Part shown: piece after piece, positions 1-24,409 of the stretch
Layout: each line of letters begins with the position of its first letter
How positions within the stretch are numbered: the stretch's first letter is position 1
Assembly (NCBI GenBank): GCA_964359975.1
Contig: CAYHWZ010000001.1
Span: 1-24,409, forward strand
From: an uncultured Elusimicrobia bacterium
Lineage (GTDB): Bacteria > Elusimicrobiota > Elusimicrobia > 2-02-FULL-39-32
Reading direction: 5' to 3'
Length of the DNA stretch: 24,409 nt
The notes under the pieces: model-generated
The model's input: only the letters and a program-made list of their open reading frames with translations
Told to the model about the DNA's origin: nothing
Databases searched by the model: none
Program-made: the position numbers and the translations under genes

Positions 1-1141
1 TGCCCATCAGCGCAGGCAAAATCGGCCGCAACGGAGCAAGACGCGGGTCATTTTCAAAATCTTCGATAAGGAGCGGTTCCTCGATGGACGCAACCGAACT
101 GTGCCCGTTGGCCCCAATCCCTGCGATAGGTATTTCCTGCGAAACCGCCATTTCAATTCCCTGAACATTGACGCAGTTCAGTCTGCCGCTTTCGTTGATC
201 AAAAACAGCGCGCCGCGTTCCATTTTGCCCACGCGCCGGAACACGTCCAGCACTTTTTTTTCAAGTATCGGCATTTCCAGCACGGAGGAAAGTTCCTGCG
301 CCGCCTGGTTCAGCGCATAGAGGTCAACGCGCATGCTTTCCAGATAACGGATGTTGGAAATGAGGTCCGCCTGCAGAGTTTCCGCGTTGGCTGGTTTCAT
401 GCCGAGTCCCATGGCCGGGCAGATTGTGAGAAAATCACAGCTCTTGCACACGTCGCCCGGAGTGGGGGCATACTTTTGTTCTTTGCGGATGGTTTCCACG
501 TGCCGGCTAATTTCACGTTCCACGGTCTGGATTTCTTCGGGAGTTTTTCTGATGGTGAGCTGCTCGTTGTCCATGAGGAAAAATATGGTCCCCTGCGACG
601 GCATGAACCGCAATTTTTTCCAGCAGGCCAGAAAGTAGAGCGCCATCTGGAAATCGTAGTCCTCTTTCTCAATGCCCGGATGCGATTTGGCGACTTTGTA
701 GTGAATGACTTCGTGGCTGCCGTCGGGCAATTTGTCGATGCGGTCTATGCGTCCGGTCAGATTAAATCCCGGCAGCGCGATGCGGAAAAATTCTTCGATG
801 AATTCAGCTTCGCCTTTGCGGTCATTGGAATTGAGAAAGTTGGATACCGCGGCCATGGCCTGCGACTTGTAGCTGGCTTCTTCTTCCTGTGAATCGTATC
901 CGGTGGAAATCCAGTTTTCCCTGAGCAGCGACTGGAGTTTTGCGAGCGAACGCTCGGCGGGTTCTTTGACGGAATAAAATTTGCTGAGAGACTGATGGAG
1001 GGACCGTCCGACGGAAAAATAGGCGCGTTCGCGCTGATAGAGCGCGGCCAGGCGGTCAACATATTTAAATTTATATTTCTGCGGACAGTCCAGAAATGTT
1101 CGCAGTGAGGTGTAGCTGACGGATATTTCCAGCGGACTCAC
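1..1141 (-). CDS. PD-(D/E)XK (RecB/AddB/Cas4-like, 4-Cys Fe-S) nuclease-domain protein fused to a GAF domain; 3' end lies outside the window
   Basis: Hand translation from GTG at 1141 (RBS AAGGGG upstream) is open for 380 codons to the window edge: MSPLEISVSYTSLRTFLDCPQKYKFKY...GRSLH...LTGRIDRIDKLPDGSHEVIHYK...FQMALY...CKSCDFLTICP, then LYALNQAAQELSSVLEM...ERGALFLINESG...PLLIEDFENDPRL (GAF-like). The listed + ORF 101..892 is its exact antisense shadow. Confidence 0.85.
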   Translation of the reverse strand, partial: MSPLEISVSYTSLRTFLDCPQKYKFKYVDRLAALYQRERAYFSVGRSLHQSLSKFYSVKEPAERSLAKLQSLLRENWISTGYDSQEEEASYKSQAMAAVSNFLNSNDRKGEAEFIEEFFRIALPGFNLTGRIDRIDKLPDGSHEVIHYKVAKSHPGIEKEDYDFQMALYFLACWKKLRFMPSQGTIFFLMDNEQLTIRKTPEEIQTVEREISRHVETIRKEQKYAPTPGDVCKSCDFLTICPAMGLGMKPANAETLQADLISNIRYLESMRVDLYALNQAAQELSSVLEMPILEKKVLDVFRRVGKMERGALFLINESGRLNCVNVQGIEMAVSQEIPIAGIGANGHSSVASIEEPLLIEDFENDPRLAPLRPILPALMG

Positions 1142-1158
1142 ATTTTCCCCTTACTAAC

Positions 1159-1187
1159 TTTATACCAAATGGCGAAACCGCGCGCAA
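1159..1187 (-). promoter_or_regulatory. sigma70-type promoter for the nuclease-GAF gene
   Basis: Minus strand TTGCGC-17 bp-TATAAA with TG extension, 17 bp upstream of the GTG. Confidence 0.55.
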
Positions 1188-1339
1188 TAGCACGGGCTCC
1201 CCCGTCCTGTTGATTCATTTTCGGGGATATTGGATAATAGGAGATAGTGAATAATCGTGTAAGAACTACGCAGTCGGACACACACCACTGATATCTCTAA
1301 CTTTGAAATGTTTTTGGCAGTGAAAATAGTTAGAAAATT

Positions 1340-1364
1340 AAAAAGTCAAGAGCGGCACCGTTTC
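1340..1364 (+). repeat. Left island-boundary repeat (copy A)
   Basis: AAAAAGTCAAGAGCGGCACCGTTTC; 23/25 identical to the reverse complement of 4573-4597. Confidence 0.85.
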
Positions 1365-1511
1365 TATATCGCCGAACAGAACAAGAAAGGCAAAAAGTTG
1401 TAGGGCGGAATTGTACTTAAAGAAAAGAATAGTTGGCGCTATCACGATGGGGCGAAATATGAATACAATCCAAACAAACTGAAAGATTGGAAGTTTCTGG
1501 ATTTGAACTAA
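1365..1511 (+). pseudogene. Truncated C-terminal remnant resembling a type III restriction (Res-like) subunit, with an internal TAG
   Basis: Reads YIAEQNKKGKKL*GGIVLKEKNSWRYHDGAKYEYNPNKLKDWKFLDLN* (TAG at 1401-1403). It begins right at repeat A and ends 4 nt before the Shedu ATG. The family call is from recalled resemblance only. Confidence 0.45.
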
Positions 1512-1515
1512 ATTT

Positions 1516-2547
1516 ATGGCAACGATTAAGAAAACTGACGGCGGAATAGAGTATCTATTTGGATTACTGAAAGAAAAAACAAAGACAGTCACTCGTGCCG
1601 CTTTTTGGAAAATCCCCCACAAAAACAGCCAGCATGAGGATATTTGTCTCAAGATCGGCAGATATAACAAAAACGGTTTTGCACCCGAAACACTTGAAAA
1701 TACAAATCCAAAAAGCGAGCTTACCTCAGACAATGAGGAGTTTCAAAAATTGCTTGAGTTTTTGTCGGATAACTACGAGCCGTTTAAGAAAGGGGTCAAG
1801 AAATATATCCCGCTCAATGAGAAGTTTGACCAAAAGAGAATTGAACATCTGAAAGCAATTTTTGATAATCCTGACAAGCAAACAGTTTTAGACTTCATAG
1901 CAAAGAACAACATATTGCCCGATGACTTGATTGCAGGATTGCAAAATCAAGCGCGAATGAACTCTGTTCGGGAATTTAAAACCATGCTCGACCAAAATTT
2001 AGTTGAGCAGAAATGGCAAGAATGGTTAAAGCAGAATGATTGGGTACTCGGAAGCGAGTTTGTGAGGATTTTGGACGAGCGGGAAATAGATACTGCAAAC
2101 ATTACAGATTATTTAATGCAAGCGTATGACGGCTTTCTTGATATTGTTGAGATAAAGCGACCAGATGGAAGTTTGCGATTTTGGGCCGATGGTCAAGATC
2201 ATGGAAACTATGTGCCATCTTCTGATCTGACGAAAGCCGTCACGCAGGCGACTAAATATATTTACGAAGTTGAGCGAGAAGCAAACAGCGTAAAATTTTT
2301 GGAACGGGTCGGCAATGTCAAAACTATAAAACCACGCTGTATTTTGATTTATGGAAGATCGAATGATTGGAATGACGAACAAAAAGAAGCATATCGTATT
2401 TTGAACTCCAGCTATCATAATTTAGCGATAATGACTTACGACCATGTTTTGGCGCGAGCCAAACGTATTTTGGGAATTGACGAGTCAGAAGAAATAAATC
2501 AAAATACAGACGCAGAAGAAATGAACATTGCCGATATTCCATTTTAG
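1516..2547 (+). CDS. sduA: Shedu anti-phage nuclease (DUF4263 C-terminal domain)
   Basis: E.KWQEWLKQNDWVLG, TDYLM..YDGFLDIVEIKRP (PD-(D/E)XK core), AVTQATKY, ILIYGRS and IMTYDHVLARA motifs typical of DUF4263/Shedu; variable N-terminal domain. Confidence 0.85.
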   Translation: MATIKKTDGGIEYLFGLLKEKTKTVTRAAFWKIPHKNSQHEDICLKIGRYNKNGFAPETLENTNPKSELTSDNEEFQKLLEFLSDNYEPFKKGVKKYIPLNEKFDQKRIEHLKAIFDNPDKQTVLDFIAKNNILPDDLIAGLQNQARMNSVREFKTMLDQNLVEQKWQEWLKQNDWVLGSEFVRILDEREIDTANITDYLMQAYDGFLDIVEIKRPDGSLRFWADGQDHGNYVPSSDLTKAVTQATKYIYEVEREANSVKFLERVGNVKTIKPRCILIYGRSNDWNDEQKEAYRILNSSYHNLAIMTYDHVLARAKRILGIDESEEINQNTDAEEMNIADIPF

Positions 2548-2635
2548 GTCCGTCAAAAATTCCGTCCGTCCAAGCGAGGGCATAGCGGAGGGGGGGGCTG
2601 CCATGCCCGAGCGAAATTAAATTGTGAACAGCCCC

Positions 2636-2768
2636 GCCGTTCTGCTCGAAGAAGCAGGAGACCACAGAAAAATACTCTTTTTATTAGAAAAAAAGAAATC
2701 CGGCACGCGCAAAATGAAAAAGGCAAAGAGTATTTTTCTGTGGTGATGCGAGCAGAGCGAGTAACGGC
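2636..2768. repeat. Long nested imperfect palindrome in the intergenic spacer
   Basis: Perfect 20-bp IR ACCACAGAAAAATACTCTTT (2661-2680)/AAAGAGTATTTTTCTGTGGT (2725-2744), plus outer pairs TCTGCTCG (2641-2648)/CGAGCAGA (2749-2756) and GCCGT (2636-2640)/ACGGC (2764-2768). Confidence 0.85.
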
Positions 2769-2788
2769 AGCAAATAGGGAGGTTCAAA

Positions 2789-3619
2789 ATGATGCTAGTT
2801 AAAATATTACTTATAGCAATTTGCATTCAAGTCATACAAAGCACAGATTTAGTTATTCTTGCTTTTGATAATAGACCAGCCAAAAACCTATCTAAAGACA
2901 AAGAAGATGAAGTAGGCCAAAAGGAATTTGAGCAAATGAAAAAGAATAAACCCAAAGATTATCAGCAACTTGTCATGTCAATACAAGCTGTCCTTGGCAG
3001 ACTTGGTTATGGAACCGGTCCGTTTACAGGGATTATGGATGAAAAAACCAGAACAGCCATACAGAAGTATCAATCAAATGCTGGCTTAAAGCAATCCGAA
3101 GATTTGGATTATTTAACATTTAAGAAACTTATGGATGACATGGAAGCAACGGAAGCCCTCCCTGTTGGCCTTCCTTCTCTGTCCGTTTATGTTGATATGT
3201 GGAATGATTTTGCATCGGCTCAAGGTACATGGGTTATATCAAATGAAAAACAAGCTTTCCCATTGCAAACAACTAAGATAACTTGTTATCGTGAATCTAA
3301 CTCTTGCATTGAAACAACCGCAGTGATCATGCTTGGGAAGTCTCTAACTCTCGACTCTAATTTTATAGGTGTTGAAAGATGGGATAATTTTGAAATTGTT
3401 ACAAAACCGTATGATTATCTGTGTACACGTTATGTTATTCGAATTAATAAAGCTCAAAAAACCGTGACGGCAATACGATCCACTTTAAATTCAAAAGAGG
3501 TTTGCGAGGGCGTGGAAGGCAAGGAAATGCATCTCACATTAAGTGACGGATTTAAGGTCTGGTGGGAATTAGAGGAAACGCGAAGGGCAGTTATGAAAAA
3601 GGTGCTGCTGATTGATTAA
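2789..3619 (+). CDS. Secreted protein with a peptidoglycan-binding (PG_binding_1-like) domain and an unknown Cys-containing C-terminal domain
   Basis: Hydrophobic N-terminus; IQAVLGRLGYGTGPFTGIMDEKTRTAIQKYQSNAGL matches the PG-binding consensus; RBS GGGAGG. Confidence 0.8.
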   Translation: MMLVKILLIAICIQVIQSTDLVILAFDNRPAKNLSKDKEDEVGQKEFEQMKKNKPKDYQQLVMSIQAVLGRLGYGTGPFTGIMDEKTRTAIQKYQSNAGLKQSEDLDYLTFKKLMDDMEATEALPVGLPSLSVYVDMWNDFASAQGTWVISNEKQAFPLQTTKITCYRESNSCIETTAVIMLGKSLTLDSNFIGVERWDNFEIVTKPYDYLCTRYVIRINKAQKTVTAIRSTLNSKEVCEGVEGKEMHLTLSDGFKVWWELEETRRAVMKKVLLID

Positions 3620-3637
3620 TTCACATGACAACAGTCT

Positions 3638-3664
3638 GTGCCGCTTTTAAATTTTTGATTTTTT
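3638..3664 (-). repeat. Degenerate third copy (C) of the island-boundary motif
   Basis: GTGCCGCTTTTAAATTTTTGATTTTTT vs GTGCCGCTCCTGACTTTTTGACTTTTC (4579-4605): 21/27 identical, same orientation as copy B, 18 bp after the stop of the PG-binding gene. Confidence 0.6.
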
Positions 3665-3682
3665 ACACAATTCCACAGCGTA

Positions 3683-3790
3683 TCACCTGATATTCCTCCG
3701 CGTCAGTTCCACCAGCGGTTTGAAATCCTCGTGGTCGGTTTCGCGGAAGGATTTCAAGTAACTGCCGCGCAATTCCCATGGTCGATAAAT
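3683..3790 (-). pseudogene. Possible C-terminal remnant of a Fic-family (mobile mystery protein B-like) gene
   Basis: ELRGSYLKSFRETDHEDFKPLVELTRR resembles the Fic/MMP-B C-terminal helix pattern (ELR..YI.AL..AD..D..PL..FAR); the upstream part of the ORF is not protein-like. Confidence 0.3.
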
Positions 3791-4033
3791 CCCGCACCGG
3801 ACCAAATCGGCCGCGCATGGACTGCGGGATGAACCTGAAACCTGTGTTGCTTGACTTTTGAGATATTCTCGACTTTTGCTTGTTTTCGTGAGTCTTAGCG
3901 CGAAGCTAATTGACACCATATGTTTTGAATATGGTGAGTAATCCTTTTCGCTAATCACTGTCAATAACTAGGACTCTTGATTCGGCAGAAACCCGACAAA
4001 ACCCGCCGTGATTCTGAAGTTCCCAAAGTCGCC

Positions 4034-4062
4034 TTGACGCTCTCCGCCATTTGGGGTATACT
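4034..4062 (+). promoter_or_regulatory. sigma70-type promoter of hicBA
   Basis: TTGACG-17 bp-TATACT. Confidence 0.75.
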
Positions 4063-4095
4063 TTACAAAATGGACGCTGAAAAGATGGAGGCACG

Positions 4096-4329
4096 ATGAA
4101 AGCAAAGCATCACCCGTATAAATTTACCGTAGTCATTGAGCAGGACGAGGACGGCGTATTCGTTGCGTCCTGCCCGGCGCTTCAAGGTTGTTACACTCAA
4201 GGCCGCACCTACAAAGAATCCGTCAAAAATATCCGCGACGCAATCAAACTCCATCTGGAAGCCAGAAAAAAAGTGGGCGAGTTCCTGCCGCACGAAGTAG
4301 GAGTTGAAAAAGTACTCGTATCCGCTTAA
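4096..4329 (+). CDS. hicB: HicB-family antitoxin (short, no DNA-binding tail)
   Basis: FTVVIEQDEDGVFVASCPALQGCYTQGRTYKESVKNIRDAIKLHLE; RBS GGAGG. Confidence 0.92.
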   Translation: MKAKHHPYKFTVVIEQDEDGVFVASCPALQGCYTQGRTYKESVKNIRDAIKLHLEARKKVGEFLPHEVGVEKVLVSA

Positions 4330-4335
4330 CCGCTT

Positions 4336-4560
4336 GTGGGAGAACGTCTTTCACCCGCAAGTCCGAAGGAGATTGTCCGCGTCATCCACCGCTTGGGATT
4401 CAGACTCATCCGGCAGAGCGGCAGCCACGCTATATACAAACACGCTGACGGCAGATGGACGACAATCCCGATGCACGCTGGCGACATAGGCAAAGGACTC
4501 CTGCGAAAAATCATCAACGATTTGGATCTGACCGTCGAAGAATTTAACAAAATGAGGTGA
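4336..4560 (+). CDS. hicA: HicA-family mRNA interferase toxin
   Basis: LGFRLIRQSGSHAIYKHADGRWTTIPMHAGDIGKGLLRKI, with the GSH catalytic motif. Confidence 0.92.
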   Translation: MGERLSPASPKEIVRVIHRLGFRLIRQSGSHAIYKHADGRWTTIPMHAGDIGKGLLRKIINDLDLTVEEFNKMR

Positions 4561-4572
4561 ACTCGAAGACCG

Positions 4573-4597
4573 GAAACCGTGCCGCTCCTGACTTTTT
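4573..4597 (-). repeat. Right island-boundary repeat (copy B)
   Basis: GAAACCGTGCCGCTCCTGACTTTTT; inverted partner of 1340-1364; 12 bp after the hicA stop. Confidence 0.85.
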
Positions 4598-4771
4598 GAC
4601 TTTTCAGAATACCTCAGCTCTTATCAGATTTTGACAACCTAAAATTGGAACCAACAACTGCGTAGTTGTTTTGAATCCCGATACATTCACTCGTCTGACC
4701 ACTTGGCAAAAACATCATCCACGCAACGCATTTGATTGCGCGGAACGCATTTTGTATCGTAGATAATACAC

Positions 4772-6913
4772 ATGAAAACGCAAAGTTCTGCAAGCCGTTC
4801 CGCGGCCGCGGCAGTGCTCCTTGTCTGGACCGCGTTTGTGCTGGCTCTCCAGATTCATTGGCTCCGCACTGACACCCGCCCGCCTTCGTGGGACGAGTCG
4901 CACCACCTCCGCCTGTCCGCGCAATATACGGACGAATTTCTTTCCGGGAAATGGGGCCGCATTTTTGAGGAACACTATTTCAATTATCCGCCGCTCTACC
5001 ATTGGACTCTTGCTCCTGTCCTCAAAGTCATGCGCGGCGAATCAGACGCGGCCGGAGCGCTCAATTGTCTGTATCTGCTCCTGCTCATCAGTTCGGTTTT
5101 TTTCACGATAAAATATCTCTGCGATGATGACCCCAATCCGTGGCCGCCGGTCATCGGCGCAGTGATTGTCTCGTCGTATCCGTTCCTTTTCTATATCGGA
5201 CATTTCCCGCTTCTCGACCTGCCGCTGACCGCGTGGACTGCGTTTGGTGTGCTGTGTCTGGCAAGGTGCAACGGGTTCTGCGATAGGCCCTGGTCTGTTC
5301 TGCTCGGTGTTGCATGGGCGTGCGGCAGTATGACCAAGTGGACTTATTTTTCATATATGCTTTTCCCGACGGTGTGGCTTGGGGTGAAATCTTTTCCGCG
5401 GGAAAAACGGAACATCCTGCTTTTTATCTGCACCGCGCTCGTCCTGCTCCTGCCGTGGTATTATCCCAACTATATTTTTGTAATCAGACGGATGCTGATT
5501 TCGAGCGGGTCAGGAGCAATGGAGGGCGACCCGTCTATTTTCCGGCCGGAATCGTGGCTGTGGTACGCGCGCCATTTTCCGATTGAAATGGGATGGTGGG
5601 GTACGGTACTGGCCTGCGCCGGTCTGGTCATCGCCATACGCGACCGCAGATGGGGGGTGCTGGTCGGATGTGTTCTGTTTCCGTACATGTTCTGGAGTTT
5701 GACGAGGAACAAGGATTTGCGTTATATAATGCCGATACTTCCGTCGGTGGCAATATTGAGCGCGCTGGTTTTCCGGCATGTCAAAACGCGCTGGATTGTT
5801 GTATGCGTGATGATATGCGGTGCGCAGTTGGGCTGGTCCGCGCTCGCGCCCATGGGTTCGCGGGGCCCGTCAGCCGCCGGTCACACTTTCCGCCTGTTGG
5901 GAGAGTACGGCGCGTATCCTCCGGTCCGCGAAGACTGGCGCCAAAAAGAAATCCTCGACCGCGTGCTCCAACTTAAAAATCCGGAACGGGACTGGTGCAT
6001 TCTGCGCACGCTCTCGTGGGAACCTTTCCTCAGCAATCTTTCTCTGCGCTATGCGTGCGTGCAATACGGCTGGTACGGACAGATTAAACCGCTCAATTCA
6101 GACTATTCCGAAAAGTTCGCGTTCACTGATTTTATTCTCGACCACACAGATGGCGCAATGGACCGTCAAAGTCAGGACCTGATTAAAAATTCCAAATGGT
6201 TCAAAAAAGTTTTTGAACTGGAAACCGAGTGGCCCATGCCTCCGGGCGCGGGCAAAGCCAGTCTGTATAAACTTGCGCCTCAGATAGTGAATGGTTTCAG
6301 TGCGGAAAAATTAAGGCGCCGTCTGGCAAATACGCCGCTGAACCCTGACTTGAAATTGGGCAAGGTGCGTTTTGATTTTGTCCCAGACCGAGGAGCGCAG
6401 GCGGAAACGGGGCTGTTTGACAAAATTTCCGTGCGTGTGGACGGCGCCGAGTTCCGCGGGTTTCCGCTGGGCAGTCTGGCTGCGGAACTGGAACAAATCC
6501 AGCTGAACCTGCCGCTACTGGATGAGACCGGTGAATTGCAGGTGCTGAGCATGGGACGTCTCACTCCGCATGTGAAGGTGGACGCGGACAAACTGCGCGG
6601 TTTTCTCATGAATCAGGCCGGAAAATATTTGACGGACGCGAAAATCGTGCTGGACAATAACCGTGTGAAAATCGACTGTATGTCGCGTTACGGTTTAAGC
6701 GCGGGCGTGACTGTGGGGCTGGAATTGAACAGAGAAGAAGGTTATATTTTTCAGCGGATTGAGCGGATTAAAATTGGATGGTTCCGCGTGCCGAGATTTC
6801 TCTACAAACATTTTGCGGACCGCAGGCATTCGCTGCTGTCCGGACCGGGCATGCCGTTCGATCTGAATATCCGCAGTCTTGAACTGCAGGGGAATGTACT
6901 GAAAATCAACTGA
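4772..6913 (+). CDS. GT-C fold membrane glycosyltransferase (ArnT/PMT_2-like) with an extended C-terminal soluble domain
   Basis: PPSWDESHH and YFNYPPLYHW loop motifs, LLDLPLTAW, GSMTKWTY, about 10-12 TM segments; beta-rich C-terminal ~230 aa. Confidence 0.85.
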   Translation: MKTQSSASRSAAAAVLLVWTAFVLALQIHWLRTDTRPPSWDESHHLRLSAQYTDEFLSGKWGRIFEEHYFNYPPLYHWTLAPVLKVMRGESDAAGALNCLYLLLLISSVFFTIKYLCDDDPNPWPPVIGAVIVSSYPFLFYIGHFPLLDLPLTAWTAFGVLCLARCNGFCDRPWSVLLGVAWACGSMTKWTYFSYMLFPTVWLGVKSFPREKRNILLFICTALVLLLPWYYPNYIFVIRRMLISSGSGAMEGDPSIFRPESWLWYARHFPIEMGWWGTVLACAGLVIAIRDRRWGVLVGCVLFPYMFWSLTRNKDLRYIMPILPSVAILSALVFRHVKTRWIVVCVMICGAQLGWSALAPMGSRGPSAAGHTFRLLGEYGAYPPVREDWRQKEILDRVLQLKNPERDWCILRTLSWEPFLSNLSLRYACVQYGWYGQIKPLNSDYSEKFAFTDFILDHTDGAMDRQSQDLIKNSKWFKKVFELETEWPMPPGAGKASLYKLAPQIVNGFSAEKLRRRLANTPLNPDLKLGKVRFDFVPDRGAQAETGLFDKISVRVDGAEFRGFPLGSLAAELEQIQLNLPLLDETGELQVLSMGRLTPHVKVDADKLRGFLMNQAGKYLTDAKIVLDNNRVKIDCMSRYGLSAGVTVGLELNREEGYIFQRIERIKIGWFRVPRFLYKHFADRRHSLLSGPGMPFDLNIRSLELQGNVLKIN

Positions 6914-6980
6914 AATATTCGGGTTAACGATAATGCGGTTTAGTTAGCCAATTTGATATAAAAACTCAAGTATTTTGTGT

Positions 6981-7080
6981 CGTCATTCCCGCGAAAGCGG
7001 GAATCCAGAGAGATACAGAGTTTGAAACTTTCCTCGAAGGCCACTTTAAAGACTGGATTCCCGCTTTCGCGGGAATGACG
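6981..7080. repeat. REP-like doublet (perfect 28-bp inverted repeat, each arm itself palindromic)
   Basis: CGTCATTCCCGCGAAAGCGGGAATCCAG (6981-7008) and CTGGATTCCCGCTTTCGCGGGAATGACG (7053-7080), between convergent genes. Confidence 0.92.
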
Positions 7081-7121
7081 CATTCTCGACGGAAATTGCT
7101 CTTATCAAAACCGTATTCGTG

Positions 7122-7880
7122 TTAACGGGTTTTCGGTTTGAAAATCCCGGCTTCAACAATGCCCAGCTTGGCGAGATAATACTGGCCCAGCACCACCAAC
7201 GCTTCCAGTCCGTACTGTGTGCTCCGCCGGAAATTGATGCTGGACGCTTCCGCAAAATATTTGGCAGGGACCGGCACATCGCCCATACGCAGTTTGTGAT
7301 ACGCGCACTGGATTAAAAACTGCTGGTCAAATACAAAATCGTCCGAATTGGTTTCCCACCGGATAGTCTCCAGCGTCTTGCGGTTGTACGCGCGCATACC
7401 GGAATGGAACTCTCCCAGATTCTGTCCGAGCAAAAAATTTTCCATCAAAGTCAGGCCGCGGTTCGCGATATATTTGTATGCGGGCATTCCTCCGGACAGA
7501 GCTTCGTCGCGCGTGCGGATACGGTTGCCGAGCATCACGTCGCACACGCCCAGTTCAATGGGCAGTATCAGCGCAGGTATCAGACGTCCGTCGTACTGGT
7601 AGTCGGGATGGATCATCACTACGATTTCCGCGCCCATTTCCAGCGCGCTGCGGTAACAGGTCTTCTGATTTCCGCCGTACCCGATATTTTTTTCGTGCGA
7701 CACAACTTTCAGGCCGAGTTCGCGCGCGCGGGCCACGGTCTTGTCGCGCGACGCGTCGTCAACGAGCAGTATTTCAGCGTTCAGACTTTTGGGAATAGAA
7801 TCCACGGTCGCCTTCAGGGTTTTTTCCGCGTTGTATGCGGGCATGACCACAACGATTTTAGGATGTTTGTTCTCAGTCAT
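7122..7880 (-). CDS. GT2 glycosyltransferase (polyprenol-phosphate sugar synthase-like)
   Basis: VVVMPAYNAEK, LVDDASRD, NIGYGGNQK, IHPDYQY, GSGMRAY-like SGMRAY, FVFD; start set at MTENKH (7880), giving an ATGA overlap with the upstream stop. Confidence 0.92.
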   Translation of the reverse strand: MTENKHPKIVVVMPAYNAEKTLKATVDSIPKSLNAEILLVDDASRDKTVARARELGLKVVSHEKNIGYGGNQKTCYRSALEMGAEIVVMIHPDYQYDGRLIPALILPIELGVCDVMLGNRIRTRDEALSGGMPAYKYIANRGLTLMENFLLGQNLGEFHSGMRAYNRKTLETIRWETNSDDFVFDQQFLIQCAYHKLRMGDVPVPAKYFAEASSINFRRSTQYGLEALVVLGQYYLAKLGIVEAGIFKPKTR

Positions 7881-9379
7881 TGAAAGAGGTCCTTTAACTG
7901 AAGCGTTCGCAGTTTCTCTCCGAAAGTACGGCGGTTTTCGGCTTTCAGCGGCGCTATCCAGGTCAATGTTTTCTGCGTTTGCGGCGGCGTATTCTTGCGC
8001 CACATCTCTGTTTCTGCGGACCCGTCGTTCACCGCGTATATTGCATAACCCTTCTGCGATACAGTTTCCATCTGCGCCGCCGACGGCAGATACGGGTACG
8101 CAATGATACTGTCCGTAAAAAACATGGTCTCAATATAGTGCGGACTGTTGAAAAGCACAGCGCGCGCGTTTCCTATTGGTGAAACAAATTCAGTGATATG
8201 TTTTTCCTCCACAGCAAAAAGTCCCGTCCCGATCTGGATCATTTTCTCTCCTGTCACGCGGACTGTCAGTATCAGTCCGGCAATCAGCGCCGCCTTCAGT
8301 ATTGTCCGCCGTGCTCCGACAGTCTTCCGGGCATTTTCCCTCAGCCACACGGCTGCCGAAGCCATTGAAATGAACAATGCCGGCGCGCAATAGTTGACCA
8401 GTGTGGAAATCCGAGTGCGCGCCGCAGAAAAAATCATGTACGGCGCCAAAAACCACAACAACACTATCCAGCGGTTATCCGAACGGTTTTTATACAAAAA
8501 ATAGAGCATAAATGGAAGCGCAAAAAGCGCAAACTCGCCGTAATCGCGCGGTATGTTCTTGAAATGGTAGAGCCAGTCGTCCGGTCTGTCGCCCATCTGC
8601 GCTGTAAAAAAGTGGCCCCACTGCACAGACTCCGCCGCGCGGAATTCCGCCGGCCATTGGTGCGCCGAATATAACCGCCACGGCAGAAATACACAGAACG
8701 CGGACGCAAGTATGATGGCGGACTTTGCAAAATGGTCACGGTTCCGGTACTTGTCAAATATTGCCAGCGAAATAAAAAGTCCCCACGATAAAAGCGCGGG
8801 ATACGATTTCGATAAAAGACCCAGTCCAATCAAAATGCCGGACAAAACATACAGCGCAGGTTTGCGGTTCTGCAGCGCGGCCAGCCACGACCAGACGGAA
8901 AATTCCACAAAGAAAAAAAGCGAGTTGTCCACGTTGTCCATGCCGTACGTACCGGAATTGAAAATGAGCAGATGTCCGGACAGCGTGTGGAAAGCCGCAG
9001 CCGCCAGCGCAGTTTTTTCATCGAAAAGCTGGCGCGCAATCAAAAAAGTCAGTAGAATCGAAAGTGTGCCGAACACAAAACACGGCAGCCGGTACGACCA
9101 CGGACGCACGCCGAAAAGTTTCATGCACGCGCCGCCCAGCCACAGTCCCAGCGGGGGTTTGTGCAGCCAGACATGGTTGCCCTGCCAGTTGGCCGCGTCA
9201 TAGCCCGGCAAAGGGTCGGTGTAGAGCATCGGCACCCACGACTTTTGCGCGATATTCTTGGCAACAAGCGCGTGGAACCGTTCGTCCCATTGATGCAGGT
9301 TGGGCTGTGCAATGCCCCAAAGACGGAGCGCCGCGCCCGCAATCATAATTGCCGCCAGCCACGCGCGCGGAGATTTCAT
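7877..9379 (-). CDS. GT-C fold membrane glycosyltransferase (ArnT/GT83-like)
   Basis: LHQWDERFH, WLHKPPLGLW, PWSYRLP, GLGLLSK motifs; polytopic. Confidence 0.9.
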   Translation of the reverse strand: MKSPRAWLAAIMIAGAALRLWGIAQPNLHQWDERFHALVAKNIAQKSWVPMLYTDPLPGYDAANWQGNHVWLHKPPLGLWLGGACMKLFGVRPWSYRLPCFVFGTLSILLTFLIARQLFDEKTALAAAAFHTLSGHLLIFNSGTYGMDNVDNSLFFFVEFSVWSWLAALQNRKPALYVLSGILIGLGLLSKSYPALLSWGLFISLAIFDKYRNRDHFAKSAIILASAFCVFLPWRLYSAHQWPAEFRAAESVQWGHFFTAQMGDRPDDWLYHFKNIPRDYGEFALFALPFMLYFLYKNRSDNRWIVLLWFLAPYMIFSAARTRISTLVNYCAPALFISMASAAVWLRENARKTVGARRTILKAALIAGLILTVRVTGEKMIQIGTGLFAVEEKHITEFVSPIGNARAVLFNSPHYIETMFFTDSIIAYPYLPSAAQMETVSQKGYAIYAVNDGSAETEMWRKNTPPQTQKTLTWIAPLKAENRRTFGEKLRTLQLKDLFQ

Positions 9380-11091
9380 TTTTTGAGAAATGTCACCATC
9401 AGGCCTGCGGCCTCCTGCACCGAAACCGCTTTTCCCGGAATCTCAGGTCCCGGCATGTGCGCGCCGATATAAACGTACCGGTCCAGCGCGCGGACATGTT
9501 CCGTATACGTCGGGTACCGGTCCGGTCCGCTCGACGGTGCGATTATCACCCGTTCGTCCGTCAAGAGAGTCACATAATATGCGGTCCAGTAGTCGGCATA
9601 TCCGCCGTCCGCGCTGTTTTCCAGCAGGATTTTGGCGGTCTGTTCATAAGGATTCAACAATTCGCGCGTCTGCCATTTCCGCACATTGGCCGTGACCTGG
9701 GCCGTCAGGAGCAAAAGCAAAAGCATGATGCCCGCAATTTTGTTCCGCACAAAAATATCTTTTAAAATCTAGACGATGCCGAGCGGCAGACAGAAATACA
9801 GCGGCACCATGTACCGCAGAGACGAAACGTCCGCCAGCTGGTTGCAGAACGTGCCGAGCGCAATCGTGCAAACCGCCAGACTCAGCAGCGTAAATTCCGC
9901 AGGCAGAGGTTTGTCCTGCAAAATGCGTTCCCGGACAGCGCGGAACCATTTCCAAAATAGAACTGCAAATCCCGCGCTTACTGCCAAAGTTCCGGTGATA
10001 CCCAAAGATTTTACGTCAGTTTCACCCGCCATCCTGGGAATCATTTCAGTCACAGTCATCCTGAAATTCTGCAGAAACACCGGCAGAGATACGAATCCTC
10101 CGGGCGAAGCAGGCGGACGTCCGATAAAATATCCGATTATCGCTGGCAAATACCCGATGAGAAATCCCTGCGCCGCATGTTTGACCGGAGGCATGCCCCA
10201 CAGCGCAAAAATTTGCTGACGGATAAACTTGTGACCCGCGATTACAAAAACCGCGCCGCCCATCAGCAGACTGGATTTGAATATCGGCCAGAAATAAAGT
10301 TTGATTGTCTTGCTGTGCACGGTAAAAATCCAGTCGCCATACAGCCAGAGTACCAGCGCCACTGCAAGATTAGCGCAGTTGTACAGGTTGACCGCCGCGA
10401 GCAGGTACCGGAGCGGAACCGGTACCGGAGCATTTTGCAGGAGCACGAACTCGCGCCATATTTTTTCACGCGAAAATTGTCTCAGCCGGTTCTTAATATC
10501 AGTCCACTGTTCCGGACCTGTCCGTGCGATGAAAAAATGCAAGGCAATGGCCGCCCAAAACAGCGCAATCAGACGGAAATAGTACCAGGAAAAACCCGCC
10601 ACCAGTCCGAATGCGAAAAGCAGTCCGCGATTGCGCGCGCCGTGGGAAATACGCTTCGCCAGCAAAAAGTGCGCCAACCCCAGATTCATTACCAGTATAT
10701 AGTTGTAAGTGGAAAAAGTGATGGACTGGAACGCGGGCGGCGCAAGCGCGAGAATCAGCGTGGAAACCGCCGCAGTCTTTTCATCCGTTATCGCCCGCAG
10801 ATAAAAAAAGTATCCGGTAATCAGTGTAAGCGAAAAAAACAGCGGCAGACAATGCATGACGCACGGAGTCGCGCCCCAAATGCGGAACAGCGGCATCAGC
10901 AATAGCGGGTCGAGCGAACCATAGTACCCTTCGCCCCAATAATAAGGAGCAAATTCTCCGCGCAAAAAATGTTTTGCCATCAGCCCGAGAATCGCCGTAT
11001 CCGAACTGAAAAAAATGTCCCAATAAACCACATACGGGACCCTGATTAAAAACCCCGCGGTCAAAAGCGTGCCCAGCAATAGCGCAGTCAT
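9376..11091 (-). pseudogene. GT-C-like membrane glycosyltransferase interrupted by an in-frame TAG at 9769-9771
   Basis: ORFs 9769..11091 (FSSDTAILGLMAKH, YYWGEGYYGSLDP) and 9376..9750 (GYADYWTAYY...DRYPTY) share a frame and are joined by ATT TTA AAA GAT ATT TTT: ...LPLGIV*ILKDIFVRNKIAGIMLLLL...; 571 aa if read through. Confidence 0.7.
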
Positions 11092-11150
11092 ATAGAGCGC
11101 ACCTTGGGAGGTTCAGACATCCGTCCGTCCGTTATTTGCACCGGCATGAG

Positions 11151-11459
11151 TTACGCGGCGCGGGAATGCAGTACATGCACCTCGCGTTTAAGACGGTCGG
11201 CCAGGCGCGCTTCTTCCCGCTCCAAATCAAAGTGCGACTGCAAATTAAGCCAAAACTGCGGCGAATTGCGGAAATAGCACCCCAAACGCAAAGCAGTGTC
11301 CGCGGAAATGGCTCTTTGACCGTGCACAATCTCGTTTATCCTGCGCGGAGGCACGCTGATATCTTTGGCCAGTCTGTATTGGCTGATTTCAAGCGGTTTC
11401 AGGAAATCATCCATCAGTATTTCGCCCGGGTGAACAGGCGCCATCTTCTTTGTTCTCAT
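11151..11459 (-). CDS. higA: HigA-family HTH antitoxin
   Basis: PVHPGEIL.DDFLKPLEISQYRLAKDISVPPRRINEIVHGQRAISADTALRL...FWLNLQ; ATG at 11459 with RBS AGGAGA. Confidence 0.93.
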   Translation of the reverse strand: MRTKKMAPVHPGEILMDDFLKPLEISQYRLAKDISVPPRRINEIVHGQRAISADTALRLGCYFRNSPQFWLNLQSHFDLEREEARLADRLKREVHVLHSRAA

Positions 11460-11470
11460 TTTATTCTCCT

Positions 11471-11752
11471 TCAATGGTAATCCACAATCTCAACATCGTG
11501 CGCCTGTCCGTCTTCCCACCGGAAGCAGATGCGCCATTGCTGATTTATCCGGATGCTGTGCCGGCCTTTGCGGCTGCCGGACAGCGCTTCAAGCCGGTTG
11601 CCGGGCGGGACTCTGAGGTCATTTAACCCGGTTGCTGCGTCGAGTATTAGCAGTTTCCGCAAAGCAGTCCTCTGGATGTTGTCCGGCAGTCTGCGGGAAA
11701 AGTTTCTCTGAAAAACCGCCGCGGCCTCCTGGTCTCTGAATGAACGGATCAT
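11471..11752 (-). CDS. higB: HigB (RelE/ParE-family) toxin
   Basis: MIRSFRD...RKLLILDAAT.LNDLRVPPGNRLEALSG.RKGRHSIRINQQWRICFRW...VEIVDYH; start at 11752. Confidence 0.93.
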   Translation of the reverse strand: MIRSFRDQEAAAVFQRNFSRRLPDNIQRTALRKLLILDAATGLNDLRVPPGNRLEALSGSRKGRHSIRINQQWRICFRWEDGQAHDVEIVDYH

Positions 11753-11758
11753 GTCCCG

Positions 11759-11787
11759 ATAATAACACATGGCGTTAATAATGTCAA
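11759..11787 (-). promoter_or_regulatory. sigma70-type promoter of higBA (probably a leaderless mRNA)
   Basis: TTGACA-17 bp-TATTAT, 6 nt before the higB ATG; no RBS. Confidence 0.75.
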
Positions 11788-11843
11788 GTGTTATCATCCG
11801 GGGCCGACCTGTCCGTGCTCTTTCCGGTTTTTGCGCCTAACGT

Positions 11844-11872
11844 TTGACGATGCACACGTTCCATGCTATAAT
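11844..11872 (+). promoter_or_regulatory. Near-consensus promoter of the NCS1-hydA operon
   Basis: TTGACG-17 bp-TATAAT with extended -10 TG. Confidence 0.8.
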
Positions 11873-11896
11873 TAAACGCTACATAAAACTATCAAA

Positions 11897-13381
11897 ATGA
11901 ATTCCAACGAAGTTAAAGTGGTCAACGGTATCCATGAACTTACCGCGGACCTTTCGAACTCGCCTTATTGGAACGCGGACATAGCGCCCACGACGGTGGA
12001 TTCGCGCAAATGGGGCACGAAAGATATTGCCGCGCTCTGGATTTCCATGTCCGCATGTGTGCCCACCTATATGCTTGCCTCGTCTCTTATCGCCGAAGGA
12101 ATGAACTGGTGGCAGGCCGTGCTCACTATTTTTCTCGGCAACACAATTGTACTGATTCCCATGGTCTTGAACGCTCATGCGGGCACCAAATACGGGATTC
12201 CGTTTCCGGTCTATTGCCGTTCATCGTTCGGTCTTTTGGGCGCGAATATACCGGCTTTGCTCCGCGCTCTCGTGGCTTGCGGATGGTTCGGTATTCAGGC
12301 GTGGATTGGCGGTTGGGCGATTTACAAGATTCTGACGATTTATTATCCGGCGTGGGAATCTCTGCCCGCTTCGTTCATGGGCATCAACGCGGCTCAGCTC
12401 ATCTGTTTCCTGTTTTTCTGGAGCATCAACATGTTTGTGATTTATAAGGGAATCGAGTCCATCCGCATTTTGCTGAATATCAAAGCGCCCCTGCTGATCG
12501 TGCTCGGACTGGCGCTGCTTGCCTGGGCATATCAGAACGCGGGCGGGTTCGGGCCCATGCTTTCACAGCCGTCAGCATTTGAAATCGGCGGTGCGAAAGA
12601 AGGACAGTTCTGGAAATATTTTTTCCCGTCGCTGACAGCCATGATAGGGTTCTGGGCCACACTTTCCCTCAACATTCCGGATTTCACGCGTTATGCTTAT
12701 TCACAGCGCGACCAGATGATGGGTCAGGCGCTCGGTCTGCCGACCACAATGGGTCTTTACTCTTTTATCGGCGTGGCAGTGACATCGGCGACAGTGGTGA
12801 TTTTCGGCGAGTCCATCTGGGACCCTGTGGTGCTGGTCACCAAGTTTAAGAATCCGGTGGTGCTTGCCGTCTCGCTTTTTGCCTTGTGTCTGGCAACGCT
12901 GGCAACCAATATCGCTGCCAATGTAGTGAGTCCTGCCAACGATTTCGCGCACCTTTGGCCGCAAAAAATCACTTTCCGTATCGGCGGTCTCATTACGGGT
13001 ATTATCGGTATTCTCATCCAGCCGTGGAAACTGGTCTCGGATCCGACCGGATACATTTTTACCTGGCTGGTGGGCTATTCGTCACTGCTGGGCGCCATCG
13101 GCGGCGTGCTCATCTGCGATTATTTCTTTATCCGGAAAACTGTGCTGGACCTCGGCGCTCTCTATCATAACGGCGAATATTATTACAACCGCGGTTTCAA
13201 TCCCAACGCGGTCATCGCGCTTGTGCTCGGTATTCTGCCGAATGTGCCCGGTTTTCTGGGGACTATCCATGCGATGGATGTGTCGCCGTTCTGGATGAAT
13301 CTGTACAGTTACGCCTGGTTCGTCGGATTTGGGGTATCGTTTGCAGTGTATGCTGTGCTGGGGAGAGTAAAAAATGTCTGA
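11897..13381 (+). CDS. NCS1-family nucleobase/hydantoin/allantoin:cation symporter
   Basis: ALWISMSACVPTY, GTKYGIPFPVYCRSSFG, GWFGIQAWIGG, FWATLSLNIPDFTRY, TNIAANVVSPANDF; about 12 TMs. Confidence 0.93.
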   Translation: MNSNEVKVVNGIHELTADLSNSPYWNADIAPTTVDSRKWGTKDIAALWISMSACVPTYMLASSLIAEGMNWWQAVLTIFLGNTIVLIPMVLNAHAGTKYGIPFPVYCRSSFGLLGANIPALLRALVACGWFGIQAWIGGWAIYKILTIYYPAWESLPASFMGINAAQLICFLFFWSINMFVIYKGIESIRILLNIKAPLLIVLGLALLAWAYQNAGGFGPMLSQPSAFEIGGAKEGQFWKYFFPSLTAMIGFWATLSLNIPDFTRYAYSQRDQMMGQALGLPTTMGLYSFIGVAVTSATVVIFGESIWDPVVLVTKFKNPVVLAVSLFALCLATLATNIAANVVSPANDFAHLWPQKITFRIGGLITGIIGILIQPWKLVSDPTGYIFTWLVGYSSLLGAIGGVLICDYFFIRKTVLDLGALYHNGEYYYNRGFNPNAVIALVLGILPNVPGFLGTIHAMDVSPFWMNLYSYAWFVGFGVSFAVYAVLGRVKNV

Positions 13382-13811
13382 AACAAAAATTTCGCCGAAA
13401 GAAAAAACTGTTCTGATCGTGGACGATGACGAAGGAATCTGCACCTTTCTCCGTGTCCTGCTGGAAAAGGAAGGGTTCAATACCGAGGTCGCGTACAATG
13501 GCGATGCGGCCATCAAAAAAGTTGACGAAAAGAAGATTGATCTTGTTATTCTCGACTGGATGATGCCCATACTGAGCGGATTCGAAGTGCTGAAAATGCT
13601 GCAGACCGACGATCACCGCGGTATCCCTGTCATTGTCATCACAGCCCGCGTCGCGGACCGCAAGACTGTGGACATGATAAAACAGGAAATGAACGTAGCC
13701 GAGTTCATGCCAAAACCCATCAAGCACGCTGTGTTCCTCAACCGTCTGCACCAACTGCTGAACACTATCTCGCCGGAAGAACAAAAACTGCAGGGCAGGA
13801 ACTTTTTCTAA
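13374..13811 (+). CDS. Single-domain (receiver-only) response regulator
   Basis: LIVDDD, ILDWMMP (phospho-acceptor Asp), ITAR, MPKP; no output domain. Confidence 0.9.
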   Translation: MSETKISPKEKTVLIVDDDEGICTFLRVLLEKEGFNTEVAYNGDAAIKKVDEKKIDLVILDWMMPILSGFEVLKMLQTDDHRGIPVIVITARVADRKTVDMIKQEMNVAEFMPKPIKHAVFLNRLHQLLNTISPEEQKLQGRNFF

Positions 13812-13818
13812 ACTTTTC

Positions 13819-14328
13819 GTGGAACAAACGCCCGTTTCTCAGACGACTGTCAACCCGCCGGCGGCACGGAAGGGGAACTGGATGCGTTATCTGGTTTACA
13901 CGGTAATCACGGCGGGCGTGCTCTACGGAATGATTTATGCGGACGTGGTTTCCCGAGCGCGCGAATCCTATCTCGAAGGGGAAAAGTATTCCCGCTGGCA
14001 CGAACATCCCGAAGAAAAGCAGACCGCGCTCAACGCCAAATTTGAGTCGGAAAAAGCCGCGCTCGACAAAAAAAATGCCGCAGGAAAAATGGACAAGGAC
14101 GAATATGACCGCCAACTCGAAATACTCCAGTTCGACCGCGACCGCAATCTTGAAGAATCGTCCATCAAGTACGCCTACGTCTGGTACAAGACCGCATACG
14201 AACTCTTTTCGCCGCCGGAATCCAAGTGGGTGAAACTTTCCCGCGAAAAGGCCGCCGCGGCCAAAGAAAAATGGAAAGACGAGCTCCGCGCGAAAAAAAT
14301 CCCTTTTGAAGAATATATGCTGGACTGA
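13819..14328 (+). CDS. Hypothetical single-TM, helical charged protein
   Basis: One TM (YLVYTVITAGVLYGMIY) then a K/E-rich helical domain; GTG start; lies tightly between operon genes with host-like codon usage. Confidence 0.75.
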   Translation: MEQTPVSQTTVNPPAARKGNWMRYLVYTVITAGVLYGMIYADVVSRARESYLEGEKYSRWHEHPEEKQTALNAKFESEKAALDKKNAAGKMDKDEYDRQLEILQFDRDRNLEESSIKYAYVWYKTAYELFSPPESKWVKLSREKAAAAKEKWKDELRAKKIPFEEYMLD

Positions 14329-14342
14329 TTGAGGAGGAGCAC

Positions 14343-15812
14343 ATGTCATACGACCTTATTGTAAAAAACGGGACTATCTACACGGCGAGTGAAACTTTTA
14401 CCGGCAATATAGCGGTGAAAGGCGGCAAAATTGCGGCGCTCGGTATGGACATTCCCGCCGACGGTGCCCGCGTCATTGACGCCAAAGGGCTCCAGATTAT
14501 TCCGGGCAGTATTGACGTGCATGTGCATTGCCAGCTCCCGTTCTGCGGCACTGTTTCGTCGGACGATTTTTATACCGGGACCAAGGCCGCGGCTTGCGGC
14601 GGCGTGACCACCATCATGGACTTTGCAGGTCAAGGACCGCACGACAATCTCATGGCCGGCGTCGAAGCCCGCATTGCCGAAGCTGAACCCAAAGTCGTCA
14701 TTGACTATTCGCTCCATACTATGGTCACCGGATTCAAAAAAATCAAAGACCCGGTCAAAGAGTTCCGGCGTATGCTTGATTTCGGCGTGGCCAGCCACAA
14801 AATGTTCATGATCTACGAACGCGAAGGATGGCAGGCCATGGACGACGATATCTTCGGAGCCATGCTCGCGGCGCAGGAAACCGGCGCCACTATCTGCATG
14901 CACGCGGAATCGGAAAAGGTGATGAACTTTCTCGTCGGATACTATCTTGCGCGCAAGGATAAAGTCGGCGCCTACGGGCATGTGCTCTCGCGGCCCAACT
15001 TTATCGAGGAAGAAGCTATCCAGCGCGCTATCAAGTGGGCCGAAGCCACCGGCGCGCATCTTTATGTGGTGCATATGTCCACTGCAGGCGGAGCACAGCT
15101 TTTCAAAGATGCGCAGGCCAAAGGTCTGAACGTCCATGTGGAAACCTGCCCGCAGTATCTTGTGATGAACGACGATGTTTTCAAAGATAAAAAGAGCGGT
15201 CACTGGTTCGCCACTTGTCCGCAGATTAAAAAGAAAGCGGATAACGACCGGCTCTGGCAGGGTCTCATCGACGGTGAAGTGGCCGTGGTGTCCACGGACA
15301 CCTGCACATTCACCATCAAACAGAAAGCCATGTGGAATGGCGATTTCACCCGTATCCCGTTCGGTATGCCCGGCGTGGAGACGCTCATGCCGTCCATCTA
15401 CACGTTCGGATACAAGCAGAACAAATTCTCGCTCAATCACATGGTCTCGATTCTTTCAACGAATCCGGCCAAACTCATGGGCATGTACCCGAAAAAGGGA
15501 ACCATTGCCGTGGGGTCCGACGCGGACTTTGCCGTTATTGACCCGAACGCGAGCCGCAAAATCGATTACAAAGAGCTCGCGTCCAACTGCGACTGGTCGC
15601 CGTTCCAGGGATGGAAAATGTTCGGGTTCCCCAAATATACCGTGAGCCGCGGCGAAGTGCTCGTGTCCAACGGCAAGTTCGACGAAAAAGTCGGACGCAA
15701 AGGGCGCGGTCAATTCGTCAAGCGCAAACCCTACGGATGGCGCGACCTTGCCCGCCCCTGGTACGTGCCCGAACACAAGTCTCAGGTCGTGGACAAGGTT
15801 TTGGTAAAGTGA
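14343..15812 (+). CDS. hydA: Dihydropyrimidinase / D-hydantoinase
   Basis: PGSIDVHVH, GTKAAACGGVTTIMDF, HKMFM (carbamylated Lys), HAES, SRPNFIEEEA, VVHMS, ETCPQYL, STD, GMPGVET, NPAKLMG.YPKKGTIAVGSDAD; RBS GAGGAG. Confidence 0.9.
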   Translation: MSYDLIVKNGTIYTASETFTGNIAVKGGKIAALGMDIPADGARVIDAKGLQIIPGSIDVHVHCQLPFCGTVSSDDFYTGTKAAACGGVTTIMDFAGQGPHDNLMAGVEARIAEAEPKVVIDYSLHTMVTGFKKIKDPVKEFRRMLDFGVASHKMFMIYEREGWQAMDDDIFGAMLAAQETGATICMHAESEKVMNFLVGYYLARKDKVGAYGHVLSRPNFIEEEAIQRAIKWAEATGAHLYVVHMSTAGGAQLFKDAQAKGLNVHVETCPQYLVMNDDVFKDKKSGHWFATCPQIKKKADNDRLWQGLIDGEVAVVSTDTCTFTIKQKAMWNGDFTRIPFGMPGVETLMPSIYTFGYKQNKFSLNHMVSILSTNPAKLMGMYPKKGTIAVGSDADFAVIDPNASRKIDYKELASNCDWSPFQGWKMFGFPKYTVSRGEVLVSNGKFDEKVGRKGRGQFVKRKPYGWRDLARPWYVPEHKSQVVDKVLVK

Positions 15813-15825
15813 TTTTCTTCAAGAA

Positions 15826-15846
15826 TTCCCCCTTCTCAAGGGGGAA
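15826..15846. repeat. Short intergenic palindrome
   Basis: TTCCCCCTT-CTC-AAGGGGGAA, perfect 9-bp stem. Confidence 0.75.
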
Positions 15847-15875
15847 AGAAAAAGGGGTTGCTGTTTTTGCTGTTA

Positions 15876-16829
15876 ATGCCTAAAACCCCCATTGACGTCG
15901 TCGGAGGATTCCTGGGCGCAGGCAAGACCACGCTGCTCCGGAACATGCTTTCCGCGCCGTCTCTGCCGGAAAAAATCGCGCTCATGATAAACGAAATCGG
16001 CGACGTGGTCGTGGACGCGCAAGTGCTCAAAAAGTCCGGCGGCAACGTGGTGGAACTGCCCAACGGCTGTATCTGCTGCTCGGTTTCCGGCGACTTTGTG
16101 CAGGGTCTGCTCGACCTTAAGAAGGATTATTCGCCTGACCGCATCTTCATCGAACCGACCGGCATTGCCGAACCCGGACGATTACTTTCTGCGCTCTACC
16201 GTCCGCCGCTCGAACCTGAATTCCGCATTGACCCGACGGTGATTGTGATTGACGCGTCGTCTTTCCTGCGCTGTTACAAGGAGCTGGAGTACCTTTACGT
16301 GATGCAGATAAAGACCGCGGACATCATTCTGCTGAACAAAGCGGACCTGGCCACAAAATCTGTCACAGACAAGACGGAAAAAGCCGTGCGCGCGCTCAAT
16401 TCACGTGCCGTTATTCTGCGCACCGAACAGTCCCGCGTGGATTTGTTCAATCTTTTTGAAGGCATCAAACCTGCTGCGCCGTCGTCGATCGCGGCCGGGA
16501 CTAAACTCAAACAGCCGGTCTTTGAATCGTTCAGTTTCAAGTCGAACAGCACATTTTCCCAGGCAAAAATCGAAAAGTTCCTTGACCGGCAGACCGCGAA
16601 TATATTCCGCGTGAAAGGTTTTATCCGCGTCGAGGAAGGAATGAAATTGCTCAACTATACCGCAGGACAGACCGAGTGGGAACCTTTCGAACCAACGGAC
16701 AATCAGACCACGCTCACAGTCATCGGCGCCCGTCTCGTCCGTGACAAATGGATTTCACAGATCAATCAGGCCGTCATCGGCAAAAAAGGAGAATCACATG
16801 CCAAAAGCGAACACATCCTCAACCGTTGA
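15876..16829 (+). CDS. COG0523/CobW-family G3E GTPase (metallochaperone)
   Basis: GGFLGAGKTT (Walker A), ELPNGCICC (CxCC), IEPTG, LNKAD, C-terminal RVKG; no His-rich insert; ATG at 15876 preferred over TTG at 15858. Confidence 0.92.
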   Translation: MPKTPIDVVGGFLGAGKTTLLRNMLSAPSLPEKIALMINEIGDVVVDAQVLKKSGGNVVELPNGCICCSVSGDFVQGLLDLKKDYSPDRIFIEPTGIAEPGRLLSALYRPPLEPEFRIDPTVIVIDASSFLRCYKELEYLYVMQIKTADIILLNKADLATKSVTDKTEKAVRALNSRAVILRTEQSRVDLFNLFEGIKPAAPSSIAAGTKLKQPVFESFSFKSNSTFSQAKIEKFLDRQTANIFRVKGFIRVEEGMKLLNYTAGQTEWEPFEPTDNQTTLTVIGARLVRDKWISQINQAVIGKKGESHAKSEHILNR

Positions 16830-18171
16830 ATCACCGTCTAAAAAGGGCGCGTCCATCTCAAGCAAAGAGATAGGCGAATTGCGCGCACAGTATTTGCTTC
16901 CGTCGAGCAACACTTATTTCAGCGAACCCGTCAACATTGTCAAAGGTCAGATGCAGTATGTTTTTGACGACCGGGGCAAGAAATATCTGGACGCGTTCAG
17001 CGCAGTGGTCACTATTTCTGTCGGGCATTGCCACCCGGACATTGTTCCGAAAATCCAGAAACAGGTCGGCGAACTCCAGCACATGACCACGCTGTACCAT
17101 CATCCCGCTCTCGCGCTCTATTCGAAGAAAATGGCCGAAGTGGCGAAAAAAGCCAACCCGGACCTGGGTGTCTCATTCTTTACCAATGCCGGATGCGAAG
17201 CCAACGAGCTCGCAGCCCTGCTTGCGAAAAATTATACCGGACGCACTGAGTTTATCAGCTTGCGCCACTCGTTCCACGGACGCACACTCATGGCCATGTC
17301 GCTGACCGCGCAGTCTGTCTGGCGGCATTCCACACCGTACGTGTTCGGCGTGTACCATGCGCCGTCGAACTACACTTACCGTCGGCCCGCAGGCATGACG
17401 CCGTCGCAGTACGCCAAGCAGTGCGCGGATGAAGTGGAAGAAATCATCAAATATTCCACCAGCGGCAAAATCGCGGCCTTTATCGCCGAGCCCATCCAGG
17501 GATTCGGCGGAGTGATCGACCCCGAACCCGAATATTTCCCGCGCGTGTACGAAATCGTGAAAAAATACGGCGGACTGTTCATCGCGGACGAAGTACAGAC
17601 CGGTTTCGGACGCACCGGCGACAGATTCTTCGGCATTGAGAATTGGGGAATCAAACCCGACATCATCACCATGGCCAAAGGTATCGGCAACGGCGTCCCG
17701 CTCGGCGGCCTGATTACGACGCGCGAAGTCGCAGAATGTATGCGCGGCAAAACGCATTTCAACACCTACGGCGGCAACCCGGTCTCCATGGTCTCCGGAC
17801 TCGCGGTGCTGGAAACAATTGAAAAGTACAACTACATGCACAACGCAGCCGTCGTTGGTAAACACTTGAAAGATAACCTGAACACCCTGATGAAAAAGCA
17901 TCCCATCATCGGCGATGTGCGCGGCAAGGGTCTCATGCTCGGTTTCGAAATGGTGAAAGACCGTGATACCAAAGAACCCGCAGCCAAAGAGTTGCTGAGA
18001 TTGATGGACCTCTGCAAAGACCGCGGCCTGCTCATCGGAAAAGGCGGCATGGCAGCCAACACTGTCCGCATCAAACCTCCGCTCTGCATAACAAAAGAAG
18101 ACTCCGACTTCACCGCCAACATCCTCGACGAAACACTAAGCATGGTGGAAAAAGAAGCTGGGATAAAGTAA
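16798..18171 (+). CDS. Class-III PLP aminotransferase (AGXT2/beta-alanine aminotransferase-like)
   Basis: YLDAFSAV, GCEANELA, SFHGRT, AEPIQG, IADEVQTGFGRTG, TMAKGIGNG (PLP Lys), NTYGGNP, GDVRGKGLMLG; ATG at 16798 with RBS GGAGA. Confidence 0.92.
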   Translation: MPKANTSSTVESPSKKGASISSKEIGELRAQYLLPSSNTYFSEPVNIVKGQMQYVFDDRGKKYLDAFSAVVTISVGHCHPDIVPKIQKQVGELQHMTTLYHHPALALYSKKMAEVAKKANPDLGVSFFTNAGCEANELAALLAKNYTGRTEFISLRHSFHGRTLMAMSLTAQSVWRHSTPYVFGVYHAPSNYTYRRPAGMTPSQYAKQCADEVEEIIKYSTSGKIAAFIAEPIQGFGGVIDPEPEYFPRVYEIVKKYGGLFIADEVQTGFGRTGDRFFGIENWGIKPDIITMAKGIGNGVPLGGLITTREVAECMRGKTHFNTYGGNPVSMVSGLAVLETIEKYNYMHNAAVVGKHLKDNLNTLMKKHPIIGDVRGKGLMLGFEMVKDRDTKEPAAKELLRLMDLCKDRGLLIGKGGMAANTVRIKPPLCITKEDSDFTANILDETLSMVEKEAGIK

Positions 18172-18187
18172 CCCGTCGCAAGAAACC

Positions 18188-18210
18188 CCCTCTCCTCATC
18201 GAGGAGAGGG
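18188..18210. repeat. Short palindrome after the aminotransferase (terminator-like or dispersed repeat)
   Basis: CCCTCTCCTC-ATC-GAGGAGAGGG, perfect 10-bp stem, no U-tract. Confidence 0.75.
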
Positions 18211-18300
18211 ATAGGGTGATGAGTTTATTCACATAGCATTGGACAAGAAATCTGAATTCGTTCTCCATGTTGTCAAAGTGCATGCCCTATTCTAAGAGAT

Positions 18301-18969
18301 ATGGATTTAACTAACTTCTACTATTTTTATTCAACCATTGCTCAAGTATTCGCGGCCATATTGGGAGTCATTGGCTTATTTGCGGTTTTTCTCATCGAAA
18401 ATATAAGAAGCAGGATTAACACAGACACAGATAAACTGTGGTACATTTTGGGGGATTTTGGAATATTTCCCGATGAAATGCCAAAATATAGGTTTGATGA
18501 GAAGCGGAAAGCGGAAGCCCGAAAGCTATTTCCTTACACTACTGAGTCGCTTTTAGCAAAACGAGCGGAATTAGAAAGAATGATTGATAACTGTCAAAAA
18601 GATATTGAAAAGCAGGAAATGGAATTACGACAAAAACAAGAACAAAACCAAAACTTTAATATGCAGAGCGGGACTATAAATATAGATGATGCAAAAAAGA
18701 CGAAATTTGAACGCGAATCGTTGCTACAGCAAATATGTGTTCTTGAATCTTTGATAGAGAAGGAGAGGACGATAGTAGATAGATTAGGAACGCCAACATA
18801 TTTTGTGGGCTTAATAATTGTACTCGCGCTTTGCGGGATTTTTGTCCTGCCTTGGATGCAAATATTCCCAGCCGTACTTTGGTGGTTAGCGGGGACGGTG
18901 CATTGTCTGTCAGTTATTGCTATTTTTGTTGTTATATACAAGGTGATTAGTTGGGTAAGAATGAAATAG
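18301..18969 (+). CDS. Hypothetical membrane protein (N-terminal TM, coiled coil, two C-terminal TMs)
   Basis: AT-rich 222-aa ORF; hydrophobic segments at both ends around an E/K/Q-rich heptad region. Confidence 0.75.
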   Translation: MDLTNFYYFYSTIAQVFAAILGVIGLFAVFLIENIRSRINTDTDKLWYILGDFGIFPDEMPKYRFDEKRKAEARKLFPYTTESLLAKRAELERMIDNCQKDIEKQEMELRQKQEQNQNFNMQSGTINIDDAKKTKFERESLLQQICVLESLIEKERTIVDRLGTPTYFVGLIIVLALCGIFVLPWMQIFPAVLWWLAGTVHCLSVIAIFVVIYKVISWVRMK

Positions 18970-19066
18970 TTCCAATAGTTTACAGGACCTTCATAACTAT
19001 TGGGCGGTGAAATCGGCATGGAAAAGAAGAGGAAAATATTGAAGGTGCGGCGTTCTGCGCCGAAGT

Positions 19067-19471
19067 TTAAAAGGGTGTGGTATGGAACCCGGCAGATTTA
19101 AAATGTCGGTCGAAGGTGAAAACTCTCTTTATTTTGTGTCTGTGCATCAGGACAAAGGAAATACAATCTGTAAAGCTGATTTTTTGATCCGCATACTTTT
19201 TGAATAGGTTCACTGCCTCTAACTCTTCCTTCTGGTCCGGTCTCAATATTTCCATTTCTTGCGAGCAGAGAATGTTTCTGGCGCGGTCTGCGGCGAACGC
19301 ATAACCGGTTCTCCTTGCCAGCAGGGTAAAGAATTCGTCCAAGACAAAATTGCTCGTGATGCATTGTTCCCTGCTCTTGTAAAACTTGTCCCATAAATCC
19401 GACGCAGTTTTGTGATACTGGTCGTGATCAATGTACCGGGCAAGAAATGGTCCGGTATCAATAAAAATCAT
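19067..19471 (-). CDS. vapC: PIN-domain (VapC-type) toxin
   Basis: MIFIDTG, TSNFVLDEF, SFTDCISF, VFTFDRHF (PIN acidic residues); start at 19471, ATGA overlap with the antitoxin stop. Confidence 0.9.
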   Translation of the reverse strand: MIFIDTGPFLARYIDHDQYHKTASDLWDKFYKSREQCITSNFVLDEFFTLLARRTGYAFAADRARNILCSQEMEILRPDQKEELEAVNLFKKYADQKISFTDCISFVLMHRHKIKRVFTFDRHFKSAGFHTTPF

Positions 19472-19710
19472 CCGGCATCCCCGTAAAGATATTCGTCGTG
19501 CTTTTTTGACAAGTCTCGCGGGGCAGGTCCCTTGAAAACCACGGTGTCCGCCCAAAATGAGTCGGATTTTGATGATTTGGAAGGAATGTCCTTGAGACCT
19601 CTGTCCAGCGATTCCCGAATCAGCTGTCCGAGGGACTGGCTGTGAGCGTGAGCATGTTGCAGCGCCCTCATTTTAAGTTCGTCCGGCAGCATTATAGTTG
19701 TTCTAATCAT
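19468..19710 (-). CDS. CopG/RHH-type antitoxin (VapB-type)
   Basis: MIRTTIMLPDELK...SLGQLIRESLD...DLSKKHDEYLYG; RBS GGAGG; coupled to the PIN gene. Confidence 0.85.
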   Translation of the reverse strand: MIRTTIMLPDELKMRALQHAHAHSQSLGQLIRESLDRGLKDIPSKSSKSDSFWADTVVFKGPAPRDLSKKHDEYLYGDAG

Positions 19711-19732
19711 GAGTAAGACCTCCGATACCACC

Positions 19733-19799
19733 ATAATGACATATGCATAACCTAGCGTCAAGCCCCAGACTTGACATTATGTCCCAATAAGTGTAGAAT
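19733..19799. promoter_or_regulatory. Back-to-back divergent sigma70-type promoters (vapBC leftward, SLT operon rightward)
   Basis: Minus: TTGACG (19756-19761)-17-CATTAT (19733-19738). Plus: TTGACA (19771-19776)-17-TAGAAT (19794-19799). Confidence 0.7.
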
Positions 19800-19839
19800 T
19801 TACCCGAATTAAATGTTCCGTGCCCTGAACAGGCCGGAA

Positions 19840-19930
19840 CACTGACAAAGGTATCCCTCGAGAGATCGGGGCGCACACGCAAAACTTAGGGTCCGCCGGG
19901 GAAGGCAGGACAGCCGGGTTGCCAGAGAAT
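19840..19930 (+). ncRNA. c-di-GMP-I (GEMM-I)-like riboswitch aptamer, atypical 5' half
   Basis: GCAAAAC-TTAGG-GTCC-GCC(GGGGAA)GGC-A-GGAC-AGCC-GGGT-TGCC matches the GEMM-I P3/junction pattern; P2 has a GNRA loop (TC-GAGA-GA); lies in a ~180-nt leader between promoter and ATG. Confidence 0.7.
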
Positions 19931-19955
19931 CACATTATGGCGGCCCGGATTTTTT
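19914..19955 (+). terminator. Intrinsic terminator overlapping the aptamer 3' end (expression platform)
   Basis: CCGGGTTGCCA (19914-19924) pairs with TGGCGGCCCGG (19938-19948), 11 bp with two G-U, followed by ATTTTTT. Confidence 0.75.
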
Positions 19956-19985
19956 ATGTCCCCGCCCAAATAAAAGGAGCCCGAA

Positions 19986-20699
19986 ATGACTGCACGAAAG
20001 AAATTGACCGAAGTGGATAGAATGCTGAAACAGCAAACCCCTCACAAAATGAAAGCCCTTGAGAACGCATCCAGGCATTTTGATAAGTTTGATAAAATAA
20101 CCGTAAATACACTTGAGGCCATTTACGGACAGGAAAGCAGTTTCGGTACGAATCGTGGAGTACGAGGAATAGTCGGAGCCGCAGGTGACTTTCAATTGGA
20201 GAGGAAAACTGCCATCCGGTATGGCCTGATTGTCACCCCCAAAAATGACCAGCGTTTTGACGTGGACAACGCATCAGACGCATCTGCCAGATATTTGAAA
20301 GATCTGGACAGATATTTCTCGAAAGCGACCCGTCTTATAGGACAGATTCGCACTGTTCCAATAGATGATTCGGACGAAAGATTGAAGTTCGTAATAGCAT
20401 CATTCAATGCCGGAGAGGGGAGAATTGCGCGCGCACAGGACGTAGCGAAAAAGATGGGCAAGAATCCAGAAGTGTGGGATGATGTCAGAAAATATCTTTC
20501 AAAAGCGGGTGCAACCGCAGAAAAAGTCAAGGAAATTAAGGACTATGTGGAAAAGGTGCAGCAATATGAGAAGGAATTTGCCTTGAAGTCGAAAGCAGAC
20601 AAAAGTGTCAAACATAAAGATCCAATAAAACTTAAGCAGAGTTCGGAAATCGGAGAGTGGATTACCAAGGATGAACGGCCTGTATTCATAGGGAGATAA
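19986..20699 (+). CDS. Lytic transglycosylase (SLT domain, MltF-like motifs), no signal peptide
   Basis: QESSF (catalytic Glu50), AAGDFQL, ASFNAGEG, KDYVEKV; charged N-terminus; RBS AAGGAG. Confidence 0.85.
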   Translation: MTARKKLTEVDRMLKQQTPHKMKALENASRHFDKFDKITVNTLEAIYGQESSFGTNRGVRGIVGAAGDFQLERKTAIRYGLIVTPKNDQRFDVDNASDASARYLKDLDRYFSKATRLIGQIRTVPIDDSDERLKFVIASFNAGEGRIARAQDVAKKMGKNPEVWDDVRKYLSKAGATAEKVKEIKDYVEKVQQYEKEFALKSKADKSVKHKDPIKLKQSSEIGEWITKDERPVFIGR

Positions 20700-20703
20700 T
20701 CCA

Positions 20704-22053
20704 ATGAAGATGCTTATTCTCCACTTGGTGACCGTGCTTTTTGTCATTACGGGATATCCCGGCGCCGGTCAAGAACCGGAATCAGATTCCTGCACACAGC
20801 AGTATTTCAAACTGGATGCAGAATATTTGGGATGCTTGAAATCGGATCCGATTGCAGGATTTATCCGACAAAGTTTTGACGACTTCTTGAAGGGAAAAAA
20901 ATGCGAAAACTGTTCCACGCTGTGGGATCGCGCTGAAAAGTTCCGCTCCATTCTCTCCAACAAAATCATGCTGCTGGAGGTCTGGGAAGGTCATTTCGGC
21001 GGGTGGTTTGTGATGATTGCCGTGGACGCTCCGAAAATGCGCTTTCTGGAACTGTGGGTTTATGAGATTGATGAAAAAGAATACCAAATCAGGCACCTGG
21101 AAGAAATGACCCTGAAACAGGAGGAGGTATTTCAGCTTCAGAAGTTGAGAGAGGAACCGTACCCGCGGTTCTGGTTGAAAAGCGGGGCAAAACGCGCGTC
21201 AATCGACCCGCAGATTAATGACGCCGGAAACCCGGACGATTTTCCAGTACATTCGGAATCTGACGGATACAGGTTCCGGGTGGATACGGCATCGTCCGCA
21301 TCGGCTGCGTTTTTCAAATCTCTGGACGATATTTTCAGCAAAGAAACAGATCTCGGTATCAAATTCAGATCCTATCCGGTACTGGACCAGGAGGAACGGA
21401 TAAAGTTCAGTTTGGGGGCATTTAACGCGGGCGAAGCCAGAATCGCAAGCGCTCAACTGCGGACCTTAAAACTGAACGAAGACCCGTCCGTCTGGGAAGA
21501 AGTCAAGGAGCGTCTGACTTTTTCCGGTGCAACGCCGGGCAGATCATTCCAAACCAGGAGCTTTGTAGACCGTATGTACCGACAGAGCAAAAGCCGCGCT
21601 GATTCCGCAGGTACACCCAAGGATCCGTCAGACGAGTCGGGGAGCTTCCGCCTGAATGCATCCTGTATGAACATGGATTTCAAACTGGATCAGGACTACC
21701 TGGCTTGTATGAGAGCGGATCCGATTGCAGATTTCTTGCGACGGAGTTTCAACGAATACTTGAAGTGCAGCCCGAGCCAGGAGTGCGCGCCTTTGCTCAA
21801 ATACGCGGACAAGTACCGGATACTGCTGTCGGGAAAGTTCATGATCCTTGAAATCAGAGAAAGAGACGAAGACGGGTTCACAGCGGTGATCGTGTTTCCT
21901 GATCCTGAAGTGCGGTTCTTAAGACTATGGGTTTATAATCTGGATGAGAACGAGTACGAGCTCCGTCATATCGAAGAGTTGTTTGCCATTCCCGGACATC
22001 GTGCGAATCTCAAACGCCTGACAAAGAATAAATTTAAGCAGTTTCTCTTGTGA
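20704..22053 (+). CDS. Secreted protein with two copies of an unknown domain flanking a truncated, non-catalytic SLT fragment
   Basis: Hydrophobic signal (aa 1-22); aa 29-134 vs 320-425 are 49/106 identical, ungapped; aa 190-291 vs SLT aa 90-191 are 44/102 identical, ungapped. Confidence 0.85.
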   Translation: MKMLILHLVTVLFVITGYPGAGQEPESDSCTQQYFKLDAEYLGCLKSDPIAGFIRQSFDDFLKGKKCENCSTLWDRAEKFRSILSNKIMLLEVWEGHFGGWFVMIAVDAPKMRFLELWVYEIDEKEYQIRHLEEMTLKQEEVFQLQKLREEPYPRFWLKSGAKRASIDPQINDAGNPDDFPVHSESDGYRFRVDTASSASAAFFKSLDDIFSKETDLGIKFRSYPVLDQEERIKFSLGAFNAGEARIASAQLRTLKLNEDPSVWEEVKERLTFSGATPGRSFQTRSFVDRMYRQSKSRADSAGTPKDPSDESGSFRLNASCMNMDFKLDQDYLACMRADPIADFLRRSFNEYLKCSPSQECAPLLKYADKYRILLSGKFMILEIRERDEDGFTAVIVFPDPEVRFLRLWVYNLDENEYELRHIEELFAIPGHRANLKRLTKNKFKQFLL

Positions 22054-24409
22054 CTACTGGTAAGTGAGTATCAAATCCCCGGCGGAGATTTTGTCGCCGG
22101 GCGCAACGAGCACGGTACCCACCACGCCGGGGCGGGGAGCTGTCACGGAGGTTTCCATCTTCATGGCTTCCAGCAAAAACAGTTTGTCGCCTTTCTGCAC
22201 GGTGTCGCCGGGTTTCACCAGTACGTCCACTACACTGCCGGGCATCGTCGCGCCCACATGGTGCAGGTTTTCCGGTTCGGCTTTCGGGCGCTTCGGGAGT
22301 ACTGCCGCTTTCCCCTTGTCCTGCACTTTGATGTCGCGCGGACTGCCGTTCAATTCAAAAAATAGTGTTTTCATCCCGGTCGTGTCCGTCTCAGACACGG
22401 CAGACAACTTGATGTAAAGGGTTTTGCCTTCCTCCAGCTCCACCGCTATTTCCTCGCCCGGCTGCATGCCGAAAAAGAACGCAAGTGTGGGCAGCACCGA
22501 CGTGTCCCCGTATTCTTTGCGGTGGTTCAAAAATTCCATCGCGGATTGCGGCGCCATAATATAGGAGAGCACGTCGGTTTCGGAAATCTTCACCGGCGAT
22601 TTTTTGCGGTTGTGGTTCAGTTTCTTGTCGAGCTCGTCCTGCACCCGTTCGAACACGATACTGCGTCCCTGACGCGACCGTTTCGGAGCATGGTCGCCAA
22701 GCACCAGTTTCTGCAGTTGTTTGGGAAATCCGCCGGGCGGGAATCCCAGGTCGCCGTTCATCATGCCCACCACGCTCGCGGGAAACGACAGCGACGCGGC
22801 TTTTTCATAGAAATTGTTCTCGTCCAGTCCGTTCGCCGTGATGAACAGCGCCATATCGCCCACCACCTTCGACGAAGGCGTCACTTTGATAATATCGCCG
22901 AAAAGTTTGTTGGCCAGCGCATAGGCCTTGATAACTTCGCGCCATTTCGCGCCCAGTCCCATGGCCTGCGCCTGCTCAAACAAATTCGTGTACTGTCCGC
23001 CGGGCATTTCGTGGAAATAAACTTCCGCAGAACTGCTCTTTAACCCCGACTCAAACGGCGCGTAGTAACGCCGCACGTCATCCCAGTAACGCGAGTAGTC
23101 GTTCAATACGGACAGGTTCAGTCCCGTGGAGCGTTCGTGAAATTCCAGCATGGCGGTCAGACTGTTCAGGTTCACCTGCGACATGATGCCGCTCATCGAC
23201 GCCAGCGCCGCGTCCACAATGTCGACGTCCGCTTCAATCGCAGTCAGCAGTGTTGCGGCCTGGATGCCTGTGGTGTCGTGCGTGTGGAGATGGATGGGGA
23301 GTCCGGTCTCTTGTTTCAGTGTCTTGACAAGCAATCGCGCGGAAAACGGGCGCAAGAGTCCGGCCATGTCCTTGATGCCGAGGATATGCGCGCCGGCTTT
23401 TTCAAATTCTTTTGCAAGTTTCACGTAATATTTGAGAGAGTACTTGTTCCGTTTCGGGTCCTCGATATTGCCCGTGTAGCAGAGGGCGGGTTCGGCGATT
23501 TTGCCGCATTTCAATACAGCGTCCATGGCCGGGCGCACGTTCCGCACTATATTGAACGAGTCGAATATGCGGAATATGTCCATCCCCGTATCTGCCGCAG
23601 TCTTCACAAAATGCTGCACGACTTTGTCCGGATAGCTGGCGTACCCCACGGCGTTGGACCCGCGCAGAAGGAGCTGGAGCAATGCGTTGGGCATGGCTTT
23701 GCGCAGGACTGCGAGCCGCGACCACGGGTCTTCGTTCAGAAATTTCAGAGACGCGTCGAACGTGGCTCCGCCCCACATTTCGTACGAAAATATGCCCGGC
23801 TCGTCGCGCACCATTTGCCGTGCGGATTGCGCCATGTCAAAAGTGCGCACTCGCGTGGCTAATAGCGACTGGTGCGCGTCGCGGAATGTGGTGTCTGTCA
23901 CCAGCACGCGGTTCTGCTTTTTTATCCATTCGACCAGTCCGTCCGGGCCTTTTTCTTCAAGAATCTGTTTGGTGCCGTGCGGCATTATTTCAAAGGGTTC
24001 TTCCTTCTGGGGCGCTGCAGCGCTCATCGGTACCGGACGGGTCTTGCCTTTTACCGTCGGGTGTCCATTGACGGTGACTTCAGCGATATATTGCAGGAGT
24101 TTAGAGGCGCGGTCCTGGCTCTCCGTGGTGATTTTCAGTTCCGGATGGCGCAGCAGAAAGTCAGTGCGGAAATCTGCCTGCCGGAACTCGCTGTTGCGCA
24201 GTACAGCGCGCAGGAAATTGATGTTCGTCTTTACCCCTCGGATGCGGAACTCTGCCAATGCCCGGTCCATCCGGTCCGCGGCCTCTTCTAAATCGCGTCC
24301 GTAAGTGGTGAGTTTCACAAGGAGCGAATCGTAGTATGGCGTAATCACCGCTCCAGCATGCGCGCTCCCCGCGTCCAGCCGTACTCCATGTCCTGCGGAT
24401 GAACGGTAA
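22054..24409 (-). CDS. pyc: Pyruvate carboxylase (5' part outside the window)
   Basis: Frame open to the window edge (YRSSAGHGVRLDAG...ITPYYDSLLVK); DTTFRDAHQSLLATR, EMWGGATFD, HLHTHDT, HEMPGGQYTNL, KVTPSSKVVGD, biotinyl EAMKM. Confidence 0.97.
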   Translation of the reverse strand, partial: YRSSAGHGVRLDAGSAHAGAVITPYYDSLLVKLTTYGRDLEEAADRMDRALAEFRIRGVKTNINFLRAVLRNSEFRQADFRTDFLLRHPELKITTESQDRASKLLQYIAEVTVNGHPTVKGKTRPVPMSAAAPQKEEPFEIMPHGTKQILEEKGPDGLVEWIKKQNRVLVTDTTFRDAHQSLLATRVRTFDMAQSARQMVRDEPGIFSYEMWGGATFDASLKFLNEDPWSRLAVLRKAMPNALLQLLLRGSNAVGYASYPDKVVQHFVKTAADTGMDIFRIFDSFNIVRNVRPAMDAVLKCGKIAEPALCYTGNIEDPKRNKYSLKYYVKLAKEFEKAGAHILGIKDMAGLLRPFSARLLVKTLKQETGLPIHLHTHDTTGIQAATLLTAIEADVDIVDAALASMSGIMSQVNLNSLTAMLEFHERSTGLNLSVLNDYSRYWDDVRRYYAPFESGLKSSSAEVYFHEMPGGQYTNLFEQAQAMGLGAKWREVIKAYALANKLFGDIIKVTPSSKVVGDMALFITANGLDENNFYEKAASLSFPASVVGMMNGDLGFPPGGFPKQLQKLVLGDHAPKRSRQGRSIVFERVQDELDKKLNHNRKKSPVKISETDVLSYIMAPQSAMEFLNHRKEYGDTSVLPTLAFFFGMQPGEEIAVELEEGKTLYIKLSAVSETDTTGMKTLFFELNGSPRDIKVQDKGKAAVLPKRPKAEPENLHHVGATMPGSVVDVLVKPGDTVQKGDKLFLLEAMKMETSVTAPRPGVVGTVLVAPGDKISAGDLILTYQ

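Follow-up and report, generated by a model that had tools for sequence, protein, structure and literature searches.

A Cas4/AddB-type nuclease domain fused to GAF and GGDEF domains in Elusimicrobiota: a candidate input module of a diguanylate cyclase

The DNA analysed here (the window) comprises the first 24,409 nucleotides of contig C1 from an uncultured Elusimicrobia bacterium. At its left end, on the minus strand, lies the 5' part (aa 1-380) of a nuclease-GAF-GGDEF gene (positions 2..1141), which is colinear from residue 1 with homologues of 590-654 aa. This is a genuine 380-aa open frame that begins with a GTG start codon (1141-1139) preceded by a ribosome-binding site (AAGGGG) and contains no stop up to base 2. 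Because the window starts where the contig starts, the gene is truncated by the assembly and not by a stop codon. The fragment encodes, all on the minus strand, a Cas4/AddB-type PD-(D/E)XK nuclease domain (aa 8-242; 416..1120), a linker predicted to form a single long helix with a conserved DLYxLN core (aa ~250-288; 278..394), and the N-terminal two thirds of a GAF domain (aa ~290-380; 2..274), the remainder of which is encoded on a second contig, C52, from the same genome bin. With 467 contigs and a completeness of 86.6%, this metagenome-derived genome is fragmented. When window bases 1-1200 were searched against it, the final 85 bases of C52 (G000:C52, 10443-10527) matched window positions 1..85 with two mismatches (83 of 85 bases identical). 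C52 extends the same frame by 222 codons (L003:9772-10527, minus strand), which complete the GAF domain and add a GGDEF domain. In the merged product of 603 aa, the nuclease domain is followed by a helix of ~33 residues, the GAF domain, another long helix and, at the C-terminus, a canonical GGDEF domain. This product aligns colinearly and gap-free with the full-length homologues, the closest of which are 606-607 aa long. After the fusion, C52 carries the genes for an HExxH membrane protein and a Trm112-methyltransferase fusion, and the same gene order is found on the 32-kb contig of P0002, the closest homologue (60% identity to the window protein). Public contigs of runs X3 and X5 cross the left end of the window, with the C52 base at position 31. 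The overlap, the shared frame, the colinearity with homologues and the synteny together make the C52-C1 join very likely. Judging from the two mismatches, strain variation may be what interrupted the assembly between these contigs.

The nuclease domain is recognised by the PDDEXK_1 profile (PF12705) over aa 8-242 with an E-value of 2.4e-34 and 119.8 bits (cut-off 22), and its Pfam Cas_Cas4 match lies just over the cut-off (28.1 bits, cut-off 22.7). Its motifs are C19, G45xxxH49, G130-R-I-D133, H147-Y-K149, Q165xxxY169 and C232-x2-C235-x5-C241. The four cysteines are the predicted ligands of an Fe-S cluster, the N-terminal one being Cys19 (codon at 1085..1087, minus strand) and the C-terminal ones Cys232, Cys235 and Cys241 (CxxCx5C; 419..448, minus strand). 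Together with Asp133 of motif II (GRID; 743..745, minus strand), a metal ligand, and Lys149, they are invariant in an alignment of 55 sequences, at least 90% of which also keep Tyr169. Gln165, counted within the fusion family only, is invariant together with Tyr169 in two alignments of that family (15 and 20 sequences). An AlphaFold2 model of aa 1-262, built with 55 aligned relatives, has a pLDDT of 92.3 and a pTM of 0.87, and its RecB-type fold is reflected in the PDB comparison, in which 48 of the 50 best-ranked chains match at E<=0.001. These 50 chains belong to Cas4, AdnAB, AddAB, Dna2, Exo5, MGME1, RecE, a putative exonuclease (3l0a) and RecBCD. Solved relatives are found by fold only, as aa 1-260 gave no match at E<=0.01 when compared with PDB chains by sequence. 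The best solved structural match is ACE1 (9iab; TM 0.70, Foldseek E 5e-12), followed by the AdnA nuclease domain, Dna2, the Cas4 protein SSO0001 and AddB, and the best Swiss-Prot model matches are AddB nuclease domains and Dna2.

These likenesses place the domain within a well-described fold, and each comes with clear differences. ACE1 is an Argonaute-associated ssDNA endonuclease of the Cas4 family with a PD-(D/E)XK core, a D-DxK site that holds Mg2+, and a 4Fe-4S cluster bound by one N-terminal and three C-terminal cysteines that acts as an 'iron staple' (PMC12094033). However, its identity to the window domain is only 17-18%, the window protein has a His in place of the DxK Asp, and ACE1 is a stand-alone protein of ~270 aa that lacks GAF and GGDEF domains and partners a prokaryotic Argonaute, none of which was seen by the window gene. 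The nuclease domains of AdnA/AdnB, AddB and Dna2 (PDB 6PPR, 9NP6, 3U4Q, 5EAN) have the same 'iron staple' fold (TM 0.5-0.7), but they are located at the C-terminal end of or within DNA-end-processing motors, whereas the window domain is N-terminal and followed by signalling domains. AddB models score far under their cut-off (25.9 bits against 486). CRISPR Cas4 (PF01930; TIGR00372; PDB 4IC1, 8D3L) has the Cys pattern and the fold in common with the window domain. Judged by the TIGR00372 score of P0002 (32 bits, cut-off 65) and by its surroundings, since no cas gene adjoins the fusion in six homologue contexts or occurs among the scanned ORFs of the window (1516-11091) and C52, the window domain is not a Cas4 proper.

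The window copy departs from most of its relatives in motif III (H147-Y148-K149; 695..703, minus strand). Codon 703-701 is CAC, and the resulting His147 stands where at least 90% of the 55 aligned sequences have Asp; the catalytic triad is incomplete, with Asp133 and Lys149 present and His at position 147. The frame, the one-plus-three Cys set, GxxxH, GRID, QxxxY and the H-Y-K variant had all been proposed in an earlier note on this DNA, and they hold on re-reading of the sequence and in the PDDEXK_1 match. As a refutation of its interpretation, the note had named D-Y-K in homologues together with reads showing the His codon to be an error. The former applies, as 30 of 33 family members keep D-Y-K, and the latter is contradicted by contigs built from sequencing reads: Logan contigs of runs X1 (window positions 536-937) and X2 (545-755) span the His codon without a single difference from the window. 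X1 and X2 are groundwater runs of one study that is possibly the source of the genome, and their agreement excludes an assembly slip, though not a minority variant at the level of the population. That the His is a consensus error, or that truncation or a chimeric join at the contig break has left the gene non-functional, is hardly credible, despite the fragmentation of the bin, the two mismatches in the C52 overlap and the low depth of the public contigs (2.9-6.9). The His codon recurs in contigs that were built independently from two runs, the two contig halves share one open frame that aligns colinearly with homologues, the synteny of C52 matches that of a homologue contig, and the conserved sites are otherwise intact. 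Apart from His147, the window nuclease domain deviates at 5 of 46 highly conserved sites, mostly by conservative changes, and its closest D-Y-K relatives at 3-5; as its deviations are no more numerous than those of its D-Y-K sisters, the domain is not decaying.

The Asp of motif III has a metal-site role in RecB and AddB. From this role and that of the equivalent residue in ACE1 (PMC12094033), the His at the DxK position would most likely weaken Mg2+-dependent cleavage or shift the metal preference of the enzyme. Replacement of this Asp is not limited to the window, since it is also Tyr in P0045 and Leu in P0063, and the Asp of motif II is replaced by Asn in L018. In all four copies with a replaced catalytic Asp the Cys set, the GAF domain and the GGDEF domain are intact. 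Because 30 of the 33 members keep D-Y-K, the D-to-H change is a variant private to the lineage of the window and not a trait of the family. The suggestion that the nuclease had been repurposed and was dead as a family-wide trait is not sustained either, considering that nearly all other catalytic residues are kept as well.

The nuclease-GAF-GGDEF architecture was found in ~33 relatives, nearly all of them in metagenome genomes of Elusimicrobiota. About 21 cluster representatives with nuclease and GGDEF domains were retrieved by a word-indexed search and an exhaustive HMMER search, and a search of 200 genomes of the phylum contributed frames of 536-617 aa in 14 further genomes (11 of them aligned); the resulting comparison of 33 members includes some near-identical sequences. 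The named records are Elusimicrobia/Elusimicrobiota metagenome-assembled genomes (groundwater and Crystal Geyser), and a single bin carries the label Ignavibacteria. One NCBI record annotates a protein of the family merely as 'diguanylate cyclase [Endomicrobia bacterium]'. The domains are fused in a single gene in all relatives and are not separate genes, a case that the earlier note had named as refuting its interpretation. Within the phylum the fusion is patchy: it occurs in ~15 of 200 sampled genomes, spread over families f15, f18, f21, f22 and f26; in the window's own family, the two genomes searched, both nearly complete, gave no match. This patchy distribution indicates that the fusion is not essential. 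Sequence divergence among members reaches 31-40% identity. Across the 33 members, the four cysteines, Glu116, Lys149 and Gln165 are kept in all, Asp133 in 32, Asp147 in 30 and Tyr169 in 29. A FastTree phylogeny of 218 nuclease domains groups 27 of the 33 domains from the fusion family in one clade (support 75) and leaves the other six without a firm position. The nearest sequence relatives outside the family include UvrD_C-PDDEXK_1 helicase-nucleases, and among stand-alone proteins, ordinary RecB-family exonucleases and helicase-nuclease fusions come closest. Two proteins, P0067 and P0089 (704-716 aa), combine the nuclease domain with two GAF domains, and no recognisable output domain was found in them when one was looked for.

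The signalling half of the protein becomes recognisable once both contigs are considered. In the window fragment alone the GAF match (PF01590) is weak and below the cut-off (aa 296-371; E 0.19, 12.7 bits), but it becomes significant with the C52 continuation (25.5 bits for the C52 part, cut-off 22.4) and in homologues (29.9 bits for P0002 and, on GAF_2, 61.9 bits for P0045). A full-length AlphaFold2 model of P0002 (pLDDT 84) shows the nuclease domain, a helix at aa 253-285, a GAF fold at aa 290-412, a second helix at aa 415-442 and the GGDEF domain, and this modelled helix-GAF-helix-GGDEF arrangement is the layout of dimeric sensor cyclases. The GGDEF domain encoded at L003:9772-10527 matches PF00990 with 160.9 bits (cut-off 23.8), its place in the same polypeptide resting on the contig join. 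In the merged protein, GGEEF is located at aa 520, the stretch LDLDHF..NVND..GHQQGD with the DxD motif and the guanine-reading Asn and Asp is intact, and an I-site is present in the form RPSD-VPARY-GGEEF, with RxxD five residues ahead of GGEEF. GGEEF is kept in 33 of the 33 family members and RxxD in 31, as are DxD and the guanine-reading Asn and Asp, and TIGR00254 recognises P0002 with 174 bits (cut-off 37). Since GGEEF, the I-site and the guanine-reading residues are retained, the family members look, from their sequences, like ordinary c-di-GMP synthases. The C-terminal 220 residues match GAF-helix-GGDEF cyclases with a PleD-/WspR-type I-site, e.g., NCBIfam DgcA (NF041606), which aligns to aa 385-599 of P0002 with an E-value of 7e-60, although its score stays under the equivalog cut-off (203 against 370). 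A GAF domain after the nuclease and a signalling enzyme that this module would feed, both anticipated in the earlier note, are thus supported, the predicted output being a GGDEF diguanylate cyclase on the adjoining contig C52. The remaining c-di-GMP toolkit of the genome is ordinary, with 14 GGDEF, 8 PilZ and 1 EAL matches.

Diguanylate cyclase inputs usually sense small molecules, light, gas or phosphorylation. The explanation that we tentatively favour, without giving it even chances, is that the fusion is a cytoplasmic sensor diguanylate cyclase in which the nuclease domain is the input and DNA most likely the signal, the output being fed into c-di-GMP signalling. In this model, two chains would pair along their helices, as in other GAF-GGDEF enzymes, and the N-terminal modules would control how productively the two GGDEF domains come together for c-di-GMP synthesis, with the RxxD site providing product inhibition. 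The signal would be ssDNA or a DNA end occupying the active site of the nuclease domain, beside the Fe-S 'staple'. In most members this site looks able to cut, and the His147 copy probably binds DNA and cuts it poorly or only with another metal, which would make it a pure sensor. The c-di-GMP produced would enter the ordinary c-di-GMP network of the genome. The argument for nucleic-acid occupancy as the signal is indirect and has two parts. Catalytic and cluster residues are held across a family that has diverged deeply, which argues that the active site is used, and four copies have lost a catalytic Asp yet keep the cysteines, GAF and GGDEF, which argues that cutting is dispensable for whatever retains the gene. 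Deep conservation of the active site combined with the loss of catalysis in four members is why we favour occupancy of this site as the signal. Against DNA sensing, the true cue could be perceived by the GAF domain and the nuclease domain could have an unrelated role, and His can ligate metals, so that the window copy may still cut.

Of the other functional explanations, redox sensing ranks first, followed by a gated nuclease and then by defence. Fe-S domains can serve as sensors, and the fusion could respond to redox state, O2 or NO: oxidation or loss of the cluster would loosen the 'staple', shift the following helix and switch the cyclase, with DNA uninvolved. The four cysteines are indeed the most conserved feature of the domain, being invariant in the 55 sequences including the copies that lack a catalytic Asp, and the C-terminal Cys trio ends ~10 residues ahead of the long linker helix. 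The hosts are Elusimicrobiota of groundwater and aquifers, in which oxygen exposure is a plausible cue. We nevertheless consider this explanation unlikely. A pure redox sensor needs no active site, and the conservation of Glu116, Lys149, Gln165, Asp133, Asp147 and Tyr169 across the 33 members would be unexpected if the cluster alone mattered; moreover, the cluster in AddB and Cas4 has been described as structural, i.e., as an 'iron staple' (PMC12094033).

Rather less probable still is the reverse direction of control, in which the nuclease is a DNA-processing or repair output gated by a GAF ligand and by the GGDEF domain, through c-di-GMP at the I-site or through dimerisation, and is crippled in the window copy. 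This would agree with the catalytic residues kept in most members, with the presence of the I-site and with the RecB-family exonucleases and helicase-nuclease fusions that are the nearest stand-alone relatives. However, none of the 33 members has lost GGEEF or a substrate-binding residue, a pattern that implies selection for cyclase activity, and four members have lost a catalytic Asp with the rest of the protein intact. Signal in known GAF-GGDEF proteins runs from N-terminal sensors to the C-terminal GGDEF domain, which also speaks against an N-terminal output.

Directly downstream of the fusion and on the same strand, a gene for an HExxH membrane protein of ~230 aa is present in 21 of 21 contexts (six metagenomic contigs, C52 and 14 of 14 genomes of the phylum sample), usually with a short overlap of a few bases between the pair. 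In this membrane protein the HExxH motif is invariant and the match to Peptidase_M50B is weak. Its gene is present as a single copy in nearly the whole phylum (186 of 201 genomes) and also occurs without the fusion in the sister genus of the window, where a PMT_2 glycosyltransferase precedes it. Because the gene belongs to the core of the phylum and exists without the fusion, its constant adjacency may be inherited synteny as much as function. A predicted complex of P0002 with its downstream HExxH membrane protein scored 0.00 and is uninformative in either direction. The possibility that a cyclase generally precedes the HExxH gene was dismissed: of 20 genomes that lack the fusion, G151 alone shows such an arrangement, with two GGDEF genes in tandem. 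Housekeeping genes (enolase, GatB, ClpB, GlyS, L21) make up most of the other neighbours in the six homologue contigs, and no defence-associated Pfam family was found among these neighbours; in L008, a BrnT/CopG toxin-antitoxin pair lies ~1.8 kb downstream. In the window itself, a Shedu gene (PADLOC E 7e-145) is located 375 nt from the fusion on the opposite strand, inside a 3.2-kb segment flanked by a 31-nt inverted repeat. Shedu is absent from all six homologue contexts. With this bounded segment missing from the contexts of relatives, Shedu was rejected as a functional partner of the fusion, and we read the segment as an unrelated insertion.

It could be argued that the fusion takes part in anti-phage signalling of the CBASS or type III CRISPR kind, in which the nuclease domain would detect DNA, the GGDEF domain would make an alarm molecule and the HExxH protein would be the effector. 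The nearby Shedu gene, the defence function of ACE1 as the closest solved structure (PMC12094033) and the HExxH gene that follows the fusion in every context would all suit such a role. We regard it as highly improbable, given that Shedu is confined to the inverted-repeat-bounded segment, that the six homologue contexts, with mostly housekeeping genes and the one BrnT/CopG pair, contain no recognisable defence gene, and that searching the fusion with PADLOC-DB yields only weak and partial matches to Cas4 and Cas10. In addition, the cyclase has a canonical c-di-GMP signature and an I-site, and the HExxH membrane protein shows no nucleotide-binding domain; being near-universal, single-copy and found without the fusion, it is not a dedicated effector.

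DisA is a DNA-integrity-scanning c-di-AMP synthase, an octameric protein composed of DAC and helix-hairpin-helix domains. Its likeness to the fusion is one of function only: DisA joins a cyclic-dinucleotide synthase to a module that binds DNA, and the condition of the DNA thereby controls second-messenger output. The domains are unrelated, the messenger is another one, and no homology is claimed. A bolder version of the preferred explanation, possible but doubtful in our view, is that the whole family consists of DNA-sensing diguanylate cyclases, the c-di-GMP counterpart of DisA or, loosely, of cGAS, in which ssDNA or broken ends entering the Fe-S nuclease site would switch c-di-GMP synthesis, with the H/Y/L variants as non-cutting sensors. 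If this is true, DNA damage, replication stress or DNA uptake would be linked to decisions on biofilm and motility. More generally, if the domain reads DNA ends or the integrity of its cluster, it would couple the state of the genome or the redox state directly to c-di-GMP in a phylum about which little is known.

No published description of the nuclease-GAF-GGDEF fusion was found in literature searches, nor of a GAF-GGDEF cyclase with a nuclease domain as its N-terminal input or, more broadly, of a nuclease fold with a predicted Fe-S cluster at the input position of a diguanylate cyclase, which agrees with the earlier view that the architecture had not been described. New here are the split gene, its private His, the other natural losses of a catalytic Asp, and the constant downstream partner that proves to be a core gene of the phylum. 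Copies with D-Y-K and with H/Y/L-Y-K represent natural separation-of-function alleles. The possibility that stand-alone Cas4-like nucleases generally adjoin GGDEF genes was also discarded, as 0 of 74 loci have a GGDEF gene within ~4 kb. One aquifer metatranscriptome run contains 8% of the sampled words.

Wherever the nuclease-GAF-GGDEF fusion gene exists, it is always directly followed downstream by a gene encoding a membrane protein of about 230 amino acids, which carries an invariant HExxH motif (alignment A3) and has a weak match to Peptidase_M50B. In the genome of the window (G000), this gene lies on contig C52, which is inferred to continue the fusion gene, at positions 9069-9752 of the minus strand. 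Because the HExxH membrane gene is present in single copy in 186 of the 201 Elusimicrobiota genomes, it is a core gene of the phylum.

In G151 (locus G151:C6:4376-7500), two tandem GGDEF genes (472 and 456 amino acids) with other N-termini are located directly upstream of the HExxH membrane gene, and this genome, which does not contain the fusion gene, is the sole case of GGDEF genes in that upstream position in the 20 fusion-free genomes checked. In the sister genus (locus L102 on contig C42 of G112), a REC-HD-GYP gene encoding a response-regulator c-di-GMP phosphodiesterase (L102, 640-1662, plus strand) is found with the HExxH membrane gene three genes downstream and a PMT_2 glycosyltransferase in between. 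In four metagenomic contexts (L005, 10803-11405; L006, 8498-9097; L007, 2803-3402; L009, 8479-9069), the HExxH gene is followed by the gene for a third membrane protein, which is conserved and about 199 amino acids long. Searches of Pfam and NCBIfam gave no match for this protein, and its motif GDxxAAxxG...KSLEGS, compared by eye, resembles those of polyprenol or dolichol kinases. In G000, its position is occupied by a HAD-type acid phosphatase.

Upstream of the fusion gene, the window diverges from public contigs of three studies at positions 1206, 1257/1258 and 1296, and the 40 nt at 1257-1296 are found again, with four mismatches, on other contigs of sequencing runs X1, X2 and X3. Two readings fit the stretch 1206-1296: a repeat of the dispersed kind, or a boundary immediately upstream of the gene that is variable. 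Beyond this stretch, a 31-nt inverted repeat (1334-1364 and 4573-4603, 87% complementary) flanks a 3.2-kb segment that holds a full-length Shedu SduA gene (1516-2547, plus strand; PADLOC PDLC00385, E 7e-145; Pfam SduA_C) and a gene for a peptidoglycan-binding-domain protein (2789-3619). This segment looks like an inserted cassette adjoining the promoter region of the cyclase gene. Further along the window (4772-11091), glycosyltransferases of the PMT family (dolichyl-phosphate-mannose type) and of family 2 are clustered, and one of these enzymes carries a fused LmeA-like lipid-binding domain.

Cas4-like Fe-S nuclease domains are also found in tandem: two occur in a 556-amino-acid frame of the same genome (G000:C17:1213-2664, minus strand), and up to five (1297 amino acids) in metagenomic proteins (P0026, P0028 and P0030).

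Follow-up and report, generated by a model that had tools for sequence, protein, structure and literature searches.

The 25-bp motif that stands in inverted orientation on both sides of a Shedu, PG-binding and hicBA segment in an uncultured Elusimicrobia bacterium is very probably the end repeat (TIR) arm of a TIRtron, whose RAYT-like Y1/HUH transposase unit is encoded on contig C158. This unit is of the TIRYT class, which corresponds to TnpA-REP subclass 2.1, a known but little-studied kind. The first-pass annotation of the window (the whole stretch of DNA that was analysed, 24,409 nt) had proposed an unrecognised cassette-capture system, a claim that gives way to the TIRtron/TIRYT end repeat known from two publications (PMC3733652, PMC6006769); a known IS/MITE end had itself been named beforehand as a refutation. 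In these publications the term TIRYT covers long Y1 transposases that have a Bac_DnaA_C/HTH tail and a TIR on either side, some TIRYTs have moderately abundant TIR families with single, dimeric or grouped members, and a GGGGWSAS box is found in the TIRs of most, not all, of the published examples.

The transposase gene on C158 (2943-3878) encodes a protein of 311 aa with a Y1_Tnp domain (PF01797, 2.5e-14), which passes the cut-off of the NCBIfam model for REP-associated tyrosine transposases (NF047646, 89.4 bits, cut-off 80). In an alignment with E. coli TnpA-REP (PDB 4ER8), its HFH motif falls on HMH and its Tyr119 on Tyr115. The C-terminal half has matches to HTH_24 (8e-4) and HTH_23 (0.022), both short of the Pfam cut-offs; the C-terminus of the Lindowbacteria orthologue matches Bac_DnaA_C at 0.008, and PF08299 is carried by many of the homologues listed. 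Two motif copies bracket the gene as an inverted pair (2908-2932, plus strand, and 3914-3938, minus strand). The suspected link to one transposase or recombinase family is supported for Y1/RAYT, which was among the families named beforehand. The gene is the only one of its clade in the genome, and another, different Y1 gene lies on C141. Judged from sequence, transposition, cleavage and DNA binding by the C158 enzyme are putative activities.

Four orthologues with 47-56% identity are bracketed by arms in the same geometry as on C158. The orthologues of Lindowbacteria (56%) and P0128 (54%) have the same arm as C158, those of P0129 (48%) and P0140/G050 (47-48%) have arms with co-varying tandem 9-mers, and two paralogues at 38-39% identity have other arms of the same design and geometry. 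In relatives, one genome can encode several paralogues that have diverged from each other, and every one of them has a repeat of its own. The Lindowbacteria MAG contains 17 motif copies against none in the control, and its arms form tail-to-tail doublets with a REPIN-like fold (dG -28.2 kcal/mol, z -10.35).

The consensus of the motif is GAAAC-GTGCCGCTCTTGAC-TTTTTGACTTTT. A pattern scan of the genome found 10 copies at up to 3 mismatches and none in the reversed control, which makes the motif dispersed and non-random. Using nhmmer on the 2.6-Mb genome, we identified 15 copies at E <= 3e-5 and about five weaker ones; since this MAG is fragmented into 467 contigs and 86.6% complete, these copy numbers, and the pairings, are lower bounds. 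Twelve copies lie 3' of the stop codon of a gene on the same strand, at distances of 2-172 nt. Most dispersed copies derive from the GAAAC-bearing arm, the one upstream of the transposase gene, and many have tails of 100-180 nt, of which T1 and T2 are described below. No close doublets of the motif and no hairpin in the arms were found in this genome (G000), and the copies in the window fold like shuffled sequences (z -0.5 to +1.3).

In the window, the inverted pair was recovered by a repeat finder as arms of 31 nt at 1334-1364 and 4573-4603, 87% complementary with 3208 nt between them, the second-longest inverted repeat of the window; within them, the 25-mer at 1340-1364 matches its inverted partner at 4573-4597 with two mismatches, and the outlying 11-mer AACTACGCAGT is present at 1264-1274 with its reverse complement at 4657-4667, these last two findings being as first described. 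The core octamer GTGCCGCT occurs five times in the window (0.72 expected), a count reached by none of 100 shuffles. Copy A (1340-1364, minus strand; nhmmer match 1329-1365, 35.9 bits, E 6.5e-9) has no mismatch to the pattern, can be aligned with the arms on either side of the C158 gene, and has its GAAAC head at 1364, pointing into the island. Together with a tail of about 140 nt, which contains the 11-mer, it forms the T1 element (1202-1364, minus strand; blastn against the own genome), placed between the island and a native PD-(D/E)XK/GAF gene (2-1141, minus strand). The T1 tail recurs on C16, C19, C20, C218 and C137 with 82-91% identity over 53-113 nt (blastn), and T1 has no significant fold (z +0.4 to +1.3). 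Copy B (4573-4597, plus strand; nhmmer match 4569-4608, 40.4 bits, E 2.5e-10) has its head 12 nt 3' of the hicA stop, and its tail, containing the second 11-mer, is directed at a native PMT/LmeA gene (4772-6913). When the window was compared with its own genome by blastn, this tail proved similar to the C180 copy (81% over 59 nt).

The third copy (3636-3666, plus strand; nhmmer 16.1 bits, E 0.012 genome-wide) is weak and degenerate, yet probably real. It lies 12-18 nt 3' of the PG-binding stop codon, and its head points into the low-GC island; the 38%-GC segment ends here on the right, with GC rising from ~38% to ~47%. A fourth candidate ahead of hicB (~3834-3863, plus strand), internally deleted and scoring 5.6 bits only, is doubtful as a TIR. 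The T2 leader repeat (3851-4032, plus strand), upstream of hicBA, has 83-95% identity (blastn) to sequences on C78, C19 and C168; on C19 and C78 it is found again behind TIR copies.

The island itself begins with a gene fragment at the inner edge of copy A, as had been noticed, and we could identify it as the 3' end of a DEAD/ResIII helicase gene (1365-1511, plus strand; 48 terminal codons, one in-frame TAG among them at 1401-1403). Counted by hand, 40 of the 48 residues are the same as at the C-terminal end of a 745-aa helicase encoded ahead of Shedu in loci L072/L073. The DNA is 80% homologous to an Omnitrophota-labelled contig over 1365-2483, with the first matching base exactly at 1365, so that the left junction of the foreign DNA coincides with the copy A edge. 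As the helicase gene is truncated exactly at the copy A head, one or more rearrangements, whether by deletion, by recombination between repeats or by joining, must have stopped right at the edge of the repeat.

The Shedu nuclease gene follows (1516-2547, plus strand; SduA_C, PF14082, E 3.9e-26; ~38% GC). Its protein is 80-90% identical to genes labelled Flavobacteriaceae, Moranbacteria, Omnitrophota, Parcubacteria and Ignavibacteria, and in other genomes the gene stands behind varied upstream genes at a gap of up to 4 nt; on such sequence comparisons it is horizontally mobile. The gene of the PG-binding-domain protein (2789-3619, plus strand; PG_binding_1, E 4.8e-9) is also low in GC; tblastn detects it in none of the nine Shedu loci compared, and the genome has no paralogue of it. 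hicB (4096-4329, plus strand; HicB_lk_antitox, 4.8e-10) and hicA (4336-4560, plus strand; HicA_toxin, 4.3e-18) have near-native GC (~50%), and a sigma-70-like promoter lies upstream of them at 4034-4062 (score 10/12). Among all large ORFs scanned in the window there is no recombinase, in agreement with the first-pass annotation. The cognate enzyme of the motif is encoded in the same genome, on a different contig.

Analysis of the flanks revealed a one-sided association with low-GC DNA. The 600 nt on the head side have a GC content of 43% or less in 13 of 19 copies, compared with 2.4% of genome windows (binomial 2e-17), and the tail side does so in 4 of 18; a second repeat family of the same genome, used as control, has low-GC flanks in 0 of 45 cases. 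The suspicion that copies sit at the edges of accessory genes, which here are low in GC, is supported. Five copies have their head towards native genes of normal GC, and in most islets a TIR can be recognised at just one of the two ends. At two loci, the window and C19, cargo lies between head-to-head copies, a single ORF in the case of C19. Around the copies sampled in the Lindowbacteria genome the low-GC bias is absent. So strong and one-sided a link would not be expected from plain REP-like spreading, which is a point against the TIRtron reading, and the portions of PMC3733652 and PMC6006769 consulted here make no mention of it. The idea that the motif marks recombination junctions survives in part: the heads border low-GC DNA and the junction at 1365 is exact, but no motif copy lies between Shedu and the PG-binding gene and the repeat is thus not at every cassette junction.

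Regarding known systems, the closest likeness is to TIRtrons and TIRYTs (Di Nocera, De Gregorio and Rocco 2013, PMC3733652; Quentin et al. 2018, PMC6006769), which share with the present system a Y1/HUH transposase of ~310 aa with a C-terminal DnaA-C-like HTH, a gene bracketed by long non-hairpin inverted repeats, a repeat that also occurs, at moderate abundance, in single and paired form, and divergent paralogues in relatives with their own repeats. The differences are that the head here is GGTGCCGC, which agrees with GGGGWSAS at 5 of 8 positions, and that the dispersed copies are mostly the GAAAC arm, many of them tailed. Other arms agree with the box at 8/8 (P0140 upstream arm, GGGGTCAG) and 7/8 positions (G147 arm, GGTGTCAG), and the G140 arm has the GTGTCAG core in common. 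REP/REPIN-RAYT systems (Nunvar 2010; Bertels and Rainey 2011, PMC3116915; PDB 4ER8) have a homologous HUH/Tyr catalytic core, a single cognate transposase gene bracketed by its own repeat, and lineage-specific extragenic repeats mostly just 3' of genes, and the Lindowbacteria doublets fold like REPINs. In contrast, the unit here is non-palindromic, without GTAG tag and without close doublets, it has ~20 copies and not hundreds, and its protein is twice as long; a classical REP/REPIN-RAYT system is excluded by the lack of a 20-40-nt palindrome and of the tag, and by the z-scores of the window copies.

Like integrons, the island has accessory genes, including a toxin-antitoxin pair, each with a shared repeat behind it that points the same way every time (copies 3, 4 and B), and the enzyme is encoded elsewhere. 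Unlike integrons, the copies are spread over many loci and not in one array, and the enzyme is an HUH Y1 transposase and not a tyrosine recombinase. No integrase IntI was found in the 86.6%-complete genome (best TIGR02249 score 78.9 bits, cut-off 265), and identity with attC is ruled out by the absence of a hairpin and of R''/R' boxes (RYYYAAC / GTTRRRY), to which TAGAAAC and GTTTCTA do not fit. With IS200/IS605 elements (IS608, ISDra2) the system has the Y1 HUH transposase superfamily in common, and by analogy single-strand cut-and-join chemistry would be expected here; those elements differ in having asymmetric subterminal hairpins, no inverted ends, multiple copies and a transposase of ~150 aa. 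Membership is rejected by the NF033573 score (18.7 bits, cut-off 55) and by the single gene of the clade in the genome. Because the arms here are without hairpin (z >= -0.5), the single-strand hairpin mechanism of RAYT and IS200/IS605 cannot simply be transferred.

On the TIRtron reading, each arm has a conserved head (GAAAC-GGTGCCGC, the GGGGWSAS box of these elements in diverged form) and, after it, two tandem 9-mers, TTGACTTTT and TGACTTTT, which change with the protein between lineages. The HUH domain may cut single-stranded DNA at the head, the DnaA-C-like HTH may read the tandem 9-mers, and the enzyme could have spread solo arms and arm-plus-tail units (T1, T2) over the genome. In the window, copy A would then belong to a T1 unit upstream of the native nuclease gene, while the other two would be a solo arm that follows hicA (copy B) and a decayed arm that follows the PG-binding gene (copy 3). 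That the Shedu islet is bracketed would come from the way this family is placed all over the genome, with heads leading, where native DNA meets foreign low-GC DNA. Since the GAAAC ends of the island pair face inward, opposite to the outward geometry of five transposase units, the island is not simply a cargo-carrying copy of the unit.

One rival reading, which we consider unlikely, is that the heads of TIR copies already in place are joining sites, at which a domesticated Y1/HUH transposase ligates incoming foreign DNA in trans, so that accessory genes accumulate on the head side. The foreign DNA begins within the helicase gene exactly at the head edge, and therefore end-joining is suggested rather than site-neutral insertion; the orientation of 13 of the 19 heads towards low-GC DNA, with tails towards native DNA, the unaffected control family and the cargo between head-to-head copies at two loci point the same way, as does the near absence of the two islet proteins tested from 150 genomes of the phylum. 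Against this, the missing TIR between Shedu and the PG-binding gene, the islets with one TIR, the five heads at normal-GC genes and the unbiased Lindowbacteria copies do not fit, and tolerated insertion sites, or deletions ending at repeats, could give the same pattern. In four metagenome runs that hold the organism we found no empty site, no circle or excision joint and no alternative joint, and no close relative was found; for these reasons capture is unproven. If true, it would be integron-like gene capture with a different enzyme class and a different site, and would explain the heads at low-GC islets, the helicase cut at the head and the unaffected control family.

Alternatively, the solo arms and T1/T2 could be mainly portable regulatory elements, acting as promoters, -35 boxes or transposase-binding operators that drive or insulate the native gene on the tail side and are retained once foreign DNA disrupts transcription from upstream; we see only a slim chance for this. 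A co-oriented gene lies ~50-200 nt past the tail at nearly every copy, the second TTGACT of the arm in the transposase unit stands 17 nt ahead of a perfect TATAAT just before the start codon, and T1 has a CTTACA-18-TATTAT match directed at the nuclease gene. However, solo arms have no conserved -10 box (copy B has only TCTTAT), tails vary between copies, and promoter-like matches in the region number 10, compared with 7.0 +/- 3.0 in shuffles. Least likely of all is a composite transposon in which copies A and B mobilise the 3.2-kb Shedu/PG-binding/hicBA segment as a unit: these two have 27 of 31 nt in common, together with the 11-mer (76 and 70 nt away) and one more stretch, GAT..TTCACT, and the bracket round one ORF on C19 is similar, but the heads face inward and not outward as in the five transposase units, the segment combines parts of 38% GC with parts of 50% GC and has internal repeat copies, blastn detects no second copy of it in the genome, and no target duplication is seen.

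Between the Shedu and PG-binding genes lies a structured spacer (2578-2768) with a perfect 20-nt inverted repeat (2661-2680 / 2725-2744), which is not a copy of the motif. The spacer has one locus in its own genome, yet is very abundant in the source metagenomes, where contig depth is 31-597 in the bins covering 2401-3000 and roughly 0-8 in most others.

A repeat search recovered the inverted pair described in the first-pass annotation, with 31-nt arms at 1334-1364 and 4573-4603 that are 87% complementary and spaced 3208 nt apart. Compared base by base, the 25-mers of copy A (1340-1364) and copy B (4573-4597) differ at two positions, and the outer 11-mer AACTACGCAGT likewise lies at 1264-1274 with its reverse complement at 4657-4667. 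For the core GTGCCGCT, the window has five occurrences where 0.72 would be expected. A third copy (3636-3666) is present but weak in a profile search (16.1 bits, E 0.012 genome-wide); it lies directly 3' of the stop codon of the PG-binding gene, where the G+C content climbs from about 38% to about 47%, and there may be a fourth, internally deleted copy at 3834-3863 (5.6 bits). Unlike integron cassette sites, the window copies lack attC features, and no integron integrase scored above the model cut-off in the genome. The z-scores on folding, between -0.5 and +1.3, indicate that the copies are not hairpins, and a terminator or hairpin reading was rejected for this reason. Known RNA families gave no match at the motif, and sigma-54 and ECF promoter readings were dropped by eye because the spacing was unsuitable. 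T1, the arm-plus-tail unit at 1202-1364, was also considered as a possible decayed hairpin doublet, and none of three T1 copies folded significantly (z +0.4 to +1.3); among these three, only the copy on contig C19 pairs its arm with a downstream AGAG-containing stretch.

The genome to which the window belongs is a 2.59-Mb MAG of 467 contigs with a completeness of 86.6%. With up to three mismatches allowed, the 25-mer pattern matches it at 10 places, against none for the reversed control, and a profile made from the copies identified 15 at E <= 3e-5, together with about five weaker matches. Their consensus is (G)GAAAC(G)GTGCCGCTCTTGACTTTTTGACTTTT; below, the GAAAC side is termed the head, and the T-rich side is termed the tail. 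Twelve copies are located 2-172 nt past the stop of a same-strand gene, and three T1-type copies (in the window and on contigs C16 and C19) adjoin the 5' end of a gene transcribed away from them. No copy was found in 40 relatives (11 from within the family, the others from within the class), a single match with two mismatches being taken as chance, which argues that the repeat is lineage-specific and not a conserved regulatory site. On contig C158, inverted copies at 2908-2932 (+) and 3914-3938 (-), tails inwards, flank a gene of 311 aa. The protein matches Y1_Tnp at 2.5e-14, passes the NCBIfam equivalog for REP-associated tyrosine transposase (89.4 bits, cut-off 80) and falls below the cut-off of the IS200 model (18.7 vs 55). 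In an alignment with the E. coli TnpA-REP (PDB 4ER8), the HFH motif of the protein falls on the HUH motif and its Tyr119 on the catalytic Tyr115, and its C-terminal half has weak winged-helix matches. A perfect TATAAT immediately 5' of the start codon is preceded, at a distance of 17 nt, by a TTGACT supplied by the upstream arm, as read directly from the sequence. The motif is therefore dispersed in its own genome and tied to one transposase family (Y1/RAYT), a pattern that the first-pass annotation had proposed to look for. The C158 transposase is the enzyme of the motif; we infer that it spread the copies, and its HUH domain presumably cuts at the head.

This arrangement is that of a TIRtron, in which, according to Di Nocera et al. 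(PMC3733652), a RAYT-like gene has long inverted repeats (terminal inverted repeats, TIRs) in place of REP hairpins. These authors report a GGGGWSAS box common to many TIRs, and moderately abundant single, dimeric or grouped TIR families in some genomes. Quentin et al. (PMC6006769) equate these TIRYTs with their subclass 2.1, long TnpA-REP proteins with Bac_DnaA_C, HTH_23 or HTH_28 tails. The present element has all the structural features of a TIRtron except a good GGGGWSAS match (five of eight positions). The motif is thus a TIRtron TIR, a known kind of mobile-element end, and the unrecognised system first suggested falls away, such an end having been named beforehand as an outcome against it; the enzyme family was correctly anticipated and the junctions are real, but the element class was already known. 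TIRtrons were described in 2013, and the accessible parts of the two papers (PMC3733652, PMC6006769) show no function or activity for them. What is new here is an additional case and one unexplained feature, heads that face low-GC DNA. For annotation, bracketing repeats should be compared with the Y1 transposases of the genome before a new system is proposed.

When one genome of each species was scanned for exact matches, the 19-mer core was found repeatedly in a single further organism, Candidatus Lindowbacteria bacterium RIFCSPLOWO2_12_FULL_62_27; the other matches are single and about as many as expected by chance. The Lindowbacteria genome has 17 copies at two or fewer mismatches (0 in the control), of which four pairs are tail-to-tail doublets, and the one doublet folded is a perfect hairpin (dG -28.2 kcal/mol, z -10.35). 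Its orthologous transposase, of 313 aa and 56% identical, has motif copies on both sides in the C158 geometry; none of the five paralogues fetched out of eight (about 30% identical) has motif flanks. Genomes with transposases only 54-56% identical have the same 19-mer without any change, and the tandem 9-mers behind the head are altered in more distant orthologues. Among the proteins drawn from metagenomes and the same phylum, the flanking arm is GTGCCGCTCTTGATTTTTTGAC for the orthologue P0128 (54% identity), GTGCCGCTCTTGACTTGTTGAC for P0129 (48%) and GTGCCAGACTTGAAATTTTCAA for P0140 and G050 (47-48%); the paralogues G147 and G140 (38-39%) have GTGTCAGGC and then a different pair of tandem 9-10-mers. 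The design common to these arms is a conserved head plus a pair of tandem 9-10-mers that changes along with the protein, and arm types with differing 9-mers, GTGCCGCTCTTGAC-type and GTGCCAGACTTGAA-type, each have their own proteins. The transposase-repeat pair is conserved, a clear case of protein-repeat co-evolution that points to the DnaA-C-like HTH as the putative reader of the tandem 9-mers. Quentin et al. (PMC6006769) had left the link between HTH and repeat open. At the Lindowbacteria locus (C1:96837-100769), the transposase gene has about 50% G+C in a 61%-GC genome, and its nearest relative lies in the 52.5%-GC genome of the window, the best among 150 sampled same-phylum genomes being 47%; composition and relatedness hint that the whole transposase unit could have moved horizontally.

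The island between copies A and B contains, as first described, genes for Shedu (1516-2547), a PG_binding_1 protein (2789-3619) and hicB with hicA (4096-4560), and is flanked by a PD-(D/E)XK nuclease gene (2-1141, minus strand) and a PMT/LmeA membrane protein gene (4772-6913). A domain scan detected no recombinase among the large ORFs of the window. The stretch 1365-1511 corresponds to the C-terminal 48 codons of a DEAD/ResIII helicase (40 of 48 residues match, with one TAG), and 80% DNA homology to an Omnitrophota-labelled contig begins exactly at 1365, the next base past the head of copy A. Counterparts of the Shedu protein with 80-90% identity come from very distant phyla and carry the labels Flavobacteriaceae, several CPR groups, Omnitrophota and Ignavibacteria. 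At the other Shedu loci fetched, the gene always lies 4 nt or less behind a differing upstream gene (RE_AlwI, XRE-type HTH or DEAD/ResIII helicase), as if Shedu moved as a single 3'-terminal gene module. Homology to these loci stops at the Shedu stop codon and the PG-binding gene was not found alongside Shedu in them, so at least two foreign pieces make up the mosaic 38%-GC segment, and no TIR separates them. The spacer between the two genes (2578-2768) is a different palindrome, unique in the genome. In four groundwater runs, the contigs that match this spacer have depths of 31-597, compared with about 2-6 across the remainder of the region; the spacer is probably part of a repeat carried by other, abundant members of the community, which may include the donor lineage.

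The G+C content of hicBA is near native. Upstream of it lies T2, a leader of about 180 nt (3851-4032) that recurs behind TIR heads at other toxin-antitoxin loci (C78:3318-3407 and C19:8832-8869) and also occurs at C168:3401-3503. T2 precedes operons of unlike families, HicBA in the window and a BrnA-type on C19, and the region 3828-3950 forms a significant small hairpin (z -2.67). In metagenome run X4, one contig (depth 2, shorter side 31 nt) skips 203 nt at 4329-4533, removing most of hicA, and may represent a strain variant or an assembly artefact.

TIR heads have a polar association with low-GC DNA. On the head side, 13 of 19 flanks of 600 nt are at or below 43% G+C (binomial probability 2e-17), compared with 4 of 18 on the tail side, 2.4% of all 600-nt genome windows and 0 of 45 flanks of a second repeat family, a CGTC-tagged hairpin used as control. 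The low-GC stretch is 1-3 kb long, beyond which the G+C content is back at about 53%; sampled Lindowbacteria copies had no such bias. Two islet proteins tested are nearly missing from 150 genomes of the phylum, and a defence-family scan of ten gave only weak matches to candidate systems, for two proteins. No second TIR was found at the far edge of the other islets, even at permissive thresholds, nor any common sequence there apart from T2 fragments.

Possibly, insertion occurs only where it is tolerated, with a target preference on the head side. Alternatively, deletions or repeat-to-repeat recombination could end at the heads, and either would account for the truncated helicase gene. A true joining of foreign DNA at the heads, as first proposed, is an unproven reading. 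That the island is a simple cargo-carrying copy of the transposase unit is argued against by its heads, which point inwards, the reverse of that unit. An empty site was sought in same-family genomes (best identity 39% for the PMT/LmeA gene, about 30% for the nuclease), in a metagenome contig scan (24% for the flank genes) and in a search of 5.8 billion proteins (30% or less). In the four groundwater runs, contigs cover the region at a depth of about 2-6 and run unchanged across the left junction (1061-1770) as well as across copies 3 and 4 (2635-3953); none has an island-skipping joint, although contigs would not reveal rare variants. The lack of close relatives and the low coverage explain why neither an empty site nor an excision product was found. 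If the link between heads and low-GC DNA reflects enzyme activity and not insertion tolerance, TIRtrons would shape the placement of defence and toxin-antitoxin genes.

Two low-GC islets abutting TIR heads, on C16 (about 11.5-12.1 kb) and C78 (about 4.9-5.5 kb), have in common a 621-nt segment of 91.6% identity. On C19, the region past the T1 tail (9880-12441) contains a tyrosine recombinase (11380-12441) as well as small HTH genes, and looks like an integrative-element remnant adjoining the repeat.

The CGTC family is represented in the window by a perfect 28-nt inverted doublet (6981-7080), whose arms are CGTC-tagged hairpins (ATTCCCGC-GAAA-GCGGGAAT). There are about 23-25 copies in the genome, and contigs with the doublet reach depths of 400-2800 in the source metagenomes, against about 0-8 in most other bins. 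Di Nocera et al. (PMC3733652) did not report a transposase dedicated to CGTC repeats. In this genome, about 75 nt past the second Y1 transposase gene (C141:18-695), there is a variant of the repeat whose stem changes are compensatory.

Follow-up and report, generated by a model that had tools for sequence, protein, structure and literature searches.

We report that the leader of a two-gene operon in an uncultured Elusimicrobia bacterium probably carries a divergent but intact GEMM-I (c-di-GMP-I) riboswitch which works as a transcriptional ON switch. The stretch of DNA that was analyzed, 24,409 nucleotides (nt) in total and called the window hereafter, belongs to a metagenome-assembled genome (MAG) of 2.59 Mb in 467 contigs that is 87% complete. 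Four things are established by the analysis: the match of sequence and structure to the class, the overlap of the aptamer with the terminator, the folding energetics, and the paralogy with two other leaders of the same genome. The identity of the ligand, the site of termination and the direction of regulation are predictions. A promoter, a 5' hairpin, a GEMM-I-like aptamer and a strong terminator are all found exactly where the initial annotation, made by reading the sequence, had placed them (Table 1), and its assignment of the aptamer to a variant GEMM-I in a 5' leader is supported by computation, i.e., by a lineage-specific covariance model and by a secondary structure in which nearly all pairs are standard.

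A GEMM-I aptamer just below the Rfam threshold

The Rfam scan of the window at gathering thresholds gave zero matches. The default scan was silent because the score of RF01051 on the aptamer, 32.9 bits (E 1.2e-4 per genome in a whole-genome search), is below the gathering cut-off of 35, which is an operational criterion rather than a structural one; the shortfall of about 2 bits is consistent with a 4-nt insertion and loop changes in the 5' half of the aptamer. A permissive sub-threshold scan ranked the c-di-GMP-I-GGC variant (RF03167) as the top Rfam family, with 32.3 bits where 59 are required, and this match reflects general similarity within the clan. We trained a covariance model (R1) on 14 canonical GEMM-I aptamers taken from the same MAG and its family, with the window element excluded. 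When every position of the window was scored with R1, the aptamer reached 45.4 bits and the next best position in the 24 kb 13.2 bits; please note that the E-values of this in-house model are rough, and we therefore relied on bit scores. The covariance-model match proposed as a check in the initial annotation was thus obtained from the two Rfam families below their gathering cut-offs only, and from the left-out lineage model with a clear score. Three other weak model matches, at 9620-9687 (-), 11263-11366 (+) and 15662-15755 (+), were discarded as noise: they score 18 bits or less, lack P1b and, by eye, seemingly lie inside coding sequence.

GEMM-I is abundant in this lineage. The MAG itself holds six RF01051 matches above the cut-off, and at E <= 1e-3 the family was found in 44 of 61 related genomes, including 11/11 of the same bacterial family, and in none of the 14 well-known genomes that served as controls. 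Forty-seven lineage aptamers were aligned, in an alignment that was fitted to the model, and there the modelled structure is 94.9% paired with compensatory changes at 19 of the 21 pairs. The window stretch is also present in four groundwater DNA sequencing runs, whose low-depth contigs are identical to it where they cover the aptamer, with zero variants; no RNA run is listed as containing it.

Table 1. Features of the riboswitch leader and of the operon downstream (window coordinates).
Feature	Position	Strand	Remarks
Promoter, sigma-70-type	19771..19799	+	-35 TTGACA 19771-19776, 17-nt spacer, -10 TAGAAT 19794-19799
5' hairpin	19814..19841	+	Directly abuts aptamer P1; present in MFE and centroid folds
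GEMM-I (c-di-GMP-I) aptamer, predicted	19840..19927	+	Rfam sub-threshold; lineage model 45.4 bits
P1	19842-19844 with 19923-19925, plus 19840 with 19927	+	Aptamer model
Closing pairs	G19851-C19880, U19852-G19879	+	R1 alignment; C21 comparison agrees
Internal loop	AUC 19853-19855 opposite CGCACAC 19872-19878	+	Holds the 4-nt insertion
P1b	19856-19861 with 19866-19871	+	R1 alignment, C21 comparison
GAGA tetraloop (GNRA type)	19862-19865	+	Caps P1b
Conserved core CACGCAAAA	19876-19884	+	The GACGCAAAG core of GEMM-I
P2	19883-19897 with 19904-19920	+	
J2/1	G19921 and C19922	+	C19922 is the C92 equivalent
Intrinsic terminator	19914..19957	+	Stem 19914-19924 with 19938-19948, U-tract 19950-19955
RBS AGGAG and gene 1 ATG	19975..19988	+	AGGAG 19975-19979, ATG 19986-19988, read from sequence
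Gene 1	19986..20699	+	237-aa SLT-domain lytic transglycosylase; PF01464 E 4.6e-11
Gene 2	20704..22053	+	449 aa, without Pfam family

Aptamer anatomy and the deviant 5' half

In the R1 alignment 20 of the 21 modelled pairs are standard, the sole exception being A19888 with G19916 in P2; by our own reading, a one-nt shift of the conserved bulged A would resolve this mismatch. In the type 1 architecture of GEMM-I, the GNRA tetraloop of P1b docks into a receptor in P2; here the GAGA loop is a candidate for such docking, and the bulged-A region of P2 is present, either shifted or mismatched at A19888. P1 is short, with three contiguous pairs and one more past an A-A mismatch.

The 5' half deviates from the usual GEMM-I in three ways: a C-to-U change that makes one closing pair U-G, an internal loop strand AUC instead of AAA, and four nucleotides inserted into the 3' strand of the P1b internal loop, a strand that is 7 nt long here versus 3 nt in 45 of the 47 lineage aptamers. 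The initial annotation had described a deviant 5' half with about six extra nucleotides (CACACG); the deviation is real, while the extra nucleotides are better described as an insertion of four, either ACAC or CGCA. The Rfam alignment puts this insertion after the closing pairs and not before them, and position 47 (Vibrio cholerae Vc2 numbering) is still A. The AUC strand and the insertion adjoin the two base pairs which form the floor of the ligand pocket.

Precedents exist for these deviations. The U-G closing pair and the GGUAxC arrangement occur in an above-threshold paralog of the same genome, C137 (GGUAAC...CGC...GC); the same 7-nt 3' internal loop is present in L059, which scores 44.8 bits with RF01051 and is above threshold; four extra nucleotides sit at the same spot in L060 (RF01051 44.3 bits); and CAC for GAC is found in L043. 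Judged by sequence comparison, the unusual 5' half falls inside the variation of the 47 GEMM-I aptamers from the same bacterial family. As an observation in its own right, L059:301-401 (G006:C41) and L060:1501-1602 (- strand; G006:C32) are above-threshold paralogs within one family relative, with UGCG and UGAG as their extra nucleotides, and a related aptamer, L070 (G009), has the usual 3-nt loop.

Leader layout and the proposed switch

The cis-regulatory layout is complete, i.e., a promoter lies upstream, a terminator overlaps the aptamer, and a ribosome-binding site (RBS) and ATG follow downstream. The promoter matches 11 of 12 consensus positions, and from the usual promoter spacing we infer a transcription start at about 19806. 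The 5' hairpin has 7 bp plus three inner base pairs. A repeat search of the genome found it in a single copy, which rules out a genome-wide repeat; it may stabilize the 5' end, stack on the short P1, or be what is left of an older upstream aptamer. The RBS and the ATG of gene 1 come after the terminator, whose stem leaves both free.

The terminator stem consists of 11 bp (-21.2 kcal/mol) with a 13-nt loop and is followed by A and six U; a simple terminator scan missed it because only loops of 3-8 nt were allowed. The left arm of the stem, 19914-19924, coincides with the aptamer 3' strand: it takes in the 3' strand of P2, the J2/1 junction with the C92 equivalent, and two P1 3'-strand nucleotides. 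The aptamer and terminator folds therefore cannot form together; this shared strand bears out the mutually exclusive folds described in the initial annotation. The minimum free energy (MFE) fold of the full leader picks the terminator. With ligand-free nearest-neighbor energies, the terminator-containing folds are at -29 to -42 kcal/mol versus -16 to -19 kcal/mol for the aptamer fold, and such a far more stable terminator should make the default state OFF and ligand binding the event which switches it ON. The ligand-dependent ON logic put forward earlier is thus supported by computation, namely by the shared strand and the more stable terminator fold.

In the mechanism that we propose, the RNA would start at about 19806 from the near-consensus promoter. 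In the ligand-free RNA, 19914-19924 would pair with 19938-19948, the terminator would form, and transcripts would end at about 19955. When c-di-GMP, the putative ligand, occupies the pocket made of G19850, A19881 and C19922, it would hold P1 and P2 together and block the terminator, and RNA polymerase would continue into the two-gene SLT operon.

Paralogous leaders and the case for a decayed copy

Two leaders of the same genome, G000:C21:6953-7063 (L010) and G000:C137:4180-4290 (L014), both with above-threshold GEMM-I aptamers, are paralogous to the window leader. They share with it the aptamer 3' half, the terminator arms, the U-tract and a downstream GUCC, and in C21 the likeness reaches as far as the RBS; the similarity of the expression platform among these leaders is above that of all 2000 shuffles. 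C137 has in addition the GGUAxC...CGC...GC arrangement with the U-G closing pair. There are also differences. Both paralogs are without the 4-nt insertion, C21 has A at position 20 where the window element has G, C137 has a purine aptamer upstream in place of the simple hairpin, and both precede small secreted proteins (signal peptides read from sequence) instead of SLT genes. The window leader is probably a duplicate of these native leaders.

A leader search at the DNA level in 60 relatives returned an own-genome paralog and one 26-nt match only, with no orthologous leader, and the covariation described above is therefore that of the lineage. The changes between the paralogs are compensatory at several places: a terminator pair that is G-C in the window element is A-U in C137, and two P1b pairs differ from those in C21 and yet stay paired (U-A to C-G; G-C to U-G). 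By sequence comparison, these are the only changes that speak for selection on the structure of the window copy, and they suggest that it has been maintained.

This bears on one of the rival explanations, that the aptamer is a decaying copy which does not bind, the leader being a constitutive terminator or one modulated by a protein or by kinetics, with the acquired lytic gene pair mostly silent. The sub-threshold RF01051 score, the insertion beside the pocket together with one P2 mismatch and a short P1, the terminator fold, whose stability far exceeds that of the aptamer fold, the location of the operon in a low-GC island adjoining a PIN toxin-antitoxin-like pair, and the lack of orthologous leaders that would display purifying selection on this copy are all compatible with decay. 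However, the pocket nucleotides, the GNRA loop, the CACGCAAAA core and the 20 standard pairs are intact, P1b pairing was kept through the two changed pairs relative to C21, and the energetic bias to the terminator is shared by C21 and C137, whose MFE folds also choose it, as is expected for any ON switch. We consider decay unlikely on this evidence, and an intact riboswitch is the reading that we carry forward.

The ligand pocket

The pocket trio of the window element is G19850, A19881 and C19922, the same under the Rfam and R1 alignments, corresponding to G20, A47 and C92 of Vc2. The Vc2 positions 20, 47 and 92 were mapped onto the Rfam consensus lines, a mapping that fits the name of the GGC variant and the RF03167 consensus. 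In the Vc2 structure, the base of A47 stacks between both ligand bases. [quoted passage not shown] With G19850, A19881 and C19922 the element is therefore neither of the GGC variant nor of the cGAMP type. In the set of 47 lineage aptamers, G occupies position 20 in 27 members, A in 16, C in three and U in one. Forty-six of the 47 have A at position 47, and 46 have C at the 92 equivalent.

The initial annotation had left room for a ligand other than c-di-GMP. We do not find this supported: the contacts are G, A and C as in the c-di-GMP type, the 5' half stays within lineage variation, and the pocket nucleotides are the canonical c-di-GMP trio. The corresponding rival explanation keeps the architecture and the ON logic and supposes that the expanded internal loop has changed or broadened the ligand, to 3',3'-cGAMP or to another cyclic or linear dinucleotide. 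Its appeal is that the 7-nt 3' loop and the AUC strand immediately adjoin the G-C and U-G pairs beneath the pocket, that small changes do shift specificity in this class, G20A giving cGAMP or dual binding (PMC6140456, PMC9481103), and that the closest paralog, C21, has A20 versus G here, so that sensing by the paralogs may have diverged. Yet the nucleotides at the three known contact positions are those of the c-di-GMP type, and at least one other natural aptamer, L059, whose loop is expanded in the same way, has retained G, A and C and scores above the Rfam cut-off. We know of no GEMM-I specificity switch that maps to the P1b internal loop, which counts against this explanation.

The enzymes that make the messenger point in the same direction. 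The genome has 14 GGDEF matches, at least 10 of them full-length, and eight intact active sites were retrieved by pattern search, in six of which the specificity residue is the canonical Asp and in two Asn. The GGDEF enzymes of the Hypr type, which make cGAMP, have Ser or Thr at this residue. None of the eight pattern-found sites is of this Ser/Thr type, which argues against a changed ligand, although absence from the organism is not implied for a genome that is 87% complete. Taken together, a ligand other than c-di-GMP seems quite improbable to us. The Asn-type domains are on C238 and C401.

A related idea is that the loop-expanded aptamers, i.e., that of the window and at least that of L059, form a small functional GEMM-I subclass with altered affinity, kinetics or specificity, which couples a cyclic-dinucleotide signal to a lytic transglycosylase without a signal peptide and its secreted partner. 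We regard this as a long shot; if it were true, it would place cell-wall cleavage, as in autolysis, the insertion of secretion machines or an effector-immunity pair, under second-messenger control. That the GEMM-I likeness arose by chance in a region that is merely promoter, hairpin and terminator, as the zero Rfam matches at gathering thresholds might suggest, is extremely improbable given the score of the independent R1 model relative to the rest of the window, the control genomes, the clear paralogy to two above-threshold GEMM-I leaders with the expression platform included, and the fitting position and orientation between promoter and RBS.

Some aptamers of the lineage differ at the pocket positions. 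The 16 A20 aptamers of the alignment (A3, n=47), e.g., L011:1501-1583, L041, L042, L048, L063 and L073, bear the signature of GEMM-Ib with cGAMP or dual specificity, and in 10 of them the internal loop is ACA/GCC and not AAA/GAC; two A20 copies, C21 and C193, are in the own genome. L077:252-365 (G031:C181), a sub-threshold GEMM-I of 33.7 bits with G at position 47 (GGCGCGAAGCC), is the only GGC-like one among the 47.

Downstream operon and genomic setting

The SLT gene expected downstream of the leader is there: gene 1 has the PF01464 domain (Table 1) and the conserved E-S motif (YGQESSFG), with E50 and S51 invariant in the alignment of homologs, and a hydrophobic signal is not evident at its N-terminus. 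The family is widespread, with more than 400 homologs at 52-63% identity, few of which have a source name; those that do are labelled as MAGs of Omnitrophica, Bdellovibrionales and Rickettsiales. In six of the seven homolog contexts looked up, a gene of about 155-180 aa comes next, and AbiE, PIN or HNH genes are common neighbors in these seven contexts.

Gene 2 is composite, in the order partner domain, SLT half-copy, partner domain. Its residues 187-309 align with part of gene 1 at 41% identity, and both of its ends, the N- and the C-terminal part, show homology to the partner gene of about 155 aa that follows SLT homologs elsewhere. Full-length relatives of gene 2 were found neither in 300 genomes of the class, nor in genome and metagenome contig collections, nor in a collection of 5.8 billion proteins; in all of these only the SLT-like segment was matched. 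The partner proteins that were aligned or examined (L027, gene 2) have a hydrophobic, signal-like N-terminus. It is conceivable, from the gene arrangement, that the signal-less SLT and its partner gene (window 19986-22053; L027-L034) are an enzyme-inhibitor or effector-immunity pair. A PADLOC run on both operon genes and their neighbors gave nothing relevant.

The GC content of 18.2-22.0 kb is 37-50% versus 55-57% in the flanking housekeeping genes. This low-GC island (18200-22050) lies between an aminotransferase and a carboxylase gene, the latter convergent and abutting the end of the operon; the best named matches of the aminotransferase are Elusimicrobiota MAGs, with identity up to 76%. 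The island also holds a 222-aa ORF without Pfam family and, beside the riboswitch operon, a divergent gene pair, antitoxin-like and PIN, at 19067-19711 (-). GEMM-I was found at none of the eight loci of SLT homologs with 60-63% identity from other organisms, even at E <= 1, and no SLT homolog is within 1.5 kb downstream of any of the 46 other lineage GEMM-I matches. The simplest reading, it seems, is that a leader of the native type came to stand before a gene module that was acquired horizontally and lies in the low-GC island. Elsewhere the two-gene SLT/partner module is spread across phyla, in neighborhoods that resemble defense islands.

Comparison with known systems and implications

With GEMM-I (RF01051), for which Vc2 is the structural reference, the window element shares the two-helix aptamer closed by P1, the GNRA loop on P1b, the ACGCAAA core, the G20/A47/C92 pocket and the position in a 5' leader. 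Unlike the reference, it has U-G for the C-G closing pair, AUC for AAA, four extra nucleotides, a shifted bulged A or else an A-G mismatch in P2, and an extra 5' hairpin at P1. The terminator-overlap ON design is common to the element and its two above-threshold paralogs. GEMM-Ib (3',3'-cGAMP, Geobacter Gs1761 type) has the same fold and ON logic, but its defining A20 is missing here (G19850). The c-di-GMP-I-GGC variant has UGCC at the 3' junction in common with the element, but its defining G47 is missing (A19881) and the score is far under the cut-off. The predicted target of the element is an SLT gene pair, an arrangement absent from the 46 other lineage copies and the eight SLT-homolog loci.

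GEMM-I is among the commonest riboswitch classes, and one further copy is therefore unsurprising. What is new is the association, i.e., the predicted control by c-di-GMP of a lytic transglycosylase gene and the partner gene next to it, which was not found in the literature searched or at the other loci examined. The locus also offers a view of recruitment, with a leader like the native leaders and genes inside a low-GC island. Since this copy is under the Rfam cut-off and was recovered by a lineage model, current counts of riboswitch regulons in phyla with sparse sampling are likely too low.

A tandem purine and GEMM-I leader in the same genome

The paralogous leader on C137 deserves a remark of its own. 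L014:1422-1612 (= G000:C137:4101-4290, +) has a purine-class aptamer (RF00167, 71.7 bits) followed directly by the GEMM-I aptamer (38.2 bits), with a single terminator after both; the purine aptamer has GACUAC in J3/1 and was read as the guanine type, and the 3' side of its P1 overlaps the P1 5' strand of GEMM-I (CUACUG). Purine riboswitches are present in two of the 61 lineage genomes, and the pairing of purine with GEMM-I is absent from the tandem combinations in Table 2 of PMC9481103.

The window leader resembles this tandem at two places. The promoter region at 19785-19809, including the -10 TAGAAT, is identical at 20 of 25 positions to L014:1435-1459, the purine-aptamer P1/J1-2 (UAUAAU) upstream of GEMM-I in C137, and 18 of 2000 shuffles were equally good. 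A GUUCC/GGAAC stem is immediately 5' of the GEMM-I P1 at both loci. These shared features could be the relic of a tandem ancestor or a coincidence. The purine riboswitch model had no match at E <= 10, and we keep the idea that the leader is a decayed tandem of purine and GEMM-I as a remark only, the 20/25 identity with its 18/2000 shuffles being weak evidence. The gene that follows the tandem in C137 encodes a secreted protein in which a bacterial Ig domain (Big_7) is matched weakly, under the Pfam cut-off.

Follow-up and report, generated by a model that had tools for sequence, protein, structure and literature searches.

Why would a bacterium make a lytic transglycosylase that has no signal for leaving the cytoplasm, and why would the secreted protein encoded directly behind it contain an inactive half of that same enzyme? 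The question is posed by two adjoining genes on the forward strand of the window, a stretch of 24,409 nucleotides from an uncultured Elusimicrobia bacterium, which the initial annotation had read as an effector-immunity pair with a duplicated and fused partner.

The enzyme lacks an export signal

Gene 1 (19986..20699, forward strand) codes for a signal-less SLT lytic transglycosylase of 237 aa that consists of an MltF-type catalytic domain alone. The protein matches the Pfam SLT family PF01464 with 42.8 bits (E 4.6e-11, cut-off 21.3), which places it among the family 1 lytic transglycosylases; the catalytic residues E50-S51 lie within YGQESSFG and show a conservation of 90% or more across 40 homologues, and the AYNAG-type motif reads SFNAGEGRI, with N141, G143, and G145 invariant. 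Among relatives that are both solved and named, the MltF catalytic domain is the closest: gene 1 aligns only to positions 300-415 of the 483 of the MltF profile, and the N-terminal substrate-binding-protein-like domain of MltF is absent from the profile match and from the 237-aa protein. The Sec signal or lipobox of the housekeeping transglycosylases is absent as well. Specifically, the most hydrophobic 12-residue window within the first 45 aa of gene 1 scores -0.13, the highest N-terminal value (45 aa) among 120 SLT homologues is 1.2, and a hydrophobic N-terminus is found in 0/120 SLT proteins versus 54/60 proteins of the partner family X described below. The initial description of gene 1 as an SLT enzyme with its catalytic Glu and without a signal peptide is therefore upheld.

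The partner is a secreted fusion protein

Gene 2 (20704..22053, forward strand) starts after a spacing of 4 nt and codes for a secreted partner of 449 aa, whose domains follow one another in the order signal peptide, X1, dead SLT C-lobe, and X2, all on the forward strand. The Sec-type signal peptide (20704..20769, about aa 1-22) has a hydrophobic stretch with a Kyte-Doolittle value of 2.98; X1, including the signal region (20710..21180), matches the X profile with 2e-45 and is modelled by AlphaFold as an NTF2/cystatin-like fold (pLDDT 93.3); the dead C-lobe (21256..21630) spans family positions ~84-214 and lacks both the catalytic Glu-Ser motif and GxxQ; and X2 (21643..22050) covers X profile positions 21-157 and carries no signal peptide. 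Residues 190-308 of gene 2 align with SLT residues 90-213 at 41% identity (E 1e-26), and an ungapped stretch of 102 aa is identical to gene 1 at 44 positions (43.1%). X1 and X2 share 46% identity over 107 aa (E 1e-37) and retain C7, C21, and C47 unchanged; conserved Cys pairs are present in X. The layout first read from the letters is thus reproduced in all details, including the three shared Cys, and the proposed fusion is real, since X2 has lost its signal peptide.

A chimeric assembly, which had been named as a way in which the reading could fail, is ruled out by single unitigs of run X1 that cover 21123-21532 and 21572-22004 with zero differences and bridge both fusion junctions; moreover, the ENA assembly L010 has the same gene order, adjoining pyruvate carboxylase. 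Searches of Pfam, NCBIfam, PADLOC, and PHROGs return zero matches for X, for gene 2, or for the second partner family Y introduced below. Relatives of the partner are missed when the complete 449-aa sequence is used in a word-based search and come to light only when X1 and X2 are used in an exhaustive profile search.

Enzyme and partner form a conserved cassette

The enzyme belongs to a family of at least 434 SLT homologues with 52-63% identity and lengths of 224-268 aa throughout. Species-representative genomes contribute 73 loci, which are spread over at least 8 named lineages and occur in several copies per genome, and the carriers include MAGs of Omnitrophota, Bdellovibrionota, Planctomycetia, and Rickettsiales, among others. 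The SLT gene is directly followed by a partner in 53 of the 58 full-length cases; this partner is X (23 cases), the unrelated lipoprotein Y (27 cases), or a Y-X fusion. Among the remaining full-length loci, three continue with another signal-bearing protein, and two have an X-like gene upstream. The start codon of Y lies inside the last SLT codons and that of X 2-12 nt past the SLT stop. The SLT enzyme and its secreted partner are, in sum, a conserved and translationally coupled two-gene cassette across phyla, so that the claim of a genuine pair is borne out and the homologues with a single-X partner that the initial annotation proposed to look for do exist. No published description of such a pair was found in the literature; the cassette is widespread in uncultured bacteria and undescribed. 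A language-model search with the C-terminal SLT motif GHWITxDGRxIFI gave nothing usable.

The two genes do not have the same fate. An intact partner stands beside a truncated SLT at L091, L095, and L096, a broken SLT is accompanied by an intact X at L101, and X occurs as an orphan without the enzyme on 14 contigs (L102). The SLT almost never occurs without a secreted partner, and the partners outlast the enzyme, which fits the asymmetry expected of toxin/immunity genes. This is the part of the effector-immunity claim that stands; the other part, delivery, has no counterpart in the genomic searches described below. The effector-immunity reading is plausible.

Predicted folds of the partners

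In the AlphaFold model of X (pLDDT 93.3), the best structural match is a designed NTF2 (Z 8.3), followed by VirB8-like proteins, TraM, cystatins, and Tai3 at Z 5-6.4, a range that chance arrangements can reach; X looks like a generic NTF2/cystatin-like fold. Y is modelled as a VCBS/FG-GAP-like beta domain. Neither X nor Y has a Pfam family, and zero matches to either are found with PDB sequence profiles. The known inhibitors Ivy, MliC/PliC, PliI, PliG, and IltA have no sequence or fold match to X or Y in Pfam, PDB sequences, and the Foldseek and VIA-align lists. X as an inhibitor of the Ivy, MliC, or PliG type is rejected for lack of a fold match, and for Y as a relative of PliI there is a weak language-model look-alike hint alone, with which the folded model disagrees. 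The pairing of one well-conserved toxin family with two unrelated families of putative immunity proteins is unusual and, like the lack of resemblance of X and Y to the known inhibitors, counts against a toxin/antidote reading.

Genomic context, mobility, and delivery

The two genes lie within a low-GC stretch, and X was not found in 300 further genomes from the phylum, two of which belong to the family of the source genome. Across the loci, the neighbours of the cassettes include integrases, a tRNA gene, VapBC/PIN, MazF, BrnT, AbiEii, AAA_14-DUF4143, Schlafen-type genes, and Shedu. The cassette is horizontally mobile, and the islands that hold it are variable and have many toxin-antitoxin and defence genes.

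Such company invites the explanation that the pair is a module of defence islands that acts by abortive infection, in which the cytoplasmic SLT would meet the wall when the membrane is breached, for instance by a phage, and cause early lysis, and the partner would mop up leakage. Besides the Shedu, VapBC, MazF, BrnT, AbiEii, AAA_14-DUF4143, and Schlafen-type neighbours, the sporadic and mobile distribution speaks for this explanation, as does the fact that it makes a secretion system unnecessary. However, PADLOC models match no component of the cassette, a sensor component is not evident, a periplasmic inhibitor would counter the very lysis that is proposed, and orphan partners make less sense in a self-killing module, which together leave abortive infection unlikely.

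A route of delivery was sought in the source genome and around the cassettes. The initial annotation had suggested a search for a secretion apparatus of the T6SS or eCIS type, and this search came back negative: VipB, phage sheath, and VirB4 are not found in the source MAG (G000), whose completeness is 86.6%, and no recurrent secretion gene emerges from the 506 neighbour ORFs of the 73 loci; this negative result speaks against the toxin/antidote reading. Tat-dependent hitch-hiking of the SLT on its partner is rejected, as the partner signals lack a twin-arginine motif.

A signal-less transglycosylase with a companion could also be a phage or prophage lysis cassette, with the enzyme as endolysin and the companion as accessory lysis protein: phage endolysins like lambda R are also transglycosylases that lack a signal, and there are weak PHROG matches to lytic tail proteins (1.4e-6). 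Conversely, neither a holin nor any other phage gene lies near the locus, the neighbours are not phage-like, and a search of 50,697 phage records, 72,556 plasmids, and 2.9 million IMG/VR contigs found no member of the SLT/partner family; an origin from phages or plasmids is rejected, and the lysis-cassette explanation is highly improbable.

Constraint on the inactive half-enzyme

Gene 2 differs from a simple X partner by its inactive C-lobe. The lobe retains 24/34 highly conserved family positions (71%) versus 5/42 variable ones (12%), and its substitutions are mostly conservative; from this preferential retention of conserved positions, the C-lobe has been under purifying selection, and a lobe so maintained probably has a role in the periplasm. 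Moreover, an independent gene (P0130) that joins a signal peptide, a half-SLT, and X with the same domain boundaries as in gene 2 stands beside its own SLT, so the fusion of a dead half-SLT to X has at least two separate origins. The breakpoints of gene 2 (P0002), P0130, L091, L095, and L096 cluster at the most conserved motif of the family, NDQRFD (family positions ~79-90).

The architecture could nevertheless be the by-product of decaying duplications and deletions, in which X1 alone matters and the half-SLT and X2 are a translated relic devoid of function. Degenerate tandem copies do occur elsewhere, namely SLT, X, an SLT fragment, and an X fragment at L074 and an SLT tail fragment at L053; the half-SLT has a very long branch (2.09 versus a median of 0.23); and L010 contains frame-breaking indels at 21187-21390 and 21785-21810. 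Against decay, the frame of gene 2 is open throughout its 449 codons, conserved positions are kept at a far higher rate than variable ones with mostly conservative changes, and the same fusion boundaries arose independently in P0130. As to the indels, L010 has a coverage of 2.1x and is otherwise 99.8% identical, so they look like errors, and the run X1 unitigs have no such differences. A functionless relic is thus improbable, and an old, retained fusion is the preferred reading of gene 2.

A recent local duplication of the SLT-X unit finds no support: the half-SLT takes 8th place of 121 in similarity to gene 1, its placement on the tree is unresolved, and it resembles gene 1 no more than it resembles other members of the family.

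A candidate riboswitch in the 5' leader

Upstream of gene 1, a sigma-70-like promoter, TTGACA-17-TAGAAT (19771..19799, forward strand), is predicted from a consensus match at 11/12 positions. It is followed on the same strand by a putative c-di-GMP-I (GEMM-I) type aptamer (19840..19927), which scores 32.9 bits against RF01051, just under the gathering threshold of 35 (genome-wide E 1.2e-4), and 32.3 bits against RF03167; an alignment with five of the clear paralogues in its own genome has 24 invariant columns. Compared with RF01051, the two-hairpin consensus of the aptamer and a terminator that uses the aptamer 3' strand are alike, whereas the aptamer here differs by a 4-nt insertion and by AAAGGUAUCC instead of the usual AAAGGCAAACC. 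In the minimum-free-energy fold, a terminator hairpin followed by U6 (19914..19955, forward strand) pairs 19914-19924 with 19938-19948; the aptamer 3' strand doubles as the left arm of this hairpin, so that the expression platform competes with the aptamer within the 5' leader. A ribosome-binding site, AAGGAG (19974..19979, forward strand), is read 6 nt ahead of the ATG at 19986. The source genome has 14 GGDEF matches, and its six clear c-di-GMP-I paralogues lie upstream of genes for secreted proteins.

Judged from the leader sequence, transcription of the operon is probably gated by a riboswitch of the c-di-GMP class, in which binding of the ligand, c-di-GMP or cGAMP, would block terminator formation and act as an ON switch. 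The aptamer is absent at the other cassette loci tested (L001, L002, L009, L011, and L013), which rules out the riboswitch as a component of the cassette. The earlier claim of cyclic-dinucleotide control is hence retained in one half and given up in the other: an aptamer of the c-di-GMP type, combined with a terminator, is plausible, if sub-threshold, and is confined to this locus rather than being a property of all cassettes.

The leader bears on a further explanation, in which the pair is an autolysin or wall-remodelling system for the bacterium's own use under c-di-GMP, employed in biofilm-linked lysis, release of eDNA, or construction of a surface structure, with the partner as periplasmic regulator or targeting factor. 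An aptamer and terminator suggestive of expression at high c-di-GMP are in line with it, as are the secreted-protein genes downstream of the other six c-di-GMP-I riboswitches of the genome and the existence of protein inhibitors of housekeeping transglycosylases (PMC10746161). Nonetheless, this explanation is rather unlikely, given that none of the 120 SLT homologues has an export signal, that close relatives do without the cassette, that cassettes sit in mobile islands and in multiple copies per genome, and that the riboswitch does not accompany the cassette elsewhere.

Proposed function and significance

The explanation favoured here, held at about even confidence, is that genes 1 and 2 form a mobile cassette of a cytoplasmically made transglycosylase and a coupled, Sec-exported, neutralising partner, with the fused partner and the riboswitch control as features of this locus. 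The partner would most likely bind and neutralise the SLT in the periplasm in the manner of an immunity or inhibitor protein and would thereby shield the wall of the carrier, or of its kin, from the enzyme. The SLT itself may get to its target peptidoglycan by means that the cassette does not encode; lysis, vesicles, and an unrecognised transfer system are candidates. Gene 2 would descend from an SLT-X unit that was duplicated or captured long ago and that lost its N-lobe, a stop codon, and the second signal peptide, and the dead lobe probably serves in the periplasm, for example in glycan binding or as a built-in decoy for X. A bolder version, advanced as a speculation with little weight, envisages a new kind of wall-targeting antagonism system of ultra-small and predatory uncultured bacteria that operates without a known injection machine and in which C-lobes and partners are swapped at NDQRFD, displaced dead C-lobes become exported, inhibitor-tethered decoys or glycan anchors that unite inhibitor and anti-inhibitor in one polypeptide, and expression is, at this locus, activated by c-di-GMP.

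If the cassette is what it appears to be, it represents a large, unannotated family of wall-lytic toxin/antidote pairs with X and Y as new partner folds, which could serve as specific protein inhibitors of MltF-type transglycosylases. Its carriers (Omnitrophota, Bdellovibrionota, Elusimicrobiota, uncultured Planctomycetia, and Rickettsiales) are hard to study, and their means of attacking and defending the cell wall are largely unknown. It would also raise the question of how a signal-less SLT gets to peptidoglycan without a known secretion system, and a dead half-enzyme that has been fused to its partner more than once and kept by selection would be a natural case of a catalytic fragment reused as a regulator.

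Comparison with known systems

The nearest organisational parallels are the Tse3-Tsi3 and Tge-Tgi pairs of the T6SS and the X-Tfe/X-Tfi pairs of the X-T4SS, in which the gene for a signal-less, glycan-cleaving enzyme is likewise followed by a co-transcribed partner gene with a signal peptide or lipoprotein signal, and which likewise leave orphan partners and truncated enzyme remnants. In contrast to these systems, neither a T6SS nor a T4SS is found in the 86.6%-complete source MAG or linked to any of the 73 loci; gene 1 has no PAAR, VgrG, MIX, or XVIPCD-type delivery domain; and fold searches relate neither X nor Y to Tsi, Tgi, or X-Tfi proteins, with Tai3 reaching only Z 5.2. Pesticin-Pim and colicin M-Cmi also combine a signal-less, wall-targeting toxin with an exported, periplasmic immunity protein on mobile genes, as in the SLT cassette. 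They differ from it in that the SLT, at 237 aa, is too short to hold receptor-binding and translocation domains, and a lysis gene is absent.

The inhibitors of transglycosylases and lysozymes (IltA/LiiA for MltF, Ivy for MltB, MliC/PliC, PliI, and PliG) offer an analogy at the level of mechanism, as the partner would similarly block an MltF-type catalytic domain in the periplasm. IltA/LiiA are a precedent for protein inhibition of the MltF catalytic domain, and IltA, which consists of Sel1 repeats, acts on a housekeeping enzyme that is exported (PMC10746161), unlike the NTF2/cystatin-like X and the VCBS-like beta domain of Y; still, the dead C-lobe tethered to X recalls the inhibitor/anti-inhibitor logic of IltA/LiiA. 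Lastly, in the orphan modules of polymorphic toxin loci (cdiA-CT/cdiI and rhs-CT), a toxin fragment that has lost its 5' end sits downstream of an intact pair and has its own partner behind it, as is the case here. The SLT, in contrast, is conserved over its whole length and does not combine a constant delivery stalk with a variable tip, and the orphan in gene 2 is fused in frame to partners on both sides.

The enzyme gene and its secreted partner

The first gene of the operon (19986-20699, forward strand) codes for P0001, a 237-aa SLT-domain lytic transglycosylase that matches PF01464 with 42.8 bits against a Pfam cut-off of 21.3 and that is closest, among named and solved relatives, to the MltF catalytic domain. 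P0001 carries the catalytic residues E50-S51 within YGQESSFG, together with the SFNAGEGR motif, and its N-terminus, with a start codon settled by an AAGGAG ribosome-binding site, is hydrophilic and Lys-rich. A hydrophobic N-terminus is found in none of 120 SLT homologues versus 54 of 60 proteins of the partner family X. Beyond the SLT fold, after a Lys-rich linker, residues 223-237 form a C-terminal motif, GHW(I/V)TxDGR(H/P)(I/V)FI, strongly conserved across all homologues in the family alignment and absent from the dead half-copies of the enzyme in both the partner P0002 and P0130, a protein from another locus; its possible roles are those of a docking strand for the partner or of a tag for export or packaging.

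The second gene (20704-22053, same strand) follows after 4 nt and codes for P0002 (449 aa), in which a hydrophobic signal-like segment is followed by the domain X1 (2e-45 against the X profile), a copy of SLT residues ~84-214 without the Glu-Ser and GxxQ parts (41% identity over 124 aa, E 1e-26; 44/102 identical in the ungapped stretch), and a second domain, X2, that shares three Cys and 46% identity with X1 (E 1e-37). The initial annotation had described this two-gene architecture accurately to the residue. The match of X2 begins at position 21 of the X profile, so that X2 lacks its own signal peptide and is exportable only within the fusion.

The suspicion of a chimeric assembly is dispelled by read data, since Logan unitigs of the groundwater sequencing run X1 (unrelated to the domain) cover 20630-21145, 21123-21532, 21572-22004, and 21975-22364 with zero differences and thus bridge both junctions of the half-domain. 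A separate ENA assembly of the locus (L010, 2.1x coverage) reproduces this gene order as far as the pyruvate carboxylase gene, at 98.75% identity. Within it, 19 small, frame-breaking deletions cluster at L010:721-935 and 1296-1348 (window 21187-21390 and 21785-21810), that is, in the linker with the first part of the half-SLT, and in X2. The deletions are probably low-coverage errors, because the remaining 2.8 kb differ by only 7 bases, but they may also reflect a decaying allele.

A family of cassettes with two partner types

A search with P0001 (E <= 0.001) returns at least 434 homologues, the best 120 of which measure 224-268 aa and are 52-63% identical to it. In two of the loci (L001, L002), the SLT gene is followed 3 nt downstream by a gene for a 155-aa signal-peptide protein consisting of a single X, and searching exhaustively with profiles of X1 and X2 gives 79 cluster representatives, nearly all single-X proteins of 140-170 aa; the expected single-X homologues thus exist. 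Scanning one genome per prokaryote species yields 73 SLT loci, all from MAGs, of Omnitrophota (many, with up to three loci per genome), Bdellovibrionota/Oligoflexia, uncultured Planctomycetia, Rickettsiales, Parachlamydiaceae, Marinamargulisbacteria, and others. In the window's phylum, a sample of 300 other genomes, two of them from the same family, gave no X; to judge by one housekeeping gene and its top named matches, this phylum is probably Elusimicrobiota. Phage records, plasmids, and IMG/VR contigs contain no cassette member.

HMM profiling of these loci (models of SLT, X, and a further partner family, Y) shows that the gene after the 58 full-length SLT genes is X in 23 cases, as the anticipated linkage of the two would have it, Y in 27, a Y-X fusion in three to five, and another signal-bearing protein in three; for two of the 58 there is instead an X-like gene on the upstream side. 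On the SLT tree, the partner types are clustered (12 changes versus 24.6 when shuffled), with at least five switches between X and Y. Natural Y-X fusions occur at L035, L047, L050, L053, and L087.

Y proteins are lipoproteins or secreted proteins of ~170 aa with the signature FGNMTY...YGDFNxDGLxDAAV (L013:8702-9262, L042:1089-1622, and 25 other loci), and their start codon, in a conserved MRL, falls among the final codons of the SLT gene. The X model (pLDDT 93.3) has three helices on a four-stranded antiparallel sheet, then two short helices, a predicted NTF2/cystatin-like cone; its best structural matches are generic, namely a designed NTF2 (Z 8.3), followed by VirB8-like proteins, TraM, and cystatins (5-6.4), the T6SS immunity protein Tai3 (5.2), and the NTF2 domains of Pgp2 and Csd6 (5.0-5.1). 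The model of a natural Y-X fusion (pLDDT 85.8) presents Y as a small beta domain resembling two VCBS/FG-GAP blades. X and Y both lack matches to Ivy, MliC/PliC, PliI, PliG, or IltA, and neither has a family in Pfam, NCBIfam, PADLOC, or PHROG. A relationship of Y to PliI, hinted at by a language model only, was not upheld by fold searches.

Origin and probable constraint of the half-domain

The initial annotation explained P0002 by duplication and fusion of an SLT-X unit. The fusion is real; a recent copying of the first gene is not supported, as the half-SLT is ~40% identical to every family member, with the first gene ranking only 8th of 121. Full-length members are ~57% identical among themselves in the same region, and on the tree the half-SLT sits on a long branch, placed without resolution. 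Among positions with >=90% conservation across the family, it keeps 24 of 34; the figures are 14 of 26 for moderately conserved positions and 5 of 42 for variable ones, and where conserved sites have changed, the substitutions are mostly conservative. This retention and a frame intact over ~125 codons at such divergence argue for purifying selection on a folded C-lobe.

P0130, located directly after a full SLT (L009), consists of a signal peptide, a half-SLT, and X. Its half-SLT groups with the neighbouring SLT (support 85/85) and not with that of the window, and P0130 is a second, independent half-SLT-X fusion. Both half-SLTs run from family positions 79-84 to 209-211, with X restarting at profile position 20-21, and the SLT stumps at L091, L095, and L096 end at positions 81-90, within the family's most conserved peptide, NDQRFD. 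In polymorphic toxin loci, conserved motifs act as recombination points for orphan modules, and NDQRFD may be such a point; alternatively, only fusions at domain borders may have survived.

Leader and probable riboswitch

A strong sigma-70-like promoter (19771-19799) precedes a c-di-GMP-I match at 19840-19927 that reaches 32.9 bits where the cut-off is 35 (genome-wide E 1.2e-4), and 32.3 bits with the GGC variant model (cut-off 59). The 2.6-Mb MAG holds 14 GGDEF domains and six c-di-GMP-I riboswitches above the Rfam cut-off (contigs C158, C21, C193, C60, C396, and C137; L015-L020), which lie upstream of genes for secreted or surface proteins wherever an ORF is visible. In two of the six, the G that normally precedes GCA in the first junction is an A, which might confer cGAMP-type specificity. 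The leader element aligns well with five of these six paralogues save for a 4-nt insertion. Minimum-energy folding places the aptamer's 3' strand (19914-19924) in a hairpin with 19938-19948 ahead of U6, so that ligand binding should block termination; the leader is therefore a probable ON switch of the c-di-GMP class. The proposed cyclic-dinucleotide control is plausible to this extent for the window locus, to which the element is particular, being absent from all five other cassettes tested. A second, very weak c-di-GMP-I match (15662-15756, forward strand; 18 bits, E 0.5), at the 3' end of an amidohydrolase gene (14343-15812), is most likely due to chance.

Genomic setting

The surroundings of the cassette are highly variable, the 506 neighbouring ORFs of the 73 loci falling into 430 clusters. 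Recurrence is confined to AAA_14-DUF4143 ATPases (12 loci), Schlafen AlbA_2 proteins (7), YhcG nucleases (4), BrnT, MazF, and AbiEii, and individual copies are flanked by integrases, a tRNA gene, or PIN/Phd pairs. The window cassette lies in a low-GC stretch (0.41-0.48 versus 0.52-0.56) after a VapBC pair (19067-19761, reverse strand) that is divergent from the SLT operon and comprises a VapC-type PIN toxin (PF01850, 4.2e-16) and, upstream of it, a small antitoxin-like ORF; cassettes of other genomes likewise have PIN/Phd, MazF, and BrnT pairs at their flanks. On the other side of this pair, in the lowest-GC part of the contig, an ORF (18301-18969, forward strand) codes for a 222-aa protein of no Pfam family, in which a Glu/Lys-rich coiled coil lies between two hydrophobic terminal segments and which may have a holin-like or defence role. 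The same contig carries a Shedu nuclease gene (1516-2547), adjoined by a gene for a 276-aa protein with PG_binding_1 (2789-3619, forward strand; 4.8e-9), a second wall-related gene in an island. Upstream of one cassette, in a MAG of uncultured Planctomycetia, lies a GyrB gene split by an intein with a LAGLIDADG endonuclease (L064:1887-5900).

Functional reading

The SLT enzyme practically always has a secreted partner beside it. Conversely, intact partners stand beside the N-terminal SLT stumps of L091, L095, and L096, beside a broken SLT at L101, and alone at L102 (on 14 contigs), and L074 is a degenerate tandem of SLT, X, SLT fragment, and X fragment. Such an asymmetry is a pattern known for toxin-immunity pairs. 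Together with the compartment split and translational coupling, it is the chief ground for favouring an enzyme with a putative protective periplasmic binder, and to this extent the effector-immunity pair of the initial annotation is supported. The delivery side of that proposal is not: the window's MAG (86.6% complete) has no match to VipB, phage sheath, or VirB4, and no secretion apparatus recurs beside the cassette at the 73 loci. Since no route was found for the enzyme to reach peptidoglycan, we give the functional reading even chances. Overall, the original observation is confirmed and extended, and its interpretation is partly supported.

The MltF catalytic domain has an established protein inhibitor, IltA, with the anti-inhibitor LiiA (PMC10746161). 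The fusion of a dead half-enzyme to the partner is unusual, recurrent, and apparently selected, and the cassette as a whole, which appears to be undescribed, resembles the known arrangement of a wall hydrolase plus a periplasmic immunity protein or inhibitor.
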